The notes below the pieces were generated by a model that saw only the letters and a program-made list of their open reading frames with translations, made no database searches and was not told the DNA's origin. Positions 1 through 64,000 of a DNA stretch of 64,000 nt are shown here, piece after piece. This DNA comes from Candidatus Iainarchaeum sp. Its GTDB lineage: Archaea > Iainarchaeota > Iainarchaeia > Iainarchaeales > JAXPJC01. Within the stretch, counting starts at the first letter, position 1. Each line of letters opens with the position of its first letter. The position numbers were made by a program, and so were the translations under genes. Where the stretch lies: assembly GCA_016187745.1 (NCBI GenBank), contig JACPJC010000005.1, forward strand, positions 96,001 to 160,000, read 5' to 3'.

Positions 1-1724
1 TGCCTGTGCAGAAGATGCAGGACATTCTGGTCTATCCGAATCCATTGGACTCGAACAGCCCGAAGGTTAAGATGGTTGATGCGGGAAAGGGCAAGCAGAT
101 TGTAAATACTGAAAGGATGAATGCGCTTGCGAACGAGCACAACTCAAGGATGCTCGCAATCCTATTCCCCCTGGGATTTTTTATTTTAAGCTCCTTCATG
201 TGGAGCCTTAAATGGATTTCCGATGTGATATTTGCTGCAACAATAATCCTCGGCGGCATACTCCTTATGGGCTTTGTTGTCGCATCCCAGATGCGCATGC
301 GCTTTTCCCATGAAACCCCGAAACTGCTGATTGACAATTCCGAGAAAAAGACCGCGCCCTTCATTGAGGCGACAGGCTCCCGCGCCGGCTCATTGCTTGG
401 GGATGTTTTGCACGATCCCCTGCAATCCGGGGGCCTTGGAACGCCTGCGCATTTACGAGTAGAACCAGGCGCAATCCACAAGGCAAACGGCGGAGTTCTC
501 TTCCTTGATGAAATTGCAACCCTTTCCCCGAAGGCGCAGCAGGAACTTCTTACTGCAATGCAGGAGAAAAAATATCCAATCACAGGGCAGAGCGAAAATT
601 CCAGCGGCGCAATGGTGCGCACGGAAGCAGTCCCATGCGACTTTGTCCTGGTAGCCGCTGGAAATTACGAGGACTTGCAGAAGGTCCATCCTGCCCTGCG
701 CTCGCGCATAAGGGGCTATGGCTATGAGATTTACATGAACTGGGACATGCCTGACACTGAAGAAAACCGCAAAAAAATAGTGCAATTCATTGCGCAGGAG
801 ATAAAAAAGGACGGAAGGATTCCTGCGTTCAGCAGGGATGCCGCAGAAGCGATCATATTTGAGGCAAGAAGGCGCGCAACAAAGAAAAACACATTAACCC
901 TGAAACTGCGCGATTTGGGCGGGCTGATTCGCGCCTCAGGCGACATTGCAGCCGCAAAGCAGCACAAGATTGTAGTTCCGGAAGATTTGCAGGAAGCAAA
1001 AATTTCAGCAAAAACACTTGAGCAGCAGATTGCAGGCAAGATAATTGAGGACAGGAAGGCCTATGAGGTTTATTTCACCCAGGGAACCGCAGTCGGAAGG
1101 GTCAACGGGCTTGCGGTTTCAGGCGAGGGCGACGCCGGGCTTGTGCTTCCAATTGAAGCCGAGATTGCGCCCGCGGCAAGCAAATCCGAGGGAAAACTGA
1201 TTGCAACAGGAAAGTTGGGGGAGATTGCAAAGGAAGCGGTCCAGAACGTTTCCGCCTTAATTAAAAAGCTTTCAGGAAAGGATGTGAGCAAATATGATTT
1301 GCATATCCAGTTTTTGCAGACCTATGAGGGGGTTGAGGGGGACTCGGCAAGCATTTCCGTGGCAACAGCGGTAATTTCGGCCCTTGAGGGAATTCCAATA
1401 AAGCAGAATCTTGCAATGACCGGCTCGCTTTCAGTAAGGGGGGAAGTCCTTCCTGTTGCCGGAATCACAGCAAAGGTGCAGGCGGCAATCAAGGCGGGGT
1501 TCTCGGAAGTAATAATTCCCAAGGCAAACCTTGAGGATGTTGTTCTTGGAAAAAAGGAATTGCAGAATATAAGAATAATCCCTGTGAGCACGCTGAGCGA
1601 TGTCCTGTCCAATGCATTTGAAAAATCAGGCGCAAAAGTCAAATTGCTGTCCAATCTGAAAAAGATTATCGAACTGCACATTCCTGTTGCGGGAATCGGG
1701 AAAATCTCCCGCGCAGGCGCCTAG
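1..1724 (+). CDS. lonB: Archaeal membrane-bound ATP-dependent Lon protease (LonB), 5'-truncated by window edge
   Basis: Two-TM insert within the AAA+ domain, GGLGTPAH, Walker B LFLDEI, protease motif EGDSAS with downstream Lys. Confidence 0.95.
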
Positions 1725-2950
1725 GCAGCAACTATCACTTTGTCAATGCCTATTGTAAGGTCCTTCTTCCTGAGCTTTACTGCTTCCTTTTCCTTCAGGG
1801 GAATGTATTCAACAACATCCCTGCTTGCGGAGATTGAGGTAACCCTTCCAAGCCATTTCCCTTCCCTGCTGTATACGGGAAGGCCAACAAGCAGCCTTGT
1901 TATCTTCCCGCGCACATCAAATACCGATGAAACGTAATACGCAAGTATTGCGGCTCCGAAGCTAACTATTACCACAAAGAGGAAGAGGTTGAGGTCTGCG
2001 ACCCCCACAAACACATTCCTGCCTGAATCAAGTATGAGCCATATGATCGCGACATACACTATTGAAAGGAAGTATTTTCTTAGCATATATGCCATGCGGA
2101 AATGCACGGCATCAACGCTTTTTGCAAGCGCGAATGAAATTGCGGAGAGCATTGTGAAATTCACGACCTGCATAATCGCATCAACAGTCCTCGCAATGAT
2201 ATCCGCAGTCTTCTCCCCTGTAATGAATTCAGTATATCCTGAATAAATTCCGAACACAAACAGCAGTATTACCGCAATGTAAAGCGGGAATGAGGTCCTC
2301 TGCACTGAAATTGAGGATGTAACGCTCCTTATTGTGGACAGTGCAGCATCATAAATCCCAAATCCGTAAAGAAGAAGGAACGCGCCTATCCCTCCAACGG
2401 CCAGCTGCAGGCCGATGTTCGGAAGCGAGGCAATCAGCAGAAGTATTATCCCCGGGATTCCGAAAACAATGAGCGCGAGCGTAGGGTCCTTAATTGCCTC
2501 CTTTATTGCATAATAAGTCCCCTCAATCTCCTTCGCCTGCTTTATTATTACGGTTTCCTTTGAGATTATTTTTGCCCTGCTCTGGAGTATGGGGATTATC
2601 TGGTCGTCTTCCGCCCCGTCTGTAACGAGCACAAAGCCCTCCGCATGGAACTTTTCAAGGAAAGCATCAAGCTGCTCATTCAGCCTCTTGTCTGATTCAA
2701 AATCGGATTTCCCATAGCCCGTAAGCGTTGCAATCTCAACATTCGCATAGTGCTTTTTTACCTCGTCAAATTTCCTTACCGCAGCGAACATGCAGTTCGC
2801 ATCGCTTTCCTCCGGGTCCGCAACAGCAAGCTTTGCAGCCGCCTTGAGGTTTTCCTTCCTCCCTATCACAGGGCCTTCAACATTCGCCTTCCTGCCCAAA
2901 TCATTGTCCCTGTCGGCGCAAAGCACCGCAACATTCTGTATTTTAGCCAT
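1721..2950 (-). CDS. DUF373 family membrane protein with C-terminal PRC-barrel-like segment
   Basis: N-terminal [27 protein letters not shown], then multiple TM helices, then [17 protein letters not shown]. Confidence 0.8.
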
Positions 2951-3029
2951 GACCTTCAGCCCGCCTGTATTTATATAGGGGTAAATAATTAATAATAGCT
3001 GCTTAATATATATTTACTATACAGGGAAA

Positions 3030-4058
3030 GTGGAAAAAATGCAGAATTCGGCAATGAAGCAGATTGTGTTTGGCGCCTTGCTAATTCTGGCAATACTTGC
3101 GGTATATGCTGCAATTTCCCTTGCAAGCATATGGGCGCAGTATGTCATATGGGCGCTCATAATTGCGGCATTCCTGCTTCTGATATGGAAGTTTGATTTC
3201 ATCCTGATGCTCAAGGATTACGAGCGCTCTGTGATATTCCGCTTCGGAAAAATTCATAGGGTAGGAGGCCCTGGCTGGTGCATTATCCTACCGGGCATTG
3301 AGCAGTCAAACTATGTTGACCTGCGTGTGCACACAATTGACATTCCGAGGCAGGATGTTGTTACGCGCGATAAAATAGAATTGAACATTGATGCTGTAAT
3401 TTACCTTGCGGTGAAGAAGGACAAGCAGAGCGTGATAAATTCCGTTGTGGCGGTAAAGGACTACAGGACCGCAGCAACAGATTATGCGATTGCCACATTG
3501 CGTGATGTCATGGGCGGGATGGACCTGAGCGAAGTGCTTGTGAATATTGAAGGCATAAACCGCCAGCTGAAGGAAATGCTTGAGAAAATTTCCGAGGGCT
3601 GGGGAGTAAGCGTTGATGCCGTGCAGATCAAGGACATAAACATCCCGAAAACTGTAATTGAGGCAATGCACGCCGAAAAGGCTGCGGAGCAGGAAAAGCT
3701 CGCGCGCATGGAAAGGGCAAAGGCCCAGCAGGCCGAAATAGATGCGGTAAAGGAATCCGCCGCAGGGCTTTCGGAAAATGCGCTTTCCTATTATTATATC
3801 CGCGCGCTTGAAAAGATGGCCGAAGGCCAGAGCACGAAATTCATCTTTCCCATGGAACTGAGCGGATTAGCATCAGCGCTTTCAGGAAAAATAGGCATTT
3901 CAAAGGGCTCGGGGGGAATTACCATTGCGCCGGAAACCCTCTCACAGCTTGCCCCGCTCCTGAAATCCCTGCAGAAGGGCAGATCCAAGGCAAAAGTAAA
4001 AAGAACAAAAAGGGCAAAAGCGAAAAAGCGCAAAAAGGCGGGAAATAAAAATAAGTAG
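3030..4058 (+). CDS. SPFH/band 7 (stomatin-like) protein with Lys-rich C-terminal tail
   Basis: YERSVIFRFGK..GPG..VDLR..QDVVTRD stomatin pattern. Confidence 0.9.
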   Translation: MEKMQNSAMKQIVFGALLILAILAVYAAISLASIWAQYVIWALIIAAFLLLIWKFDFILMLKDYERSVIFRFGKIHRVGGPGWCIILPGIEQSNYVDLRVHTIDIPRQDVVTRDKIELNIDAVIYLAVKKDKQSVINSVVAVKDYRTAATDYAIATLRDVMGGMDLSEVLVNIEGINRQLKEMLEKISEGWGVSVDAVQIKDINIPKTVIEAMHAEKAAEQEKLARMERAKAQQAEIDAVKESAAGLSENALSYYYIRALEKMAEGQSTKFIFPMELSGLASALSGKIGISKGSGGITIAPETLSQLAPLLKSLQKGRSKAKVKRTKRAKAKKRKKAGNKNK

Positions 4059-5375
4059 TCAGGCAAATAATTCTAATGTCTTCTGCTCTTTGCTTTTTCT
4101 ATAATTTTTTCCATATCTTCCCGTAAATTCGCCATTCTCTTTTCTTTCTTTAAAGGTTTTCATTACAAAATGCCTTGATATTTCTTCATTTGCGCAATCT
4201 ATTTCTTCCCTAAAATTTCTCGCTCTTTTTTCCGCAAGTTTAGCATACTCTTGAGAAATTTCAATCCCCAAATAATCATGCCCCAATATTTTTGCAGCAG
4301 CTAATGTTGTTCCGCTTCCGCAATAAGGGTCAATTATTAATCCTCGTTTATCATCCATAACAGAATAAATAGCTCTTACGGGCAGTGCCAGTGGAAAGGG
4401 GGCAGGATGCAGGTTATTCTGCTCAGGCGAAAACCTCCATATTGAGCTCAGAAGAGCGTGTTTTGATTTTAATTCTTCCCCTATAAGATCATTACCCTGC
4501 GGCTTGTAAAGCCAATAAATTCTTTCTTCTACCTGCCAGAACCTCCAGCCCCTTATGTTTGCAGCAATCATCCTGTCCCAAATAATTTCCTGTCGCATTT
4601 CCCACTTTGTTTTTTTCAGCCAGTCAATGGGATGGAGCATTTTCCCTTTTTCCCATCTAACTTTGTGGTTGTAAAAGAAGGATCCACCTGTTTTAGCAAC
4701 CCTAAACAACTCATTTAAAACTTCTATTTGATTTTTTTGATATACATCCTCTGCTTTGTACTGCTCCAGCTTCTCCCTATTCAAAAGATAAACAGTCCTA
4801 AGATTTCTGCAGTCTATAAAATATTTGTAATCAAAATTCGCACTTCTTAGATATTGGCCGCTCATGTCTTTTCCACCTTTAAATCTGTGATGCAATTGCT
4901 CTTCCAAACGTTTTGTAAAAGTATTGTAGTTAAAAGGAAATTCAAGTATGTAAATAAGCTTGCCGTCAACAAAGCCGCTTATCAGCATATTCAGGTTTTT
5001 TTCTTTTTTGTCTTTTTTCAGCCTGGCAAAAGTATAATCTGTAAAGTTTCCTCCGCCATTGAGTTTTCTTAATGGTTTTGAATTAGTATCCACATTTTTT
5101 GGTTTTGCTTCGCACATTATAGTTTTTCCTGAAACAAAAGAATCCTGCTTAAAGCCATTATATCCTATTTTGCCTTCTTTGTGCTTGTAGCCTGCAATAT
5201 TAACCGTTATAAATTCCCTGATTGTTGATGAATTTTTGTCATTTATATACATTGTAAGCAGGTCATTTAGCATTCCAATTAGAACATCTTTTGATTTTCC
5301 TAAAATATAACTATTTAGTTCTTCATGGCTTCCAGTAGAGTATATCTTAATCACATTAATTAGCTCTTGATTCAT
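4059..5375 (-). pseudogene. Probable deletion fusion of a type II restriction endonuclease-like N-terminus with an N4/N6 DNA methyltransferase C-terminal part lacking the catalytic (S/D)PPY motif
   Basis: C-half has HPAPFP and DPYCGSGTT but no PPY anywhere; N-half has EAKPKN..LNGGGNFTD; visibly AT-richer than flanks. Confidence 0.6.
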
Positions 5376-5436
5376 AATCTATTAATTATATGCAAAGATA
5401 ATTTAAATAACTTTTGGGAGCAGATTTCCGCTGAAA

Positions 5437-6324
5437 TTATCCCGCAACTATTATCCATGCCTCAATGAGCGCGCCCAACAGCAAAATCGCATATGCAAGC
5501 GCTATAAGCACAAGCACATCCTTCGCAATTATTTCAAATTCGAATTTATGGTAGGATTTTTTTGAAATTGCAGCGCTTATTATGCCCCCTGCAATTGCGC
5601 CTATGAAATACGCGATGAATTCGGGAATCCCGTGCGGCAGCAGCCCGACAACAATCAGCATTCCCGAAAGCACATCGCTCCTGAGCATTTCCTTCCCCAC
5701 TACAACCCCGATGAAGCTCCCGTTCCACGCAAGCAGGAAGATTGCGCCCGCGCCGAAAATGAATGAGAACAATACCGCCAGCCCGAACACCGAGGCGTTG
5801 TTGGTAAATATCAGCAGGAACACATCAACAAAGTTCGCGCCCCCCCCTCCTATTGCATCAGTGGCCTTTCCTGTTGCAATGCCCTGCCTTATGCTCTGGA
5901 ACGCACTGAATGTATTTTCCTGCTCCCTGAATACCTTCTCCTTTGCGGGCATTGCCATGCATATTCCCTCCCCAAGGCAAAAGGAGGCCTCCTTCTGCGG
6001 AAGAACAACATACCACATGCTGTAGCTGAATATCAATCCGATCAAAAACCAGGAGTAAATCGCAATTATGTCAAAATGCCTCTCAATGAATGTTGCCGCT
6101 TTCCCCGGATGCGCGGCCTCCTCCTCCTCTTCCACAGTGAAAAGCGAGAACATGACCGGCATCATTCCTATTGTTACGAATGCCAGGCTCAGGATGCTCG
6201 AGCTCTCAGGGAACGTAAAATAGCTCACCCAGATGCTTATGCTTGAGAATGCAATGCTCAGGAACAGTATGTAAAGGGGATGCCTCCTTATTTGCGCCTC
6301 TCCAAGGATTGATTCAAACACCAT
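5437..6324 (-). CDS. SpoIIM/DUF95-like integral membrane protein
   Basis: IFTNN..LLAWNG..LLPHGIPE..GALIEA; ATG start at 6324 preferred. Confidence 0.85.
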   Translation of the reverse strand: MVFESILGEAQIRRHPLYILFLSIAFSSISIWVSYFTFPESSSILSLAFVTIGMMPVMFSLFTVEEEEEAAHPGKAATFIERHFDIIAIYSWFLIGLIFSYSMWYVVLPQKEASFCLGEGICMAMPAKEKVFREQENTFSAFQSIRQGIATGKATDAIGGGGANFVDVFLLIFTNNASVFGLAVLFSFIFGAGAIFLLAWNGSFIGVVVGKEMLRSDVLSGMLIVVGLLPHGIPEFIAYFIGAIAGGIISAAISKKSYHKFEFEIIAKDVLVLIALAYAILLLGALIEAWIIVAG

Positions 6325-6452
6325 TTTCCCATTCCCCAAAAAAACCGCAAAACCAATAATTTAAATAGGTTTCTGGGTTAATATAATTATTGTTTTATTT
6401 CCGTTTAAGGAAGGCATCGGAAACTCAGTTTCTGATTTTTGATGGTTAAAAA

Positions 6453-7019
6453 ATGGACAGCAGAATAGTTTTTCCCGGGGATTTCCTCACAACAGCGGAG
6501 GAATTTGTCGCGGGCAAAAACACCTACGAGGATGTTTCAGGCAGGATATATGCCGCGACCGTTGGAAGCGCGCAGTTTGACCTTGGCAAGAGGGAAGTGA
6601 GCGTAGAGAAAGACGGGCGGGAGATAGAGCTGCTTGAAGTTGGGGCAATCATTGAGGGCGTTGTTATAATGCTCAAGCCCCAGGCCGCAATAATTGAGAT
6701 TTATGCGGCGGAAAAGGACGGGAGAAAGCTCAACATACAGCAGTCCATCGGCGCAGTTCCCATTTCTCTGGTAAGCAGGGGCTATGTTACAACAATGGAC
6801 ACAAAATTCAGGATCGGGGATTTAATAAGGGCGAAGGTCGAGGTAATAACCGCCTATTCTGTTGACAGCTCAACGGCAGACGCGGAATTGGGGGTCATAA
6901 GGGCATACTGCACCAAGTGCAGGGATGTTCTGGGATTGTTTGATTCGCAGCTCAAGTGCATAAACTGCGGTAATGTAGAGCAGCGCAAGTTCTCAACGCT
7001 TTACACGCTTAAATACTGA
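6453..7019 (+). CDS. csl4: Exosome complex RNA-binding protein Csl4
   Basis: VFPGD..EEF N-domain, S1 domain FRIGDLIRAKV, Zn ribbon CTKC..CINCG..RK. Confidence 0.93.
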   Translation: MDSRIVFPGDFLTTAEEFVAGKNTYEDVSGRIYAATVGSAQFDLGKREVSVEKDGREIELLEVGAIIEGVVIMLKPQAAIIEIYAAEKDGRKLNIQQSIGAVPISLVSRGYVTTMDTKFRIGDLIRAKVEVITAYSVDSSTADAELGVIRAYCTKCRDVLGLFDSQLKCINCGNVEQRKFSTLYTLKY

Positions 7020-7037
7020 ATTTATTGGGGGGAAAAA

Positions 7038-7316
7038 ATGGACCTGGGGCTGATAAGAAAACAGAAAAATCTTCTGGAATTCACAATAAAGGGGGAAAGG
7101 CACACTTTCCCGAATCTGCTGCGCTCTTATCTCCTGAATGACGCGGGAGTTGAATTCGCGGCATACACATTGGCACATCCCATGGACAACGATGCGAAAT
7201 TCATAGTAAGGACAAAGGACTCTGAAACCGCGGAAAAGGCGCTTACAAAGGCGTGCGATGCGATTGATTCGGACTTGGAGGAATTCTCCAAGCAGTTCAG
7301 GAAGGCTGTGAAGTAA
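7038..7316 (+). CDS. rpoL: RNA polymerase subunit L (Rpo11)
   Basis: GERHTFPNLLR..VEFAAY..HP; conserved csl4-rpoL order. Confidence 0.95.
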   Translation: MDLGLIRKQKNLLEFTIKGERHTFPNLLRSYLLNDAGVEFAAYTLAHPMDNDAKFIVRTKDSETAEKALTKACDAIDSDLEEFSKQFRKAVK

Positions 7317-7328
7317 AAGGCTTATTTT

Positions 7329-7904
7329 ATGCAGAATGTCTTGCTGAAACCCAATTTCCGCGTTCTTGCGATTGATGACGGCTCCTTCAGGCCCGGGCAA
7401 AAGCAAAAAATCCCCCTTGTGGGGGTAATTTACAGGATTGACGGCAGGATTGAAGGGATTCTCTCCCAAAAAATTTCCGTTGATGCGCTCGATTGCACTG
7501 AAAAAATAATTGAAATGCTCTCAGGGGGCAAATTCCTTCCGCAGATTTCATTCATTCTCCTTCAGGGAATAAATTTCGCCGGCTTCAACATTGCGGACGT
7601 GAAGAAGCTCAACTCCGTTCTCAAAAAGCCGGTTATAATTGTCTTCAGGAAGTTTCCCGATATGGATGAAATTGAAAATGCGCTGCAAAAATTTCCTGAC
7701 AGGGAAAAAAGGCTCGCGCTGATAAAAAATGCGGGGAAAATCCGCAAAATCAATTCAATCCACTTCCAGTTCATTGGAACCGATGAGCAAACCGCGAGGG
7801 AAGTGATTAAAAAGACCCTGATGCATAGTTTCCTTCCAGAGCCCATAAGGATTGCGCACATGATTGCAAGCGGCATAACCCTTGGGCAATCCACGAGGCC
7901 GTAA
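7329..7904 (+). CDS. DUF99/UPF0215 family (endonuclease V-like fold) protein
   Basis: LAIDDG, GINFAGFNIAD, LPEPIRIAHMIA. Confidence 0.88.
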   Translation: MQNVLLKPNFRVLAIDDGSFRPGQKQKIPLVGVIYRIDGRIEGILSQKISVDALDCTEKIIEMLSGGKFLPQISFILLQGINFAGFNIADVKKLNSVLKKPVIIVFRKFPDMDEIENALQKFPDREKRLALIKNAGKIRKINSIHFQFIGTDEQTAREVIKKTLMHSFLPEPIRIAHMIASGITLGQSTRP

Positions 7905-7905
7905 A

Positions 7906-8652
7906 ATGGAAAAAATATTCTCAAAATTGAAATGGCTTGACCCATTCACATATGTGGATATCCTGTTGGATAAAATAAAGCCCAGGGCGCAGCGCAACAG
8001 ATATCTGGATTGGATTATCTACCTCGCATTCGCGGCGATTTTTGCTTATGCCCTGCTTTTTATTTTCGGCCTTATTCTGGGCACTTCCGCTCCCGGCGTA
8101 ATAGTCCTTTCCGGCAGCATGGAGCCAAGCTTTTACAGGGGCGATATAATAATACTCCAAGGCGCGGATGCAGAAAACATAAAAGGCCAGGATGTTTATT
8201 TCCCCGGAATAAGCACGCTCAAGGGAAAAATGCTGGAAGAAATCGCAGAAGTTGATTATGAAAAGCAGAAAATAATTTTTGCAAATGGCGCCGAAGTAAA
8301 AATCAACAAAGAGGGGGATGTGATTGTTTATAACTCCCAATACTACCCCGAGCCCATAATCCACAGGGTGATTGCAAAAGTCCATGTTTCTGACGGCACA
8401 TATTTCATTACAAAGGGCGACAACCCGAAAACAAACTGGTTTGTTGACCAGGCCTGCGGCAATGTTGTTTTTGGCTATGTTCCGGGAACTGACCTCATAA
8501 CAATAACCTCCATTGAAAGCGCATGCATAACCCCCTACCTCCCAAGCGAGAATGAAATTGAAGGGAAGATGATTGGGAAAATCCCCCTCCTCGGGTGGGT
8601 CAAGCTGATTCCCTTTGATGAAATCCCAAAACTGCTTGGATTGAAGAAATAG
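7906..8652 (+). CDS. Signal peptidase I, Sec11-type
   Basis: TM, then SGSMEP..GD, IIHRV, TKGDN. Confidence 0.9.
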   Translation: MEKIFSKLKWLDPFTYVDILLDKIKPRAQRNRYLDWIIYLAFAAIFAYALLFIFGLILGTSAPGVIVLSGSMEPSFYRGDIIILQGADAENIKGQDVYFPGISTLKGKMLEEIAEVDYEKQKIIFANGAEVKINKEGDVIVYNSQYYPEPIIHRVIAKVHVSDGTYFITKGDNPKTNWFVDQACGNVVFGYVPGTDLITITSIESACITPYLPSENEIEGKMIGKIPLLGWVKLIPFDEIPKLLGLKK

Positions 8653-8664
8653 CCCTATTGCGAC

Positions 8665-8736
8665 ATATTCGCTGATAAGCGTAAAAATAGAAAGGCTTAA
8701 ATATTGGTTGCATCCATTATTTATTGTGAAAAATTG
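8665..8736 (+). promoter_or_regulatory. Upstream block with TATA-like CTTAAATA and GTGA-type RBS, duplicated at 60316-60387
   Basis: atattcgctgataagcgtaaaaatagaaaggcttaaatattggttgcatcca aligns with atattcggcaataatcgtaaaaatagaaatgtttaaatactgcttgcataca. Confidence 0.75.
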
Positions 8737-9510
8737 ACAATAGCAAGAGTTCTTGTTTTTGGGAATGTGCAGGGCGTCGGCTTCCGCGCATATGTTGAGC
8801 AGGTAGCAAGAGGCATGCAGATCAATGGCTTTATAAGAAACCTTGATGACGGCACAGTAGAAATTTATGTGAAGACCCAAAAACAAAAAATAAATGCCTT
8901 TGCCAAAAGAATAAACCTTCAAGAAGACCATTCAGATCCTTTTTCTTTGCATGTTACAAAAATCGAAGTTGCATTTGAGTCTGACAGAAGATTCATAAAA
9001 CCAAATAGAAAACTTGGGAGATTTGAGATAGATTACGGAGAAGAGGCAGATATGCAGAAAGAAATGGTAAAAAAGGCGGGCATTGCAACATGGATGATGC
9101 GCTCCTTAGTATCAAAGACGGATTCATTAGTATCAAAAACCGACTCGCTTAAGTCTGAAACTAAAACATTCAGAAAAGAAACCTCCCATAATTTCAAACG
9201 GCTCGAATCTACTCTCGGCGGCAAAACAGACTCTTTCAGGAAAGAAACATCCAATAACTTCAAAAGGCTTGAAAATACGCTAGGTGGAAAAACAGACTCA
9301 TTAAGAAAAGAAACTTCCTGCAATTTCAAACGGCTCGAATCTACTTTAGGCGGCAAAACAGACTTTTTCCGAAAAGAAACCTCTGATAATTTCAGCAAGC
9401 TGGATGGCAAATATGGCAGTATTTCAAAAGCAATGGGCAGCATAAATGGGAATATAACAAAAAATAACAAACTTCTTTCTAAAATTGCAGGAGTGCTCAG
9501 CAGGGCATAA
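8734..9510 (+). CDS. Acylphosphatase domain fused to 7-aa and 22-aa amphipathic repeats (paralog A)
   Basis: GNVQGVGFR..GFIRNLDDGTVE; TTG start inferred from alignment with paralog C. Confidence 0.85.
   Translation: MTIARVLVFGNVQGVGFRAYVEQVARGMQINGFIRNLDDGTVEIYVKTQKQKINAFAKRINLQEDHSDPFSLHVTKIEVAFESDRRFIKPNRKLGRFEIDYGEEADMQKEMVKKAGIATWMMRSLVSKTDSLVSKTDSLKSETKTFRKETSHNFKRLESTLGGKTDSFRKETSNNFKRLENTLGGKTDSLRKETSCNFKRLESTLGGKTDFFRKETSDNFSKLDGKYGSISKAMGSINGNITKNNKLLSKIAGVLSRA
9103..9400 (+). repeat. Intragenic tandem repeats: 21-bp (SLVSKTD) x2, then ~66-bp (KTDSxRKETSxNFKRLExTLGG) x~3.5
   Basis: Visible in both DNA and protein; aatttcaaacggctcgaatctact is identical in copies 1 and 3. Confidence 0.9.
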
Positions 9511-9579
9511 TTTCTCCGGTGCTTTCGGATTAGGCAACTCCCTTAAAAATATTCGCTTGCTGAATTTATATGTGGGAGC

Positions 9580-10326
9580 ATGAAACTTGTTTTTTCAGAC
9601 GCGCTTGCCTTCAAAAAGGCAGTTGATGCAATTGCGGTCCTTATTGATGAGGCTGAATTCGTAATAACCCAGACAGGCCTCACGCTTAAGGCAACAGACC
9701 CCAGCCAGATAAGCATGATTGATTTTTCCCTTGGAAGGGAAGCATTCAAGGAATACAATCTTTCCGAGCCCGCAAAAATCGGCCTCGATCTGGAATATCT
9801 CTCAGGGATTTTAGGCAGGGCAAAGTCCGGGGACGAGCTTACAATAAGCATGGATGAGAAGCAGGCGCGCCTTGAAGTGCTTTTGAAGGGCGCATCAGCA
9901 AGGAAATTTTCCGTTCCGCTCATTGACATTTCCTCGCAGGAGCTTCCAAACCCGAAAATTGAGTTTGATGCAGAGCTTAAAGTAAGGGCGGACATCCTGC
10001 AGGACGCATTGAAGGACGCCTCGCTTATAGGAAGCCATATAACGCTTGGCGCAGATGCGGAGAAATTCTTTGTAAAGGCAACAAGCAGCAAGGGCGAACT
10101 GAACAATGAAACCCCGAAAACCGACAAGGCAATAGTGCAGGAATTCTCGGTAAAAAAAGAATGCAGCGCAATGTTCCCTCTTGATTATATGCAATATATG
10201 CTGAAAGCCGCAGACTCCTCAACAATCGCAGGAATAAACATAAAAGCAAGCGCGCCGATAAAAATCGCATACAAAATCGGAAGCGCAAACATCTGCTACT
10301 ACCTCGCCCCGCGCATAGAAGGCTGA
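9580..10326 (+). CDS. pcn: PCNA sliding clamp, copy 1
   Basis: KATDPSQISMID, IGLDL, C-terminal YYLAPRIE. Confidence 0.95.
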   Translation: MKLVFSDALAFKKAVDAIAVLIDEAEFVITQTGLTLKATDPSQISMIDFSLGREAFKEYNLSEPAKIGLDLEYLSGILGRAKSGDELTISMDEKQARLEVLLKGASARKFSVPLIDISSQELPNPKIEFDAELKVRADILQDALKDASLIGSHITLGADAEKFFVKATSSKGELNNETPKTDKAIVQEFSVKKECSAMFPLDYMQYMLKAADSSTIAGINIKASAPIKIAYKIGSANICYYLAPRIEG

Positions 10327-10382
10327 CTGCTTTAAATAACAAAAAGACATTTAAACCCTACGGCTGTTAATTTCTATTGGTA

Positions 10383-11114
10383 ATGGATATGGCTATTGAG
10401 TTGAAAAATGTCGATTTGTGGCGCCGTTCCATAGACGCAATCGCCTCTTTCATTTCAGAGGGGAATTTCCGCTTCAATGAAAAGGGCATTTCCTTCAAGG
10501 CCGTAGATCCCAGCCAGATTGTGCTTGTTGACTATATAATTGACAAAAGCGCATTTGAGAAATTTGACATCGAGCCCACTTATATCGGCATTGACCTTGT
10601 GGAATTGAACAAAATAATGCAGCGCACGCTTCCAAATGACAAACTGACAATGGAAGTCAGCGATTCCGAGCTTTCGCTCAAACTGGAAGGGGACATGGTA
10701 AGGAGCTTCAAGCTGCCGCTTATAGAGGTCAGCGAGGAGGACATCAATATCCCGCAGCCGAAATTCGACGCAAGGGTTGAAATTGCTGGAAAAATAATAA
10801 AAGAAGCGCTCAAGGACGCAAGCTTGTTCGGAAGCTCAGTAGTACTGCGCATAAAGGGCAGCCAATTCACGATTGAAGCGCGCGGCTCCCAGGGGACATT
10901 GAAAAGCCAGACAAAAGAGGCGCAGAAGGTTGTTGTAAAATCCGCTACTGAAGTGGTTAGCAAATATTCCCTTAATTTTCTTATGAATATCGTTAAGAGC
11001 GCGGACCCGGAAGCAAAAGTCGCATTGGAGCTGAAATCCGATGCGCCGATGAAAGTTTCCTATTCAATCGGGCAGGCGCAGATCCAATACCACTTAGCGC
11101 CGATGATACTGTAA
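10383..11114 (+). CDS. pcn: PCNA sliding clamp, copy 2
   Basis: KAVDPSQIVLVD, IGIDL, SKYSL, YHLAP. Confidence 0.93.
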   Translation: MDMAIELKNVDLWRRSIDAIASFISEGNFRFNEKGISFKAVDPSQIVLVDYIIDKSAFEKFDIEPTYIGIDLVELNKIMQRTLPNDKLTMEVSDSELSLKLEGDMVRSFKLPLIEVSEEDINIPQPKFDARVEIAGKIIKEALKDASLFGSSVVLRIKGSQFTIEARGSQGTLKSQTKEAQKVVVKSATEVVSKYSLNFLMNIVKSADPEAKVALELKSDAPMKVSYSIGQAQIQYHLAPMIL

Positions 11115-11157
11115 ATTCACCGGCAATCCGCTCCCAAAACCCTTTTTATTCCCTTTT

Positions 11158-12189
11158 GTGGCAGATTATTTCATGAACCTTGAGGACCTGCAGTTCGCGC
11201 AGCGCTATCCGTTCAGCGGAACCGCAAGGAAAATAGTGGCTGAAACCGGCCTTAATCTGCAGGACGTTTCCGAGGCAGTAACTGAAAGGGCGCAGAAGAT
11301 GATTCTTGCCTCCGCAAAGCAGCAGAAGTATGACCCCCAAATCGGGAATTATGAGGAACTGCTCCAGAACGAGGTGCTTGCGTTCCCTGTCGCAAAAATT
11401 CTGCTTTCAATAATTGCAAAGCCAGAACTCTATTCCAAGTTCGCAAATATGTTCTCAAAATCAGCATTTGTTTCCCTGCAGAGCGAGAGCGATGAAACCC
11501 TCTGCGACATTGCAAAAGACCTTGGAATAATTATAAAATTCTCAGGCAATCCCGAGGAATTTGCGGAAATCGGCATGCTGCAGTATTTAAGCGCGGACTT
11601 CAGGGAAGATTTCATGAAGCTGGCGAACCAGAGGCTTGAGAAGGGAAGAATAATCCTGAGCAAAAACGAATTTGTGCGCTTTCTCTCACAGGCAATCTAC
11701 AAAAAAATTTTCTCCTCAATGCCCGCAGACACAAAGCAGATCCCAAATTCCCTAAAAACAATCGCGAATTCCCTTTCAAAGCAGGCATTTTCCGAAAGCT
11801 TCCAGGCATTCAACGCAAAGCTTTCAGGAAACATAAAGGCCGATGCATTCCCCCCGTGCATTTCCGAACTGTATGCAAAAATGCTCTCCGGCGCAAACCT
11901 CAGCCATACGGAGCGCTTTACCCTTGCAAGTTTCCTTGTTTCAGCCGGAATGGGCACTGAGCAGATAATTGCAATTTTCAAAAATGCGCCGAATTTCAAT
12001 GAAAAAATATCCCGCTACCAGATTGAAAGGATTGCAGGCTCCGGAAACAAGACAAATTATGCTCCCGCAAGCTGCGCGAAGATGAAAAGCTACAAGCTCT
12101 GCATAAGAAACGGCGAATTGTGCGGAAATGTGAAGCACCCGATGCAGTTTTACAGGAGCAGGGCATTTCCGCGCAGAAAAGCCCAATAA
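11158..12189 (+). CDS. priL: DNA primase large subunit
   Basis: RYPF, FPPCI, HTERF, F.EKISRYQI, SCAKM..LC..C..HP Fe-S domain. Confidence 0.92.
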   Translation: MADYFMNLEDLQFAQRYPFSGTARKIVAETGLNLQDVSEAVTERAQKMILASAKQQKYDPQIGNYEELLQNEVLAFPVAKILLSIIAKPELYSKFANMFSKSAFVSLQSESDETLCDIAKDLGIIIKFSGNPEEFAEIGMLQYLSADFREDFMKLANQRLEKGRIILSKNEFVRFLSQAIYKKIFSSMPADTKQIPNSLKTIANSLSKQAFSESFQAFNAKLSGNIKADAFPPCISELYAKMLSGANLSHTERFTLASFLVSAGMGTEQIIAIFKNAPNFNEKISRYQIERIAGSGNKTNYAPASCAKMKSYKLCIRNGELCGNVKHPMQFYRSRAFPRRKAQ

Positions 12190-12256
12190 AGAACCTTGGC
12201 ATAAACGCCAAGCTGCTTAAAGAAAGCAAAAATACAACCAGCGCCAAGGTTCTTTA
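12187..12256. repeat. Perfect 14-bp inverted repeat (taaagaaccttggc / gccaaggttcttta) with 42-bp spacer
   Basis: Arms at 12187-12200 and 12243-12256. Confidence 0.85.
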
Positions 12257-12357
12257 ATAAATGCTCCAATTTATAAATTTTTTGCACTTCCATAGTTCAA
12301 CTCCCACTGATTTTAGTGGAATTTAGCTGAATATTTGGATTTTCGGGGTGAATTGCA

Positions 12358-13266
12358 TTGAATGCGCTGGCATCGGTAATAGGCACTGGCAATTTCGCTA
12401 TTGTGCAGGACATTCTCGCATTTGTGCCTAACATAATTTTCGCGGCAGTGGTTCTGATTGCAGTATTCATATCCTACAAGCTGCTCACGAGGTCAATAAC
12501 AAATGCGCTCTCAAATTCCATAAAGCGCAAGCAGGATGTCAAAACCTTCCTTAACCTCTGGCGCTACAGCTTCTTTGTTGTTGCGGCAATTCTAATCCTC
12601 ATTTCATTTTCCGGCTCGCTCACAACATTCGGAATCAGCGTCGGGTTTTTTTCCGTAATGCTTGGCTGGGCGCTCCAGAAGCCCATTACGGGAATTGCCG
12701 CATGGCTGATGATTGTGACGCAGCGCCCTTTCAGAATCGGCGACAGGATAATAATTGACGAGCACATTGGCGATGTAGCGGACATAAGGCTGTTCTATAT
12801 TGTGCTTAACGAGATTGGCGGGACTGTTGAGGGCGAGGAGCAGAGCGGAAGGGCAATCCACATTCCCACTTCAATACTCTTTGACAAGAATCTTGTGAAT
12901 TACACGATGCACGACCCCTTCATACTTGACGAGGTTTCAGCAACCGTTACATACGAAAGCAACCTGGCAAAGGCGCAGGAGCTTGCAGTAGAATGCGCGA
13001 AGGAAATTACAAAGGAAATCCTGCCGGATGTGAAGGAAAAGCCCTTTGCAAGGGTTTCTTTCAAAGATTCGGGCATTGATGTGAAGGTGCGCTATTACAC
13101 AATTGCGGACAAGAGGCAGAAGGTCGCGAGCGAAATCACGGAAAAAATCCATGAGAAAATCTCAAAGGCGCGCGACATAGAGTTCGCATACCCGCACATA
13201 GAGCTGAAATTCAAGCAGGGCGCGAAATTCATCCAGGGGAAAAAGTTATCCGAGTTCATGCAATAA
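12358..13266 (+). CDS. Small-conductance mechanosensitive channel (MscS family)
   Basis: Three TM helices, GWALQ, RPFRIGDRI, IPTS. Confidence 0.92.
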   Translation: MNALASVIGTGNFAIVQDILAFVPNIIFAAVVLIAVFISYKLLTRSITNALSNSIKRKQDVKTFLNLWRYSFFVVAAILILISFSGSLTTFGISVGFFSVMLGWALQKPITGIAAWLMIVTQRPFRIGDRIIIDEHIGDVADIRLFYIVLNEIGGTVEGEEQSGRAIHIPTSILFDKNLVNYTMHDPFILDEVSATVTYESNLAKAQELAVECAKEITKEILPDVKEKPFARVSFKDSGIDVKVRYYTIADKRQKVASEITEKIHEKISKARDIEFAYPHIELKFKQGAKFIQGKKLSEFMQ

Positions 13267-14248
13267 TTGCGCCGGCAATGCTGAAATAAATTGCCGCAAT
13301 GTAAAGCGCAATGAGAAGCAATCCCTCCTTCCTGCTGATTCTCAGGCTCACATACCCGAACATGAGCAGCACTGCGGCAATTATGAGCATCAGCGGCATG
13401 CTGTAGTCCAGGAGGCTTTTTGCAACATTCAGGGGATTGAGCAGCGCTGCAAAACCCACAACAAGCAGAACATTCGCAATATTGCTCCCGAGGATGTTCC
13501 CAATCAGGATATTCGGCATTCTCCTTTTTATTGCCTGCAATGAAACCGCAAGTTCCGGCGCAGAAGTGGAAAGCGCAACAAGAGTCAATCCGACAATGCC
13601 GCCGCTTAAATTAAGCTCATCTGCAATTCCGGAAGCGCCGCTTACAAGCAGATAGCCGCCGAACAAAAGCGCGGCAATTGAAAGCGCAGCAAGCAGCAGA
13701 TTTTTCATACTGATTTTTTCTTTTGCAGTTTTTCCCTTCCCATTTCCCCTTCTGAAAAACAGGTTTATGTATGAGCGGAATTCAAAAACCTCCTCAAGAT
13801 GCCTGATGCGCCCGAAGAGAAAAAGCACATAATAAACGAATATCCCCAAAAGAATTATCCCGTCAATCCTTGAAATCACATTGTCAAGGGAAAGCACATA
13901 GAGAAGCGCAGCGGAGCCAAACACTATCAGGCAGTCCTTGTCAAAAATCCTCCTTTTGATGTATATGCTTGCAATGCTCGCGGAAATCCCCAGATTCAGC
14001 GCAATATTTGCAATGTTAGCCCCCACAACGTCCCCAAGCGCAATTCCCGGATTATTTGTCAGCGATGCAATTGATGCGACCATGAACTCCGGGAGCGATG
14101 TCCCGATTGCAATCAGGCTCACTCCGATAACAAAGTCGCTTATGCCAAATTGCTTTGCGATTTTTGAGGCATTTTCTATGAGCGCGCCGGCGCCCTTGAG
14201 AAGGAATGCCAGCCCGATGGCAAACACAATCAAATCATACGCAAGCAT
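13256..14248 (-). CDS. Ca2+/Na+ antiporter (CaCA, YrbG-like)
   Basis: Alpha repeats GTSLPE..GANIAN and STSAPE..GSNIAN. Confidence 0.92.
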   Translation of the reverse strand: MLAYDLIVFAIGLAFLLKGAGALIENASKIAKQFGISDFVIGVSLIAIGTSLPEFMVASIASLTNNPGIALGDVVGANIANIALNLGISASIASIYIKRRIFDKDCLIVFGSAALLYVLSLDNVISRIDGIILLGIFVYYVLFLFGRIRHLEEVFEFRSYINLFFRRGNGKGKTAKEKISMKNLLLAALSIAALLFGGYLLVSGASGIADELNLSGGIVGLTLVALSTSAPELAVSLQAIKRRMPNILIGNILGSNIANVLLVVGFAALLNPLNVAKSLLDYSMPLMLIIAAVLLMFGYVSLRISRKEGLLLIALYIAAIYFSIAGAIIA

Positions 14249-14300
14249 GCAATTAAATGGCAATAATTGCTTATTAAACGTTTCCAATTAACATTCAATT

Positions 14301-15527
14301 ATGCAGCCCACTGAGCAGTTCCTGCGCTCGAAATTCCAGCAGTATTACCGCGCGCACGCGGTTTCCGCGCCGCTGAAAATAGGGCAGCGCGAGTTCGGGA
14401 TAGGCGCCTTCGGGAAAAAAATAAGCATGCGCCATCTTGCCTTTGCGGACTCAAACGAGCTTAATGGCTTCCTGCGCAATGAAGTGCCATTTTACATTTC
14501 CTATTCCTGCGCCTACTATAAGTATCCGGAAATGCAGCCCATGAATGCAAAGCATTTTTTGCAAGCGGACCTGGTCTATGAGTTTGATGCGGATGACCTG
14601 CAGACTGACTGCAAGCAGGGGCACGATTCCTGGAAGTGCGTGAAATGCGGCGCCTCAGGAAAGGGAACAATAGAGAACTGCACGAAATGCGGGGCGCACA
14701 CGCTAAAAGAGGAATGGGTCTGCGGCAAATGCCTAAATGAAACAAAAAAGCAGAGCCTGCGCCTCATCGGATTCCTGCAGGATGATTTTGATTTTTCCGA
14801 TGGGATAGAAGTGAATTATTCAGGCTCCAAGGGCTTCCACATCCACGTTAATAATGAAAAAGCCCTTCAGCTGAGCCAGAACGCAAGGACGGAGCTTATT
14901 GATTACCTTAGCGGAAACGGCATAATCCAGAAAAACCTCGGATTTGATACGGAAAGCAGGATGTTTTCCTGCCCCATTCCCGAAAAAGCAAAGGGCTGGC
15001 AGAAAAAAATAATCAGCTGGATGCTTGGAAAAATTGAAAATTCCGATTCCGAGGAGCTCGCGCTTTATGGGGGCATTTCAAACGCCCTAGCAAAAAAGTT
15101 AATAACCATGCGCTCCACAATTATCTCAGGCATCAGCTCCGGAATGCTCTACCAGTTCCCGGGGAGCAAGGCGGAAGCCTTCTGGAATTCATTGATTGCA
15201 AGCGCGATTGATGCGCTTAAGCTCGGGATAGACAGGCAGACCTCAATTGATTTGCACAAGATAATAAGGCTGCCGGAAACGCTCCACGGCGGAACTGGCC
15301 TTGCGGCAAAAAAAATCCCCCTGGAGAAAATTGTGGAATTTGATGCACTGAAGGAGTGCATCGCATTTTCAGGCGATGAAGTGAAAGTGAGAACAATTGC
15401 GGAGATTCCCGAATTTGAATTGAACGCGCGGAAATTCGGGAAATTCGGCGCAAACGAGGAGATAAAAATTCCCGAATATGCTGCAATTTATTTGCTTGCG
15501 AGGAATGCGGCGCAATTGGCGGAATGA
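14301..15527 (+). CDS. priS: DNA primase small (catalytic) subunit with Zn-ribbon insertion
   Basis: REFG, DLVYEFDAD, YSGSKGFHIH, IDRQTSIDLHKIIRLPETLHG. Confidence 0.95.
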   Translation: MQPTEQFLRSKFQQYYRAHAVSAPLKIGQREFGIGAFGKKISMRHLAFADSNELNGFLRNEVPFYISYSCAYYKYPEMQPMNAKHFLQADLVYEFDADDLQTDCKQGHDSWKCVKCGASGKGTIENCTKCGAHTLKEEWVCGKCLNETKKQSLRLIGFLQDDFDFSDGIEVNYSGSKGFHIHVNNEKALQLSQNARTELIDYLSGNGIIQKNLGFDTESRMFSCPIPEKAKGWQKKIISWMLGKIENSDSEELALYGGISNALAKKLITMRSTIISGISSGMLYQFPGSKAEAFWNSLIASAIDALKLGIDRQTSIDLHKIIRLPETLHGGTGLAAKKIPLEKIVEFDALKECIAFSGDEVKVRTIAEIPEFELNARKFGKFGANEEIKIPEYAAIYLLARNAAQLAE

Positions 15528-15546
15528 AAAAACAGGGTTGTAAATT

Positions 15547-16137
15547 ATGGCGGAACTGAATTACGATGAGATAATGCGCCTTTACAGGCTTGAGAAGAAT
15601 GCGACAAAGCCGATTGAGCTTGATGAGAATTTCTATGACGCGCTTGTGAAATTAATGGACAATGAAAAAGCGCTCTACTTGAAATCGCTCAAGGAATTCT
15701 CGGTCTCAAAGGCAAGGAATTTCACAAACCTGAAGAAGATTGTTGAGGACTTCTTTGATTTGCGCGAAAAGAAAATCCTGAACAAGGCGCTTCTTGCGCT
15801 GCACAGCAGCGAGATAAACGAGGAGAACCTGACCTCGCAGGAAAGGAAGACGATGCGCGCGCTGCTTGAAATCCTGCAGGCGCACCACGCCCTTCTTGAC
15901 GGGATGTTCACGGAGGGAAAAGAAAAAAGCGAAGGCGCTGAGAAGGAAAAGGGGGGCATCGGAACCGCAGGTTCTGATTTTAATATGATTTCACTGACAA
16001 TTCTTTCTGAAGTGCAGCCTTTTATTGGCGCTGACATGAAGGAATACGGCCCATATGCGGTTGGGCAGATGGCAGAAGTTCCGCACAAGGTCGCCAGTCT
16101 CCTGGTTTCAAGAAAACTGGCAAAAACAAACGAGTGA
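15547..16137 (+). CDS. GINS subunit (Gins15/Gins51 type)
   Basis: LREKKIL..NLT.QE, B-domain FIGADMKEYGP..A..LV..KLA; follows priS. Confidence 0.85.
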   Translation: MAELNYDEIMRLYRLEKNATKPIELDENFYDALVKLMDNEKALYLKSLKEFSVSKARNFTNLKKIVEDFFDLREKKILNKALLALHSSEINEENLTSQERKTMRALLEILQAHHALLDGMFTEGKEKSEGAEKEKGGIGTAGSDFNMISLTILSEVQPFIGADMKEYGPYAVGQMAEVPHKVASLLVSRKLAKTNE

Positions 16138-16146
16138 GGCGAAAAA

Positions 16147-16344
16147 ATGAGCAGAAAAACAGAACTTGCACCGAAGGCGGGGAACAAATTCATAAGGGTG
16201 AAATGCCCCTCATGCAGCAACGAGCAGACAATATACTCCCTTGCTTCCACCCCCATAAAATGCATTGTCTGCAACCATGAGCTTGCGGAAACAGGCGCGG
16301 GAAAAATAAGGCTCAGGATAAAGCCTGCGAGGCTATTTGAATGA
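16147..16344 (+). CDS. rps27e: 30S ribosomal protein S27e
   Basis: FIRVKCPSCSNEQ..CIVC..L..TG.GK. Confidence 0.95.
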   Translation: MSRKTELAPKAGNKFIRVKCPSCSNEQTIYSLASTPIKCIVCNHELAETGAGKIRLRIKPARLFE

Positions 16345-17102
16345 ATCTCCCCGAACTGAACGAGTATGTTGTCTGCAGGGTAACGAAAATCCTTGATTAC
16401 GGGGTTTTTGCGGATTTGGTGGAATACCCGAATACAAGCGGATTTGTGCACATTTCCCAAGTGGCGAGCGGATGGATAAAGAACATAAGGAATTTCGCGA
16501 AGGAAAATGAGGTAAGGGTTGCGAAAGTGCTTCATGTGGATGCTGAAAAAAAGCAGATTGACCTGTCCTTCACTAAAGTTTCAACGTCCGATGAGAGGGC
16601 AAGGCTTGACGCATGGAAAAAAATGAAGCGCGCGCAGAAGCTTGTTGAAATAATCGCGAAGGAAAAGAGCTCAACAATGGAAGAGGCATGGAAAAATGTC
16701 GCTCTTCCGCTCCTTGAGAAATATGATTCATTGCATGATGCATTCCAGGCAATTGCCCTGAATTCGGAAGAGGCCTCAAAGCCGATCCAGAAGGAATGGC
16801 TGAAGCCAGCGCTTGATGTCATAACGAAAAATGTTGAAATCCCCAGCAGGACAATCCAGGGGGTTATTGCATTGAGCAGTTATGCCCCGAACGGAATTGA
16901 ACTTATAAAGGACGCGCTGGTTTCCGCGCAGAATTCCACAAGGGATGCGGAAATCTCCATATACTATTCGGGCTCTGGGAAATATGTCATAAGGGTGAGC
17001 AGCTTTGATTATAAAGTGGCGGAGCGCGTGCTTAAGTTTGCCGCAGGAAATGCAATAGAATCAATAAAGGCAGCCGGCGGAACAGGCAGCTTTGAATCCT
17101 GA
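16341..17102 (+). CDS. eif2a: Translation initiation factor aIF-2 alpha
   Basis: S1 domain LPELNEYVV..GFVHISQVASGWIKNIR..QIDLS. Confidence 0.95.
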   Translation: MNLPELNEYVVCRVTKILDYGVFADLVEYPNTSGFVHISQVASGWIKNIRNFAKENEVRVAKVLHVDAEKKQIDLSFTKVSTSDERARLDAWKKMKRAQKLVEIIAKEKSSTMEEAWKNVALPLLEKYDSLHDAFQAIALNSEEASKPIQKEWLKPALDVITKNVEIPSRTIQGVIALSSYAPNGIELIKDALVSAQNSTRDAEISIYYSGSGKYVIRVSSFDYKVAERVLKFAAGNAIESIKAAGGTGSFES

Positions 17103-17158
17103 AGCGCAAACTAATAAAAATATTCGCTTATTGCAATTTATAGGAGAGAGTTGAGAAA

Positions 17159-17935
17159 TTGGCGACAACAGTGAAATTGGTGAAGAAGGCAAAGCTCAAG
17201 GCGCCGGTCATTTTCACAGGCCTTCCGGGAATAGGGCTTGTCGGGAAAATTGTTGTTGATTACCTGCTGAAAGAGCTCAATACTGAAAAGATTGCGGAAA
17301 TCATTTCGGATTCATTCCCCCCGAGCGCGCACACAAAAGAGGGGGTGCTGGAACTTATAAAGGACGAGATTTACCATTTCAATTTCAAGGGGAAGGACTA
17401 TCTCTTTTTGTCGGGGCCGGTGCAGCCGAGCCTTGATTTTCGCACAGGAAGCGCGAACGAGCATTATGAATTTGCGCGCGCAATATGCGAATTTCTCAAG
17501 CAGCAGAATGTAAAGGAGGTTTATGCACTTGCGGGGATAAATGTTGGCGAGAAGCGCATGAACCACGAGCCGAAAGTGATTGTTGCTGCAACAAGCAAGG
17601 CGCTTCTGAATGACCTGAAAAAATACGGCGTAATAATTGACAAGAACGAGGGGCTGATAAGCGGGGCGGCAGGCCTTCTCCCGGGAATTGCAGCGGAATT
17701 CGGGATGGATGCAGCGTGCCTGATGGGCGAAACAAATGTGAGGCTGGTTTACGGCGACCATGGCGCAGCAAAGAAAGTTCTGGAGCTTCTGATAAAAAAA
17801 TTCGGATTCAAGGTTGATATGCGCAAAATAGAGAAGGAATCCGTTGAAATAGAAAAGGCCTTTACCCAGCTTGCGGAGCAGCTTGAAGAGCAGGAAGAGA
17901 AGCCATTGCCAAGCGGATTGAGCTATGTTAGATAG
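17159..17935 (+). CDS. PAC2 family proteasome assembly chaperone (PbaA/B-like)
   Basis: GLPGIGLVGKI, ISGAAGLL, CLMGET, C-terminal YVR. Confidence 0.9.
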   Translation: MATTVKLVKKAKLKAPVIFTGLPGIGLVGKIVVDYLLKELNTEKIAEIISDSFPPSAHTKEGVLELIKDEIYHFNFKGKDYLFLSGPVQPSLDFRTGSANEHYEFARAICEFLKQQNVKEVYALAGINVGEKRMNHEPKVIVAATSKALLNDLKKYGVIIDKNEGLISGAAGLLPGIAAEFGMDAACLMGETNVRLVYGDHGAAKKVLELLIKKFGFKVDMRKIEKESVEIEKAFTQLAEQLEEQEEKPLPSGLSYVR

Positions 17936-17976
17936 CACATATAATTATTAACAATTAAACAAAAATAAAAAATGAA

Positions 17977-18438
17977 ATGAGGCAAAAAATGCAAAAAAAG
18001 CAATTCTGGAAAAGCATAAAAATTAAAAAAGAACAATTGTGGACAATTGTTGGTGTTGCTCTTGTTGCTGCTGTTATTGCTTCAATCACAACAGCCTCTA
18101 TAACTGGGGGTTATACAAAGGCAGAGATTGATGCAAAAATGGAAAAGGTTTCTACAAATCAGGGAGTTCTAAATATGCTGAATGAATGCGTAATCGGGAA
18201 AGTTACAACTCAGGATGGTGAAGAAAGCGGGTTACTAAATAAAGACTTGACTTGCAACGACTTATGCGATTATTATGGAGAAAACATCTGGAACAAGAAG
18301 CTTACTTGTGTAGAAGGGTTCATGCACGTGGCAACTGCAGAAGGATTATCAAGCCCGGAGACATGCAGCACATCCTTTACTGTTTATTCTGACAAGAATC
18401 TCTATTATGAATATGATTGCATTTGTTGCTCTGTTTAA
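17977..18438 (+). CDS. Hypothetical membrane-anchored/exported Cys-rich protein
   Basis: Basic N-terminus, one TM, TCNDLC..C..C..CICC; AT-rich. Confidence 0.7.
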   Translation: MRQKMQKKQFWKSIKIKKEQLWTIVGVALVAAVIASITTASITGGYTKAEIDAKMEKVSTNQGVLNMLNECVIGKVTTQDGEESGLLNKDLTCNDLCDYYGENIWNKKLTCVEGFMHVATAEGLSSPETCSTSFTVYSDKNLYYEYDCICCSV

Positions 18439-18456
18439 GCTTTTATTTTTTAAAAT

Positions 18457-19731
18457 TCAGAACTCCCCAAGCGTCTTCTGCCCTGAGAATTCGGATTTTC
18501 CTGAAATTTCCTTTTCAAGCTCTTTTTGCTTTTGCGCCATTTCCTCTTTGCTCTTGCAGATTACGGGCGTCCCATACTGCCCGCCGCCCCCGGGGATGTA
18601 AATGACATATCCCTTCCTGAAAGATTCAATGTTCTTTGCTGTTTCTGAATGCACTTTTGCAAGCTCTTCCAATGGCGCATCAATAACAGCATTTATCTCA
18701 TTCCCGAAGGCATCAACAAAATTGCGCCAAAGGGTCTGCACTTCCGGCGCCTGCACAATTTTTGCAGCGAGGGAAATCTGTATTATTTCCGCAAGGGAAA
18801 GTATGTGCATGTACGGAGGGCGGAATTTCGGATGATTTTCTTCTTTGTAATTTGCCAATTCAAAAATTCTGTCCCTTACTCCCTTTTTTATTGTTGCCTT
18901 GCATTTCGGGCATTTCCATTTGAAGGCCTCGGCCTCCAGCATTGAGAATTTCGTATAGCACTTATTGCAGGCGCTCAAGTGGTATTTTCCCTCGCGCGGG
19001 TCAAGGCCGGCATTCAGTGTAATCAATGCCTCTTCCCTCTCCCTGAGCGCGTGCCTAAGGGATTTGAAATCAGGCTCTTTCATTTTTATGCGCGTAAACT
19101 CTCTTCCAATCCTGTGCGGATAGGGGGAATGGGAATCGCTTGCGGTAATGAACTGATAATTGTGATTGTCCGCAATGAGGTCGGCGAAATACGAATCTGC
19201 GCTCAATCCGAGCTCCATGAAGTAAATCTCGCTTAGCATTTTCCCATAGCACGAAAGCATTGAATCAAAATGCGCATATATGGAAAAGTAAGGGGTAAAA
19301 GCATGCGCAGGGCCCATAATGCCATTGCAGTCCTTCACAATCTCCGCAGTCTGCTCCGCATTGGTCTTCAGCCTGGGCCTTCCGTTCCCATAGCCGTCAA
19401 GATTTCCGAATTTAAGGAGCCTTTCGCGCAAATTCTCAGCGGAGGCAATGTCCGGCAGATACACAAGATGATGCACCCTGTTCACATCCTGCAATTCTGT
19501 TCCGACAATGAATTTTATTTCCCTTCCCTCAATCCCGAAAATCCCGTTTTCCTCTTCCTTCAGGTTCTGCTTCACATGCTTCAGCCATTCGTTGTGCAGT
19601 ATGTCCGCAGTGCTGCAAATATGCAGGCCCTTAAGCTGCGCCTGCTCCGCTATTACCGGAAGAAGCATGTTCTTGCTGACCCCCCCGGAATAGGGCCCAT
19701 GGAAGTGCAAATCCGCATTGTATTCCCGCAT
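18457..19731 (-). CDS. TIGR00375/EndoQ-type PHP-domain endonuclease with Zn finger and C-terminal PIP-like motif
   Basis: DLHFH, GPAHAFTP, ELGLSAD, SDSHS, GKYH..CNKC..CPKC..KGVRDRI, GGGGQYG, QKTLGEF. Confidence 0.88.
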   Translation of the reverse strand: MREYNADLHFHGPYSGGVSKNMLLPVIAEQAQLKGLHICSTADILHNEWLKHVKQNLKEEENGIFGIEGREIKFIVGTELQDVNRVHHLVYLPDIASAENLRERLLKFGNLDGYGNGRPRLKTNAEQTAEIVKDCNGIMGPAHAFTPYFSIYAHFDSMLSCYGKMLSEIYFMELGLSADSYFADLIADNHNYQFITASDSHSPYPHRIGREFTRIKMKEPDFKSLRHALREREEALITLNAGLDPREGKYHLSACNKCYTKFSMLEAEAFKWKCPKCKATIKKGVRDRIFELANYKEENHPKFRPPYMHILSLAEIIQISLAAKIVQAPEVQTLWRNFVDAFGNEINAVIDAPLEELAKVHSETAKNIESFRKGYVIYIPGGGGQYGTPVICKSKEEMAQKQKELEKEISGKSEFSGQKTLGEF

Positions 19732-19786
19732 TTCTCAAAACCCCTAAAAATATCCCTATTTAATGCTTTATAAATGAATATATTAT

Positions 19787-20857
19787 ATGTACCCCCAGGA
19801 GCATACTCCGGAAAAAAGCCAGAGCGTGATGCAGAAGGACTTTTTCAAGGGCATAAAGGAAGCGCAGCTCTATAAAAAACTTGCAAACAAGAAGGTCCAT
19901 TGCCTTGTGTGCAGGCGCTTCTGCGTGATTTCCGACGGGCTAACGGGCGCATGTAGAGTGCGCAAAAACATAAAGGGAAAGCTCTACAGCCTTGTTTATG
20001 GTAGAACGCTTACAATGGCAATTGATCCCATAGAAAAAAAGCCACTGTTCCATTTTATGCCGGGCACTTCCTGCATGAGCATTTCCACCCATGGGTGCAA
20101 TTTCCACTGCACCTTCTGCCAGAACTGGGAAAGCTCGCAGGAATTTACAGAGCACGCAATAACCCAGGTGCCTTACGCTTCCCCCGAACAAATAGTTGAG
20201 CAGACGCTTGAGGCGCATGTCCCCGGAATTTCATACACCTATACCGAGCCAACAATATTCTTTGAATACGCCCTTGACACGATGAAGCTTGCGAAGAAAG
20301 CCGGGCTTTACAATGTGTGGGTTTCAAACGGCTACATGTCAAGGCAAGTGGCAGATGCGATAATCCCCTATCTTGACGCAATAAACATTGATTTGAAGGG
20401 GAACGCGGATTTTTACAAAAAGCTCTGCGTCGGGATAGACATAATGGGGGTGAAGGAGAACATAAAATATTTTGCCAAGAAAAAGGTCCATGTTGAAGTT
20501 ACTAACTTAATTGTTCCGGGCTTCAATGACAAGGACACTGACTTCAAGGAAGTGGCGCAGTTCATAAAAAAAATAAACCCGGGAATGCCGCTGCATTTCT
20601 CAAAATTCTTCCCGAACTACAAGCTCAATTATCTGCCCCAGACCCCGGAAGAGAAAATCCTGCGCGCGAAGGAGATTGCGGAAAAATCCGGATTGAAATA
20701 CGTTTATGCCGGAAACCTCGCCAAAGAGGAAAGCACTTTCTGCGAAAAATGCAAAAACATACTGATAAAGCGCGCTGGCTTTGAGGCAAGCATAATGGGA
20801 ATTGATTCCGAGGGCAAATGCAAGCGCTGCGGGACAAAGGCAAACATCATCCTATAG
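19787..20857 (+). CDS. amrS: AmmeMemoRadiSam-system radical SAM enzyme (PFL-activase-like)
   Basis: DPIEKKPLFHF.PG, GCNFHCTFCQNW, YTYTEPT, LHFS.FFP, YVYAGN. Confidence 0.92.
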   Translation: MYPQEHTPEKSQSVMQKDFFKGIKEAQLYKKLANKKVHCLVCRRFCVISDGLTGACRVRKNIKGKLYSLVYGRTLTMAIDPIEKKPLFHFMPGTSCMSISTHGCNFHCTFCQNWESSQEFTEHAITQVPYASPEQIVEQTLEAHVPGISYTYTEPTIFFEYALDTMKLAKKAGLYNVWVSNGYMSRQVADAIIPYLDAINIDLKGNADFYKKLCVGIDIMGVKENIKYFAKKKVHVEVTNLIVPGFNDKDTDFKEVAQFIKKINPGMPLHFSKFFPNYKLNYLPQTPEEKILRAKEIAEKSGLKYVYAGNLAKEESTFCEKCKNILIKRAGFEASIMGIDSEGKCKRCGTKANIIL

Positions 20858-21130
20858 CCTAAGCGCCTTTTTAATGTCATTCCGCCTGCCTTCGGATATG
20901 CCTGTAAATTCCTCGTCACGTTTCATAAGGATGATTTCTTTTCCTGTTTTATCAGCCACCTTGGCATAAGTTAAGCCCTCGTATTCAAACGTTTTTATAA
21001 TTCTTTCAAAATCCCTGCCAGGAGTATAATTCTTATGCAAAGCAAAAACAGCGCGCTCGCGCGCTTTCTCAACTGATTCAAGACTCTTCCTGACCCCTTG
21101 CCTGTATGTTTTGTATCTCGGCGGCATCAT
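20852..21130 (-). CDS. Orphan small basic protein
   Basis: Fills the gap between genes and overlaps the upstream stop; no recognisable motif. Confidence 0.6.
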   Translation of the reverse strand: MMPPRYKTYRQGVRKSLESVEKARERAVFALHKNYTPGRDFERIIKTFEYEGLTYAKVADKTGKEIILMKRDEEFTGISEGRRNDIKKALRL

Positions 21131-21438
21131 CCGACCCCGAGGAATTTGAGTATAAGGACAGTTGCAATTCCCGCAGGGCCCCCGATTGCAGCTGAAACAA
21201 GCGCGGGCCAGAAAGGCAGCTCAATATTGAAAACAAAATGTATTATCCCCCACACAACAAACCCAAGGACGGAATTTATGACAATCTGCCTCAGCACAAG
21301 GAAAATTATGACAGTTACAACAATAAGCGCAACAGCTGCAATAAGAATCCAGTAATTCCCCGCAAGGCCTTTTGCTGCCTCGGCTGCTCCGCTTGCAGCA
21401 GCGCCGGCAAGGTCATTGGCAATCAATGCAAAGCCCAT
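21127..21438 (-). CDS. BofA-like small membrane protein
   Basis: INSVLG..ALVSAAIGGPAG pattern, three TM helices. Confidence 0.7.
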   Translation of the reverse strand: MGFALIANDLAGAAASGAAEAAKGLAGNYWILIAAVALIVVTVIIFLVLRQIVINSVLGFVVWGIIHFVFNIELPFWPALVSAAIGGPAGIATVLILKFLGVG

Positions 21439-21514
21439 ATCATACCCAATTAATTTAGATTTAAACCAGTATTAAAGCCTAACCCTTTTAATCCCTTCCC
21501 ACAACAGTTCATTA

Positions 21515-22156
21515 ATGGCGCAATTATCCGAACTGCAGAAGCGCATTGGCTCTTCCCTGCAGCGCAGGCCGGGCACAATGGAGGAGATGCAGGCCTCACT
21601 GAAAATCGGAAGCTCGGAGCTGAGCGCGGAACTGAAGCAGATGCTGAAACTGGGGCTTATTGAAAAGCTGCCCGGATTCCCAATAAAATATGCGCTCAGG
21701 AAGGAAATTACAGGCGAGCTGGACAGGCGCAAATCAATTGAAGTTGAAGACCCAAACAAGCTGCGCCTCAAGATAATAATTGAAATCCAGGCGATTGAGG
21801 AAAGCCTAATTAAGAAGCAGATTGACGACATTACCAAAGGCCTTCGCAAGGAGGAAAATTTCACAATCTATGCGCTGGATGCGGCTGAAATAATAAAAGA
21901 GGGCGAGCACTACTCAAGCTATCTGGAACTGAACTTAACGGTAAAGAATTTCAAGGCGCTTGTAAGGCTGATGTTTTTCTACGGGCCCACAAGCGTTGAG
22001 GTAATAAAGCCCAAGGAATACAAATTCAGCGCCGCGGACCTGCAGGATGCGCTTGTTGATTTTGCGCAGATGGTGCACAATTACACTGAATATATAACAA
22101 AGCTCATGAACCGCAAGGAGCTTGATGAGTTCTATGGCAAGGTTTTCGGGCCATAA
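21515..22156 (+). CDS. Conserved archaeal hypothetical protein with N-terminal wHTH-like segment
   Basis: SELSAELKQMLKLGLIEK; YSSYLE..YGPTSVEVIKP. Confidence 0.7.
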   Translation: MAQLSELQKRIGSSLQRRPGTMEEMQASLKIGSSELSAELKQMLKLGLIEKLPGFPIKYALRKEITGELDRRKSIEVEDPNKLRLKIIIEIQAIEESLIKKQIDDITKGLRKEENFTIYALDAAEIIKEGEHYSSYLELNLTVKNFKALVRLMFFYGPTSVEVIKPKEYKFSAADLQDALVDFAQMVHNYTEYITKLMNRKELDEFYGKVFGP

Positions 22157-22170
22157 ATAGCAAAACAAGA

Positions 22171-22255
22171 ATGTGGACCGAGCGCCCTTGCGAGCTGAAC
22201 CCTAGTTTGCCCCCAGGAATGGTTACCTGCAGAACGCCCTAGCATCAGTTCACAT
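22171..22255 (-). ncRNA. Candidate ~85-nt structured non-coding RNA
   Basis: 11-bp terminal stem, internal CUAG/GUUCU/CAGG arm, GCUC-GCAA-GGGC GNRA hairpin; TTAAATA ~25 nt upstream; T-rich tract downstream. Confidence 0.55.
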
Positions 22256-22355
22256 ATATACTCTTCACAAACAACTATTTAAGAGTTTTGCAGTGTCTAA
22301 AGCCCATAACCAAAAGCCTTTTATATTAGTCGTAGATTAGTAGTATACGAGATAT

Positions 22356-22640
22356 ATGAGGACGCTTACAACAGTTGTAAAGGACGAATATGTTGAGCTG
22401 CTGGACAAGGCAATCAGCAATTCAAGGATGTACAGCTCAAGAAGCGAGTTTCTTAAGGATGCAGTAAGGGAAAAGCTTGAAAAGCTGATCAAGTTCAATG
22501 AAGAAACAGCAGACATAAGGGTAGGGGCAAGAAAGTTAGCTGCCCTAGCAAAGGCAAGGGGATGGGACGGCAGCCTGATTACAAGGGAAGAAAAGGAGAA
22601 GGCCCATCAGGAACTGCTAAAAAAGAAAGGCTTTATATAA
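22356..22640 (+). CDS. CopG/RHH DNA-binding protein (putative antitoxin)
   Basis: TLTTVV..LLDKAI..YSSRSEFLKDAVREKL. Confidence 0.85.
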   Translation: MRTLTTVVKDEYVELLDKAISNSRMYSSRSEFLKDAVREKLEKLIKFNEETADIRVGARKLAALAKARGWDGSLITREEKEKAHQELLKKKGFI

Positions 22641-23070
22641 ATTTTATAAATTCATCAGGCTCTCTGATTCTGATAACTGCCATTGCCTTTTCAAAATCCC
22701 TTCTGTTGAACGTAACAATCGCATTGCATTTTAGCCTGAGAGCAATTGCCAAATGTTTTGCATCTGAAGAATGAATGCCAATGGCCATAAACTTCCTGAC
22801 TTCTGGGAAATCCTGATTCGTAAATTCAGCTTGCTCAGTCTTTATATTAATTGATTTAAAATAGCCAAGGGCATCCTCCTTTTTCATATTGAGTTTTTTT
22901 TGAACTTCTGAGAAGAACAAATCAGAAACCACAACAATTGCCCCATATTTTCTGACATAATCAAAGAATGCAGAAGATTCGCTGAATAAGGATCTGAAAT
23001 TACCATTAATCTCTTCCCGCAGCAGAGATATTAGAACATTGGAATCAAGGTAAAACCTTTCGGCAGGCAT
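22633..23070 (-). CDS. PIN-domain protein (VapC-like)
   Basis: FYLDSNV..E..DAKHLAIA..IVTFNRRDF. Confidence 0.9.
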   Translation of the reverse strand: MPAERFYLDSNVLISLLREEINGNFRSLFSESSAFFDYVRKYGAIVVVSDLFFSEVQKKLNMKKEDALGYFKSINIKTEQAEFTNQDFPEVRKFMAIGIHSSDAKHLAIALRLKCNAIVTFNRRDFEKAMAVIRIREPDEFIKFI

Positions 23071-23228
23071 ATTAATTATCAACTACAACACTCTTTTAAT
23101 ATATTCGTTTTTCAACGAAGTAGTAGCCCATTCGCCCATCGCCAAGGGGCACTTCGCCAAAAGCCTTAAAAAATGCCCCAAAAAGCCCCCTCGGGCGCCC
23201 CCGGCTTTAAAAGCCTTTCCCACTGACC

Positions 23229-23354
23229 GAAACCTATTTAAATGAGTCCCAGATTTTATATAAAAGCCGTAATAGATAACTGTCTTCAATTATTTTTTCT
23301 ATTGCATTGTTATTGGCGGTTATCTATTTTTGGCTAGATTTGTGAGGTGAATTA
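23229..23354 (+). promoter_or_regulatory. S-layer gene promoter (TATA-like TTTAAAT at ~23237 and TTTATATA at ~23255), 5'-UTR hairpin at 23271-23328, and GAGGTGA RBS
   Basis: aatagataactgtc pairs with ggcggttatctatt (two G-U pairs); gaggtga lies 4 nt before the ATG. Confidence 0.65.
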
Positions 23355-26252
23355 ATGAAAGGACTAAATGTAAAGAAGCTGGCCGCTGTTGCAGCAGGCG
23401 CTGCATTAGTGGGAAGCGCTTTACTGCCTATCGTAACTGCAGCTGCCTCTGATTTGACGAAGACAGATATCTATTCAGACGGCACACCAGCAGTCAATGT
23501 GGTTGTTGGTGCAAGCGCAGCTGTAAGCGACGTAGTATGGGCAGGAAACATCGCAGCAGCAGTAGCTAGAAACGCGGTAACAACTACCGACACAACAGGA
23601 ACTCCCAGCGCTGGGACATGCTCAGGCACATGGGAAGCTCCATCAGACCTCAAGGCAAAGCTCGTTGTTGGCGGCACAACCACAATAACAGGCGGAGCAA
23701 GAGAGCTGATAACTGCATTAGTGAATAACAAGGTAAACACAGCGGAGTACCAGGAATCAGTAGGAAATGCCTACTTCACAAGCTTCAAGAACGGAAGCTT
23801 AACCGCCAAAAAGGGCACAGACACAAACAGCATAACAGAAACAGAAACTATTGGTGTGAAGATAGATGCAAGCTGGGACACAACACACACAGATGTTAAG
23901 GACCTTGTAGCAGTAATAAACAACGGCGACCTTAACTATGTGGCTGACTTCGGTTCAGGCGTAGTGCCATGCGCATACACTGACACAGGATCAGCGGACT
24001 ATGTGCCAATAAACTTCCTCGGCAAGCCATACGTCATTGACTCAGTAAATTCCGACTGCACACAGGTCGAATTAGTAACAAACACTGCTGAGACAATAAT
24101 GGCTGTCGGCGACACAGTTGATGTAACCGGCAGAACCGCAGGAACCGCATACAAGTTCAAGTTAATGGGCGGTTCAACAAAGAGCGACGGCACATACCAG
24201 GCACAGATTGAATTGCAGGATGCAAACGGGAATAAATTGCAGAGCCAGCAATTCACTGCAAGCACAACCTCGGATGTTACATTCTATGACGGTGTAGGCG
24301 CAAACCTCATCGAAACAAGGGTAACACTGAAGTCAATCGCAAAGCAGTCTGTTGCCAGCAGCGATGTCTGGAGCTTCACCTTATTGGTAGGCTCTGACAG
24401 AATAACCGTCAAAAACGGACAGAGATTCCCATACGATCCAAACAACACTTCAGGAACATATCCCTGGACAGGCACAATAACCTTGGGCAGCTCAAGCACA
24501 ATGGTTGCAAAGCTTATTGTGAAGAACCAGGCAAAAGTCTGGGATGCAACAAACCCGCTCTACTCAAGCACATATTCCTTGAAGAGCACGGGAAACAGCA
24601 AAGCAATAATCCTGGAAGGAAGCGGTTTGGACACTCTTGGAGAAGTAGAATTCAAGGGATACTATGACTCAGGAGTGCAGAAAACAACCATTAAGTTCCA
24701 GCCATCAGGGGCTGATGTGACAGGCCAAGCAACAGCATATGGTAACCTGGACTACTACGATGCATCATCTGTGCATCACATGATACCATACGCAATGAAG
24801 TTGTCTTCAGTCGGCTACGGAAGCGGAACATTCGTTTTCGAAGGCCAGACATACAACTTCAGAGCAGGCATTACACCGGCTCCCGGAACAGCAGAAAGTT
24901 CACTCTCCTCAGGAGATGGAAACTTCTGGTTCAAGACCGGCTCAACTATCGGCTCAGGCACATCACAGAACGGGTCTGACAGCAACTACACACTAGATGG
25001 CAACACAGGAAACAACGAGTGGGGAAATCCAGGGGACATTGATGCGAATGTTGGCATACAGCCAGCAGGCGTTTCTGGCCTGAAATCCCTGTACACAGGA
25101 ACATACAGCCCTGTTCTAACATTGACAGGACGAAACAGCAAGACCTATAACTATGCCTTGAAAGCAACAGCATCAGGATTGTGGCTTGTCTTGACAGGCT
25201 ACTACGACAGCAACAATGCAGCGCCATACACAGGAAAGATAGATGACTTGCAGTGGAATGCAGGAACTATCTGGCTGTTGGGAACAGACTACGACGACAT
25301 AAACGGCATTGCAACAAGGGCATCAGACACAAACCTCTATCAGTCAATAGTGAATTCCACAACCAAATTGCAGAACTCAGACACACTGCAGGGCAGGTCA
25401 CCGGGGTCAGTATTGCCATACTACGCGCCAGACACTGTTGAATTCGGAGCAAATCCGGGTGCAACAACAGGCATCTTCAAGACAGCAGTCTTCAAGATAA
25501 AGCCAATAGCGGTAGGCACGACAATGCCAGACTACAGCTCTGATGCGCAGAGAGGCCCAACAATTTATGTGGACACAGCAGACCACAAGATTGTTGACAC
25601 AGCAAACATCAACAAGACCAACTACACAGGAAAGCTCACAGCAATAGACTACAACTCAGACATTGCGGGCACAAGGGACTACAACATCAATAACCTGAGC
25701 GAATACACAGGCTCTAGCTCAACCTACACACAAGGGTTTGATGCAAACGGCGTATTGTACAAGCTTGCAAGCCGCGAGCTCACAGTGACAATACCGAATG
25801 CAGCTATGAAAGCCTATGTTGTTGTGAAGAGCAACGATGTAAAGTCCTCAGTAACCGGAGAAACCCTTGAAATTGCAAAGGGCGAATCCAAGACAACCAC
25901 AGGCGGAACAAAGATAGATGTAACTGACCTGACCTACACAGCAGGCTCATGCGGCGCCGCAACAGGCGACATCACATGCAGCGCTGTTACAAGCAGCACT
26001 GTAGCAAGCGGCTACGGCAACTTGGTTGTAACAGACTCAAGCGCAGGAACAGGCAGGCACATCATTGTTGGCGGATGGAAAGTCAACAAGCTGGCAAAAG
26101 ACCTGGACTTGGAGGCAGAGCTGACAGCAGCAGGCGACAAGGTTGTTGATGTAACAGCCGATGGCGATGTTGTTGTTGCAGGATACACAGCCTCAGACAC
26201 AGGCAACGCAGCAAAGGAATTGATTGCCGCACTGGACGCAGGTCTTGCGTAA
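23355..26252 (+). CDS. S-layer glycoprotein
   Basis: MKGLNVKKLAAVAAGAALVG signal, VVVGASAAVSDV..A..IA, C-terminal IIVGG.KVN..VAGYTASDT..AA; Thr/Ser/Gly-rich with distinct codon usage. Confidence 0.9.
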   Translation: MKGLNVKKLAAVAAGAALVGSALLPIVTAAASDLTKTDIYSDGTPAVNVVVGASAAVSDVVWAGNIAAAVARNAVTTTDTTGTPSAGTCSGTWEAPSDLKAKLVVGGTTTITGGARELITALVNNKVNTAEYQESVGNAYFTSFKNGSLTAKKGTDTNSITETETIGVKIDASWDTTHTDVKDLVAVINNGDLNYVADFGSGVVPCAYTDTGSADYVPINFLGKPYVIDSVNSDCTQVELVTNTAETIMAVGDTVDVTGRTAGTAYKFKLMGGSTKSDGTYQAQIELQDANGNKLQSQQFTASTTSDVTFYDGVGANLIETRVTLKSIAKQSVASSDVWSFTLLVGSDRITVKNGQRFPYDPNNTSGTYPWTGTITLGSSSTMVAKLIVKNQAKVWDATNPLYSSTYSLKSTGNSKAIILEGSGLDTLGEVEFKGYYDSGVQKTTIKFQPSGADVTGQATAYGNLDYYDASSVHHMIPYAMKLSSVGYGSGTFVFEGQTYNFRAGITPAPGTAESSLSSGDGNFWFKTGSTIGSGTSQNGSDSNYTLDGNTGNNEWGNPGDIDANVGIQPAGVSGLKSLYTGTYSPVLTLTGRNSKTYNYALKATASGLWLVLTGYYDSNNAAPYTGKIDDLQWNAGTIWLLGTDYDDINGIATRASDTNLYQSIVNSTTKLQNSDTLQGRSPGSVLPYYAPDTVEFGANPGATTGIFKTAVFKIKPIAVGTTMPDYSSDAQRGPTIYVDTADHKIVDTANINKTNYTGKLTAIDYNSDIAGTRDYNINNLSEYTGSSSTYTQGFDANGVLYKLASRELTVTIPNAAMKAYVVVKSNDVKSSVTGETLEIAKGESKTTTGGTKIDVTDLTYTAGSCGAATGDITCSAVTSSTVASGYGNLVVTDSSAGTGRHIIVGGWKVNKLAKDLDLEAELTAAGDKVVDVTADGDVVVAGYTASDTGNAAKELIAALDAGLA

Positions 26253-26260
26253 GTAGCACA

Positions 26261-26309
26261 AAAAAACGGGCTTCAAAACCCGTTCTTTTTTTCTTTTTCT
26301 TTTATTTTC
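26261..26309 (+). terminator. Hairpin plus long T-tract terminator after the S-layer gene
   Basis: aacggg-cttcaaaa-cccgtt followed by cttttttt ctttttcttt. Confidence 0.75.
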
Positions 26310-26356
26310 ATTAAACCCAGCCGCAAGGCTTTTTATTGGTTTTGATTGTAATCTGA

Positions 26357-27001
26357 ATGAGAGCCATGGAGCAATCAGAAATTTCAAAGCCGAAAAACAG
26401 GGCATTTCCAATTGCAATAATTGTTGCAATCCTGATAGCGCTGTTTTCAATTGCCATTTTCCTGCTTTTCTATTCCGGCCCCTACAAATACGGCCTTGAG
26501 CAGGAGGGCATTGAATTTTTCTCGAATTCCGCGGAGCCGGCGCAGATGCTGAAATCCCTGGGCTCAAGAAACTCCTTCATAATTTCCCCGGAATTTGAGG
26601 AGAAGGGGAGCGCGCTCCCATTTATGACAAGCGCACTTACAACATTTACAGGAATCCTTGTCGCAAATAAAAAGGAGGCAATTACCCTGCTGAGGATAAT
26701 TGATGCTTCCGGGGAGCTGCGCTACTGCTCAACAAATGATGGCAACAGGAACATTGCAAGGAACATAACTTCCGGGGAATGCGACAGCATGCTTTCAGGA
26801 AATCGCAGCGTAAAAATCCTCATAGAAAGCGCAAACCCCCTGCTCCCAAAACCAAGGGTAATTCTGGATGAGGATAAAATTACAATAGAGCCAAAGGGGC
26901 TTAGCGGCATGCAAAGGCTTTCCCTTCTTGTGCTGAAGGCCATGTATGCGAATTCCGAGGACATAATAAGGCAGATAAATGAGCGCCTCGGAGGGGCTTA
27001 G
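26357..27001 (+). CDS. Hypothetical single-TM membrane-anchored protein
   Basis: N-terminal hydrophobic helix, Cys pair, host-like codon usage. Confidence 0.7.
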   Translation: MRAMEQSEISKPKNRAFPIAIIVAILIALFSIAIFLLFYSGPYKYGLEQEGIEFFSNSAEPAQMLKSLGSRNSFIISPEFEEKGSALPFMTSALTTFTGILVANKKEAITLLRIIDASGELRYCSTNDGNRNIARNITSGECDSMLSGNRSVKILIESANPLLPKPRVILDEDKITIEPKGLSGMQRLSLLVLKAMYANSEDIIRQINERLGGA

Positions 27002-27003
27002 CC

Positions 27004-28008
27004 ATGGTTTCATATCTCAAGCAATCCCTGCTGAGCATTATTGCCATTGCCGCAGTATTCGGATTGGTAGTAGGCCTAACCAACGCAGGGGCTGTTTTGA
27101 GTGTTATTGACCTGAAATTCTTCATATTGGCTTGCATTTTCTACATTATTTCCATAGGAATATGGCTTATTTCGTGGGCCTTCCTCATTAAAAAGCGCTC
27201 AAAGATACCCTACACAAAGCTGCTTGGCGTAGGGATAGCCGCGCTTTACGGCGCCCTAACCCCTGTGCAATTGGGGGCTGAAGCGCTTAGGAGCATAAGG
27301 CTCAAGGACTATTTTGCTGTTTCATATTCTGATTCGGTTTCCGCAAGCATGATTGCAAAGGGCATAAAGTTCTCAATACTTGCGATTGTTTTTGTGGTTG
27401 TGTTTTTCCTCTATCTCCTTAACACAAAGTTGGGGCTTCTCCTTACTGCGGGATTGTTTTCCGGCTTTGTCATTATTGTAATTGCGGCCTGCCTTTTCCT
27501 GATGCCATTGCAGAAAGGAATAGGCATGCGCATATCGAATTTCTTTTCGCGCATTTCAAAAACCTTCAGGCAGTTCGCCGCGCTGGGGAAGTTCTTTGCG
27601 GATTACTGCAATTACCTCCAGAAAATCAGGCCAAAATCATTTGCTGTTGTGTTTGCGCTTTCTTTTTTCTCCCTGTTTTTTGAATTCCTTGCCCTGCAGT
27701 TTTCCTTCATGTCCCTCGGGATTTACCTCCAGCTGCAGGCGGTTATTGTATTGATGATTTTTGTTTCAATCCTGGAAAGGACGCCAATACTTCCAAGGGG
27801 GATAGGCATTGTGGAAATATTCAGCTATGCATACCTCTCAGTGCACAGCCTTGTAAGCCCCTATATTACGCTTACTGCTGCTCAGATAGGCGCCGTTCTT
27901 ATTGTCTATGACATTGCAAGGCTTGTTGTTCCAACAATTGTGGGGATTGCAATGAGCTTCATCCTTTATGCGATGCACAGGAACGGGAAATTACACAAGG
28001 CCAAATAG
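27004..28008 (+). CDS. UPF0104/lysylphosphatidylglycerol synthase TM (flippase-like) protein
   Basis: LTP.QLGAEALR, TPILPRGIGIVE, multi-TM. Confidence 0.82.
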   Translation: MVSYLKQSLLSIIAIAAVFGLVVGLTNAGAVLSVIDLKFFILACIFYIISIGIWLISWAFLIKKRSKIPYTKLLGVGIAALYGALTPVQLGAEALRSIRLKDYFAVSYSDSVSASMIAKGIKFSILAIVFVVVFFLYLLNTKLGLLLTAGLFSGFVIIVIAACLFLMPLQKGIGMRISNFFSRISKTFRQFAALGKFFADYCNYLQKIRPKSFAVVFALSFFSLFFEFLALQFSFMSLGIYLQLQAVIVLMIFVSILERTPILPRGIGIVEIFSYAYLSVHSLVSPYITLTAAQIGAVLIVYDIARLVVPTIVGIAMSFILYAMHRNGKLHKAK

Positions 28009-28962
28009 CAGGAGCCAGAATGCCGCATTTAGCGCAACAATTGCCCATATTATTGCAACCAATTCCCATTCGCGCATCGGGCCGAAAATCCTTATCAGCA
28101 TCTTCGCAAAATCATACTGCACTTTCCCTTTCGCATATTCGGGAATTGCGATTTTCCCGTTTTCAAGGACCCTGTAGGGCAATTGCCTCATCTGCCCCGG
28201 ATCGCGCGCTTTCGAGAGAATTAATTTCAGAACAACGAATTCAAACATGTGCGGCAAAAAGAAAAGCAATGAAAATGCCATCAGCCCAATTTTCCCGTTC
28301 AGGATGAAAATTCCCGCAATTGCGCTTCCGATAATAAGCGTTCCTGAATTCCCCTCAAATACCTTCGCAGGGTATTTGTTCCATGCAAGGAAGCCTAGGA
28401 TTGCCGCAATCAGGACCGCATTAAGCCAAACGCCCCCAGGGCCTTCCTTTGCAACCATCAGCGCTGAAGCAGCAACAATTATTGCCGCGCTTCCCCCCTG
28501 CCAGCCGTTCAATCCCGCAAAGGTATTCTGGAATGATGCGATTCCCGCAATGTAAAGCGCAGCAAGCACAATCCACAAAACCCCAAAATTCCAGAAATAA
28601 ATTCCCGAAAACGCCAGGCAGACAACTGCGATTGCAACTGCCCTTTTCCTCCATGAAAGCGCCTTCTTGAGGAACTTGTGCTTCGTGTCATCAATTATGC
28701 CTATTGCGGCGAAAGCGCTCAGCAGCAATCCCCATGCGATGTAATTGAAATTTCCTGAGCCGAAAAACAGGAAAGCGATTGCAAACCATATTGCAGGGAG
28801 CATTGCAATCCCGCCCCCCTCGGAAAGCAATACTCTTCCCTTTTTCGCCCAGTCCAGGCCCACAAGCCCGCGCGCTTTGGCAAATTTGATCCAGAGCGCC
28901 TCGCATATTGCAGTAATTAAAAAAACAGCGATTGCAAGGATAGCAATTTCAAATGCGCCCAT
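27991..28962 (-). CDS. Glycosyltransferase family 4 (MraY/GPT/AglH-like polyprenol-P HexNAc-1-P transferase)
   Basis: EGGGI, IGIIDD, NTFAGLNG, WNKYPAKVFEGNSG. Confidence 0.85.
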   Translation of the reverse strand: MGAFEIAILAIAVFLITAICEALWIKFAKARGLVGLDWAKKGRVLLSEGGGIAMLPAIWFAIAFLFFGSGNFNYIAWGLLLSAFAAIGIIDDTKHKFLKKALSWRKRAVAIAVVCLAFSGIYFWNFGVLWIVLAALYIAGIASFQNTFAGLNGWQGGSAAIIVAASALMVAKEGPGGVWLNAVLIAAILGFLAWNKYPAKVFEGNSGTLIIGSAIAGIFILNGKIGLMAFSLLFFLPHMFEFVVLKLILSKARDPGQMRQLPYRVLENGKIAIPEYAKGKVQYDFAKMLIRIFGPMREWELVAIIWAIVALNAAFWLLLFGLV

Positions 28963-28964
28963 AC

Positions 28965-30251
28965 TTATTTATTTTCCTGAACATCTTTTAATTGCTCGGG
29001 TTTCATCAACTCGCGCAGCACAGTTGTTGCGTAATTCCCCTTTTCCAGTGTGAATGAGATTTTCGCCTTGAGCGCGCCCTCGAAATACTCATCATATGCA
29101 ATTTCCTCAAGCTTCAAATCCTGCGGAAACAGCAGAATTGTTTTCCTCGCGCCCTTTGAGCTTATTTGCGGAAATGCCTTTATGTAGAAGTCTTCCGGCT
29201 TTATTCCTTCCTTGCCAAGCACTTCCCTCTCAATTTCCCCGACTTTCCCCTCAGAGAATTTTGATTCAAACCCGAAAAGCTGCGCGGTTGCAATTCCATC
29301 CTCAAGCACGTCCCCCTCTGCCGCCTGCAATCCCAATCCACTTTCAATCCGCTTATTTATGATTTGATTGAATAGATAGCTCTGATACGCATGCGTGAAC
29401 ATGTATGTAAGGGACTTCGGCAGGCGCGAAAAGGCCCCGACAAAATCCTTGGGGTATTTGCACAAATGATGGATTATTATCCTCTCATAGCGGTATTTCG
29501 GGGGGAACTCATTTATTGCCCTTGAAAAGTCCTTCGTATCCGCGAGATTCTTCCTCGCATTTTTAATGTCTTCCTCTTCCCTTTCATCAATTGCCGTCAG
29601 GTAGAGCATTACTGCATTTTCAGTATTTCCCATTATGAATTCCTTCCCCACGAGATGCGTAATTCCGCGGATTCCCCCGAAGCGCTGCTCCCCGAAATAA
29701 TTCGCAATTCCCCCTTTAATTTCCCCAAAGCACGCATTAATGCGCCTCTCCAGTTCCTCCTTTTCAAGCTGCAGATTGCGCACCATTATTGTGAATTTAT
29801 TCCCGATCAAATCCCCGATTTCAACCCTCTTATCGCTCCACTCCGCCTCCCTCAGGTCAATATAGCGCGAATCAAAAGCCTTCAGCAGCTCAACATCAGC
29901 CTTCCATATTGAAATGCGCTGGCAGGTTATTGCGCGCTTGTCCTTCATTCCCGCAAACCCAATCCTTTTCCTGCTCGTGTGCAGCGCCCTTGCAATTCTT
30001 CTCAGCGCATTTGCGGTATCAACATTGAATTTTTCCATCTTCACTATCAGCTGATTCTCCTTAGCCCTCTCATCCGCAAGAGGCGCCGGCCATTTCTTCT
30101 CAAGCGTTTTTTTCTCCGAATCAGTAAAAACCATGGCTTCGCAAATTTCATTTCCGGGCGCAACTTCCTCCACAATGAAATCCGCAATGCGTTTCCTCAG
30201 AACGCCGCCAATTCCCGGAGCGGAAGTCGAATAATGGTTTATTGCGCTCAA
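28965..30251 (-). CDS. truD: tRNA pseudouridine(13) synthase TruD/Pus7
   Basis: DFIVEE, GFAGMKDKRAIT.Q, GNKFTI, NYFGEQRFG, HAYQSYLFN, GNYATTVLRELM. Confidence 0.95.
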   Translation of the reverse strand: MSAINHYSTSAPGIGGVLRKRIADFIVEEVAPGNEICEAMVFTDSEKKTLEKKWPAPLADERAKENQLIVKMEKFNVDTANALRRIARALHTSRKRIGFAGMKDKRAITCQRISIWKADVELLKAFDSRYIDLREAEWSDKRVEIGDLIGNKFTIMVRNLQLEKEELERRINACFGEIKGGIANYFGEQRFGGIRGITHLVGKEFIMGNTENAVMLYLTAIDEREEEDIKNARKNLADTKDFSRAINEFPPKYRYERIIIHHLCKYPKDFVGAFSRLPKSLTYMFTHAYQSYLFNQIINKRIESGLGLQAAEGDVLEDGIATAQLFGFESKFSEGKVGEIEREVLGKEGIKPEDFYIKAFPQISSKGARKTILLFPQDLKLEEIAYDEYFEGALKAKISFTLEKGNYATTVLRELMKPEQLKDVQENK

Positions 30252-30255
30252 AGGA

Positions 30256-30528
30256 TCACTTTTTTATTATTTTAGCAATCATACTAATTCTGGGGTTACC
30301 TTCATCATCAATAACTTTTCGGGCATAATAATTAACCCCTGTTCCAATAGCATAACCCAAAAATACTTCATCATTTGTTCCAAGAATTGTGCTTCTTTTG
30401 CGTGCAAGGGACAGCAGAATTGATTTTGGAACACCCTCTCCATACAAAAGATCCTCAGGATTAAGTTTTTTATATAACTTTCCGCCAATTTTTACACGCC
30501 TAGATCTTGGTGGCTTGTTTCCCGGCAT
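30256..30528 (-). CDS. Orphan small basic protein
   Basis: MPGNKPPRSRRVK N-terminus; AT-rich; fills the gap between aRF1 and truD. Confidence 0.6.
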   Translation of the reverse strand: MPGNKPPRSRRVKIGGKLYKKLNPEDLLYGEGVPKSILLSLARKRSTILGTNDEVFLGYAIGTGVNYYARKVIDDEGNPRISMIAKIIKK

Positions 30529-30533
30529 ATTCC

Positions 30534-31781
30534 CTACCTATATCTCAATATTGCTCCGAGCCCGCCGAAGGTTTTGTAGAACTGCTCCCCTTCCGCGGTT
30601 TCTGTTGAAATTAATTTCATTTCCGCATCAATCTTGTGCACCTTTTCCAGCAGCCAGTCTGCATAATCCACTTCCTCCATTATTTCAGCCTCGGCATTGC
30701 ATTTTGTGCATTTTGGGATTCCCCCCAAACCGAAGCGGTTTTTCACAAGGATTTCCTCGTTATTATTGCAGTGCCCGCAGAGCAGCCTGTAAACAACCCA
30801 GTCTATCGCCTCAGAAACCAGAAGGGTTTTTACCTTTCCCTCAGCAAGCGCAGTTTCCACTTCCTTCTGCCCGTAGGTCGCAAGCGCGCCCTTCACAACC
30901 TCCTGAAGGAAACTGTTAACAGCAAGCCTTTCCTTCATTACCTCTGTGCTTTTCAGTATTTCCTCGCTTTTCTGGAACAATTCCCTTATTCCGGACTCAT
31001 CAGTGTAGGAAGTGTCAAGTGTTCCTAGCACCATCCCCTTAAGCCTGTAATCAAGCAGGTCCTGCTCAAGAAAATAATTTTTTGTGGCGCCAGGCCCCCC
31101 GATAATTATGCCCTTCATTTTATTCCCGTATACAAGATAGATTGCGCCCATTTTTTCCGCAATGCGCTTGAAGAAGTCGTGCGTTGCCTCTTCCCTCAAT
31201 CTCTCATACCTGTGCGCCGAAAATCCCCCTGCCTTTACCTTTCCCGGAACCGCGGAAGTTATTCTTCCCAGAACCTCGTATTTCTTGCCCACAAGCGCAG
31301 CAAATGTCGCCTCCCTCTTGTCAAGGGTTGCCAATCCATAAATCTCCGAGGGCGCAGCCATTTCCTCAAGCGGATCCAGATGGAACTGCGAATCGCACCA
31401 GTACAATTTTACTTTCAGCCTCCTCAGCGGCCTTACAGTAAAGAGGGTTATGTCGCTCCTTCCCTCCTGCTCGGAAATATTCCCGCAAAAAACTACCAAC
31501 CCCCTCTCAGGCAGCTGGAAATTTATCCTTTTGAGGAAATTTGATATTTTCCTGAGCGCGCCCTGCACATTCTTGCGCGTTGTGGGGCTCTTTATGTTGG
31601 AGCTCTGCGAAGTTTCCTCGGTAAGCTGCCCCATAACCAGGCTTCTGTCAACATCCGGGGGCAAATAAAGTGAAATCAGCTCAGTCCCCTTTCCCTTGAA
31701 GGCCTTGAGCATCTTTAGTTTTTTCTTGAATACTGCTGCTTCAGCCTCGTCAATCTTCTCCAGTTCCTTCATGTTCATCAT
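30534..31781 (-). CDS. prf1: Peptide chain release factor aRF1 (GGQ replaced by GGF)
   Basis: GTELISLY, NIKS, YWCDSQF, AGGFSAHRY, GGPG, YTDESG, FGGLGAILRY. Confidence 0.95.
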   Translation of the reverse strand: MMNMKELEKIDEAEAAVFKKKLKMLKAFKGKGTELISLYLPPDVDRSLVMGQLTEETSQSSNIKSPTTRKNVQGALRKISNFLKRINFQLPERGLVVFCGNISEQEGRSDITLFTVRPLRRLKVKLYWCDSQFHLDPLEEMAAPSEIYGLATLDKREATFAALVGKKYEVLGRITSAVPGKVKAGGFSAHRYERLREEATHDFFKRIAEKMGAIYLVYGNKMKGIIIGGPGATKNYFLEQDLLDYRLKGMVLGTLDTSYTDESGIRELFQKSEEILKSTEVMKERLAVNSFLQEVVKGALATYGQKEVETALAEGKVKTLLVSEAIDWVVYRLLCGHCNNNEEILVKNRFGLGGIPKCTKCNAEAEIMEEVDYADWLLEKVHKIDAEMKLISTETAEGEQFYKTFGGLGAILRYR

Positions 31782-31871
31782 TACTTCTTCTTGATTTTTA
31801 TAGTTTGGGTTTAGGTTATCTTTTTATATTACCTTTCCCATTAATTATCAGCAAAACAAAAGGCTGCAAAA

Positions 31872-32654
31872 ATGTTTGAGATGTTCCAGAATTACAATGA
31901 GCCGGCGCAACAGCAGCAGGGCGCAGGCTCCTCAAATCAGACCTTTGTGCTTTCAATTAGCGGCTCCTCAATTGTGCCTGACAGGATAAATACCGCGCTG
32001 ATTGGGAAAATATGCAATTCCATAAATAACCTTTATAGCGAAGGTTATAAATTCGCTTTGTCTGTTGGGGGAGGCAGAACCTGCAGGGATTATGCCAGCG
32101 CCGTAAAGGCGCTTGGCTCAAACCGCTTTCTTCAGGATTTGATAGGGATTGAAATTACGCGCGCAAACGCAATGCTGGTAATAAACGCCCTTGACAGGGC
32201 GTTTCCGGTTGTTTTAAGCGATTTGCTCCGCGCGCGCGAGATAATTGATGCTGGGAAAATCCCGGTTTATGGGGGCATCATCCCGGGCTACACAACAGAT
32301 GCGGTTGCTGCAGTTCTGGCGGAACATTTGAATGCGACATTCATAAACATCACAAATGTTGATGGAATTTACAACTTGGACCCGCGCATAAGCCGAAGCG
32401 CAAAATTAATTCCGAAAATGTCCCACGAAAAATTGCTGGCAGTAATTATGCGCTCCGCAGGGGAAAGCGCGGAGCCCTCGCAGCATGTTGTTTTGGACAT
32501 CCCCTGCGCGCTCCTCCTCAAGCGCAGCAAAATCCGCACTTTTGTCCTGAATGCCGAGGATACTGCAAACCTTGAGGCAGCAGTGCGCGGGCAGGAATTC
32601 AAGGGCACTGTTGTGGAAAGCACAGAAGAAAACGAAGTTCCAGAGGAGCTTTAG
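31872..32654 (+). CDS. pyrH: UMP kinase (archaeal type)
   Basis: SISGS, VGGG..RDY, D.IGIEITRANA, PGYTTDAVAA, TNVDGIY..DP. Confidence 0.9.
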   Translation: MFEMFQNYNEPAQQQQGAGSSNQTFVLSISGSSIVPDRINTALIGKICNSINNLYSEGYKFALSVGGGRTCRDYASAVKALGSNRFLQDLIGIEITRANAMLVINALDRAFPVVLSDLLRAREIIDAGKIPVYGGIIPGYTTDAVAAVLAEHLNATFINITNVDGIYNLDPRISRSAKLIPKMSHEKLLAVIMRSAGESAEPSQHVVLDIPCALLLKRSKIRTFVLNAEDTANLEAAVRGQEFKGTVVESTEENEVPEEL

Positions 32655-32657
32655 CGC

Positions 32658-33149
32658 ATGAAACACGTTAGCACAGTTGAATTGCTAGTAGCACCTTATT
32701 TTGAAAACGAAGTCCCTCCGCAGAATAAAATAAACAGCTGGATATACTCTGCAAAATCACTTCCAAATGACGGGGTATTTGTTGTAGTTGCGCAAGCAAG
32801 AAACCTTAAGAAAACAAAAGAATTAGTTGATGCTTCTCTAAGACCGTCTTTGGGGGCTAGATGCATTCTAATAAGCCATTTAAGAATGCAAACACTTCCA
32901 AAGCTATTAGCAAAGTTGGATTTTAGCATTGATGAAAAAACCAAATGGTATGATTTTGGTATGCATAAAAAGGCTTGCCCGCCTTCTTTAGCAAAACACA
33001 TAATAGAGAAAGTTTTTGGGCTTAATGTAAAATCCCAACATATCAAGAGCAAGTCAACAGTGCCAGAACAATATATAACTGATTCACTTCCGGGGTTAAA
33101 GATGACTAGATATTTAAGAAAGGTCAACAGGCTGCGTAAGTTGCTCTAA
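32658..33149 (+). CDS. Orphan basic protein
   Basis: 163 aa, AT-rich, atypical codon usage (tta/cta). Confidence 0.6.
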   Translation: MKHVSTVELLVAPYFENEVPPQNKINSWIYSAKSLPNDGVFVVVAQARNLKKTKELVDASLRPSLGARCILISHLRMQTLPKLLAKLDFSIDEKTKWYDFGMHKKACPPSLAKHIIEKVFGLNVKSQHIKSKSTVPEQYITDSLPGLKMTRYLRKVNRLRKLL

Positions 33150-33164
33150 TTATGCCTTTACCAT

Positions 33165-34175
33165 TCATTGCAATTCCTCGAATTTGTAATTCTCCAGGCT
33201 TCTCTTCCCGAAGACTACTTCCAGCTCATTCGGGGTTATTATCGGGATTTTGAACAATATTGAATCATCAAGCGCAATTCTCGGGCATGCGGTGCAGACA
33301 AGCGCATCAAGCTGCATCCCGAGCAGATATTCCATCTTTACCAAATCTCCGGCAATTAAATACGCCTTTTTCCCTTCTTTTTCAATTTCCCCCTTAATTT
33401 CAAGCGCCCTGCGCATGTTCAGCTGCCCCCGCTTTGTGCTTGCAATAATCCCGAATATTTTCGCGTCTTTTGCAAGCGCAACCGCGGCATATCTCTTTCT
33501 CAAAAACATACTGCGCTGCTGCCGGAGCTCCTCAACCCTTTCCGCAAGCGGATTTGCAATAAGCACCGGCTTGCTGATGCTGAAGGAAATTCCGAGCGGA
33601 TGGAAAAGCCCATCGCCGACAAATACAATCGCATCGGCATCTTTAATTGCAGAATTAACGGCAGAGTAATTGCATCCCAGCACCTGCCCCGCAAGCGCAA
33701 CCCTTTTTCCCCCAACTCCAATTTCAGCCCTTATCCCCTTCTTTCCCAGAATTTTTTTAATTCCATTTAATTTTTCCGCATACTGCGCAGTTGCGCACAA
33801 TGCAATCTTTTTGTAGGAAAGCTCATTCAATTTTGCAATAATTTTATTTGCCAATTCATTTTCATCAAACTCATAACTAAGCGGAGCATAAATTACTGGC
33901 AGTTCAGAAATTAGCATTTTAGTGTGCCCGAAATGCACAAGCAAATCAGCGCCCAGCTGCCTCGCGCGCGCATCAGCCAAATCGCAAGCGCCAAAACAAG
34001 GATCAGAAAAAATAACAGCCTCCGCTCCGCTTGCCTTCTCAATTTGCTCAGCAATCTCAAGCGCGCGGGTTTTCAATCCCTCAGGGACCTGAACCGCAAT
34101 CAATTTGGGCTTCTGCTTGAGCGCCTTAATCTGCCTTATTGCGCTTTGCACGCCTTTCTCAATTTCAAGCCGCAT
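33165..34175 (-). CDS. dph2: Diphthamide biosynthesis enzyme Dph2
   Basis: QVPEGLK, PCFGACD, HFGH, GQVLGC, GDGLFH, K.GQ, TACPRI. Confidence 0.95.
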   Translation of the reverse strand: MRLEIEKGVQSAIRQIKALKQKPKLIAVQVPEGLKTRALEIAEQIEKASGAEAVIFSDPCFGACDLADARARQLGADLLVHFGHTKMLISELPVIYAPLSYEFDENELANKIIAKLNELSYKKIALCATAQYAEKLNGIKKILGKKGIRAEIGVGGKRVALAGQVLGCNYSAVNSAIKDADAIVFVGDGLFHPLGISFSISKPVLIANPLAERVEELRQQRSMFLRKRYAAVALAKDAKIFGIIASTKRGQLNMRRALEIKGEIEKEGKKAYLIAGDLVKMEYLLGMQLDALVCTACPRIALDDSILFKIPIITPNELEVVFGKRSLENYKFEELQ

Positions 34176-34209
34176 GAAATAATTGCGCAGACAAAGGAAT
34201 AAAAAGGAA

Positions 34210-36585
34210 TTATCCCTGCTCCGCAAGCTGCCTGCGCTCTTCCGCTATGACCTTCCTTATGGCTTCAACGGCATCAATGTTCGCGGAAACGGAATCAATT
34301 CCAAACACAACCAATCTTTTCACCATCTCGGGATTGCTTCCCGCCTGCCCGCAGATGCTTGTTTCAACCCCTGCCTTCCTGCAGCGCTCAATAACGTGCT
34401 TTGCCTCCATAAGGATTGCAGGGTGCAGCTCGCTGAACCATCTCTGTATGCGCTCGTTGTTCCTGTCAATTCCAAGTGTCAATTGGGTTAAATCGTTTGT
34501 GCCGAAGCTTATGAATTCCGCCCCCGCTTCAATCAATTCATCAATCACCCAAACGCTTGCAGGGGTTTCAATCATTACGCCAAATTGCAGTTCCTTTTCC
34601 CCGGGCTTCAGCCCAATCCCCTTTGCAATTTCCTTTGCGCGCCTGAATTCCTCTGCACTCTGCACAAACGGCAGCATTATTCCAATGTTCCAGAAGCCCT
34701 CTTCGCGCAGCTCCTTAATTGCCCGGAATTGCGCCCTCAGCAGTTCAGGCTCGTCCAAATCTCTGCGAATTCCATGCCATCCTAACATAGGATTGTCCTC
34801 ATGCGGCTCGTTCTCCCCGCCCTTCAGATTCCTGAATTCATCAGTCCTCGCATCAAATGTCCTGTACCACACAGGCTTGTTCTTGAAGTGAACTGCAACT
34901 CCGCGTATCCCGTTTTTCACAATGTCCTTGAGCTCCGCGCCCTTGCCATTGCGCAGGAATTCCGCGGGATGGGTGCCTGATGCGGTTATCATGTGCTCCG
35001 CTCTCAATAATCCAACTCCATCGGCGCCTGTAGCAGAAGCGCGCTCCGCAGCTTCCGGAAGCGCAACATTCACTTTTACAAGTATCCTGTGCCCCGCAAT
35101 TTCTTTCGGGGTCTTTTCAACGGCAACAATTTCGTGCATCTCTTCCTTTAATTCCTCAACCTCTTCCTCAATTTCAGCAAGGCTTGTTTCTGCTTTTGCT
35201 TCCGCCCTTTTCACTTCCATTGAAACCTCAATTTTCCCCTCGTAAATTTTTCCCGAATATCCGTCAACAGTTGCAAGCATCCCGTCCTGCAGCTTTTCTG
35301 TTGCGTTTTCTGTTCCCACAATGCAGGGAATCCCCAATTCGCGTGAAACAATTGCTGCATGGCACGTAAGGCCCCCCTCATCTGTAACTATTGCAGCCGC
35401 CTTTCTCATTGTAGGAACCCAATCCGGGGAGGTCATCCTTGTAACAAGTATTTCCCCCTTCTCCAGCTTTGCAACATCCGAAACGGAAGGAATTATTTTT
35501 ATTCTTCCAATTGCAATTCCGGGAGATGCGCCAAGCCCTGAAGCGACCGCATTCCCCTGTGCAATCTCCTTTTCAATCCTCTCCTCCTCAGATTTTTCCT
35601 CTTTTGTTTCGGTTTTGAGCGTTGTGATTGCGCGGCTCTGAACAACATACAGGGCATTGTTCTCGATTGCAAATTCAATATCCTGCGGGAAGTTGTAATG
35701 GTTCTCAATCTGCTTGCCTATTTTTGCGATTTCAATAACCTGCTTGTCAGTTAATTTTTGTTTGCTTTGATTCTTTTTGGGAAGCTCTTCCTGTTTTGTG
35801 CCTCTGCTTGCCCTTGTAATCATCCAGGTCTGCTCATTTGCAATCCTTTCAATGATTTTCAGTTTCCCCTTGTCCACAACATAATGGTCCGGGGTAACCG
35901 CCCCTGAAACAATCGTTTCCCCCAGTCCAAAAACCGCCTCAATTATTATCTTGCTCCTGTCGCCCATGGGCTCGGCAGTGAACATTACCCCCGAAACATC
36001 GGAATTTACCATCTTCTGCACAACAACCGCAATTCCCACCTTCTCAATTGCAAAATTATTTTTGCGCCTGTAATAAATCGCGCGCGCGGTAAATAGCGAT
36101 GCCCAGCATCTTTTGACCGCATCAACAAGCGCCTCCCCGCCCCTGATATTCAAGTAGGTTTCCTGCTGGCCCGCAAATGAGGCAGTGGGAAGGTCCTCGG
36201 CAGTTGCGCTGCTCCTGACAGCAACGCACGCCTCCTCAGAGCTTGTAAGCCATGCAACCTGCCTTTCCCCGAGGGCGCGGTATGCTTTTTTTATTTCAAT
36301 CTCAAGTTCCCCGCTCATCCTCGCGCTTGCTATTAAATTCCTTAATTCCTCTGCGCTCTTTTGCAATTGCCCGATGTTTTCCACATCAATGGAATTCTCC
36401 TTTACGATAACATCATCCTCAATTTCGGTTTCCTTCAGAAAATTGAAATACGCCTGCGCAGTTATCACAAAACCCGGGGGAATCGGAAAATTGGCATTTG
36501 TCATTTCCCCGAGATTGGCGCCTTTTCCCCCGACAAGCGGAACATCGCCGGCATGGATTTCCCTGAACCACAAAATATTTTTCAT
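34210..36585 (-). CDS. ppsA: Phosphoenolpyruvate synthase
   Basis: VGGKGANLGEM, VAVRSSATAEDL, GGLTCHAAIVSRELG, NPMLGWHG, FGTNDLTQ, SICGQA. Confidence 0.96.
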   Translation of the reverse strand: MKNILWFREIHAGDVPLVGGKGANLGEMTNANFPIPPGFVITAQAYFNFLKETEIEDDVIVKENSIDVENIGQLQKSAEELRNLIASARMSGELEIEIKKAYRALGERQVAWLTSSEEACVAVRSSATAEDLPTASFAGQQETYLNIRGGEALVDAVKRCWASLFTARAIYYRRKNNFAIEKVGIAVVVQKMVNSDVSGVMFTAEPMGDRSKIIIEAVFGLGETIVSGAVTPDHYVVDKGKLKIIERIANEQTWMITRASRGTKQEELPKKNQSKQKLTDKQVIEIAKIGKQIENHYNFPQDIEFAIENNALYVVQSRAITTLKTETKEEKSEEERIEKEIAQGNAVASGLGASPGIAIGRIKIIPSVSDVAKLEKGEILVTRMTSPDWVPTMRKAAAIVTDEGGLTCHAAIVSRELGIPCIVGTENATEKLQDGMLATVDGYSGKIYEGKIEVSMEVKRAEAKAETSLAEIEEEVEELKEEMHEIVAVEKTPKEIAGHRILVKVNVALPEAAERASATGADGVGLLRAEHMITASGTHPAEFLRNGKGAELKDIVKNGIRGVAVHFKNKPVWYRTFDARTDEFRNLKGGENEPHEDNPMLGWHGIRRDLDEPELLRAQFRAIKELREEGFWNIGIMLPFVQSAEEFRRAKEIAKGIGLKPGEKELQFGVMIETPASVWVIDELIEAGAEFISFGTNDLTQLTLGIDRNNERIQRWFSELHPAILMEAKHVIERCRKAGVETSICGQAGSNPEMVKRLVVFGIDSVSANIDAVEAIRKVIAEERRQLAEQG

Positions 36586-36635
36586 ATAACCAGAAATAGA
36601 ATGGGCGAGGTTATATAAATTACATTACGTTTATT

Positions 36636-37364
36636 TTATTTCTTCTCTTTCTTGCCCTTTTCGGCGCCCTTTCCCTTTCCTGCGCCCTCATCCTTTCCGC
36701 CCTTCGCGCCCTCAGCTTCCTTTCCCGCTTCAGCGCCCTTTTCTCCGGCCTTTCCTGTTTCCGCTGCAGCTTCCGCTGTTGGCGCAGCAACCTCAACAAC
36801 TTCTTCCCTCACATGCTTGGGGAGAGTTCCAATGCTCTCAACATCCTCTCCAACCTCAATATGCACATCGCACGGCAGCCTTGCCTTTGCCCTCGCAAGC
36901 CCTTTTTTCGCAAGCTCCACAAATTCCTTGTCGACAAGGACGCAGATTATTACCTGCCCGGGCCTTACCCTTGCGGCGCGGCCGATAACCCTTCCGAACG
37001 CATGGGACATTCCTTTTTGTATACGGTCCGCATGGGCGCCCTGCGCCTGCTTGTTCTCCCTCAATAAGTGGAATGGGAAGTTCATTATGCGCATGAAGTA
37101 AAGGTCCTTCCCAATTTTATTTATCAAATAGCGGTTAATTATCATGCGCACGCTTTCCAGCGCATTATCGCGGATTTGCGAATGGTTGCCGACAATAAGC
37201 TTCAGTATGCGGTTGTATTTCTTTAATGGATTGCCCATGTTGAACTGCCTTATCTTGGTGCCCGGGGAAGTGCTTATGTAATTTCTTTTCGGGACAGTTA
37301 TGGCTATCCTTGTGTATGCCCTGTCGTTCTTTTCACGATAACAGTGTCCAGGTCTCAATCCCAT
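36636..37364 (-). CDS. rpl10e: 50S ribosomal protein L16/L10e with low-complexity charged tail
   Basis: LRPGHCYR, QIRDNALES.R, LRENKQA.GA.ADRIQKGM..AFG..IG.AARV. Confidence 0.95.
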   Translation of the reverse strand: MGLRPGHCYREKNDRAYTRIAITVPKRNYISTSPGTKIRQFNMGNPLKKYNRILKLIVGNHSQIRDNALESVRMIINRYLINKIGKDLYFMRIMNFPFHLLRENKQAQGAHADRIQKGMSHAFGRVIGRAARVRPGQVIICVLVDKEFVELAKKGLARAKARLPCDVHIEVGEDVESIGTLPKHVREEVVEVAAPTAEAAAETGKAGEKGAEAGKEAEGAKGGKDEGAGKGKGAEKGKKEKK

Positions 37365-37500
37365 TTTTATCAACTCAGAATTTACAGCGAATTAAAATAG
37401 GAAAAATAAGCGCATGAATGCCCTTATCAACCCCAGGTTATCCTAGTAGAATTTGTTAATAAAAGCATTTAAATTCCTTTTCTTTTCTAATTCTTATGCC

Positions 37501-37737
37501 ATGGCGAAAGTGACTGTTTATTCCACCCCCACCTGCCCATACTGCCACATGGCAAAGGCCTTCCTGAAGGAGCAAAAGGTGCAGTTTGCGGATTATGATG
37601 TTTCAGAGGATGAGGGCAGGGCGCGCGAGATGATTGAAAAATCAGGCCAGCAGGGCGTTCCGGTAATTGACATTGACGGGGAAATTGTAGTGGGGTTTGA
37701 CAAGCCAAGAATCAAGGAATTATTGGGGATAAAATAG
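37501..37737 (+). CDS. Glutaredoxin-like protein (YruB/NrdH type)
   Basis: YSTPTCPYC, SGQQGVPVI, VGFD. Confidence 0.92.
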   Translation: MAKVTVYSTPTCPYCHMAKAFLKEQKVQFADYDVSEDEGRAREMIEKSGQQGVPVIDIDGEIVVGFDKPRIKELLGIK

Positions 37738-37786
37738 GCGCTAAATTTATATACTTCCAAGGACTGATTCTATTAAGGTCTTATTT

Positions 37787-38188
37787 ATGGTGCACAGAAA
37801 ACCAGAAGCGCGAAGACAATTCTTCAAGAGAAATCTTAATAAGAAAGGAGGAACAGAGCGGATTGCCGCCTCTATTGCAGACAGGCTTGAGGCTATGCAT
37901 TACAAAAGAGGAATCGCCCTGAAATGGCTTCATTCACTTGGCCTTAAAAAATTAAACTGTGAAAAAATTCTTGATATGAGGCACCAGGCAGGGGTTGTTC
38001 TGCCCACCATAGAGAAGTTGATTGCCCTAGGAAATGTCCCAAAGCTCAGAGAGTCTCTGAGGGCGCGCATAGAAGAATGCAAGGATGAATTGAAATCAAG
38101 CCACAGCGAAAGAAGGAAAGACTTAACGGCCGAGATAGCAATCCTCAACAGGCTTCTCACAATGCTCTCCACCGGGCGCGGAGGATAG
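37787..38188 (+). CDS. Orphan basic helical protein
   Basis: MVHRKPEARRQFFKR N-terminus; own TATA (tttatata) upstream. Confidence 0.6.
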   Translation: MVHRKPEARRQFFKRNLNKKGGTERIAASIADRLEAMHYKRGIALKWLHSLGLKKLNCEKILDMRHQAGVVLPTIEKLIALGNVPKLRESLRARIEECKDELKSSHSERRKDLTAEIAILNRLLTMLSTGRGG

Positions 38189-38263
38189 AGCACCAAAACA
38201 GCTGCCTGCTTGTTTTTGACTTTGCAAAAACAGAATAAATGAACTGCTGAAACTGAAGTAATA

Positions 38264-40651
38264 CTATTTCAATTTCACTTCAATTTTATTCCCATAGCCT
38301 ATTTTCTTCGCATTGTGCATTTCCTTCAGGTCCAGCTCCAGCGCCTTCAGGCCTTTCGGGATTGCAATTTCCGCAATCTCATCGCGCAGCCCCATTCCAG
38401 CATCCTTCTTCGCCTTCCACACACAGCCGTTCAGCTCAATCAGCTCATTTGAATTTATTCCAGTTTTTCCCTTTTCCTTCTGCGCTTTTGGGAAGTCCAT
38501 AAAATGCACATCCTTCCCATACAGGTCCATGTATAATTTATAGGTTATGAAGGGAATTACCGGCGCCCAGAGGAGCAAAATTGTTTCAAGGCATTTGTAG
38601 AGGGTTTGTATTGCGCCATTCTGCTCGGAAGCGCCGAACTGCTTCCTGTCATTGTATGCGCGGTTCTTTGCAATTTCCAGATACTGCGAGGCGAATATTT
38701 CCCACAAAAAATTCTTTATGCGCGCGCTTGCGCTGTGGAAATCATAATTCTCATAGCGCTCCCTGCAGTAATCGCCCAATTCATTCAGCTCATTCAGAAT
38801 CCACAAATCAACTTCCCTCAATTCGGCTTTTCCTCCCGGCTTGGGGAACTGCGAAATGAACTTCGCAATATTCCAGAGCTTTATAAGGGTCTTGTTCTCC
38901 CCCGCAATCCTCTCGGACGAGCATCTGAAATCCGTTTTTGTCAGATTTCCCTCAACGCTTGCCCAGAGCCTGAAGGGCTCAGCGCCGAACTTGTCAAGGA
39001 CTTCCTTCGGATTTATCACATTTCCCTTTGATTTGCTCATTTTATGGCCTTTCTCATCCACAATATGGTAATTAATCCACGCGTCCCTGAAAATCCCCTT
39101 TCCGGTTAGCAAAAAGCATTTAAGGAGAGTATAGTAAAGCCATGTGCGTATTATTTCCTTCCCCTGCGGGCGCAAAGTGCAGGGAGCATTTTCCCTGAAA
39201 AAGTTTTCATCCCTCGCATATTTCAGAATATATAGCGGGCTGTTTGAGGAGTCAAACCACGTGTCAAAGACCCTTTCCTCCCCTGCAAATTCAGCGTTTC
39301 CGCATTTCGGGCATTTTTTTATCGGCGCATTTTCCTTCCACGGCCTGTAATATTTCCCCTTCGGTGGCACAACGGTATAATTGCACTTTTTGCAATACCA
39401 CAAAGGCACCTCAGTTGCGTAATAGCGCCTCCTGCTTATTGGCCAGTCAATTGCAAGCGAGTCGATCCAGTCGAGCAGTATCTGCCTTGAGCTCTCATCA
39501 AAAAATCTTGTGGAATCAGCAATTTTCTTCATGTCCTCCCTGAACTCAAGCTGCTTGAGGTAGTACTCTTCCATTGCAATGAATTCAATGTCGTGCTTGC
39601 TCCTTTCGCAAGTGGGGGTTCTGTGCGTTACCTGTTTCCTTGCAACAAGCAATCCGCGCTGCTCCAATTCCTCAACCATTTTCCCCCGCGCCTCCTTTAC
39701 TTTAAGCCCCTTCAGGAAGCCCGCATTTTCATTCATTGTTCCATCTCTCTCAATTGCAATTACCGGCTGCAGATTCATTTCCCTGAAAAACCTTATGTCC
39801 GATAAATCTCCCGCAGAGCACATCATTGCAAGGCCTGTTCCCTTTTCAATTTCCGCGAGCGGATGCGCCCTTATTGGAATTTCCTTCTCAAATATCGGGG
39901 AAATTGCGGTTTTCCCGTTCAGGTGCCTATACCTTTCATCCTTGGGATTGAATATTACCATTCCGCACGTGCACACAAGCTCGGGGCGCGTTGTACCGAT
40001 GATTATTTTTTCCCCTGTTTCCTTTACCCTGAATGCAAGGTCATTGAAGTTTGTGGGTTTCTCAACATACTCGATTTCAGCATCAGCAATTGTCGTCTGG
40101 CAGCCCGGGCAGAAGTTGTTTATGCGCGCATCCTTGTAAATCAACCCCTTGTTCCACAGGTCAATGAAGGTTTCCTGCGTAAGCTGCCTGTAGTCCGCGC
40201 TGTCAGTCAAATACATTCCCCCGATTTCCCTGCTCTCCTCCCAGGAGCTGAACCCAATCCCGAGGCGCAGGAAGGAATCAATTGATTCGGCAGAGCTTTC
40301 CGCAAGCAGCTTTTCGCACAATTTCAAAAACTCCTCGCGCTTAACGTCATTCAGCCTCACATTGAAGCGCTGCTCAACAGCCATTTCTATGGGCAATCCG
40401 TTCCTATCTAATCCCAAGGGAAAGAGCACTTTTTTCCCAATCATGCGGTTGAAACGCGCGAAAAAATCCATCAGCACATAAGTGGTTGCCTGCCCTATAT
40501 GGACCGGCGTATTCACATAAGGAGGGGGCGTATCAATTGCGAAAATCCCCTTTTTTTTGTCGTCCTTGAATCTGTATGCCCCGCTTTTCTGCCATGCCTC
40601 ATAAAGCGGCTTCTCAAGCGCCCTGTCCCAGCTTTTCTCAGTAATTGCCAT
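38264..40651 (-). CDS. valS: Valine--tRNA ligase
   Basis: IDTPPP, HIGQ, D.NGLP.E, TTRPE, DWPISRRR, DTWFDSS, RPQG.EIIRTW, KMSKS. Confidence 0.95.
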   Translation of the reverse strand: MAITEKSWDRALEKPLYEAWQKSGAYRFKDDKKKGIFAIDTPPPYVNTPVHIGQATTYVLMDFFARFNRMIGKKVLFPLGLDRNGLPIEMAVEQRFNVRLNDVKREEFLKLCEKLLAESSAESIDSFLRLGIGFSSWEESREIGGMYLTDSADYRQLTQETFIDLWNKGLIYKDARINNFCPGCQTTIADAEIEYVEKPTNFNDLAFRVKETGEKIIIGTTRPELVCTCGMVIFNPKDERYRHLNGKTAISPIFEKEIPIRAHPLAEIEKGTGLAMMCSAGDLSDIRFFREMNLQPVIAIERDGTMNENAGFLKGLKVKEARGKMVEELEQRGLLVARKQVTHRTPTCERSKHDIEFIAMEEYYLKQLEFREDMKKIADSTRFFDESSRQILLDWIDSLAIDWPISRRRYYATEVPLWYCKKCNYTVVPPKGKYYRPWKENAPIKKCPKCGNAEFAGEERVFDTWFDSSNSPLYILKYARDENFFRENAPCTLRPQGKEIIRTWLYYTLLKCFLLTGKGIFRDAWINYHIVDEKGHKMSKSKGNVINPKEVLDKFGAEPFRLWASVEGNLTKTDFRCSSERIAGENKTLIKLWNIAKFISQFPKPGGKAELREVDLWILNELNELGDYCRERYENYDFHSASARIKNFLWEIFASQYLEIAKNRAYNDRKQFGASEQNGAIQTLYKCLETILLLWAPVIPFITYKLYMDLYGKDVHFMDFPKAQKEKGKTGINSNELIELNGCVWKAKKDAGMGLRDEIAEIAIPKGLKALELDLKEMHNAKKIGYGNKIEVKLK

Positions 40652-40707
40652 GCTCTCGATAATAAATAAAAGAATCAGCATTTTTTAAATGTAATGAATT
40701 TGCATGG

Positions 40708-40908
40708 TCATTTTACTTTTTTCTCAAGCCCCTGGATGAGCTTTGAGAAGGTTGTTATGTGCTTGTGCGTGTCAACAAGCACCTTTGCAAGCTTTTCCAC
40801 GGCCTCCTTGTCCTTCAGTATGAAAACAAAATCCTCATAGTAAGCTTCCGCATTCACCTCTAAGTCAAGGTTGGATTTCAGCATTTTCAGCAGTTCTTCC
40901 TTGTCCAT
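40708..40908 (-). CDS. Small half-ferritin/rubrerythrin-like two-helix protein
   Basis: L..NL.LE..AE..Y..L..V..DTHKH. Confidence 0.65.
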   Translation of the reverse strand: MDKEELLKMLKSNLDLEVNAEAYYEDFVFILKDKEAVEKLAKVLVDTHKHITTFSKLIQGLEKKVK

Positions 40909-40912
40909 GCAA

Positions 40913-41116
40913 TTACACCCCTTCAAACCCGCCGTATTTCTCCCAGAGCTTCTCGACTATCTTCTCATGCTCCGCCTCGTCCTTTGCTATTGCAAGAAGC
41001 GCAGCCTTTATTTTCCTGTCCTTCACAAGCTTTGCCTGCTCAATGTATGTTTCCTTCATTGTCTTTTCAATGCTTATTCCCGAAGCGAGCAGACTCACAA
41101 CAGTCTTGTCAGCCAT
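40913..41116 (-). CDS. Small half-ferritin/rubrerythrin-like two-helix protein
   Basis: GISIE..ETY..A....D..IK..L..IAKDEAEH (ExxH). Confidence 0.75.
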   Translation of the reverse strand: MADKTVVSLLASGISIEKTMKETYIEQAKLVKDRKIKAALLAIAKDEAEHEKIVEKLWEKYGGFEGV

Positions 41117-41170
41117 GTTTCCCAACAGCAAATAGCAAGCAACGAAGTGTTTAAAAAAGTGATTTAATAA

Positions 41171-41289
41171 AGCTGGGGGCGAGATTTGAACTCGCGATCT
41201 TCGGGTTTCAGTTTCTTTTCCCAAGGCTTTTCTTTTTTGAAGAAAAGGCTTGTCTGCAGCCCGATGCATAGCCGCTCTGCCACCCCAGC
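41171..41289 (-). tRNA. tRNA-Cys(GCA) with ~47-nt intron at the canonical 37/38 position (41207-41253); CCA not encoded
   Basis: Acceptor GCTGGGG/CCCCAGC plus U discriminator, D arm, TCGGG-CTGCAG|intron|A-CCCGA, T arm GCGAG TTCAAAT CTCGC. Confidence 0.93.
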
Positions 41290-41391
41290 AATCAGAAACT
41301 ACGTTTCCGATACCTTCCTCTGTTTGAGGCAGATGATATATAAAATTAGCCCTGCAATCTATTTAAAATATTGTTTTGCCACAGTTGTGTT

Positions 41392-42276
41392 ATGTGCGCT
41401 GAAAAAATTCTGCTTGTGAAAACCGCAAGCGAAATTTCCCTTAAATCCGAGCACGTTATGCGCTTCTTCATGCGCAAGCTTGCTGAGAACATAAAGACCG
41501 CGCTGAAGAACAGCGGCGCGGAATGCGGGAGAATCGTAATGGGAAGGGGCAGGCTTTTCATTTCCGCGGATGCCACAAACCTCCAGAAAATCCCGCAATT
41601 GCTCCCCAGGATATTCGGGTTGCATGCATTTGCGCCTGCAGAGATTTATGAGGGTGCTGAAATGGAAAACATCAAAAGCGCGGTTGTGGAATATGCAAAA
41701 CCCCTTCTCAATAATTCCTCCTCCTTTGCGCTTCGCGTTTCCCGCTCAGGGCAGCACAAGTTCAGCTCGCACGATGTTGCAGTGCAGTGCGGCGCGGCAA
41801 TCCAGGCAGCGCTTCCAAACCTGAAGGTTGATTTGAAAAACCCCGAAAAGGAGATTTTCATTGAAATAATAAATAAAAAATTTTATTTATATGATGCGGA
41901 GCAGGCATGCGCCGGCGGGCTTCCTTTGGGAGTGGAAGGTGCGGTTGCTGCGCTTTTTTCCGGAAATGAAAATGACGCGCTTGCCGCATGGCTTGTCATG
42001 AAGCGCGGCTGCAGGGTCTTTCCGATTGCGGAAAAGGAAAGCGCAAAAATAAAAGGCGCGGTAAATTCCCTAATCCCGTGGAACAGCCTCAGGGAATTCA
42101 GAATCAGCAGGGAAAATGAATTAAAGGGATTGATTGCGGAGCACAATCTGCGGGCTGTTGTTTCAGCTGATGAAAATCCCAAAGAGGCTTCAATTGCCGA
42201 ACTTCCAATATTATACCCCCTTGCGTTTTTCCCGGAGCAGATGAAAAAGGAACTGGAAAAAAGGGTTGGTGCATAA
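41392..42276 (+). CDS. ThiI-like THUMP-domain protein with degenerate PP-loop
   Basis: SEISLKS..R..F..L.ENI, VDLKNPE, GGLPLGVEG, MKRG; SGGxDS replaced by SGNEND. Confidence 0.85.
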   Translation: MCAEKILLVKTASEISLKSEHVMRFFMRKLAENIKTALKNSGAECGRIVMGRGRLFISADATNLQKIPQLLPRIFGLHAFAPAEIYEGAEMENIKSAVVEYAKPLLNNSSSFALRVSRSGQHKFSSHDVAVQCGAAIQAALPNLKVDLKNPEKEIFIEIINKKFYLYDAEQACAGGLPLGVEGAVAALFSGNENDALAAWLVMKRGCRVFPIAEKESAKIKGAVNSLIPWNSLREFRISRENELKGLIAEHNLRAVVSADENPKEASIAELPILYPLAFFPEQMKKELEKRVGA

Positions 42277-42936
42277 ATGGCAATAAAGGCAGTAATATTC
42301 GATATGGATGACACGCTCCTGCGCACATACAAAATCGCGTATGGCACATACATGCTCACTGCAAAGGCGCTCGGCCTGAAGAAAGTGCCGATGAAAAAAT
42401 TCCTGAAGCACTGGGGCATGCCCTATGATGAGCTTATCAGGGGCACATGGAGAAATGCGCCAATTGAAGAATTCTCGAGAATTCATGGTGAATTTGCAAG
42501 AAAGCGCTCATATCCCCTGATAAAAGGCGTCAATGAAATGCTTGCAGAATTGAAGCGCAGAAAAATGTTCCTTGCGATAATGAGCTCAAAGCACACAAAG
42601 GCGATCCCCCTGCGCGCAAGGCAGGCGGGCCTGAAGCTGGACTATTTCAGGGAACTGATAGGCCTGGAATCCGCGCCGTTCCACAAGCCGGATGGAAGGG
42701 TTTTCAGGAAGCTCATTGCTGAACTGAAAGGCAGAAAAATAAAAAAATCTGAAACTCTCTATGTGGGCGACGGCCTGATGGATTATGGCGCTGCAAAGAA
42801 TGCGCATTTGCAGTTTGCTGCCGTGCTTACGGGCTTCAGGAAAAGGAAGGATTTCCTGCGCGCGGGATTAAAAGACGAGTGCATACTAAAATCAGTTATT
42901 GAAGTGCCAAAGTTCATTGAAAGCCAAAGCAATTAA
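42277..42936 (+). CDS. HAD-superfamily hydrolase (subfamily IA)
   Basis: IFDMDDTL, KPD, YVGD..D. Confidence 0.9.
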   Translation: MAIKAVIFDMDDTLLRTYKIAYGTYMLTAKALGLKKVPMKKFLKHWGMPYDELIRGTWRNAPIEEFSRIHGEFARKRSYPLIKGVNEMLAELKRRKMFLAIMSSKHTKAIPLRARQAGLKLDYFRELIGLESAPFHKPDGRVFRKLIAELKGRKIKKSETLYVGDGLMDYGAAKNAHLQFAAVLTGFRKRKDFLRAGLKDECILKSVIEVPKFIESQSN

Positions 42937-42973
42937 AAAGTGATTTGCGCAAATTTGGTATGTTGGTGGTAAA

Positions 42974-43561
42974 TTGGGAAAAATAATAGGTACACGTTAC
43001 AAACCGGACGCAAACGGAAAGATGACAGCGGTTGGAGTTATATGGGGCGGAAAAAGGGGAAAAAGAACCGGAAAAAAACGCCATATGGGCTTTACTGACC
43101 TGGATAAGCTAAGGAGATTCAGGTGCCCGCAATATGCTCCGCTGCTTGCTGAAATGAGGAGGCATGGGCCGCTTAAAGGGAATGTTGTTGGAGCCGGAAC
43201 AAACATAACGAAACTTCTGAGATATTTCAGGATAAAAGAGAAAGGCCTTGGTGTTGTGCATGACCTGCGCAATACAGGTGAAGTAATACGGTTTATGGAA
43301 ACAATCGGAAAAGGGAAAGACGGCGCATATGACCATGTTGTCTTAGCTGAGGCTTTGGATGGCCCGCGCATTAATCATGAGGAGATACAGAAGGGGCTGG
43401 GCCTGGCTGCCAATTTGTGCAAGAAAAGCGGAACCGTATGGATTTTCAACTTTGGCAAGGGAATAACTGACGGTCAAATAGCCGCGGCTGGCCTAAAAAG
43501 CATTGCAAAAGCGCATGATGGCCAACGTCTAATATATGGTCTGCAAAGGCTGGTCAAATGA
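42974..43561 (+). CDS. Orphan basic protein, possibly a degenerate SAM-methyltransferase-like fold
   Basis: VVGAGT..HDL..YDHVV..LCKKSGTVWI. Confidence 0.55.
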   Translation: MGKIIGTRYKPDANGKMTAVGVIWGGKRGKRTGKKRHMGFTDLDKLRRFRCPQYAPLLAEMRRHGPLKGNVVGAGTNITKLLRYFRIKEKGLGVVHDLRNTGEVIRFMETIGKGKDGAYDHVVLAEALDGPRINHEEIQKGLGLAANLCKKSGTVWIFNFGKGITDGQIAAAGLKSIAKAHDGQRLIYGLQRLVK

Positions 43562-44808
43562 AGCTTGCAATAATTTCGGACACGCATCTCGGCTTTGGAT
43601 ACGGAAGCGAAAGGGAGCAGGAGAGCTTTGGGAATGCGCAGCAGGCATTTGAATTGGCAATAAGCGGCAGCGCGGATGCAATCCTCTTTGCCGGGGACTT
43701 CTTTGATTCTGATATTCCCTCGCAGGAAACCTGGCACAGGACATTTGAGCTGCTTAAATGCCTGCAGAATTCAGAATCGCGAATAAGTGAAATAAAAATA
43801 CTTGATAGGGAAGGGAATGCGAGGGCTGCAAGGCAGAAGGGGCTTCCGATAATTGCAATCCACGGAACTCATGAATTCAGGGGGAAGGACTACAAGAATG
43901 CGCTTGAGGTTCTGGAAAGCGCGGGCTTCATTATCCATATTCACGCTTCAAAAGCGATTATTGAAACTGATGGGGAGAAAATTGCAGTCCAGGGGCTTGG
44001 GGGAGTTCCTGAAAAAAAGGCTCTGGATGCGCTCAGGGCATGGGCTCCAGAACCGGAAAAAAACGCGCACAATATCCTGTTATTCCACCAGTCCCTCAAG
44101 GAATACCTCCCTTTCGCAGCTGATGATGAGATGTCAGTAACGCTTTCCCTTGATGACCTTCCAAAGGGCTTTGATCTGGTTGTTGATGGGCATTTCCACC
44201 TTAAGAATGAAACTACACTTGCAAACGGCGCAAAATTCGCCATTCCCGGCTCGACAATAATTACGCAGATGAAGGATCTGGAATCAAAAAACCCAAAAGG
44301 AATTTACATTTATGATACGAGAACAAGGGCGCTGAATTTTTTGCAGATTCAAAAACAGCGCAAATTGTTTTATGAAAAGCTGAATTTCAAGGACGCAAGC
44401 GCAGAGGAAGTTCTGGGGAAAGTTGAAGAAAAAATAAATTCATATGTGAATTCGCAGCAGGAGCTTGCTCCGCTCATAAGGATAAAAATTTCCGGCTCCT
44501 TGAAGCAGGGGCTTGAGGCAAGCGACCTTTCTTTCAGGGCAATTATTGAAAAATTCAGGGGAAAGGCGCTCCTTTCAATCGATGACGGGCTTTCCGCTGC
44601 TGCATTCCGGATGAGGATAGACGAATTGCGCGCGCTGCAGCAGAAGCGCGCATCTGTTGCAGAGCTCGGGCTTGAAATCCTTGAGCGCAATCTTGCGCAG
44701 ACTGATTTCAATGGCGCATTTGACCCGCGCGAGCTCATAGAGCTGCTTTCGGACAAGAAGCGCGAGCAGGAGGCGCTTGCGTTGCTTTTGGGCAAGCGCA
44801 TGAAATAA
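43558..44808 (+). CDS. mre11: Mre11/SbcD-type DNA repair nuclease
   Basis: ISDTHLG, AGDFFD, IHGTHE, FHQ, GHFH, IPGS. Confidence 0.88.
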   Translation: MKLAIISDTHLGFGYGSEREQESFGNAQQAFELAISGSADAILFAGDFFDSDIPSQETWHRTFELLKCLQNSESRISEIKILDREGNARAARQKGLPIIAIHGTHEFRGKDYKNALEVLESAGFIIHIHASKAIIETDGEKIAVQGLGGVPEKKALDALRAWAPEPEKNAHNILLFHQSLKEYLPFAADDEMSVTLSLDDLPKGFDLVVDGHFHLKNETTLANGAKFAIPGSTIITQMKDLESKNPKGIYIYDTRTRALNFLQIQKQRKLFYEKLNFKDASAEEVLGKVEEKINSYVNSQQELAPLIRIKISGSLKQGLEASDLSFRAIIEKFRGKALLSIDDGLSAAAFRMRIDELRALQQKRASVAELGLEILERNLAQTDFNGAFDPRELIELLSDKKREQEALALLLGKRMK

Positions 44809-44810
44809 AT

Positions 44811-46187
44811 TTATTTCTTTTTATGGTAATCAATCAGCGCCTTCAGCGCCTTGACAGCATTTTCCGGATATGAGAAATTAACAACCCCTTCCCTTTCCAG
44901 CGCGCGCTTGTGCACCTCTGAGTATGCCCCGCCCACGGAAATTACAACAAGCGGCTTTGCCCTCCTGTTGCTCAATTCCGCAATAATGTCAATCACATCC
45001 GAATTAAGCGTTGGGACCTGATACAAAAGAATCAGGATTACAATATCAACATTCTTGTCCCGCATTGCGGCTTCTGCAGCAGCCTTATAGCGCTCCATTG
45101 TAGCATCGCCGGTCAAATCAAGCGGGTTTCCCAGGACGGCATAGCTTGGGAAGATTTTGCGCAGGAATTTTTTATTTTTTTCCTCCATCTCCGCAAGCCG
45201 CAATCCTTCTTTTATTGCCGCATCAGCGGTTATTACCCCATATCCCCCGCCGTCGGTTATTATCTGAACTCGGTTTCCTTTCGGTTTTGCGACTTTTGAT
45301 AATACTCTTGCAAAATCAAAGGACTCAAGCAGATTTTCCGCCCTTATTATTCCAGCCTGCCTGAAAACAGCATTGTAAACATCCGCGCTTCCCGCAAGCG
45401 AGCCCGTGTGGGATTTAACCGCCTGCATTCCCTCAGCTGTAATCCCTCCCTTAAGCACAATTATCGGCTTCTTCCTCGCGAATTTTTTTGCGCTTTGCAT
45501 GAATTTTTTGCCATTTTTAACCCCCTCAATATACATCACAATCACATTGGTGTTTTTGTCCTGCGCCAAGTATTCAAGCAGGTCGCTCTCATCAATATCC
45601 ATTGCATTCCCGTAGGAAACGAATTTGCTTATCCCAATCTCCTGCATTGATGCCCAGTCAAGCACAGCGCTCCCAAGCGCCCCGGACTGGCTTATGAACG
45701 AGATTTCCCCCTTCTCAGGCCTTTTCAATCTGTACTCAGGCAAAAACAAGGTATCAACACTATTCTCTGTATTCAGTATTCCCAGGCAATTCGGCCCTAT
45801 TACGCGCATTTTTTTGTATCTGCGCTTTATTTTTGAAATTTTCTCCGCAAGTTTTGTATTTCCGATTTCCCCGAAGCCCGCGCTCACAATTATAACCGCC
45901 TCAATTCCCTTTGCCCCACACTCCTCCAATTCCTTCGGGACTTCCTCCGCGTGAACCGCAATTACCGCAAGGTCCAAATCAGAATTTATCTGTTTTAGTG
46001 ATTTATAGCATTTAAGATTCAGCACATATTCTGCGTGGGGATTTATGGGAAATAACTCGCCCTTGAATTTTCCGTTCACAAGGTTGTGCAATATTGCATG
46101 CCCTACTTTTTCAGGGTCGCGCGAAGCGCCTATTATTGCAATGCTCTTCGGGTAGAAGAAATAATCAAGCGCCCTCATTTTTCCCAT
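44811..46187 (-). CDS. acdA: Acetate--CoA ligase (ADP-forming) alpha subunit
   Basis: PKSIAIIGAS, IGPNCLG, SQSGALG, SHTGSLAG, NPLDLTGDA. Confidence 0.93.
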   Translation of the reverse strand: MGKMRALDYFFYPKSIAIIGASRDPEKVGHAILHNLVNGKFKGELFPINPHAEYVLNLKCYKSLKQINSDLDLAVIAVHAEEVPKELEECGAKGIEAVIIVSAGFGEIGNTKLAEKISKIKRRYKKMRVIGPNCLGILNTENSVDTLFLPEYRLKRPEKGEISFISQSGALGSAVLDWASMQEIGISKFVSYGNAMDIDESDLLEYLAQDKNTNVIVMYIEGVKNGKKFMQSAKKFARKKPIIVLKGGITAEGMQAVKSHTGSLAGSADVYNAVFRQAGIIRAENLLESFDFARVLSKVAKPKGNRVQIITDGGGYGVITADAAIKEGLRLAEMEEKNKKFLRKIFPSYAVLGNPLDLTGDATMERYKAAAEAAMRDKNVDIVILILLYQVPTLNSDVIDIIAELSNRRAKPLVVISVGGAYSEVHKRALEREGVVNFSYPENAVKALKALIDYHKKK

Positions 46188-46765
46188 TTCAATCCAATCT
46201 CCAGCGCCCTTGCATTGTTTTCATAATCCTTCGGAAATGTTTCCTTCAGCGCGGCAAGCAATGATTTCCTGCTTATTGGAAGCATTTTGTTTGAAAGTGC
46301 AATCCCAAGCATCGCAATATTCCCATAAACAGGGTTTCCAAGGCTTTTTTCGCAGATATCCGAGGCATCAGCCATGATTAATTTTTTTGCAAAAGGCTTA
46401 AGCATTTTCCCAATCCCTTTCATTTCAGGATATTCCTGCTTATTAAGCCTTGCATATATGGGCACAATGGGAAACGCATCAACAACGAAATTGGTTCTTT
46501 TCCTTTCCGCAAAATAGCACGCGCGCAGCGCCTCCGCGGGCTCCAGCCCGATAATAAGATCCGCCTTTGCTCTTGGTATTGTTGGGCTGTGCACATAATT
46601 TCCGAATCTCAGATGTATTGGAACGGAGCCTCCCCTCTGCGCGAGCCCGTGCAGCTGCGTTCCCCTTACCTCAAATCCCTCAAGGTTTGCTGCCCTTGCA
46701 AGCACAACGCTTGCGCTCAGTACGCCTTCGCCCCCCACGCCAATAAACAGGACATTGTGAATCAT
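46175..46765 (-). CDS. iorB: Indolepyruvate:ferredoxin oxidoreductase beta subunit
   Basis: GVGGEG, HGLAQRGGSV..H.RFG, EPAEALR, N..MLG. Confidence 0.93.
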   Translation of the reverse strand: MIHNVLFIGVGGEGVLSASVVLARAANLEGFEVRGTQLHGLAQRGGSVPIHLRFGNYVHSPTIPRAKADLIIGLEPAEALRACYFAERKRTNFVVDAFPIVPIYARLNKQEYPEMKGIGKMLKPFAKKLIMADASDICEKSLGNPVYGNIAMLGIALSNKMLPISRKSLLAALKETFPKDYENNARALEIGLKWEK

Positions 46766-48597
46766 TTTTTTGCCTCAAGTGAAATTGCATTTACCGGGCA
46801 GACCTGCGGGCAGACGCCGCAGCCCCAGCACAATTCCCTTTCAATCCATATGTAATTCTTTTTCCTTATTATTGCGGGGCACGCATACTTGTCCGAGCAT
46901 ATTCTGCACTTTATGCATTTTTCCTGGTCAATGGAATATTTCGCAAAGCCCTTCCCCTTCCTGTGCAATTGCCTTTTCAGGAGCAGCCTGCATATTCCGC
47001 GCGATATTACAACAACCGCCTCTTTTTGCTCTGAAGCCTGCTTAAATGCTTCCTGCATGTCCTTCTGGCTGTATGAGTTTGCGATTTTTATGTTTGAAAT
47101 TCCCAGCGCTTTCACAACATCCTCAATTTGTATTGTTTTTGCCCCCTCCCCCAATGCATTAATTCCCGAATTTGCGCACGGCTGCTGGCCGGTCATTGCT
47201 GTTATGGAATTGTCCAAAATCACAACAACAGGGTTTGATTTATTGTAGGACAAATTTGCAATTGCTGGCATTCCCGCATGGAAGAAAGTAGAATCTCCGA
47301 TAAAGCTCACAACCCTCTGGTTGCTTACTTTTTTGATTCCGTGCGCAATTCCTGTTCCGGAGCCCATGCTCAGCACAAAATCATCAGTGAAATATGGCTC
47401 ATAAACCCCCAGCGTATAGCAGCCAATATCTCCCGCCCAAATTGCAGAGTTTCCAAACACCTTCTGCGCAGCGTAGAAAGTGCTCCTATGCGGGCATCCC
47501 TGGCAGAGCACAGGCCTTCTTATTGGAATCTTCAATTTTCCGAGCAGCGCATCGTGCTTTTTGAAATCCTGCCTTTTAATTCCGGCAAGCGGGGCAATCT
47601 TCTCAGCAACCAGTTCCGCGGAAAACTCCCCATATCTCGGGAAAAGCGATTTTCCATAAATCTTTATTTTCTCGTCAAACAGCACCTGATTCACAAACTG
47701 CTCTATTACCGGCTCAAGCTCCTCAACAACAATTATTTTCTTCAGCCCTTTTGCGAATTTTTTTATGAATTCAGGCGCAATTGGGTTGCTCAGGTTCAAT
47801 TTCGCGATTTTAACATTCTTCAGGCCCATTTCCTTCACATACTCGTAGCATATTCCGCTTGTTATGATCCCCGTTTTCCCATTTCCCTCAATCTTGTTTA
47901 TTTTTGAGTATTCCCTTTCAATTCCCGCAAGCTTCTCCAGCACTTTCCCATGCAGCTTCTGCAGCGCAGGCGCGATATTGTAATAGCGCCCGTAATCCTT
48001 CCTGAATTCCCCGGAAGTTATTCCTTTTTTTATTTTTCCCAATTTTACAGTCCCCACTGCATGGCTTGTGCGCGTTGTTGTCCTTATTATTACGGGAATT
48101 TCATATTTTTTTGAAATTTCAAATGCGATTTTTGCAAAGTCCCTGCACTCCTGCGCATTGCTCGGCTCCAGTACTGGAATATTCCCAAGCCTCGCATGCA
48201 GTCTCGTGTCCTGCTCGCTCTGCGCGCTGCTCAGCCCTCCGGGGTCATCGGCAACTACAATCACAAGCGCGCCCCTGACTCCGGTATAAACAACAGGAAA
48301 AACGGAATCCGATGCAACATTGAAGCCGAAGTGCTTCATTGAAGTAATTGAATTTACCCCGCAGAATGAAGCGCCAACGCATGCCTCGAACGCAAGCTTT
48401 TCATTTGTGCTCCACTCAAAGTAAATTCCCAGTTTTTTTGCAAAATCAGCAAGCGACATCCCCACTTCGGTGCTTGGCGTTCCGGGATATGCCGCGGAGA
48501 ACCCCAGCCCGGACTCAAGCGCCCCGCGCACTATTGCCTCGTTTCCAAGCAATACAACCTTCTTTCCGGAAGCGCCCAAAATATCTGGATTTGCCAT
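46762..48597 (-). CDS. iorA: Indolepyruvate:ferredoxin oxidoreductase alpha subunit
   Basis: LLGNEAIVRG, YPGTPSTE, CQGCPHR, GDIGCY, IGDSTFFHAG, TAMTG.Q, C-terminal 2x[4Fe-4S] domain. Confidence 0.95.
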   Translation of the reverse strand: MANPDILGASGKKVVLLGNEAIVRGALESGLGFSAAYPGTPSTEVGMSLADFAKKLGIYFEWSTNEKLAFEACVGASFCGVNSITSMKHFGFNVASDSVFPVVYTGVRGALVIVVADDPGGLSSAQSEQDTRLHARLGNIPVLEPSNAQECRDFAKIAFEISKKYEIPVIIRTTTRTSHAVGTVKLGKIKKGITSGEFRKDYGRYYNIAPALQKLHGKVLEKLAGIEREYSKINKIEGNGKTGIITSGICYEYVKEMGLKNVKIAKLNLSNPIAPEFIKKFAKGLKKIIVVEELEPVIEQFVNQVLFDEKIKIYGKSLFPRYGEFSAELVAEKIAPLAGIKRQDFKKHDALLGKLKIPIRRPVLCQGCPHRSTFYAAQKVFGNSAIWAGDIGCYTLGVYEPYFTDDFVLSMGSGTGIAHGIKKVSNQRVVSFIGDSTFFHAGMPAIANLSYNKSNPVVVILDNSITAMTGQQPCANSGINALGEGAKTIQIEDVVKALGISNIKIANSYSQKDMQEAFKQASEQKEAVVVISRGICRLLLKRQLHRKGKGFAKYSIDQEKCIKCRICSDKYACPAIIRKKNYIWIERELCWGCGVCPQVCPVNAISLEAKK

Positions 48598-48678
48598 GCC
48601 ATTATAGAAGTAGATTGGAGTATTAATAATTTTTGCTTTTCTGCCCTAATCGGATTGCTTAACAAAAACAGAAAAAAG

Positions 48679-48834
48679 TCAGGCAGCCGTCCAATAGCCA
48701 AGAAACAGTTTTATATCCATGAATATCTCGTGGCATTTAGGGCATTTGAATTCCGAGCATTCGCTTCCATCGAAATGGTCCTTCGTAACCTTCTTCAGCA
48801 CAAGTTTGGCGCTGCTGCAGGTCGGGCATTTCAT
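48679..48834 (-). CDS. 51-aa Zn-ribbon microprotein (not in the ORF track)
   Basis: Manual translation MKCPTCSSAKLVLKKVTKDHFDGSECSEFKCPKCHEIFMDIKLFLGYWTAA; AAGGAG RBS upstream. Confidence 0.75.
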   Translation of the reverse strand: MKCPTCSSAKLVLKKVTKDHFDGSECSEFKCPKCHEIFMDIKLFLGYWTAA

Positions 48835-48858
48835 TTCTGATGCTCCTTTTATTTGATT

Positions 48859-49629
48859 TTACCTCTTAACTGCCTTAATTAAACTTTTTGCCAGCATTTC
48901 ATTGCTTTCCCTAAATTTTGAAAACTCATTTTTGAAAACCTTTTGGGTGTTTGCAAATCCTTCTGAAATTTCCTTTTTTAATCCGGTCTGTGTATTGGCA
49001 AACCCTTTGGAAATCTCCCCTGAAACCTCAGACAGCTTATCAGACAAAACATCTTTTGTTTCTTCCAATTTCCCAGAAACTCCATCCATTTTTCCCCCGA
49101 GAGCATCCTTGGTTTCAGACAGCTTATCAGATAATGCATCCTTGGTTTCAGATAACTTATCAGCCAGAGCATCTTTTGTTTCGGATAACCCGTTAGACAT
49201 CTTGTCATATTTCTTATCCAATCTATCAAAGCTCTGCCTTGTTTCATCCTTGAATTCAGACATTACCAAAATTCCAATTTCAAGCCTTTCCAAATTAGCC
49301 TTTTCAAATGGTGTTGCCGCTTCCATGCCATAATCAATTTCAAATATTTTGAATTCTATTGGGGCATTAATATAATTTTTATTTCCCTCAGGATATGCTT
49401 CAATTTTATCCACACTGGTGCTGAACAGGCCATTTCCTGGTTTTAGGTTGATGCTTTTCTCAAATCCCTCCAATTGCTTTTTGGCGCCTTCGCAGAAGAT
49501 TTCAACAGTTCCATCATTAAGGTTTCTTACCAGACCCCTTATTCCAAGGCTTCTTGCTGCCTGCTTGACCAATGCCCTATAACCAACTCCCTGTATATTG
49601 CCTCTGACAATAAGCCGTTCTCTTGTCAT
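48859..49629 (-). CDS. Acylphosphatase domain fused to 11-aa amphipathic repeats (paralog B)
   Basis: GNIQGVGYR..GLVRNLNDGTVE, FEIDYG, LSETKDALxDK repeats. Confidence 0.85.
   Translation of the reverse strand: MTRERLIVRGNIQGVGYRALVKQAARSLGIRGLVRNLNDGTVEIFCEGAKKQLEGFEKSINLKPGNGLFSTSVDKIEAYPEGNKNYINAPIEFKIFEIDYGMEAATPFEKANLERLEIGILVMSEFKDETRQSFDRLDKKYDKMSNGLSETKDALADKLSETKDALSDKLSETKDALGGKMDGVSGKLEETKDVLSDKLSEVSGEISKGFANTQTGLKKEISEGFANTQKVFKNEFSKFRESNEMLAKSLIKAVKR
49030..49190 (-). repeat. Intragenic 33-bp tandem repeats (LSETKDALxDK x3 plus a degenerate copy)
   Basis: gcatccttggtttcaga and cttatcag recur at 33-bp spacing. Confidence 0.85.
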
Positions 49630-49714
49630 GTAACCAACACAGCATATAGTGTGCAGAAGGTATTTTAAAACTATCCGTCAAATAACGATATTATCCAAAT
49701 AGCGCTTTTCCGGC

Positions 49715-50902
49715 TTAAACCATCTTTATTCCGGTCATCTGCGAAACTTCCCAGCTCAGGCTTCTTACATCTTCCCTGCGCAATTCATGCGCGCCCTTCC
49801 TTCCGCATGCAGCGGCGCAGATTTTAATTTCCTCAGTGCAACTTTTCAAGTAATTTGAAATTTTTTCCTCTGCGCCCTGCATGAATTTTTTCCTTAATTC
49901 TGGCTTTTGCGTTGCTATTCCCACAGGGCAAACATCCTTGTAGCATAGCCTGCAGTTTGTGCAGCCCATTGCAATCATCAGCGGAAAAGCAACAAAAACA
50001 GCATCGGCGCCAAGCGCTAAACACTTTGCCATGTCGCCCCCAGTATTCAGGCCTCCCCCAACAACCAAATCCTGCTTTGCCTTTAATTTATCAAGTGTTT
50101 TGCGCGCCTCAACAACAGTTGTAAGGAGCGGGGAGCCAAATTCCTCAAGCATCACTTCCGGCGCAGCGCCTGTGGCGCCCATCATGGAGTCAACTGCAAT
50201 CACATCAGGATTTGCCTTCACTGCAAGTTTTACATCTGCAGCAACATCCCCCGCGCCCAATTTCAATATTACCGGCTTTCCGTTTGTAATTTTCTTCAGC
50301 CATTGAATTTTCTTGCGCAAATCCCCAATGCTGTTTATGTCAGGGTGCTTTGGCGGGGAATGCACATCCTCCCCGAATTTTATATGGCGCAGTTTCACAA
50401 TTTCTTCAGTCAATTTTTCCTTCGGCAGCAATCCGCCCATTCCCGGCTTTGCGCCCTGGCCGATTTTCATTTCAATCGCATCCGCGCTCTTCAGATACTT
50501 CTCATCAACCCCGAAGCGCGCAGTGGAATACTGCGCAATAAGAATTTCCGCTTCCTTCCTTTCCTCAGGGAGCATTCCGCCCTCCCCCGTGTTTGCGCAA
50601 GTGCCTACGATTGAGGATGCCCTTGCAAGCGCAATCTTCGCCTCTTTGCTCATCGCGCCGAAGCTCATAGCGGCAATCATTATGGGGATTTTCAATTTGA
50701 GGGGATGCCTGCTGCTCTTTCCAATAATTGTTTCAGAATCAATCTTCTCCCTGTAATAATCGTGCGGTGTTTTTGCAAGCTGCGCGGGCACAAAAACCAG
50801 CTCATTAAGGCTTAATTTATCGGCCTTGCTGGTTTTGCGCGTGCTCATGAGCGGAGCTTCAGCGCTTGAAGCGCGCTTCCTAATGTCCTCAATCCAGCCC
50901 AT
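49715..50902 (-). CDS. Stand-alone FMN-binding glutamate synthase-like protein (GltB domain 2)
   Basis: MSFGAMSKEA, NTGEGG, EMKIGQGAKPG.GG.LP, SPP.HPD, GC..C..C...CPVGIATQ. Confidence 0.92.
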   Translation of the reverse strand: MGWIEDIRKRASSAEAPLMSTRKTSKADKLSLNELVFVPAQLAKTPHDYYREKIDSETIIGKSSRHPLKLKIPIMIAAMSFGAMSKEAKIALARASSIVGTCANTGEGGMLPEERKEAEILIAQYSTARFGVDEKYLKSADAIEMKIGQGAKPGMGGLLPKEKLTEEIVKLRHIKFGEDVHSPPKHPDINSIGDLRKKIQWLKKITNGKPVILKLGAGDVAADVKLAVKANPDVIAVDSMMGATGAAPEVMLEEFGSPLLTTVVEARKTLDKLKAKQDLVVGGGLNTGGDMAKCLALGADAVFVAFPLMIAMGCTNCRLCYKDVCPVGIATQKPELRKKFMQGAEEKISNYLKSCTEEIKICAAACGRKGAHELRREDVRSLSWEVSQMTGIKMV

Positions 50903-51095
50903 TTTCTCAGAATTATAATAGAAATACCTTATTTTTAAAGTTAAGGTTTGTAATTATGCCAACACATGGCATTTACTGAAGTTTTGCCATAAATAAAATT
51001 TGGGCACAATCCTGCAGGGATTTTTCTCTTAAGCGCTGCTATACCCTCTGAACACCGCCTATAGGCGAGCGCGGGGGAGAGAAATATAACATTCC

Positions 51096-51743
51096 CTAGA
51101 TATTAAAATTGGTTAAATTAATTTGAGAATAAGAATCCACAACTAAATCCGCATCTTTCAATTTATCCCTCTCATAAGTAGTAGTTAAAGCAATACATCT
51201 CATCCCTGCTCTTTTAGCAGCCTCAATTCCGTACGGTGAATCTTCTATTACTAAGCAATATTTAGGTTGTGAGCTTAACATTTTTGCGGAATACAGAAAT
51301 ATTTCAGGGTTAGGTTTTGAAACATATCCTACATCGGCTATAGAAAATACATTTCCATTAAATAATTTTGATAATCCCAATCTTTGATCAGTAATTTCCA
51401 AAAGGTCTTTGCTCATAGAAGTTGCAATGCAAGTTTTATATTTTCCTGCAATTTTCTTATAGAATTCTTCAAATCCGGATATAAAGCTTAATTGATTTCT
51501 GAACAGTTCCCTTACTATTTCTATACGCTCTTTTGCCAACTCTTCAGAATCGCCTTTAAAACCATATTCTCTTTGCAGTATCTTGACGCCTTCTGGTAAA
51601 GACTTCCCCGTAAGTAGATGCTTGATTCTACTTCTATCATAAACGAATCCTCTGCGTCTTAGAAATTCTTCTTGCCCCCTGTCCCAAATAATTTCACTAT
51701 CTACTACAATACCTTCCGCGTCAAAGATTATAGTATCGATCAT
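51096..51743 (-). CDS. HAD-family phosphatase (beta-PGM/CbbY-like)
   Basis: IFDAEG, SKPNPEIF, VIEDS..GIEAAKRAGM; AT-rich. Confidence 0.88.
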   Translation of the reverse strand: MIDTIIFDAEGIVVDSEIIWDRGQEEFLRRRGFVYDRSRIKHLLTGKSLPEGVKILQREYGFKGDSEELAKERIEIVRELFRNQLSFISGFEEFYKKIAGKYKTCIATSMSKDLLEITDQRLGLSKLFNGNVFSIADVGYVSKPNPEIFLYSAKMLSSQPKYCLVIEDSPYGIEAAKRAGMRCIALTTTYERDKLKDADLVVDSYSQINLTNFNI

Positions 51744-51763
51744 CTATGAAAATCCCTTATTAA

Positions 51764-54373
51764 TTATGGCAGGAAAATTTCCTTCTTTATTTTTTCCGGG
51801 AGGTATTTCTTTGCAACAAAGTCAAGACTCTTGTTCGCAAGCGCCTGCTGCTCTATCCTGATTTTCTCATCAATCGCCTTTTTTAGTTCCTCTTGCCAGG
51901 GCTTGTTCTTGAACCAGTCGTAATTCTGCATCTCCTTTGCGCGCTTCACGTCCCCTTCCTTCATTTTTTCCGTAACATTCTGCAGCCCGTAATCCTTCAC
52001 ATCCTCAAGCGTCATTCCGACATATTTCGCATCAGGGCACGCAAGGAATTCAGAATGCGCCGCAAGCGCCATCGAGCCCTGCTTTATTACTGAATAGATA
52101 TACCATCCGAACGGGTCCCCATCAGTGTTGTGCACGCAGATAAAATTTGAAAAGAACCTGTGCGTATCAGCCATCTCTATATCATACACATACTGGTCTG
52201 TCGGCTCCACGCGCTCTATTTCCTTTATCCTTGCAAGCGTTGTCTTGCTGCTGGCAAAATCATTCAGAATTTGCAGGTTGCCATTCAGGTTTCTGCCCTC
52301 AAGCAGCGCCCTAAGCTTCTTCTTGGAAATTCTTGGCCACTGGAATGTTGCCGGCGGCAGCCTCCTTTCGAGCTCGCCCCTGAACTCGTTCCTGAAATCC
52401 TCCCTGAACCTCTCAACAAATTCCCTCGGCAGGCTGTCAAATTTAGGCGTTTTGATATAATCATTTGCAATATGCTGCAATGCCTGCGGATTAAGCTCTG
52501 AAACAACCTCCCCGAGCTTCAGCAAAGCCTCCTTGTTTGCAATGCTCACAAGATAGGGCTTGTGCTTTGCGGCAACCTTTGCTATCTGCACCCCTGAGGC
52601 AGTTGTCATTTCAACCTCGTGCTCATCATAATCTTCCTTTGGATACTGGATTGTTGCATTTGCGCCAATCTGCGCAGAAAGCAGAACCAGGTCATAGGCA
52701 AGCCCCTTGCTTACTGTTTTTGCCCAGAGCTCTACTGAGGATTTTTCCTTCTTGAAATCCACTCTTCCGTCGCCCCTGAAATAGCCCCTGAAAAACTCTT
52801 TTTTCGCATCTGCGGGAACGTTAAAAATTACGTATGGCACTCTTTTATTTGCCGCCCCGCTTGAGGCAAGCCTTTTGAATATTGCAGAAAGAATTGTATT
52901 ATGCGCAACAACCTGTATTTCTGTGGAATGCGGGGAATGCTCTTTTGCATCATTTCCGAATATTGCCGCAAGCGCCTGCTTGACATCATTTATGTAATTT
53001 TTTTCACTGCTGTTGAAGCTGAAACACACATTGTGCTCATCCAGATGCCCTTCTGCGGCATAATACCCAAGAAGCCTGCAGAAATCAGGCAGCATATTCC
53101 CTTCCACAAATCTTGGCATTGAGCCCTTCCTGTTCCTTTTGTTGATTATTGCAGATTCTGTTATCTCCGCATTCGGGCAGCCAAGCGCAAATTCCGCAAG
53201 GTCAATTCTCCCAAGGCTCTCATTGTTCGGAACATCAAGGCTTACAACCGCAAAATCATTTTCCCTGTCAATTTCCAGGGGGGTTTTTTCAGCAAACTCG
53301 TGCTTCTTTGAATCATAGACAATAAGGCTGTGTGACCTTGTGGCCTTTACGCTATAGCCCAGATCTGTTTTAACCTCATAAAGGTCTTCAACTATCGGAT
53401 GCCTTATGACCTGGTTGATCTTCCCAAAACTTGTTTTCCTGTTGTCAAAGCACATTGATTTTGCATCAATATCCGCGCGCTCATTCTCAATAATCCCATT
53501 TACCTTCAGCAGTTTCCTGCCATCCATAAGGTCCTTCAGTCTGAAATTCTTGATAAGGCCGTTTTCCTCTATAACAACAGTTTCATCGCCATCAACGCTG
53601 AATACTATTGTAGGCAGCTTCTCCTCAGTATGCAATCTGTGGATCAGGCGCCTAGTTCCCCGCGCAGCCTGCCCCCCCGTAGAAACAAGAATTGCCTTGT
53701 TATCCTGCGCAAAATGCTCCTCAACAAGCCTCTCATACATCGCCTCAGTTTCAATTACAAGGACATATTTCGCCTTCACATCAACAATTTCAATTTCCTC
53801 GGGCTCAAGCCTTGACATTACGCTCCATCCGCCCCTTCCAAGTTTTGCGCAGTTGAATGTGTCATTGTTGTGCATTTTATCGCGCAGCGTAATGTCCCCA
53901 TAGAGCGTTCCCTTGGGGTTAGCATGCAAATTCAATTTCTCCCTTATTGAGTCAACAGCATGCTCAATGTCCACAATGCAGCTGTCGCTCTCCCCCTGCT
54001 CCTCGAAAGTGTTTTCCTTTGTATTTCCAAGGGTATGCTTCAGTTCGTAATAAATTTCACGTATGCTTGCCGTCTTGTTCTCCCTCACATAATCATGGCA
54101 TTTCCCTGTTACCATCATCGTCTGCATGAATTTTCTCGCATGGCCTATGTTGAGGAAATTGCGCGTTGTTTTTTTCTCCCCGAGTATTATTACCCCTTTT
54201 TTCTCATCAAAGGCGACATTTCCCCTTCCCCTCTGCATTGTGACAAATTCGGGATCGCGCCCCTTGTTTATGTCTGTTACAACCCCGCTTGCAATCTCAA
54301 CAAGCCTCTTTTTTATTGCCTCAGGGCTTTCCTTTTCCTTTGAGCTATGTGCGCCTTTCCTTTCCTCAGACAT
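51764..54373 (-). CDS. top6A: DNA topoisomerase VI subunit A, interrupted by an intein
   Basis: SIREIYY (catalytic Tyr), VIETEAM..RL, TDGDPFG..I, IEQQAL. Confidence 0.95.
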   Translation of the reverse strand: MSEERKGAHSSKEKESPEAIKKRLVEIASGVVTDINKGRDPEFVTMQRGRGNVAFDEKKGVIILGEKKTTRNFLNIGHARKFMQTMMVTGKCHDYVRENKTASIREIYYELKHTLGNTKENTFEEQGESDSCIVDIEHAVDSIREKLNLHANPKGTLYGDITLRDKMHNNDTFNCAKLGRGGWSVMSRLEPEEIEIVDVKAKYVLVIETEAMYERLVEEHFAQDNKAILVSTGGQAARGTRRLIHRLHTEEKLPTIVFSVDGDETVVIEENGLIKNFRLKDLMDGRKLLKVNGIIENERADIDAKSMCFDNRKTSFGKINQVIRHPIVEDLYEVKTDLGYSVKATRSHSLIVYDSKKHEFAEKTPLEIDRENDFAVVSLDVPNNESLGRIDLAEFALGCPNAEITESAIINKRNRKGSMPRFVEGNMLPDFCRLLGYYAAEGHLDEHNVCFSFNSSEKNYINDVKQALAAIFGNDAKEHSPHSTEIQVVAHNTILSAIFKRLASSGAANKRVPYVIFNVPADAKKEFFRGYFRGDGRVDFKKEKSSVELWAKTVSKGLAYDLVLLSAQIGANATIQYPKEDYDEHEVEMTTASGVQIAKVAAKHKPYLVSIANKEALLKLGEVVSELNPQALQHIANDYIKTPKFDSLPREFVERFREDFRNEFRGELERRLPPATFQWPRISKKKLRALLEGRNLNGNLQILNDFASSKTTLARIKEIERVEPTDQYVYDIEMADTHRFFSNFICVHNTDGDPFGWYIYSVIKQGSMALAAHSEFLACPDAKYVGMTLEDVKDYGLQNVTEKMKEGDVKRAKEMQNYDWFKNKPWQEELKKAIDEKIRIEQQALANKSLDFVAKKYLPEKIKKEIFLP
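52127..53599 (-). mobile_element. 491-aa intein with LAGLIDADG homing endonuclease in Top6A
   Basis: N-junction VF|SVDGDE, block B ATRSHSL, LLGYYAAEG and FFRGYFRGDG, block F VYDIE, C-junction VHN|T. Confidence 0.93.
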
Positions 54374-54374
54374 T

Positions 54375-56156
54375 TTATTCACCTTCGACCTCGCTTTCAT
54401 TCTCAACTTCCTCAATCTGCAGGGCCTCAGTATCTTCCTTCGCCTCTTCGGCCTCCTGCTTCTCAATTATCTTAAGCTTCTCGGTAACCAGCTTCTCAAG
54501 CTTTTCCCTCAGTTTCTTCTCATCCTCTTTTGTGATGTTGTGGAGCGCAGCAGCAATTTCAGGGATGTACTTGTAGAAGGTTTCCCTCCTCATTTTTTTC
54601 TCATAATCCCTCTGCTTGTTGGTTATGTAGCGCGCGGTTTTCCTTCCAGTATCCATCAGCGCAAGCCTTATTTCCTCAATTATTTCCTCTTCCTCCGCAA
54701 TCGCCTGCTTTCCCGCGGAAGTGTAGGGCACATGCACGGAAATCAAATTCACAAACACAGTAAGCGGAACATTCTCAAGGTCCTTAACTCCATATCTCTT
54801 CCATTCAATTGTCTGGACTGCCTTCGTTATTGCGCATCCTCCGGAATCAAACAGCAGCGGCGCGCGGTTCGCAAAGCGCATTATTTCAACGCTTCTTGTC
54901 TGCTGCCCCTCGCCTGTTCCATTCTGGTTTGCCCTCCCCGCCTCCCCCCCGTATGCGATTCCGACTTCCACCTGGAAGGGAAATCCCTCGGCATAAACCT
55001 GCGGCCTGCGCGTTATAACGCTCAAAAATTCCGGCTTAACAATGCTCAGCAGGCTCTTCCTTATCCTGTCCTCCCCAATGGGGCGCAAGCCCTCGGTGCT
55101 CGGCGCAAGGAATGTTATCGCCTTTATCGCATTTATTATTTCCTCCGCTTCCCCCCACACAAGCTTTTTCGGGTCCTTGTTGAGGTCAAAATGTATCTTG
55201 TTTGCAACTTCCTCAAGCGCCTTGTCCCCGAACCTCTCAAACTCGCTTTTCAGGAAGCTTGAGATTTTCCTCGCTTCTGTGTATTTTGAAAGGCTCAGCA
55301 GCTCATCAACAGTTGCCCCCTTCGGATGCGGCTTTATTTCCTTCGGCCTTTCCGGAAGCTCTGAAACAGTGCGCTTGAATATTATTTTTTTGCCCGTGGG
55401 GTCCTTGAAGGAGATTTTCGCGTGGGGGTTTGCGACCGCAGTCCTGCGCAGATACTCATAGGCGTTCTGCTCCGCCTGCCTGTAAAGCACTCCCTTGAAT
55501 TCAGCCCTTACCGCAGTTCCCTTGAAATCCTTCTGCAGCATTTCAATATTGCTCAATTTCGGCTGGTTTGTTTTTGTGTCAATTGCAACATCAACAGCAA
55601 AGGGCTTTCCTTTCCCAGAGCCTGTAATTACCTTCACGGGCTTCCCGGTTGTCATCTGCGAAAATACCGTGCAGCCTGCCGCCCCAATGCCCTGCTGCCC
55701 GCGCATCTGCATGAGCCTGTGGAATTTGGTTCCCGCAAGCAGCTGCCCGAATGCCTTTCCAACGCTTTCCTGCGTGAGCCCCGGGCCATTGTCAACAACA
55801 GTAACTTCGTAATGCTCCGGCCCAAGCTCCGTAAGCGTCATATCAATATCCGGGAGAATTCCTGACTCCTCGCACGCATCCAATGAATTTGTTACGTACT
55901 CGTGGATGATTGTAGTTAAGCACCTGATTTTTCCCACAAGGCCGAGCATCTGCCTGTTTTTCTTGAAAAATTCCGCAACGCTGTGCTCCTTGAATTCCTT
56001 TTCCAGCTCTTCAGCGGTAAGCGGCTTTATGGGCTTTGAAGTTTCCTCTTCCTCCTCTTCGGAAGCCAGGGGCGCCTTTGCGGATTTCTTCGCGGGCTGC
56101 GCCTTCGGAATTTCCTCCGCGGCAACCGCCTTCTTCCCCTCCTTTTTCTCCGCCAT
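54375..56156 (-). CDS. top6B: DNA topoisomerase VI subunit B
   Basis: SVAEFF.KN, HEYVTNSLDACE, DNGPG, RGQQGIG, NPHA, RFANRAPLL, VPYTSAGKQ. Confidence 0.96.
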   Translation of the reverse strand: MAEKKEGKKAVAAEEIPKAQPAKKSAKAPLASEEEEEETSKPIKPLTAEELEKEFKEHSVAEFFKKNRQMLGLVGKIRCLTTIIHEYVTNSLDACEESGILPDIDMTLTELGPEHYEVTVVDNGPGLTQESVGKAFGQLLAGTKFHRLMQMRGQQGIGAAGCTVFSQMTTGKPVKVITGSGKGKPFAVDVAIDTKTNQPKLSNIEMLQKDFKGTAVRAEFKGVLYRQAEQNAYEYLRRTAVANPHAKISFKDPTGKKIIFKRTVSELPERPKEIKPHPKGATVDELLSLSKYTEARKISSFLKSEFERFGDKALEEVANKIHFDLNKDPKKLVWGEAEEIINAIKAITFLAPSTEGLRPIGEDRIRKSLLSIVKPEFLSVITRRPQVYAEGFPFQVEVGIAYGGEAGRANQNGTGEGQQTRSVEIMRFANRAPLLFDSGGCAITKAVQTIEWKRYGVKDLENVPLTVFVNLISVHVPYTSAGKQAIAEEEEIIEEIRLALMDTGRKTARYITNKQRDYEKKMRRETFYKYIPEIAAALHNITKEDEKKLREKLEKLVTEKLKIIEKQEAEEAKEDTEALQIEEVENESEVEGE

Positions 56157-56171
56157 TAAATTCACACCATC

Positions 56172-56708
56172 TTAAAGCTCAAATTTCCTGTTTCCCTCAA
56201 ATCTCGTGCGCCTCTCCAGAAAATCATAAACCGTCTTGTGCTCCGCGCCCTTTATCAGCATTTCAATTGCCTCATGCGCAATTTCCGCATCCTCCGCGCC
56301 CCCTATTATTGAAACTGTCTTTCCATATGCCGAAATTTCAGTTCCCGTAAGCTCCTCAATCGCCTCCCTTGCCTTTCCCTGGGAGCCGATAATCCTTGAT
56401 TTTCTCTGCGAGATAGCCTTTTCGGATTTTCCCACAAACTCGCTTATGTCAATCACATCCAGGATATAATCATCGTGCATCAGCTGCATCGCCCTTTCCG
56501 GCGAAAAGCCCCTTGCAACAGCCTTTATTATTGAAGCTGCCTTCAACCCAAGCAATGCCTCCTTTGAGGAAATTTCCACTTCCCCGCTTGAGCTTTCAAT
56601 GCTTATCCTGCTTTTTGTCTTCTGCTGAATTTTTCTTTTCGCGCTTCCGTTTTTTCCAATAAGCACTGCAATCCTGTCCTTTGGAACCCTGACGAACTCG
56701 CTGTACAT
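56172..56708 (-). CDS. KH-domain pre-rRNA processing protein (Dim2/Pno1 type)
   Basis: RIAVLIGKNG, RGFSPERA, RIIGSQGKAR, G..H.TVY.FL. Confidence 0.92.
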   Translation of the reverse strand: MYSEFVRVPKDRIAVLIGKNGSAKRKIQQKTKSRISIESSSGEVEISSKEALLGLKAASIIKAVARGFSPERAMQLMHDDYILDVIDISEFVGKSEKAISQRKSRIIGSQGKAREAIEELTGTEISAYGKTVSIIGGAEDAEIAHEAIEMLIKGAEHKTVYDFLERRTRFEGNRKFEL

Positions 56709-56781
56709 GCTCTTAGTTCTCTCTAGAATCCAGGCTTTTCTATTATGGTTAATATAATAATATTATAGTATATAAAGGTTT

Positions 56782-57564
56782 TTATTTGCTTCCCTGCAAT
56801 TTCTGCTTCCATGCCCTTACATCATCAATCAATTCATCCGCGCTTTTTTTAACCCCGACCCTTGTGAAGTAATTCGCAATATTGCGCATGTCGCGCATGA
56901 AGAATTCCTCAGCCTTAGGATGGCTTGTAAGGACCGCCTGCCCGATATCTATGAGCACAATCTCAGGGGCATTTTCCTTTTCCGCATTAACGAGAATATT
57001 GTATTCCGAAAGGTCGGCAAAGACCAGCTCCGCCTTATAGAGCAGTTTTGCGATATTTTCCGCAAGCGCCTCATATGCCCATGAATAATCGCCCATTTTT
57101 GTCTCGCGCAGGGTGCTTGAAGCATCCCCGTTTTTCCCTATGAATTCCATTGCAAGCACATTCTCATAATATCCATAGGGCATTGGAACTCTAGCTCCTA
57201 CAGAATTTGCAAGCCTCAGGTTCGCGAACTCCTTTTTTGTCCATGCATGCACAATATTGCGCTTTTCGTTCTTCACATTCTTGAAGCGCGGGTCCCCCTT
57301 CAGATAGTCCATCATGTGCCGAAATCCGCTTGTTTCTATTTTGTAAATCTTGACTGCCTTGTAGTTCCCGGAAGCATCAACCGCGCGGAAAACAACGGCT
57401 TCCTTCCCCGAGCTTATGGGGAATTCCAGCACACTGAAAATGCCCTTTTTCGCAAGCGCATGCACAGCGAGGATTGTGCTTTCATCAAACACCTTCCCGA
57501 AAACCTTGCGCAGCTTCTCGTCCCTTATGTAATTCTTCAGCGTTTCTTCAGCCTGCCCGTGCAT
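56782..57564 (-). CDS. rio1: RIO1-type serine/threonine kinase
   Basis: ISSGKEA, AVKIY, W.KKEFANL, DLSEYNIL, IDIGQAV...HP. Confidence 0.92.
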   Translation of the reverse strand: MHGQAEETLKNYIRDEKLRKVFGKVFDESTILAVHALAKKGIFSVLEFPISSGKEAVVFRAVDASGNYKAVKIYKIETSGFRHMMDYLKGDPRFKNVKNEKRNIVHAWTKKEFANLRLANSVGARVPMPYGYYENVLAMEFIGKNGDASSTLRETKMGDYSWAYEALAENIAKLLYKAELVFADLSEYNILVNAEKENAPEIVLIDIGQAVLTSHPKAEEFFMRDMRNIANYFTRVGVKKSADELIDDVRAWKQKLQGSK

Positions 57565-57631
57565 GTTTAGAATTAGCATCAATTGTAAGATAAATGTTTT
57601 GGGGATGGATGGCACAATGTTTTAAAAGAAG

Positions 57632-57643
57632 TTGTATATACAA
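57632..57643. promoter_or_regulatory. Perfect 12-bp palindrome TTGTATATACAA between the TATA box and RHH start (putative autoregulatory operator)
   Basis: Seen directly, just downstream of ttttaaaa. Confidence 0.55.
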
Positions 57644-57646
57644 TTG

Positions 57647-57919
57647 ATGTATATGAATGCAATGGTCAATATCCGCATAGGGCAGAAGCTTCTCAGGGAG
57701 ATAGATTCCGCTGTGAGGAATTCCACTTACGAGAGCAGGACCGAATTCATAAGGGAAGCTTTGCGCAAAATGCTTGATGAGCATAAGAAAAAAAGGATGA
57801 TAAAAAGTTTGCGCAGCAGGCTTGGCGAAGGCAAGCGCCTTGGCATAAAAGAGCCAACCCCTGAAGAATTTGAAAGGATCAGGGAAGAAGTTTGGGAAGA
57901 GCTCCATGGAAAGCATTAG
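57647..57919 (+). CDS. CopG/RHH DNA-binding protein (putative antitoxin)
   Basis: VNIRI...LL.EID......YESRTEFIREALRKML. Confidence 0.87.
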   Translation: MYMNAMVNIRIGQKLLREIDSAVRNSTYESRTEFIREALRKMLDEHKKKRMIKSLRSRLGEGKRLGIKEPTPEEFERIREEVWEELHGKH

Positions 57920-57920
57920 C

Positions 57921-58340
57921 TCATAACTCTTCTGGCTTGCGTACTTCAGCAATATCCCCTATTGCATAATAGTGATTGTCCCTGGAAATAAGCAAGGCCT
58001 TATTATCCCTTGCCAGAACCGCAAACAGCGCATCGTTTCTTGGAATATTCCGTTCCCCTGATAATTTCTCAGCCTCAATGGCCTGATTTTCTGATGCTTT
58101 AATGAATTGAATTTTTTTAGTTGCAATAAGTTCTTTGAATATTATTTCATTCAATTCATTTTCTTTTTTATTCAGGATTCTTTTCAGTTCGGTTATTACA
58201 TCGTCTGATGTAAGAATGTAAAATTCGCAGCTGATGCTTCTTTTAATCAATTGAAATGCAAATTCTCCCAACGGCACCACATGATTGCTTCTGTCCAGAT
58301 AGTAGTCTGCAAATATATTTGTATCAACAAATAGTTTCAT
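57921..58340 (-). CDS. PIN-domain protein (VapC-like)
   Basis: MKLFVDTNIF..EL..DALFAVLA..LISRDNHY. Confidence 0.9.
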   Translation of the reverse strand: MKLFVDTNIFADYYLDRSNHVVPLGEFAFQLIKRSISCEFYILTSDDVITELKRILNKKENELNEIIFKELIATKKIQFIKASENQAIEAEKLSGERNIPRNDALFAVLARDNKALLISRDNHYYAIGDIAEVRKPEEL

Positions 58341-58460
58341 AATAAAGTTCTGTTCAGGGCATTTATAGCGGTTTCGGGACCATTTCGCCGCTGAACGCGC
58401 AGCGGAGCAATGAAAAACAAAAAATTGCGCTCTCACAATTGCTATTGTGTTATGTAGCAG

Positions 58461-59159
58461 TTATATGAGCTTTGAGAGATTTTTCACTGCCTCATCAATA
58501 AGCATTTTTCCCTTTCTGCGCGATGCCTTTGTAGAATCGCCAAAAACCCCCGAAGGATTTGCCTTCCTGAATTCAAGCGCGCTCCCCTTTTTTGGGTAAT
58601 TAGGAAATGACCTGACAAGCCTGTTTTTCCTTACGCTTGCAGGAGCGAGCTCCATCATCTCGGAAGTTTCGCACTCGCCAGCGTGCGAATCCCCGGGCGT
58701 TTCAATGACCCTTTCTCTCGCATTTTTTTCAAGCGCACTTGCTCCTATATAGCTCGCATTAATTCCCCTTTTCCTGAGTTTTTTTACTGCCTGCTCCGCC
58801 GCCTTGCTGTGCTTTCTCCCATCATGCCCGCTGAAAACAAACATTTTCCTGAAGCCTGTGAAGTGCAGCGATTCGCACATTTCAACAATCACGCGCTTAA
58901 GCGTTTCTGCAGAAACAGAAACCGTTCCAGGATAGGCGTAAGTTTTCCTTCCCATTCCAATTATAATCGGCGGCAATAAAAAGAAGCTTTTCTTTACTCT
59001 TTTTGCAATCTCATATGCGCGCAGGTAATCAACAGAAACCGGCAAGTGATGGCCATGCTCCTCAAGCAAACTCAATGGAATTACAACTGTCCTTGTTCTC
59101 TTCTGTGCGGATTCAATTTCCTTCCAGCTCATCTGCTCGAACAAAAACGGCCCTGCCAT
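58461..59159 (-). CDS. Creatininase family amidohydrolase
   Basis: EEHGHHLP..D, YPGTVS, SGH.G, HAGECETS, SGVFGD. Confidence 0.9.
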   Translation of the reverse strand: MAGPFLFEQMSWKEIESAQKRTRTVVIPLSLLEEHGHHLPVSVDYLRAYEIAKRVKKSFFLLPPIIIGMGRKTYAYPGTVSVSAETLKRVIVEMCESLHFTGFRKMFVFSGHDGRKHSKAAEQAVKKLRKRGINASYIGASALEKNARERVIETPGDSHAGECETSEMMELAPASVRKNRLVRSFPNYPKKGSALEFRKANPSGVFGDSTKASRRKGKMLIDEAVKNLSKLI

Positions 59160-59163
59160 AATC

Positions 59164-59502
59164 TCACAGCGGCAGACTGTTCAGCAGTCCCCTCTTCTTT
59201 AAGTGCTCAACCTGCACTCCCACATAGCGCCATATTATGTCGCACTTAATTGGCTGGAAATCCCACAATTTAACAAGAACCAAATCCCCCTCTCTCATCC
59301 ATACGCGTTTTCTCATTCTTCCCGGAATCCTTGCAAGCCTTTCCTTCCCGTCCTCGCATGCAACTCTGATTTTGTCAACCCCAAGCAGCTGCATGACAAC
59401 AGCAAACTGCTCCAGCTCATTCTTCCTTGGGAACCTTATCCTTCCGATAAGCTCCTCAGGGCTCTGCTCCACATATTTTTTTCTGTCAGGTATGTTTTTC
59501 AC
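59164..59502 (-). CDS. eif1a: Translation initiation factor aIF-1A
   Basis: C.DGKER..RIPGRMRKRVW.REGD.V.V..WDFQ..K.DIIWRY. Confidence 0.95.
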   Translation of the reverse strand: MKNIPDRKKYVEQSPEELIGRIRFPRKNELEQFAVVMQLLGVDKIRVACEDGKERLARIPGRMRKRVWMREGDLVLVKLWDFQPIKCDIIWRYVGVQVEHLKKRGLLNSLPL

Positions 59503-59528
59503 CAGGCATTAAATTTTTTCAAACAAAA

Positions 59529-59834
59529 TCATATCTTAATTATCTGCACATGCGGGATTCCGCATATTTTTATTATGTCATTTCCGCTTATAATACCTTC
59601 CCTAAGAGCAACGCCCACGGCCTTCTTTCCCACAAGGTTTATGTTTGCATTTTCCTTCAGCGCTTTTGCAAGTTCCTTCCCGTCAGTTTTCCTGTTGCCA
59701 TAAAATTCCTCATCAACCCTGAATGCAATTTCCCCCTGCTTCAGCATTTTTCCCGCGAGCTCCCTGTCGCAGCAGGCAAACACAGAATCCTTCCCGATAA
59801 TGTGCAGTTTTGAATAAATGCTTCCACCTTGCAA
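59529..59834 (-). CDS. DUF424 family protein (start uncertain)
   Basis: ACCDRELAGK..FYG..NLVGKKAV..I.GIPH.Q. Confidence 0.85.
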   Translation of the reverse strand: MQGGSIYSKLHIIGKDSVFACCDRELAGKMLKQGEIAFRVDEEFYGNRKTDGKELAKALKENANINLVGKKAVGVALREGIISGNDIIKICGIPHVQIIKI

Positions 59835-59839
59835 TCCGG

Positions 59840-60265
59840 TTAAAGCCTCTTCACAGGGCTTGATGCGCCGCACGCCTCGCATTTCAGCAGCTTAACGCCG
59901 TGCTCATCCGCAATTTTTGTATCGGGGCGCGAGCACTCATGGCACAGAACATACATCCTGATGTAATTCGTGAAAATGTCATTTACCTGCTTGCTTGTGA
60001 ATTTTCCGTTCAGCACAAGCCTGTCCTCCTGCGTTGTTGCTTGGGTGCCTATCTCCTTTGTGATGTATTTCAGCATGTGCTCGGGCTCCCTCCTTATTGT
60101 TTTGAGTATGCTCCCGAAATTCTTCACGTTTGTTTTCTGCCCCTGTATGAAAGAATCAGCAACAGGCATCTCAAACCTCTCCTTTGTCAGCGCCTCCTTC
60201 GGAAGCGCGCTGTAGGCTCGCTCCAGCAGTTTTTCGTATTCGCCCTGTTCCATAATAATCAGCAT
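59840..60265 (-). CDS. eif2b: Translation initiation factor aIF-2 beta
   Basis: YEKLLERAY, ERFEMP, KEIGT, YVLCHECSRPDT..CEACGA. Confidence 0.95.
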   Translation of the reverse strand: MLIIMEQGEYEKLLERAYSALPKEALTKERFEMPVADSFIQGQKTNVKNFGSILKTIRREPEHMLKYITKEIGTQATTQEDRLVLNGKFTSKQVNDIFTNYIRMYVLCHECSRPDTKIADEHGVKLLKCEACGASSPVKRL

Positions 60266-60315
60266 AATAATTCACTACAGAAATGTATATAAACCTGCCA
60301 AACAGGCTTCTAACA

Positions 60316-60387
60316 ATATTCGGCAATAATCGTAAAAATAGAAATGTTTAAATACTGCTTGCATACAAGTATTTATGTGAGAAATTG
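60316..60387 (+). promoter_or_regulatory. Second copy of the upstream block found at 8665-8736
   Basis: cgtaaaaatagaaa..ttaaata..ttgcat..gtga.aaaTTG shared with paralog A. Confidence 0.75.
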
Positions 60388-61086
60388 GAAACAGTAAGAA
60401 TCCTTGTTTTTGGAAATGTGCAGGGTGTTGGCTTCCGCGCCTATGTAAAGCAAATAGCCAGAAATATGCAAATAATTGGCTTTGCGCGCAATTTGGATGA
60501 CGGTTCTGTGGAAATTTATGCGCAGGCTGCAAAGCCAATAATTTCCACTTTTATAAAAAGAATAACAATCCGTGGCAATTCTTCAGACCCATTATCACTA
60601 CATGTTGCAAAAACAGCAACTGCCTTTGAGCACAGCAAGGATTTCAAAAAACCCTGCAGAAAATTAAAAGCATTTGAAATAGACTATGGAAAGAAGCTCA
60701 AGGCAGAAGCCAAAGAGACTATAGAAAAGGCAGAGATTGCAACATTGATGATGCATTCACTGAAATCAGAAAACAACAAAAATTTCAAAAAACTTGGCTC
60801 AAAAATCAATAAAAATTTCAAAACACTCGGAGGCAAAACAGACTCTCTCAGAAAAGAAACCTCACAGAATTTCAAAAACCTTAGCTCAAAAACAGACAAT
60901 CTGACAAAGGTTGCAGCAGAAAGTTTTGATAAATTAGACAATAAATATGGTTCTGTTTCTTCAACTTTAAATAGCATAGACAATAAGCTTGGCAGCATAA
61001 ATGGCTGCATAAAAAGCATGAGTGGCGGGATAAAGCAAAACAACAAGCTGCTCTCAAAGATTGCAAACCGCTTTACTGTTGTTTAG
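60385..61086 (+). CDS. Acylphosphatase domain fused to 11/22-aa amphipathic repeats (paralog C)
   Basis: GNVQGVGFRAYV identical to paralog A; SDP.SLHV, FEIDYG, TLGGKTDSLRKETS.NFK, NNKLLSKIA. Confidence 0.87.
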   Translation: METVRILVFGNVQGVGFRAYVKQIARNMQIIGFARNLDDGSVEIYAQAAKPIISTFIKRITIRGNSSDPLSLHVAKTATAFEHSKDFKKPCRKLKAFEIDYGKKLKAEAKETIEKAEIATLMMHSLKSENNKNFKKLGSKINKNFKTLGGKTDSLRKETSQNFKNLSSKTDNLTKVAAESFDKLDNKYGSVSSTLNSIDNKLGSINGCIKSMSGGIKQNNKLLSKIANRFTVV

Positions 61087-61964
61087 AATCCCGCAAACTT
61101 CGCGACCGAATAGAGCACAAGCATTATTACCACCTGCAGTGGCAGCGCGGGGAGCGCCTTCCCCACGTGCTTGGACGAATAATCAACAGTTATTATCAGC
61201 CCCACAATCGAGCCCAGCAGGATAGCAAGCGCGGGCACCAAGTACAGGGGAAACGCAAGCGCGCTTGCATTCATTGCAGAGCTCGCAAACATCAATGGAA
61301 TTACCATGTCGCCTGTGCCAAGCTCAAACATGTGCGCGGGCACCTTCACCAATTTCCCCCTTTTCCTTCCGCTTGGCGCTTCCGCAATCAATTCCCCGCG
61401 GGCGGGCATTGCAAACGTAAACGCAAGGTTCATTTTCGTTATTGATTTTGCCATAACCACCATGTGCTTTGTCTTGAAAACCGCAATCAAATCATAAACC
61501 GCAAGCAGGGCGATGAAAACCATTACCGGCAGAACGCCCAAAGAAACCCCGATTACCGCGCCCGCGCCGCTTACCGCCAGAATGCTTGCAACATTCCTCA
61601 GCATAATATGCTGCGCGTAAATTATGCGCAGTAAAACAATGATGAAAGCAAGGGCAAACGCGATTATTTCGGGCATGAAAACCGAAAACACGATTGTTGA
61701 AGTGGCAAACACAGCAATCAGCTCAAGCAGCTTCATCACCCAGTAAAGCGGCTTGCGCTTCATGAAAAGGATCATGAGCAGAAGCGCCCCTGTAAAAACA
61801 AGAATATAAATAAACAGGCCCGCGGCATTTGCAATATCCTCGGGATTTTCCGTAACTATCGGAACGCTTATATGCATCCCGATAAGATTTACAGCAACGG
61901 CAATCCCGAGCGCCTGCACTATCAGAAAAAGCCCGATTAGCTGAAGCAATAGCCCCTTGTTCAT
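61083..61964 (-). CDS. Presenilin/SPP-family GxGD intramembrane aspartyl protease
   Basis: AVYDLIAVFKTKHM, LGTGD, LPALP. Confidence 0.92.
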   Translation of the reverse strand: MNKGLLLQLIGLFLIVQALGIAVAVNLIGMHISVPIVTENPEDIANAAGLFIYILVFTGALLLMILFMKRKPLYWVMKLLELIAVFATSTIVFSVFMPEIIAFALAFIIVLLRIIYAQHIMLRNVASILAVSGAGAVIGVSLGVLPVMVFIALLAVYDLIAVFKTKHMVVMAKSITKMNLAFTFAMPARGELIAEAPSGRKRGKLVKVPAHMFELGTGDMVIPLMFASSAMNASALAFPLYLVPALAILLGSIVGLIITVDYSSKHVGKALPALPLQVVIMLVLYSVAKFAGF

Positions 61965-62011
61965 AAGGCAATAATTAGATGGAATTAGAATTTAAGGGTT
62001 TGGGTCTGCAT

Positions 62012-62551
62012 TTAGGCATAGCCGCGCCTTGCGCCAAAATACTTTACTGCGCCATATGCGATTATGTATGCGGTAAATGCATAAAATACAGCCCAATCAT
62101 TGGTCAATAAAGAATAGATAAAAGTTGGCAGGGGATAGTACATCATTGCATACTCAAACAGAAAGCGAAACAAGCCATTCCTTACTTTCAGCACATCTCC
62201 GGTATAATCCTTAATTGCTCCGCATATAAGAAAAATCAGCCAAAACGCAAAAAAGATTATTGGCTGAAATTTGGCAAAGAAAAGAAAACCGATTATTATG
62301 ATTGTTGCTGCAGCCTGGTGATTCAAATAATCAAGCCTGTTGCGGACAATGAAGGCAATGTTCATTGCAAGAACTATATTTGCAATAGCATTATGGCTAA
62401 TAATCAGCAAAGCGCCAAAAAGACCCCACAAAATTCCAAAGAGAAGCGCACTTCCCCTGAACCATTTTAGCTTGTGCTCGTTAAGCAAATCAGCAAATTT
62501 CATTGTTGTGCCATATAAAACGGCACAGACAAGAAGCAACAACAAAGTCAT
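62012..62551 (-). CDS. Hypothetical multi-TM membrane protein
   Basis: Hydrophobic; K.AD..NEH and RLDY.NH polar motifs. Confidence 0.7.
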   Translation of the reverse strand: MTLLLLLVCAVLYGTTMKFADLLNEHKLKWFRGSALLFGILWGLFGALLIISHNAIANIVLAMNIAFIVRNRLDYLNHQAAATIIIIGFLFFAKFQPIIFFAFWLIFLICGAIKDYTGDVLKVRNGLFRFLFEYAMMYYPLPTFIYSLLTNDWAVFYAFTAYIIAYGAVKYFGARRGYA

Positions 62552-62596
62552 GTGATTATCACCTATTTATTCTTTGATTATCTCTCTGAGAAGACT

Positions 62597-64000
62597 CTAA
62601 AAGCCACCTTCTATTACCGCGCTCAGAATATTAATTTTTGGCAGCTCTTTTCCGAATCTTTCCAAATATCTTTTTTTGTAAATTTCGGCAATTTTCTTCA
62701 GACCTTTCTGATAAAAATTGTAGATTTCCTTTCCTGAAAGGTAATTAAGTTCATATTGTGGGAAATTCTCACCCCTATATAATTCCCAATTCTTATGCAA
62801 TATTTTTATTCCAAATTCCTTTGCATTGTCATACATCTGTGCCCCCGGAAATGGAACGACAATCCTATATTCAACAAAATCAACCAGGCCACTTTCCAAC
62901 AAAGAACACATTTCATTAATTGTAAGTTCCGCAGTTTCTTTTGTTTCCCCTGGCAGACCAACTAAGAAATAGCAATGAGCATTAATTCCATATTTCTTTG
63001 TCAGTTTGCATATCTCCCTAACCTTTTTGTATCTCAAGCCCTTTCTGTTAAGATTAAGAATTTCCTGAGAAGCGCTTTCCACTCCATACTGGATTTCAGT
63101 GCATTTTTTGGATTCAGCAACCTTTTTGATTATTTCTTCGTCAGTGCTTTCAAGCCTGACTTGATAGCCAACAACAATGTCAAGCCTGAGTTTGTTGATT
63201 TTATTAATTGCATTCAACGCCCTTTCCTTATCAAAGAAAAAATTTTCATCCCCAAAATATATGTATTTTGTTTTAAAATTTTTATGAAGGTATTTGATTT
63301 CATTGATTGCTTCAGCAATAGGCCTTTCTGCAAAGCCTTTGTTGTGAATTGTATCAGCGCAAAATACGCAACTTCCATTCCTTCTGCAACCAAGCGAAGT
63401 GAATATCCTTGCGGCAGGCAATGTTTTTACATTAAGTAGTTCATTTGCAGGATGAGGGTAATCTGAAAAGCCCGTCATTGCAGGTTCCTTTGCTATGACT
63501 TTACTTCCCTTCCTGTAACAAATGCCAGGGATATAATTTATGGAATGTTTGTTTTCCAGCGCCTCTGCCAGCATTGCTATTGGAAGCTCGCCCTTTCCCT
63601 TAACAACAAAGTCAAATGCCGACAGCAAATCTTCCAAGTCTTTTCCGCCTGCGCCGCTGGCATGAGGCCCGCCAAGGATTGTTACAATTTTAGGGTTAAT
63701 GCTCTTGGCTAATTTTGCATAACTCTTTGCAACCGGGATTGCACAAGTATGGGCGCTAAAGCAAATCATTTGCGGATTTTCTTTTTTGCTCAACTCCAGC
63801 AACTTTTTGTAGAATAATTTTTCCCTTTCTTGAATTGGCACATTTTCGGGCTTTGGCGCCAAATAGAAAACTTTATGCCCTTTTTTCTCCAATACGCTTG
63901 CTATAGAAAGCAGGCCAACATTCTGGTTCTCGGCATTGCCAAGTTCAATTAATTCCTTTTTTGACAAGTTTGAGTAGGTAAGTTTGGTTTTCAGCGCATA
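62597..64000 (-). CDS. B12-binding-domain radical SAM protein, 5' end beyond the window
   Basis: GLLSIASVL..ILGGPH..D.VV.G.GE; TSLGC-x5-CVFC; YFGDENF; GVES; VGLPGET; frame open to window end. Confidence 0.9.
   Translation of the reverse strand, partial: YALKTKLTYSNLSKKELIELGNAENQNVGLLSIASVLEKKGHKVFYLAPKPENVPIQEREKLFYKKLLELSKKENPQMICFSAHTCAIPVAKSYAKLAKSINPKIVTILGGPHASGAGGKDLEDLLSAFDFVVKGKGELPIAMLAEALENKHSINYIPGICYRKGSKVIAKEPAMTGFSDYPHPANELLNVKTLPAARIFTSLGCRRNGSCVFCADTIHNKGFAERPIAEAINEIKYLHKNFKTKYIYFGDENFFFDKERALNAINKINKLRLDIVVGYQVRLESTDEEIIKKVAESKKCTEIQYGVESASQEILNLNRKGLRYKKVREICKLTKKYGINAHCYFLVGLPGETKETAELTINEMCSLLESGLVDFVEYRIVVPFPGAQMYDNAKEFGIKILHKNWELYRGENFPQYELNYLSGKEIYNFYQKGLKKIAEIYKKRYLERFGKELPKINILSAVIEGGF

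What the first reader, a model, noticed from the sequence alone, without database searches (positions are those of the whole stretch)
31221..31229. aRF1 with GGF instead of the near-universal GGQ catalytic motif
Seen: the loop reads VPGKVKAGGFSAHRYER (codons GGG GGA TTT), while NIKS and YxCxxxF are intact and the gene is full length. Known: GGQ is essentially invariant in class-1 release factors, and its Gln is methylated and positions the hydrolytic water; some Vms1-like/baeRF relatives carry divergent loops. CAR to TTT needs three substitutions, so a single-base error cannot explain it. Inference: this lineage may terminate translation with altered chemistry and no HemK/Trm112 methylation, or this copy may be a repurposed rescue factor.
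Basis: partly seen in the sequence, partly recalled or inferred. Interest (0 to 1): 0.78.

Follow-up and report, generated by a model that had tools for sequence, protein, structure and literature searches.

The report
Release factor lacking its catalytic glutamine
The only stop-codon release factor of this small DPANN archaeon carries phenylalanine where all textbooks place an invariant catalytic glutamine, and the same kind of swap, together with loss of the enzyme that methylates that glutamine, turns out to be common in related tiny archaea.

Summary
Window 30534-31781 (-) encodes a full-length aRF1 (TIGR03676, 455 bits against a cut-off of 235). NIKS and YxCxxxF are intact, and codons 185-187 read GGG GGA TTT (GGF).

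It is not an error. 11 of 11 motif-covering members of its 90% cluster have GGF. A metagenome relative keeps the codon, and dN/dS is about 0.03.

It is the only aRF1 found in a 91%-complete genome.

- **Same order (Iainarchaeales/Diapherotrites):** 135 of 138 genomes with an unsplit motif have GGQ. Three unrelated lineages have GGF, GGF and GGW.
- **A second DPANN phylum (record labelled Aenigmatarchaeota):** of 147 genomes I could call, 66 have Q, 56 W, 21 M, 2 Y, 1 F and 1 A.
- **Mtq2, the glutamine methyltransferase:** it passes its cut-off in 55 of 66 Q genomes and in 1 of 81 non-Q genomes. It was not found in the window's genome.

Best reading: this is a working release factor in which an encoded bulky hydrophobic residue takes over the packing role of methyl-glutamine, so Mtq2 is no longer needed. 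The rescue-factor idea is not supported. Five searches aimed at the replacement found no paper describing it. Activity is untested.

The parts
30534..31781 (-). aRF1 gene (415 aa plus stop), the only class-I release factor found in the genome
   Evidence: TIGR03676 scores 455.3 bits (cut-off 234.7). eRF1 domains 1, 2 and 3 are all present.
31221..31229 (-). Codons 185-187, GGG GGA TTT = Gly-Gly-Phe, in the place of the GGQ catalytic loop
   Evidence: Aligned to GGQ of PDB 4af1_A. The same codons are in L059/L060.
31587..31598 (-). NIKS stop-codon recognition motif (aa 62-65), intact
   Evidence: N, I and K are invariant in alignment A1.
31383..31403 (-). YxCxxxF motif (YWCDSQF, aa 127-133), intact
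   Evidence: Y, C and F are invariant in A1.

Best explanation
This is the organism's single, functional aRF1. It reads stop codons with the usual NIKS and YxCxxxF elements and inserts the usual Gly-Gly loop into the peptidyl transferase centre. The hydrolytic water is presumably positioned by the main-chain NH of residue 187 and the P-site A76 2'-OH. That step is inferred from work on bacterial and eukaryotic factors. The side chain at 187 is normally an N5-methylated glutamine that packs into the centre's pocket. Here it is a genetically encoded bulky hydrophobic residue: Phe in this genome, and Trp, Met or Tyr in other lineages. The residue needs no methylation, and the Mtq2 methyltransferase has been lost along with the Gln. 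The replacement happened many times in small-genome DPANN archaea. Shown here: the gene is real, single-copy and under strong purifying selection, the replacement is recurrent, and it is distributed together with absence of Mtq2. Inferred: retained hydrolytic activity, the packing role of the aromatic ring, and the order of events (Mtq2 loss first, then Gln replacement).
For: - **Real and constrained.** 11 of 11 cluster members covering the motif keep GGF. Against L059, 100 codon differences are synonymous and 8 are not, giving dN 0.0156 and dS 0.519. The Ser codon next to the Phe codon changed synonymously while GGG GGA TTT did not.
- **Sole copy.** One match over the cut-off in the 964-kb, 91.15%-complete genome; the only other hits lie in one pelota-like 362-aa frame. 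No bacterial RF domain was found.
- **Recurrent in the order.** 138 of 196 genomes have an unsplit motif: 135 have Q, and G000 has TTT, G109 TTC and G036 TGG. On a tree of 114 proteins these are three separate clades with SH-aLRT support of 98-99, each nested among Q sequences. Their branch lengths are like those of their neighbours.
- **Wider.** Among the best 150 representatives of 1.84 billion proteins: Q 113, W 12, M 5, F 3, S 1, no. A FastTree of 132 rows needs 14 changes of this residue.
- **Second phylum (that of G196).** By my hand count, 147 genomes could be called: Q 66, W 56, M 21, Y 2, F 1, A 1. Each non-Q genome has one match, apart from one extra chance-like match in G300.
- **Loop otherwise kept.** GG, S+1 and R+4 are invariant in 10 non-Gln aRF1s, as are NIK and Y.C...F.
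- **Mtq2.** It passes its cut-off in 55 of 66 Q genomes and 1 of 81 non-Q genomes of that phylum. That one hit scores 87.5 bits in a 384-aa frame. In the window's order 163 of 196 genomes have it, but G000, G036 and G005 do not. G109 has only a 362-aa HemK-family paralogue.
[quoted passage not shown] Mtq2 methylates Gln187 of Haloferax aRF1, and its loss halves the growth rate (PMC6144793).
Against: - No biochemical data exist for any Phe, Trp or Met variant. Activity is inferred only from conservation.
- Published mutagenesis that I recall but could not read here (Frolova 1999; Song 2000, yeast) found most Gln substitutions in eRF1 harmful in vivo.
- The link with Mtq2 is not one-to-one. In the window's order several near-complete GGQ genomes also lack Mtq2 (G001 at 99% complete, G053, G054, G083). 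11 of 66 Q genomes in the second phylum lack it too.
- Related genomes are not independent, so the 55/66 against 1/81 contrast overstates the support.
- G109 (GGF) keeps a HemK-like gene that just passes the TIGR00537 cut-off (92.9 bits).
- The window's genome is 91% complete, and G036 and G109 are 68% and 72% complete, so absences are not proven.
- The counts for one search are a hand count of 150 listed rows; 9 rows were not shown.
Confidence: 0.62

Rival explanations
1. The factor still reads stop codons but no longer catalyses hydrolysis. Termination would then proceed by ribosome splitting (ABCE1), followed by hydrolysis of the released peptidyl-tRNA by Pth2, as in pelota-type rescue.
For: Pth2 is present in the genome (139 bits). 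The Gln is textbook-essential. eRF1 loop mutants such as eRF1(AAQ) are used as hydrolysis-dead factors in solved complexes (molecule names).
Against: Hydrolysis-dead relatives such as pelota lose the whole loop, whereas GG, S+1 and R+4 are invariant in 10 non-Gln aRF1s. The replacements are not random: almost all are W, M, F or Y, which suggests the side chain still has a job in a pocket. Pth2 is common in archaea (4 of 4 archaeal controls), so its presence does not discriminate.
Confidence: 0.12
2. The main cause is an altered ribosomal active site. These lineages have a derived peptidyl transferase centre that reshapes the pocket, so that Gln is no longer required or no longer the best fit. 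Loss of Mtq2 would then be secondary.
For: 8 of 8 Iainarchaeales 23S rRNAs from 8 families differ from the archaeal consensus at second-shell positions. By my mapping these are about 2448, 2452, 2453, 2499, 2500, 2503 and 2504. Helix 93 changes are compensatory, so the sequences are real. The second phylum also deviates at 2503/2504.
Against: The derived centre is shared by Q, F and W genomes of the order. The base at '2452' is C in 33 and T in 16 of 49 genomes, and both states occur with GGQ. So no tested rRNA position tracks the residue. The sample from the second phylum is only 9 rRNAs.
Confidence: 0.12
3. The codon change is driven by the intein that targets this exact site. It would be either an immunity mutation against the homing endonuclease or a scar of imprecise intein loss.
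For: Many relatives carry an intein inserted exactly after residue 187. 9 of 40 relatives are split at 187/188. GGQ|C... alleles appear.
Against: Intein-bearing alleles exist with W, M, F or S at the residue before the intein (GGW|C, GGM|C, GGF|C, GGS|C), so replacing Gln does not keep the intein out. A scar would not repeatedly give W, M or F, and it would not explain the loss of Mtq2.
Confidence: 0.04
4. It is an artefact or a redundant copy: a sequencing or assembly error, recoding of TTT, or a relaxed duplicate while a canonical GGQ aRF1 sits in the unassembled 9% of the genome.
For: The genome is 91.15% complete. Only contigs, not raw reads, could be laid.
Against: Independent assemblies agree. 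dN/dS is about 0.03. TTT encodes an invariant Phe elsewhere in the gene. Other lineages use TTC, TGG, ATG or TAY at this site. None of the 81 non-Q genomes of the second phylum shows a second, Q-type match.
Confidence: 0.03

Closest known systems
Canonical archaeal aRF1 (solved as PDB 4af1_A and 3agk/3vmf; Haloferax volcanii aRF1 studied in PMC6144793)
   Same: Same three domains, same length, and the same NIKS, YxCxxxF, Gly-Gly, Ser+1 and Arg+4. By descent it is the orthologue, nested among Iainarchaeales aRF1s. Even the residue number matches the methylated Gln187 of Haloferax.
   Different: Residue 187 is Phe, not Gln. It cannot be N5-methylated, and the Mtq2 enzyme was not found.
Eukaryotic eRF1 (PDB 1dt9 and ribosome complexes)
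   Same: Homologous over the whole length (E 1.7e-59). Same motifs and the same tRNA-mimic architecture.
   Different: eRF1 always has GGQ, as far as the papers I read say ('universally conserved', PMC6144793 and PMC5799190). Engineered loop mutants such as eRF1(AAQ) are used as dead factors, whereas here the natural variant is the only factor.
Bacterial RF1/RF2 GGQ and its methylation by PrmC
   Same: Analogous loop, and the same idea that the (methyl-)Gln side chain packs in the peptidyl transferase centre (PMC5799190, passages). From recall (Shaw and Green 2007, not held here): several Gln substitutions keep much of the hydrolysis rate in vitro.
   Different: Unrelated fold. No natural RF1/RF2 without Gln is known to me (recall).
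Pelota/Dom34 and the baeRF/VLRF1 relatives of aRF1
   Same: Same superfamily, and some lack the catalytic Gln (PMC6514570, passages).
   Different: Those proteins lack the stop-codon reading domain, and the Gln-less ones have degenerate loops. This protein scores 61.3 bits against a pelota cut-off of 177.65, and 21.2 against 125 for acVLRF1. It keeps a strictly conserved loop. A separate pelota-like gene exists in the genome.

Membership tests
aRF1/eRF1 class-I release factor (NCBIfam TIGR03676; Pfam eRF1_1/2/3) | Whole-protein score above the curated cut-off, and all three domains present | tested here: met
   455.3 bits against 234.7. eRF1_1 scores 51.1, eRF1_2 125.3 and eRF1_3 76.7 bits, all over their cut-offs.
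aRF1/eRF1 class-I release factor (NCBIfam TIGR03676; Pfam eRF1_1/2/3) | Stop-codon recognition motifs NIKS and YxCxxxF in domain 1 | tested here: met
   NIKS at aa 62-65 and YWCDSQF at aa 127-133.
aRF1/eRF1 class-I release factor (NCBIfam TIGR03676; Pfam eRF1_1/2/3) | GGQ tripeptide with the catalytic glutamine at the tip of domain 2 | tested here: not met
   GGF at aa 185-187. Gly-Gly is kept and Gln is replaced by Phe. For this reason I file it as the aRF1 orthologue with a variant catalytic loop, not as a textbook member.
aRF1/eRF1 class-I release factor (NCBIfam TIGR03676; Pfam eRF1_1/2/3) | Orthology: single copy, and placed among the aRF1s of related genomes | tested here: met
   Only one match over the cut-off in the genome. 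Sister to the GGQ protein P0004 inside the Iainarchaeales aRF1 tree, with support 99.
aRF1/eRF1 class-I release factor (NCBIfam TIGR03676; Pfam eRF1_1/2/3) | Stop-codon-dependent peptidyl-tRNA hydrolysis on the ribosome | not testable with these tools
   Needs a release assay. The only indirect evidence is purifying selection (dN/dS about 0.03).
aRF1/eRF1 class-I release factor (NCBIfam TIGR03676; Pfam eRF1_1/2/3) | N5-methylation of the loop Gln by Mtq2(-Trm112) | tested here: not met
   There is no Gln to methylate. TIGR00537 scores at best 37.2 bits against 87, and Trm112 16 against 22, in a 91%-complete genome.
Pelota/Dom34 (TIGR00111) | Score above the cut-off, and an Sm-like N-terminal domain instead of the codon-reading domain | tested here: not met
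   61.3 bits against 177.65, covering only aa 166-414. The N-terminal domain is eRF1_1 with NIKS.
baeRF family 10 / acVLRF1 (PF18854, PF18859, NF041024) | Best-scoring family for the central domain | tested here: not met
   38.4 and 29.2 bits, under the 125.3-bit eRF1_2 match on the same residues. NF041024 scores 21.2 against 125.

The most novel reading that the evidence does not exclude
The 'universally conserved' catalytic glutamine of class-I release factors is dispensable in nature. In large parts of at least two DPANN phyla, the sole aRF1 has swapped it for Trp, Met, Phe or Tyr, in ten or more independent events. Each time this goes with loss of the Mtq2 methyltransferase. An encoded hydrophobic side chain would thus replace a post-translationally methylated one in the ribosome's active site, on ribosomes whose peptidyl transferase centre is itself unusually derived.
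Probability: 0.55. Interest if true: 0.92.

Novelty: new variant of a known kind. Interest (0 to 1): 0.86.

Why it matters
GGQ is cited as one of the few motifs conserved in all three domains, and its Gln methylation as a universal modification. [quoted passage not shown] A natural set of release factors with Trp, Met, Phe or Tyr at this position, repeated many times and under strong selection, would make an old question directly testable: what the Gln side chain and its methyl group actually do. The candidates are catalysis, packing, and exclusion of nucleophiles other than water. The data also give a ready experiment: put these residues into a tractable archaeal or yeast factor, with and without Mtq2. 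It matters for annotation too, because a 'missing GGQ' should not be read as a pseudogene or a rescue factor in DPANN genomes. Finally, it bears on how far the core of translation can drift in reduced genomes.

Tried and rejected
- **An rRNA partner for the aromatic residue.** I tested whether the base at the '2452' position of 23S rRNA goes with F/W. It does not. Of 49 of 196 order genomes that matched the pattern, 33 have C and 16 have T, and both states occur with GGQ. The other derived positions are shared by Q, F and W genomes.
- **A pattern that failed.** A 23S pattern designed on the window's order found only 4 chance-like hits in 201 genomes of the second phylum. I then fetched 9 rRNAs directly, out of 12 genomes asked. 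They are too few to test covariation.
- **Expression.** No RNA holder was listed for the gene.
- **Read support.** Only contigs could be laid, not raw reads. Runs X5 and X6, from other studies, hold relatives about 90% identical. No difference is listed at 31221-31229, but 195 further differences were not shown, so this is weak.
- **Papers and tool errors.** Shaw and Green 2007 (PMC2175178) is not held.
- **Searches for prior description.** Five searches aimed at a Gln-less aRF1, or at GGQ or Mtq2 in DPANN, listed no paper describing one. Three more searches looked for mutagenesis of the Gln, and looked for papers on rRNA active-site variation. Supplements were closed, and subscription journals are mostly not held.
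- **Intein-immunity idea.** Rejected, because intein-bearing alleles with W, M, F or S before the intein exist.
- **Earlier scan notes.** They gave nothing for this place.

Full report
**1. The observation**

The window holds a 415-codon ORF on the minus strand at 30534-31781. The + strand at 31221-31229 reads AAATCCCCC, which is GGG GGA TTT in the gene. These are residues 185-187 of ...VPGKVKAGGFSAHRYER....

All three eRF1 domains match Pfam. The NCBIfam aRF1 equivalog scores 455.3 bits against a cut-off of 234.7, while pelota scores 61.3 against 177.65. NIKS (aa 62-65) and YWCDSQF (aa 127-133) are intact. In the alignment to the solved aRF1 4af1_A, the Phe lies opposite the Gln of GGQ. TTT also encodes residue 98, in a column that is Phe in 10 of 10 aligned aRF1s, so nothing suggests that TTT is read differently.

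**2. Not an error, not a decaying copy**

The protein belongs to a 90%-identity cluster of 13 sequences from NCBI, ENA, JGI and Logan assemblies. 11 of them cover the loop, and 11 of 11 read GGF, although full-length members differ at up to 22 of 410 positions.

Two metagenome contigs (L059 and L060, identical to each other in this gene) encode a protein 98% identical. Against the window they show 100 synonymous and 8 non-synonymous codon differences (NG86 dN 0.0156, dS 0.519). GGG GGA TTT is unchanged, and the neighbouring Ser codon changed from TCG to TCA.

One run that may be the source holds the gene in a contig of depth 96 without any other letter. Two runs from other studies hold relatives about 90% identical. 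The differences listed near the codon (31218, 31236, 31239) are third positions. 195 further differences were not shown, so this last point is weak.

One cluster neighbour (P0003, a single sequence) lacks 40 residues including the loop. The deletion lies between two similar short repeats and looks like an assembly artefact.

**3. The only release factor found**

The genome has 963,943 bases in 10 contigs and is 91.15% complete with 1.79% contamination. It has one match to the aRF1 model over the cut-off. The two weaker matches lie in a single 362-aa frame typical of pelota. No bacterial-type RF domain was found. Pth2 is present, as in the four archaeal control genomes.

**4. Relatives in the same order**

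Source names call these organisms Diapherotrites or Iainarchaeum.

- A DNA pattern for G-K-x-x-A-G-G-X-S-x-x-R-[FY] matched 138 of 196 species genomes of the order. 135 have CAR (Gln). The exceptions are G000 (TTT), G109 (TTC, another family) and G036 (TGG, a third family). One extra hit in G019 on another contig looks like chance.
- Among the query plus its best 120 hits in the 5.8-billion-protein search, 105 have Q, 5 have F and 4 have W. Seven did not fit my expression: four are intein-split GGQ|C, one reads GGQSAQRL, and two have deletions.
- A maximum-likelihood tree of 114 of these needs three changes; 7 rows were dropped for length or for lacking a motif call. The window's clade is sister to the GGQ protein P0004. 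A second GGF clade has three members and a GGW clade has four. Each clade has 98-99 SH-aLRT support, internal branches of 0.1-0.35, and stems no longer than those of their neighbours.

So the variants persist and diversify, and nothing suggests relaxed constraint.

**5. The replacement is widespread beyond this order**

The search of 1.84 billion cluster representatives gave 464 proteins at E up to 1e-30. Among the best 150, my expression called Q 113, W 12, M 5, F 3, S 1, with 16 not called. One of the uncalled reads GGE. Several variants carry an intein directly after the W, M, F or S.

Ten non-Gln aRFs aligned together keep N-I-K, Y.C...F, G-G, Ser+1 and Arg+4 invariant. A FastTree of 132 rows needs 14 changes of this residue, 10 of them forced by well-supported branches for the Q group. 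For this tree 29 rows were dropped as short or uncalled, and inteins were removed only roughly, by joining the N part to the last 228 residues.

One GGW protein (P0147) has relatives in two species genomes, both GGW. The record of one is titled Candidatus Aenigmatarchaeota archaeon. Each of these two genomes has one aRF1 over the cut-off.

In 201 genomes sampled from that phylum, 156 matched a pattern for P-x-K-x-x-x-G-G-X-S-x-x-R-[FY]. 150 of the 159 rows were listed, and 2 look like chance. By my hand count the 147 genomes read Q 66, W 56, M 21, Y 2, F 1 and A 1. Only G204, G273 and G300 have two matches, and no non-Gln genome shows a second, Gln-type match.

**6. The methyltransferase**

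In the window's genome, the archaeal HemK2/Mtq2 model scores at best 37.2 bits against 87, and Trm112 scores 16 against 22.

In the order, 163 of 196 genomes have Mtq2 over the cut-off. G000, G036 and G005 have nothing at E up to 1e-15; G005 is the sister genus of G036, and its aRF1 is cut by a contig end. G109 has a hit of 92.9 bits, but it is a 362-aa protein with extra N- and C-terminal parts. It is 32% identical over 130 residues to the ordinary 195-aa Mtq2, and it falls below the cut-off of the closest equivalog model (123 against 162). It is a HemK-family paralogue whose target is unknown. Some near-complete GGQ genomes also lack Mtq2 (G001, G053, G054, G083).

In the second phylum, 74 of 201 genomes pass the cut-off. 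Crossed with my motif calls, that is 55 of 66 Gln genomes and 1 of 81 non-Gln genomes. The one is G228, with 87.5 bits in a 384-aa frame, of the long-paralogue kind. Four more non-Gln genomes have sub-threshold hits of 74-85 bits.

Relatives are not independent, so this contrast overstates the statistics. Even so, the pattern is the same in three separate lineages of one order and across a second phylum.

**7. How it most likely works**

[quoted passage not shown] They add that methylation fixes its orientation and that the water is held by the main-chain NH, the side-chain carbonyl and the A76 2'-OH (PMC5799190). In Haloferax, Mtq2 methylates Gln187 of aRF1, and deleting it doubles the generation time (PMC6144793). 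I recall, but could not read, that many Gln substitutions in bacterial RF1 keep substantial hydrolysis in vitro while losing the selectivity for water.

The natural replacements are almost all large and hydrophobic (W, M, F, Y). Met resembles methyl-Gln in shape. The rest of the loop is frozen. The simplest account is that the loop still enters the active site, the backbone still does the chemistry, and an encoded hydrophobic side chain does the packing that methyl-Gln does elsewhere. Mtq2 then becomes unnecessary, which fits organisms that shed genes.

GGQ genomes without Mtq2 exist. This is compatible with Mtq2 being lost first and Gln replaced afterwards, but the order of events is not shown. 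Tyr variants (TAT, TAC) are a plausible step on a His-Tyr-Phe route from CAR to TTY.

**8. Rivals**

- **A hydrolysis-dead factor.** It would work with ribosome splitting and Pth2. This cannot be excluded by sequence, but it fits the frozen loop and the non-random residues poorly.
- **A ribosome-side cause.** All 8 Iainarchaeales 23S rRNAs examined, from 8 families, depart from the archaeal consensus at second-shell positions of the active site. Helix 93 shows compensatory changes, so the sequences are genuine. The second phylum also deviates. But Q, F and W genomes share these states, and the one position I tested widely does not track the residue. This may be a permissive background. It is not shown to be the cause.
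- **An intein-related origin.** This is unlikely, because inteins sit behind W, M, F and S as well.
- **Error, recoding or a hidden canonical copy.** These are addressed in sections 2, 3 and 5.

**9. Comparison with what is known, and novelty**

By descent this is aRF1. It fails the textbook criterion of a catalytic Gln, so I call it a variant of the known kind rather than an ordinary member.

The papers I read call GGQ universally conserved and place Mtq2 in all archaea or all archaeal phyla (PMC6144793). A review of the superfamily discusses Gln-less members only among pelota and the bacterial relatives, in the 12 of 18 passages shown to me (PMC6514570). A preprint on divergent archaeal active sites names Thermoprotei and Methanomethylicia. 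It contains none of the words DPANN, release factor or GGQ (10.1101/2024.11.12.623245).

Five full-text searches aimed at such a factor or at GGQ or Mtq2 in DPANN listed no paper on a Gln-less aRF1. Four further searches served other questions. Subscription journals and supplements were not searchable, so earlier mention cannot be excluded.

Earlier notes of this scan had seen the intein at this site in other DPANN genomes, but not the replacement of the Gln.

**10. Verdict**

It is one case of a recurrent, selected replacement of the catalytic Gln of the sole release factor in DPANN archaea, linked with absence of the Gln methyltransferase. Function is inferred, not shown.

Noticed in passing
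Relatives' aRF1 genes, e.g. L064:3001-3711, L066:3001-3525; G002, G008, G023, G024, G031, G032, G033, G035, G040: An intein is inserted exactly after residue 187 of aRF1 (GGQ|C...). It occurs in 9 of 40 relatives, giving open frames of 571-928 aa, and in many of the 150 representatives. Alleles with W, M, F or S before the intein also exist. Earlier scan notes saw the same site.
   Followed up: partly
L054:1501-2250 (own genome, contig C4:27111-29959, 23S rRNA 3' part); also L051-L053, L055-L058: All 8 Iainarchaeales 23S rRNAs examined differ from the Rfam archaeal consensus at several near-universal positions of the peptidyl transferase centre. By my mapping these are about 2448, 2452, 2453, 2499, 2500, 2503 and 2504. 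Helix 93 changes are compensatory. Comparable divergence is published, as far as I read, only for Thermoprotei and Methanomethylicia.
   Followed up: partly
L081, L082, L084-L087, L089 (23S rRNA of genomes of the second phylum): In 7 of 9 of these rRNAs the sarcin-ricin loop reads ACGAAAGGA instead of the usual ACGAGAGGA. Several genes are 3.2-4.4 kb long, which suggests insertions. The two GGW genomes have C at '2504', while the M, Y and Q ones keep U.
   Followed up: partly
L056 (G001:C3:49940-53013, 23S rRNA): An A/T-rich insertion of about 75 bases lies inside domain V of the 23S rRNA of G001. It is absent from the 7 other genomes aligned.
   Followed up: no
L075:1201-2289 (G109) and L076 (G228): These loci encode a 362-384-aa HemK-family methyltransferase with an NPPF motif and extra N- and C-terminal parts. 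It just passes the Mtq2 model's cut-off and is found in two genomes whose aRF1 has no Gln. Its substrate is unknown.
   Followed up: partly
P0003 (protein, 372 aa) and P0078 (393 aa): Two database aRF1s lack a stretch around the catalytic loop. P0003 lacks 40 aa between two similar short repeats. It is a single sequence and is probably an assembly artefact.
   Followed up: no
L027 (G017:C33:5053-6282): The aRF1 match of G017 contains one in-frame TGA. The cause, whether error, pseudogene or recoding, was not examined.
   Followed up: no
P0274 (417 aa): This aRF1 reads GGE in the loop, and NCBI labels it as coming from a bacterial genome record. That is probably contamination of the assembly.
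   Followed up: no
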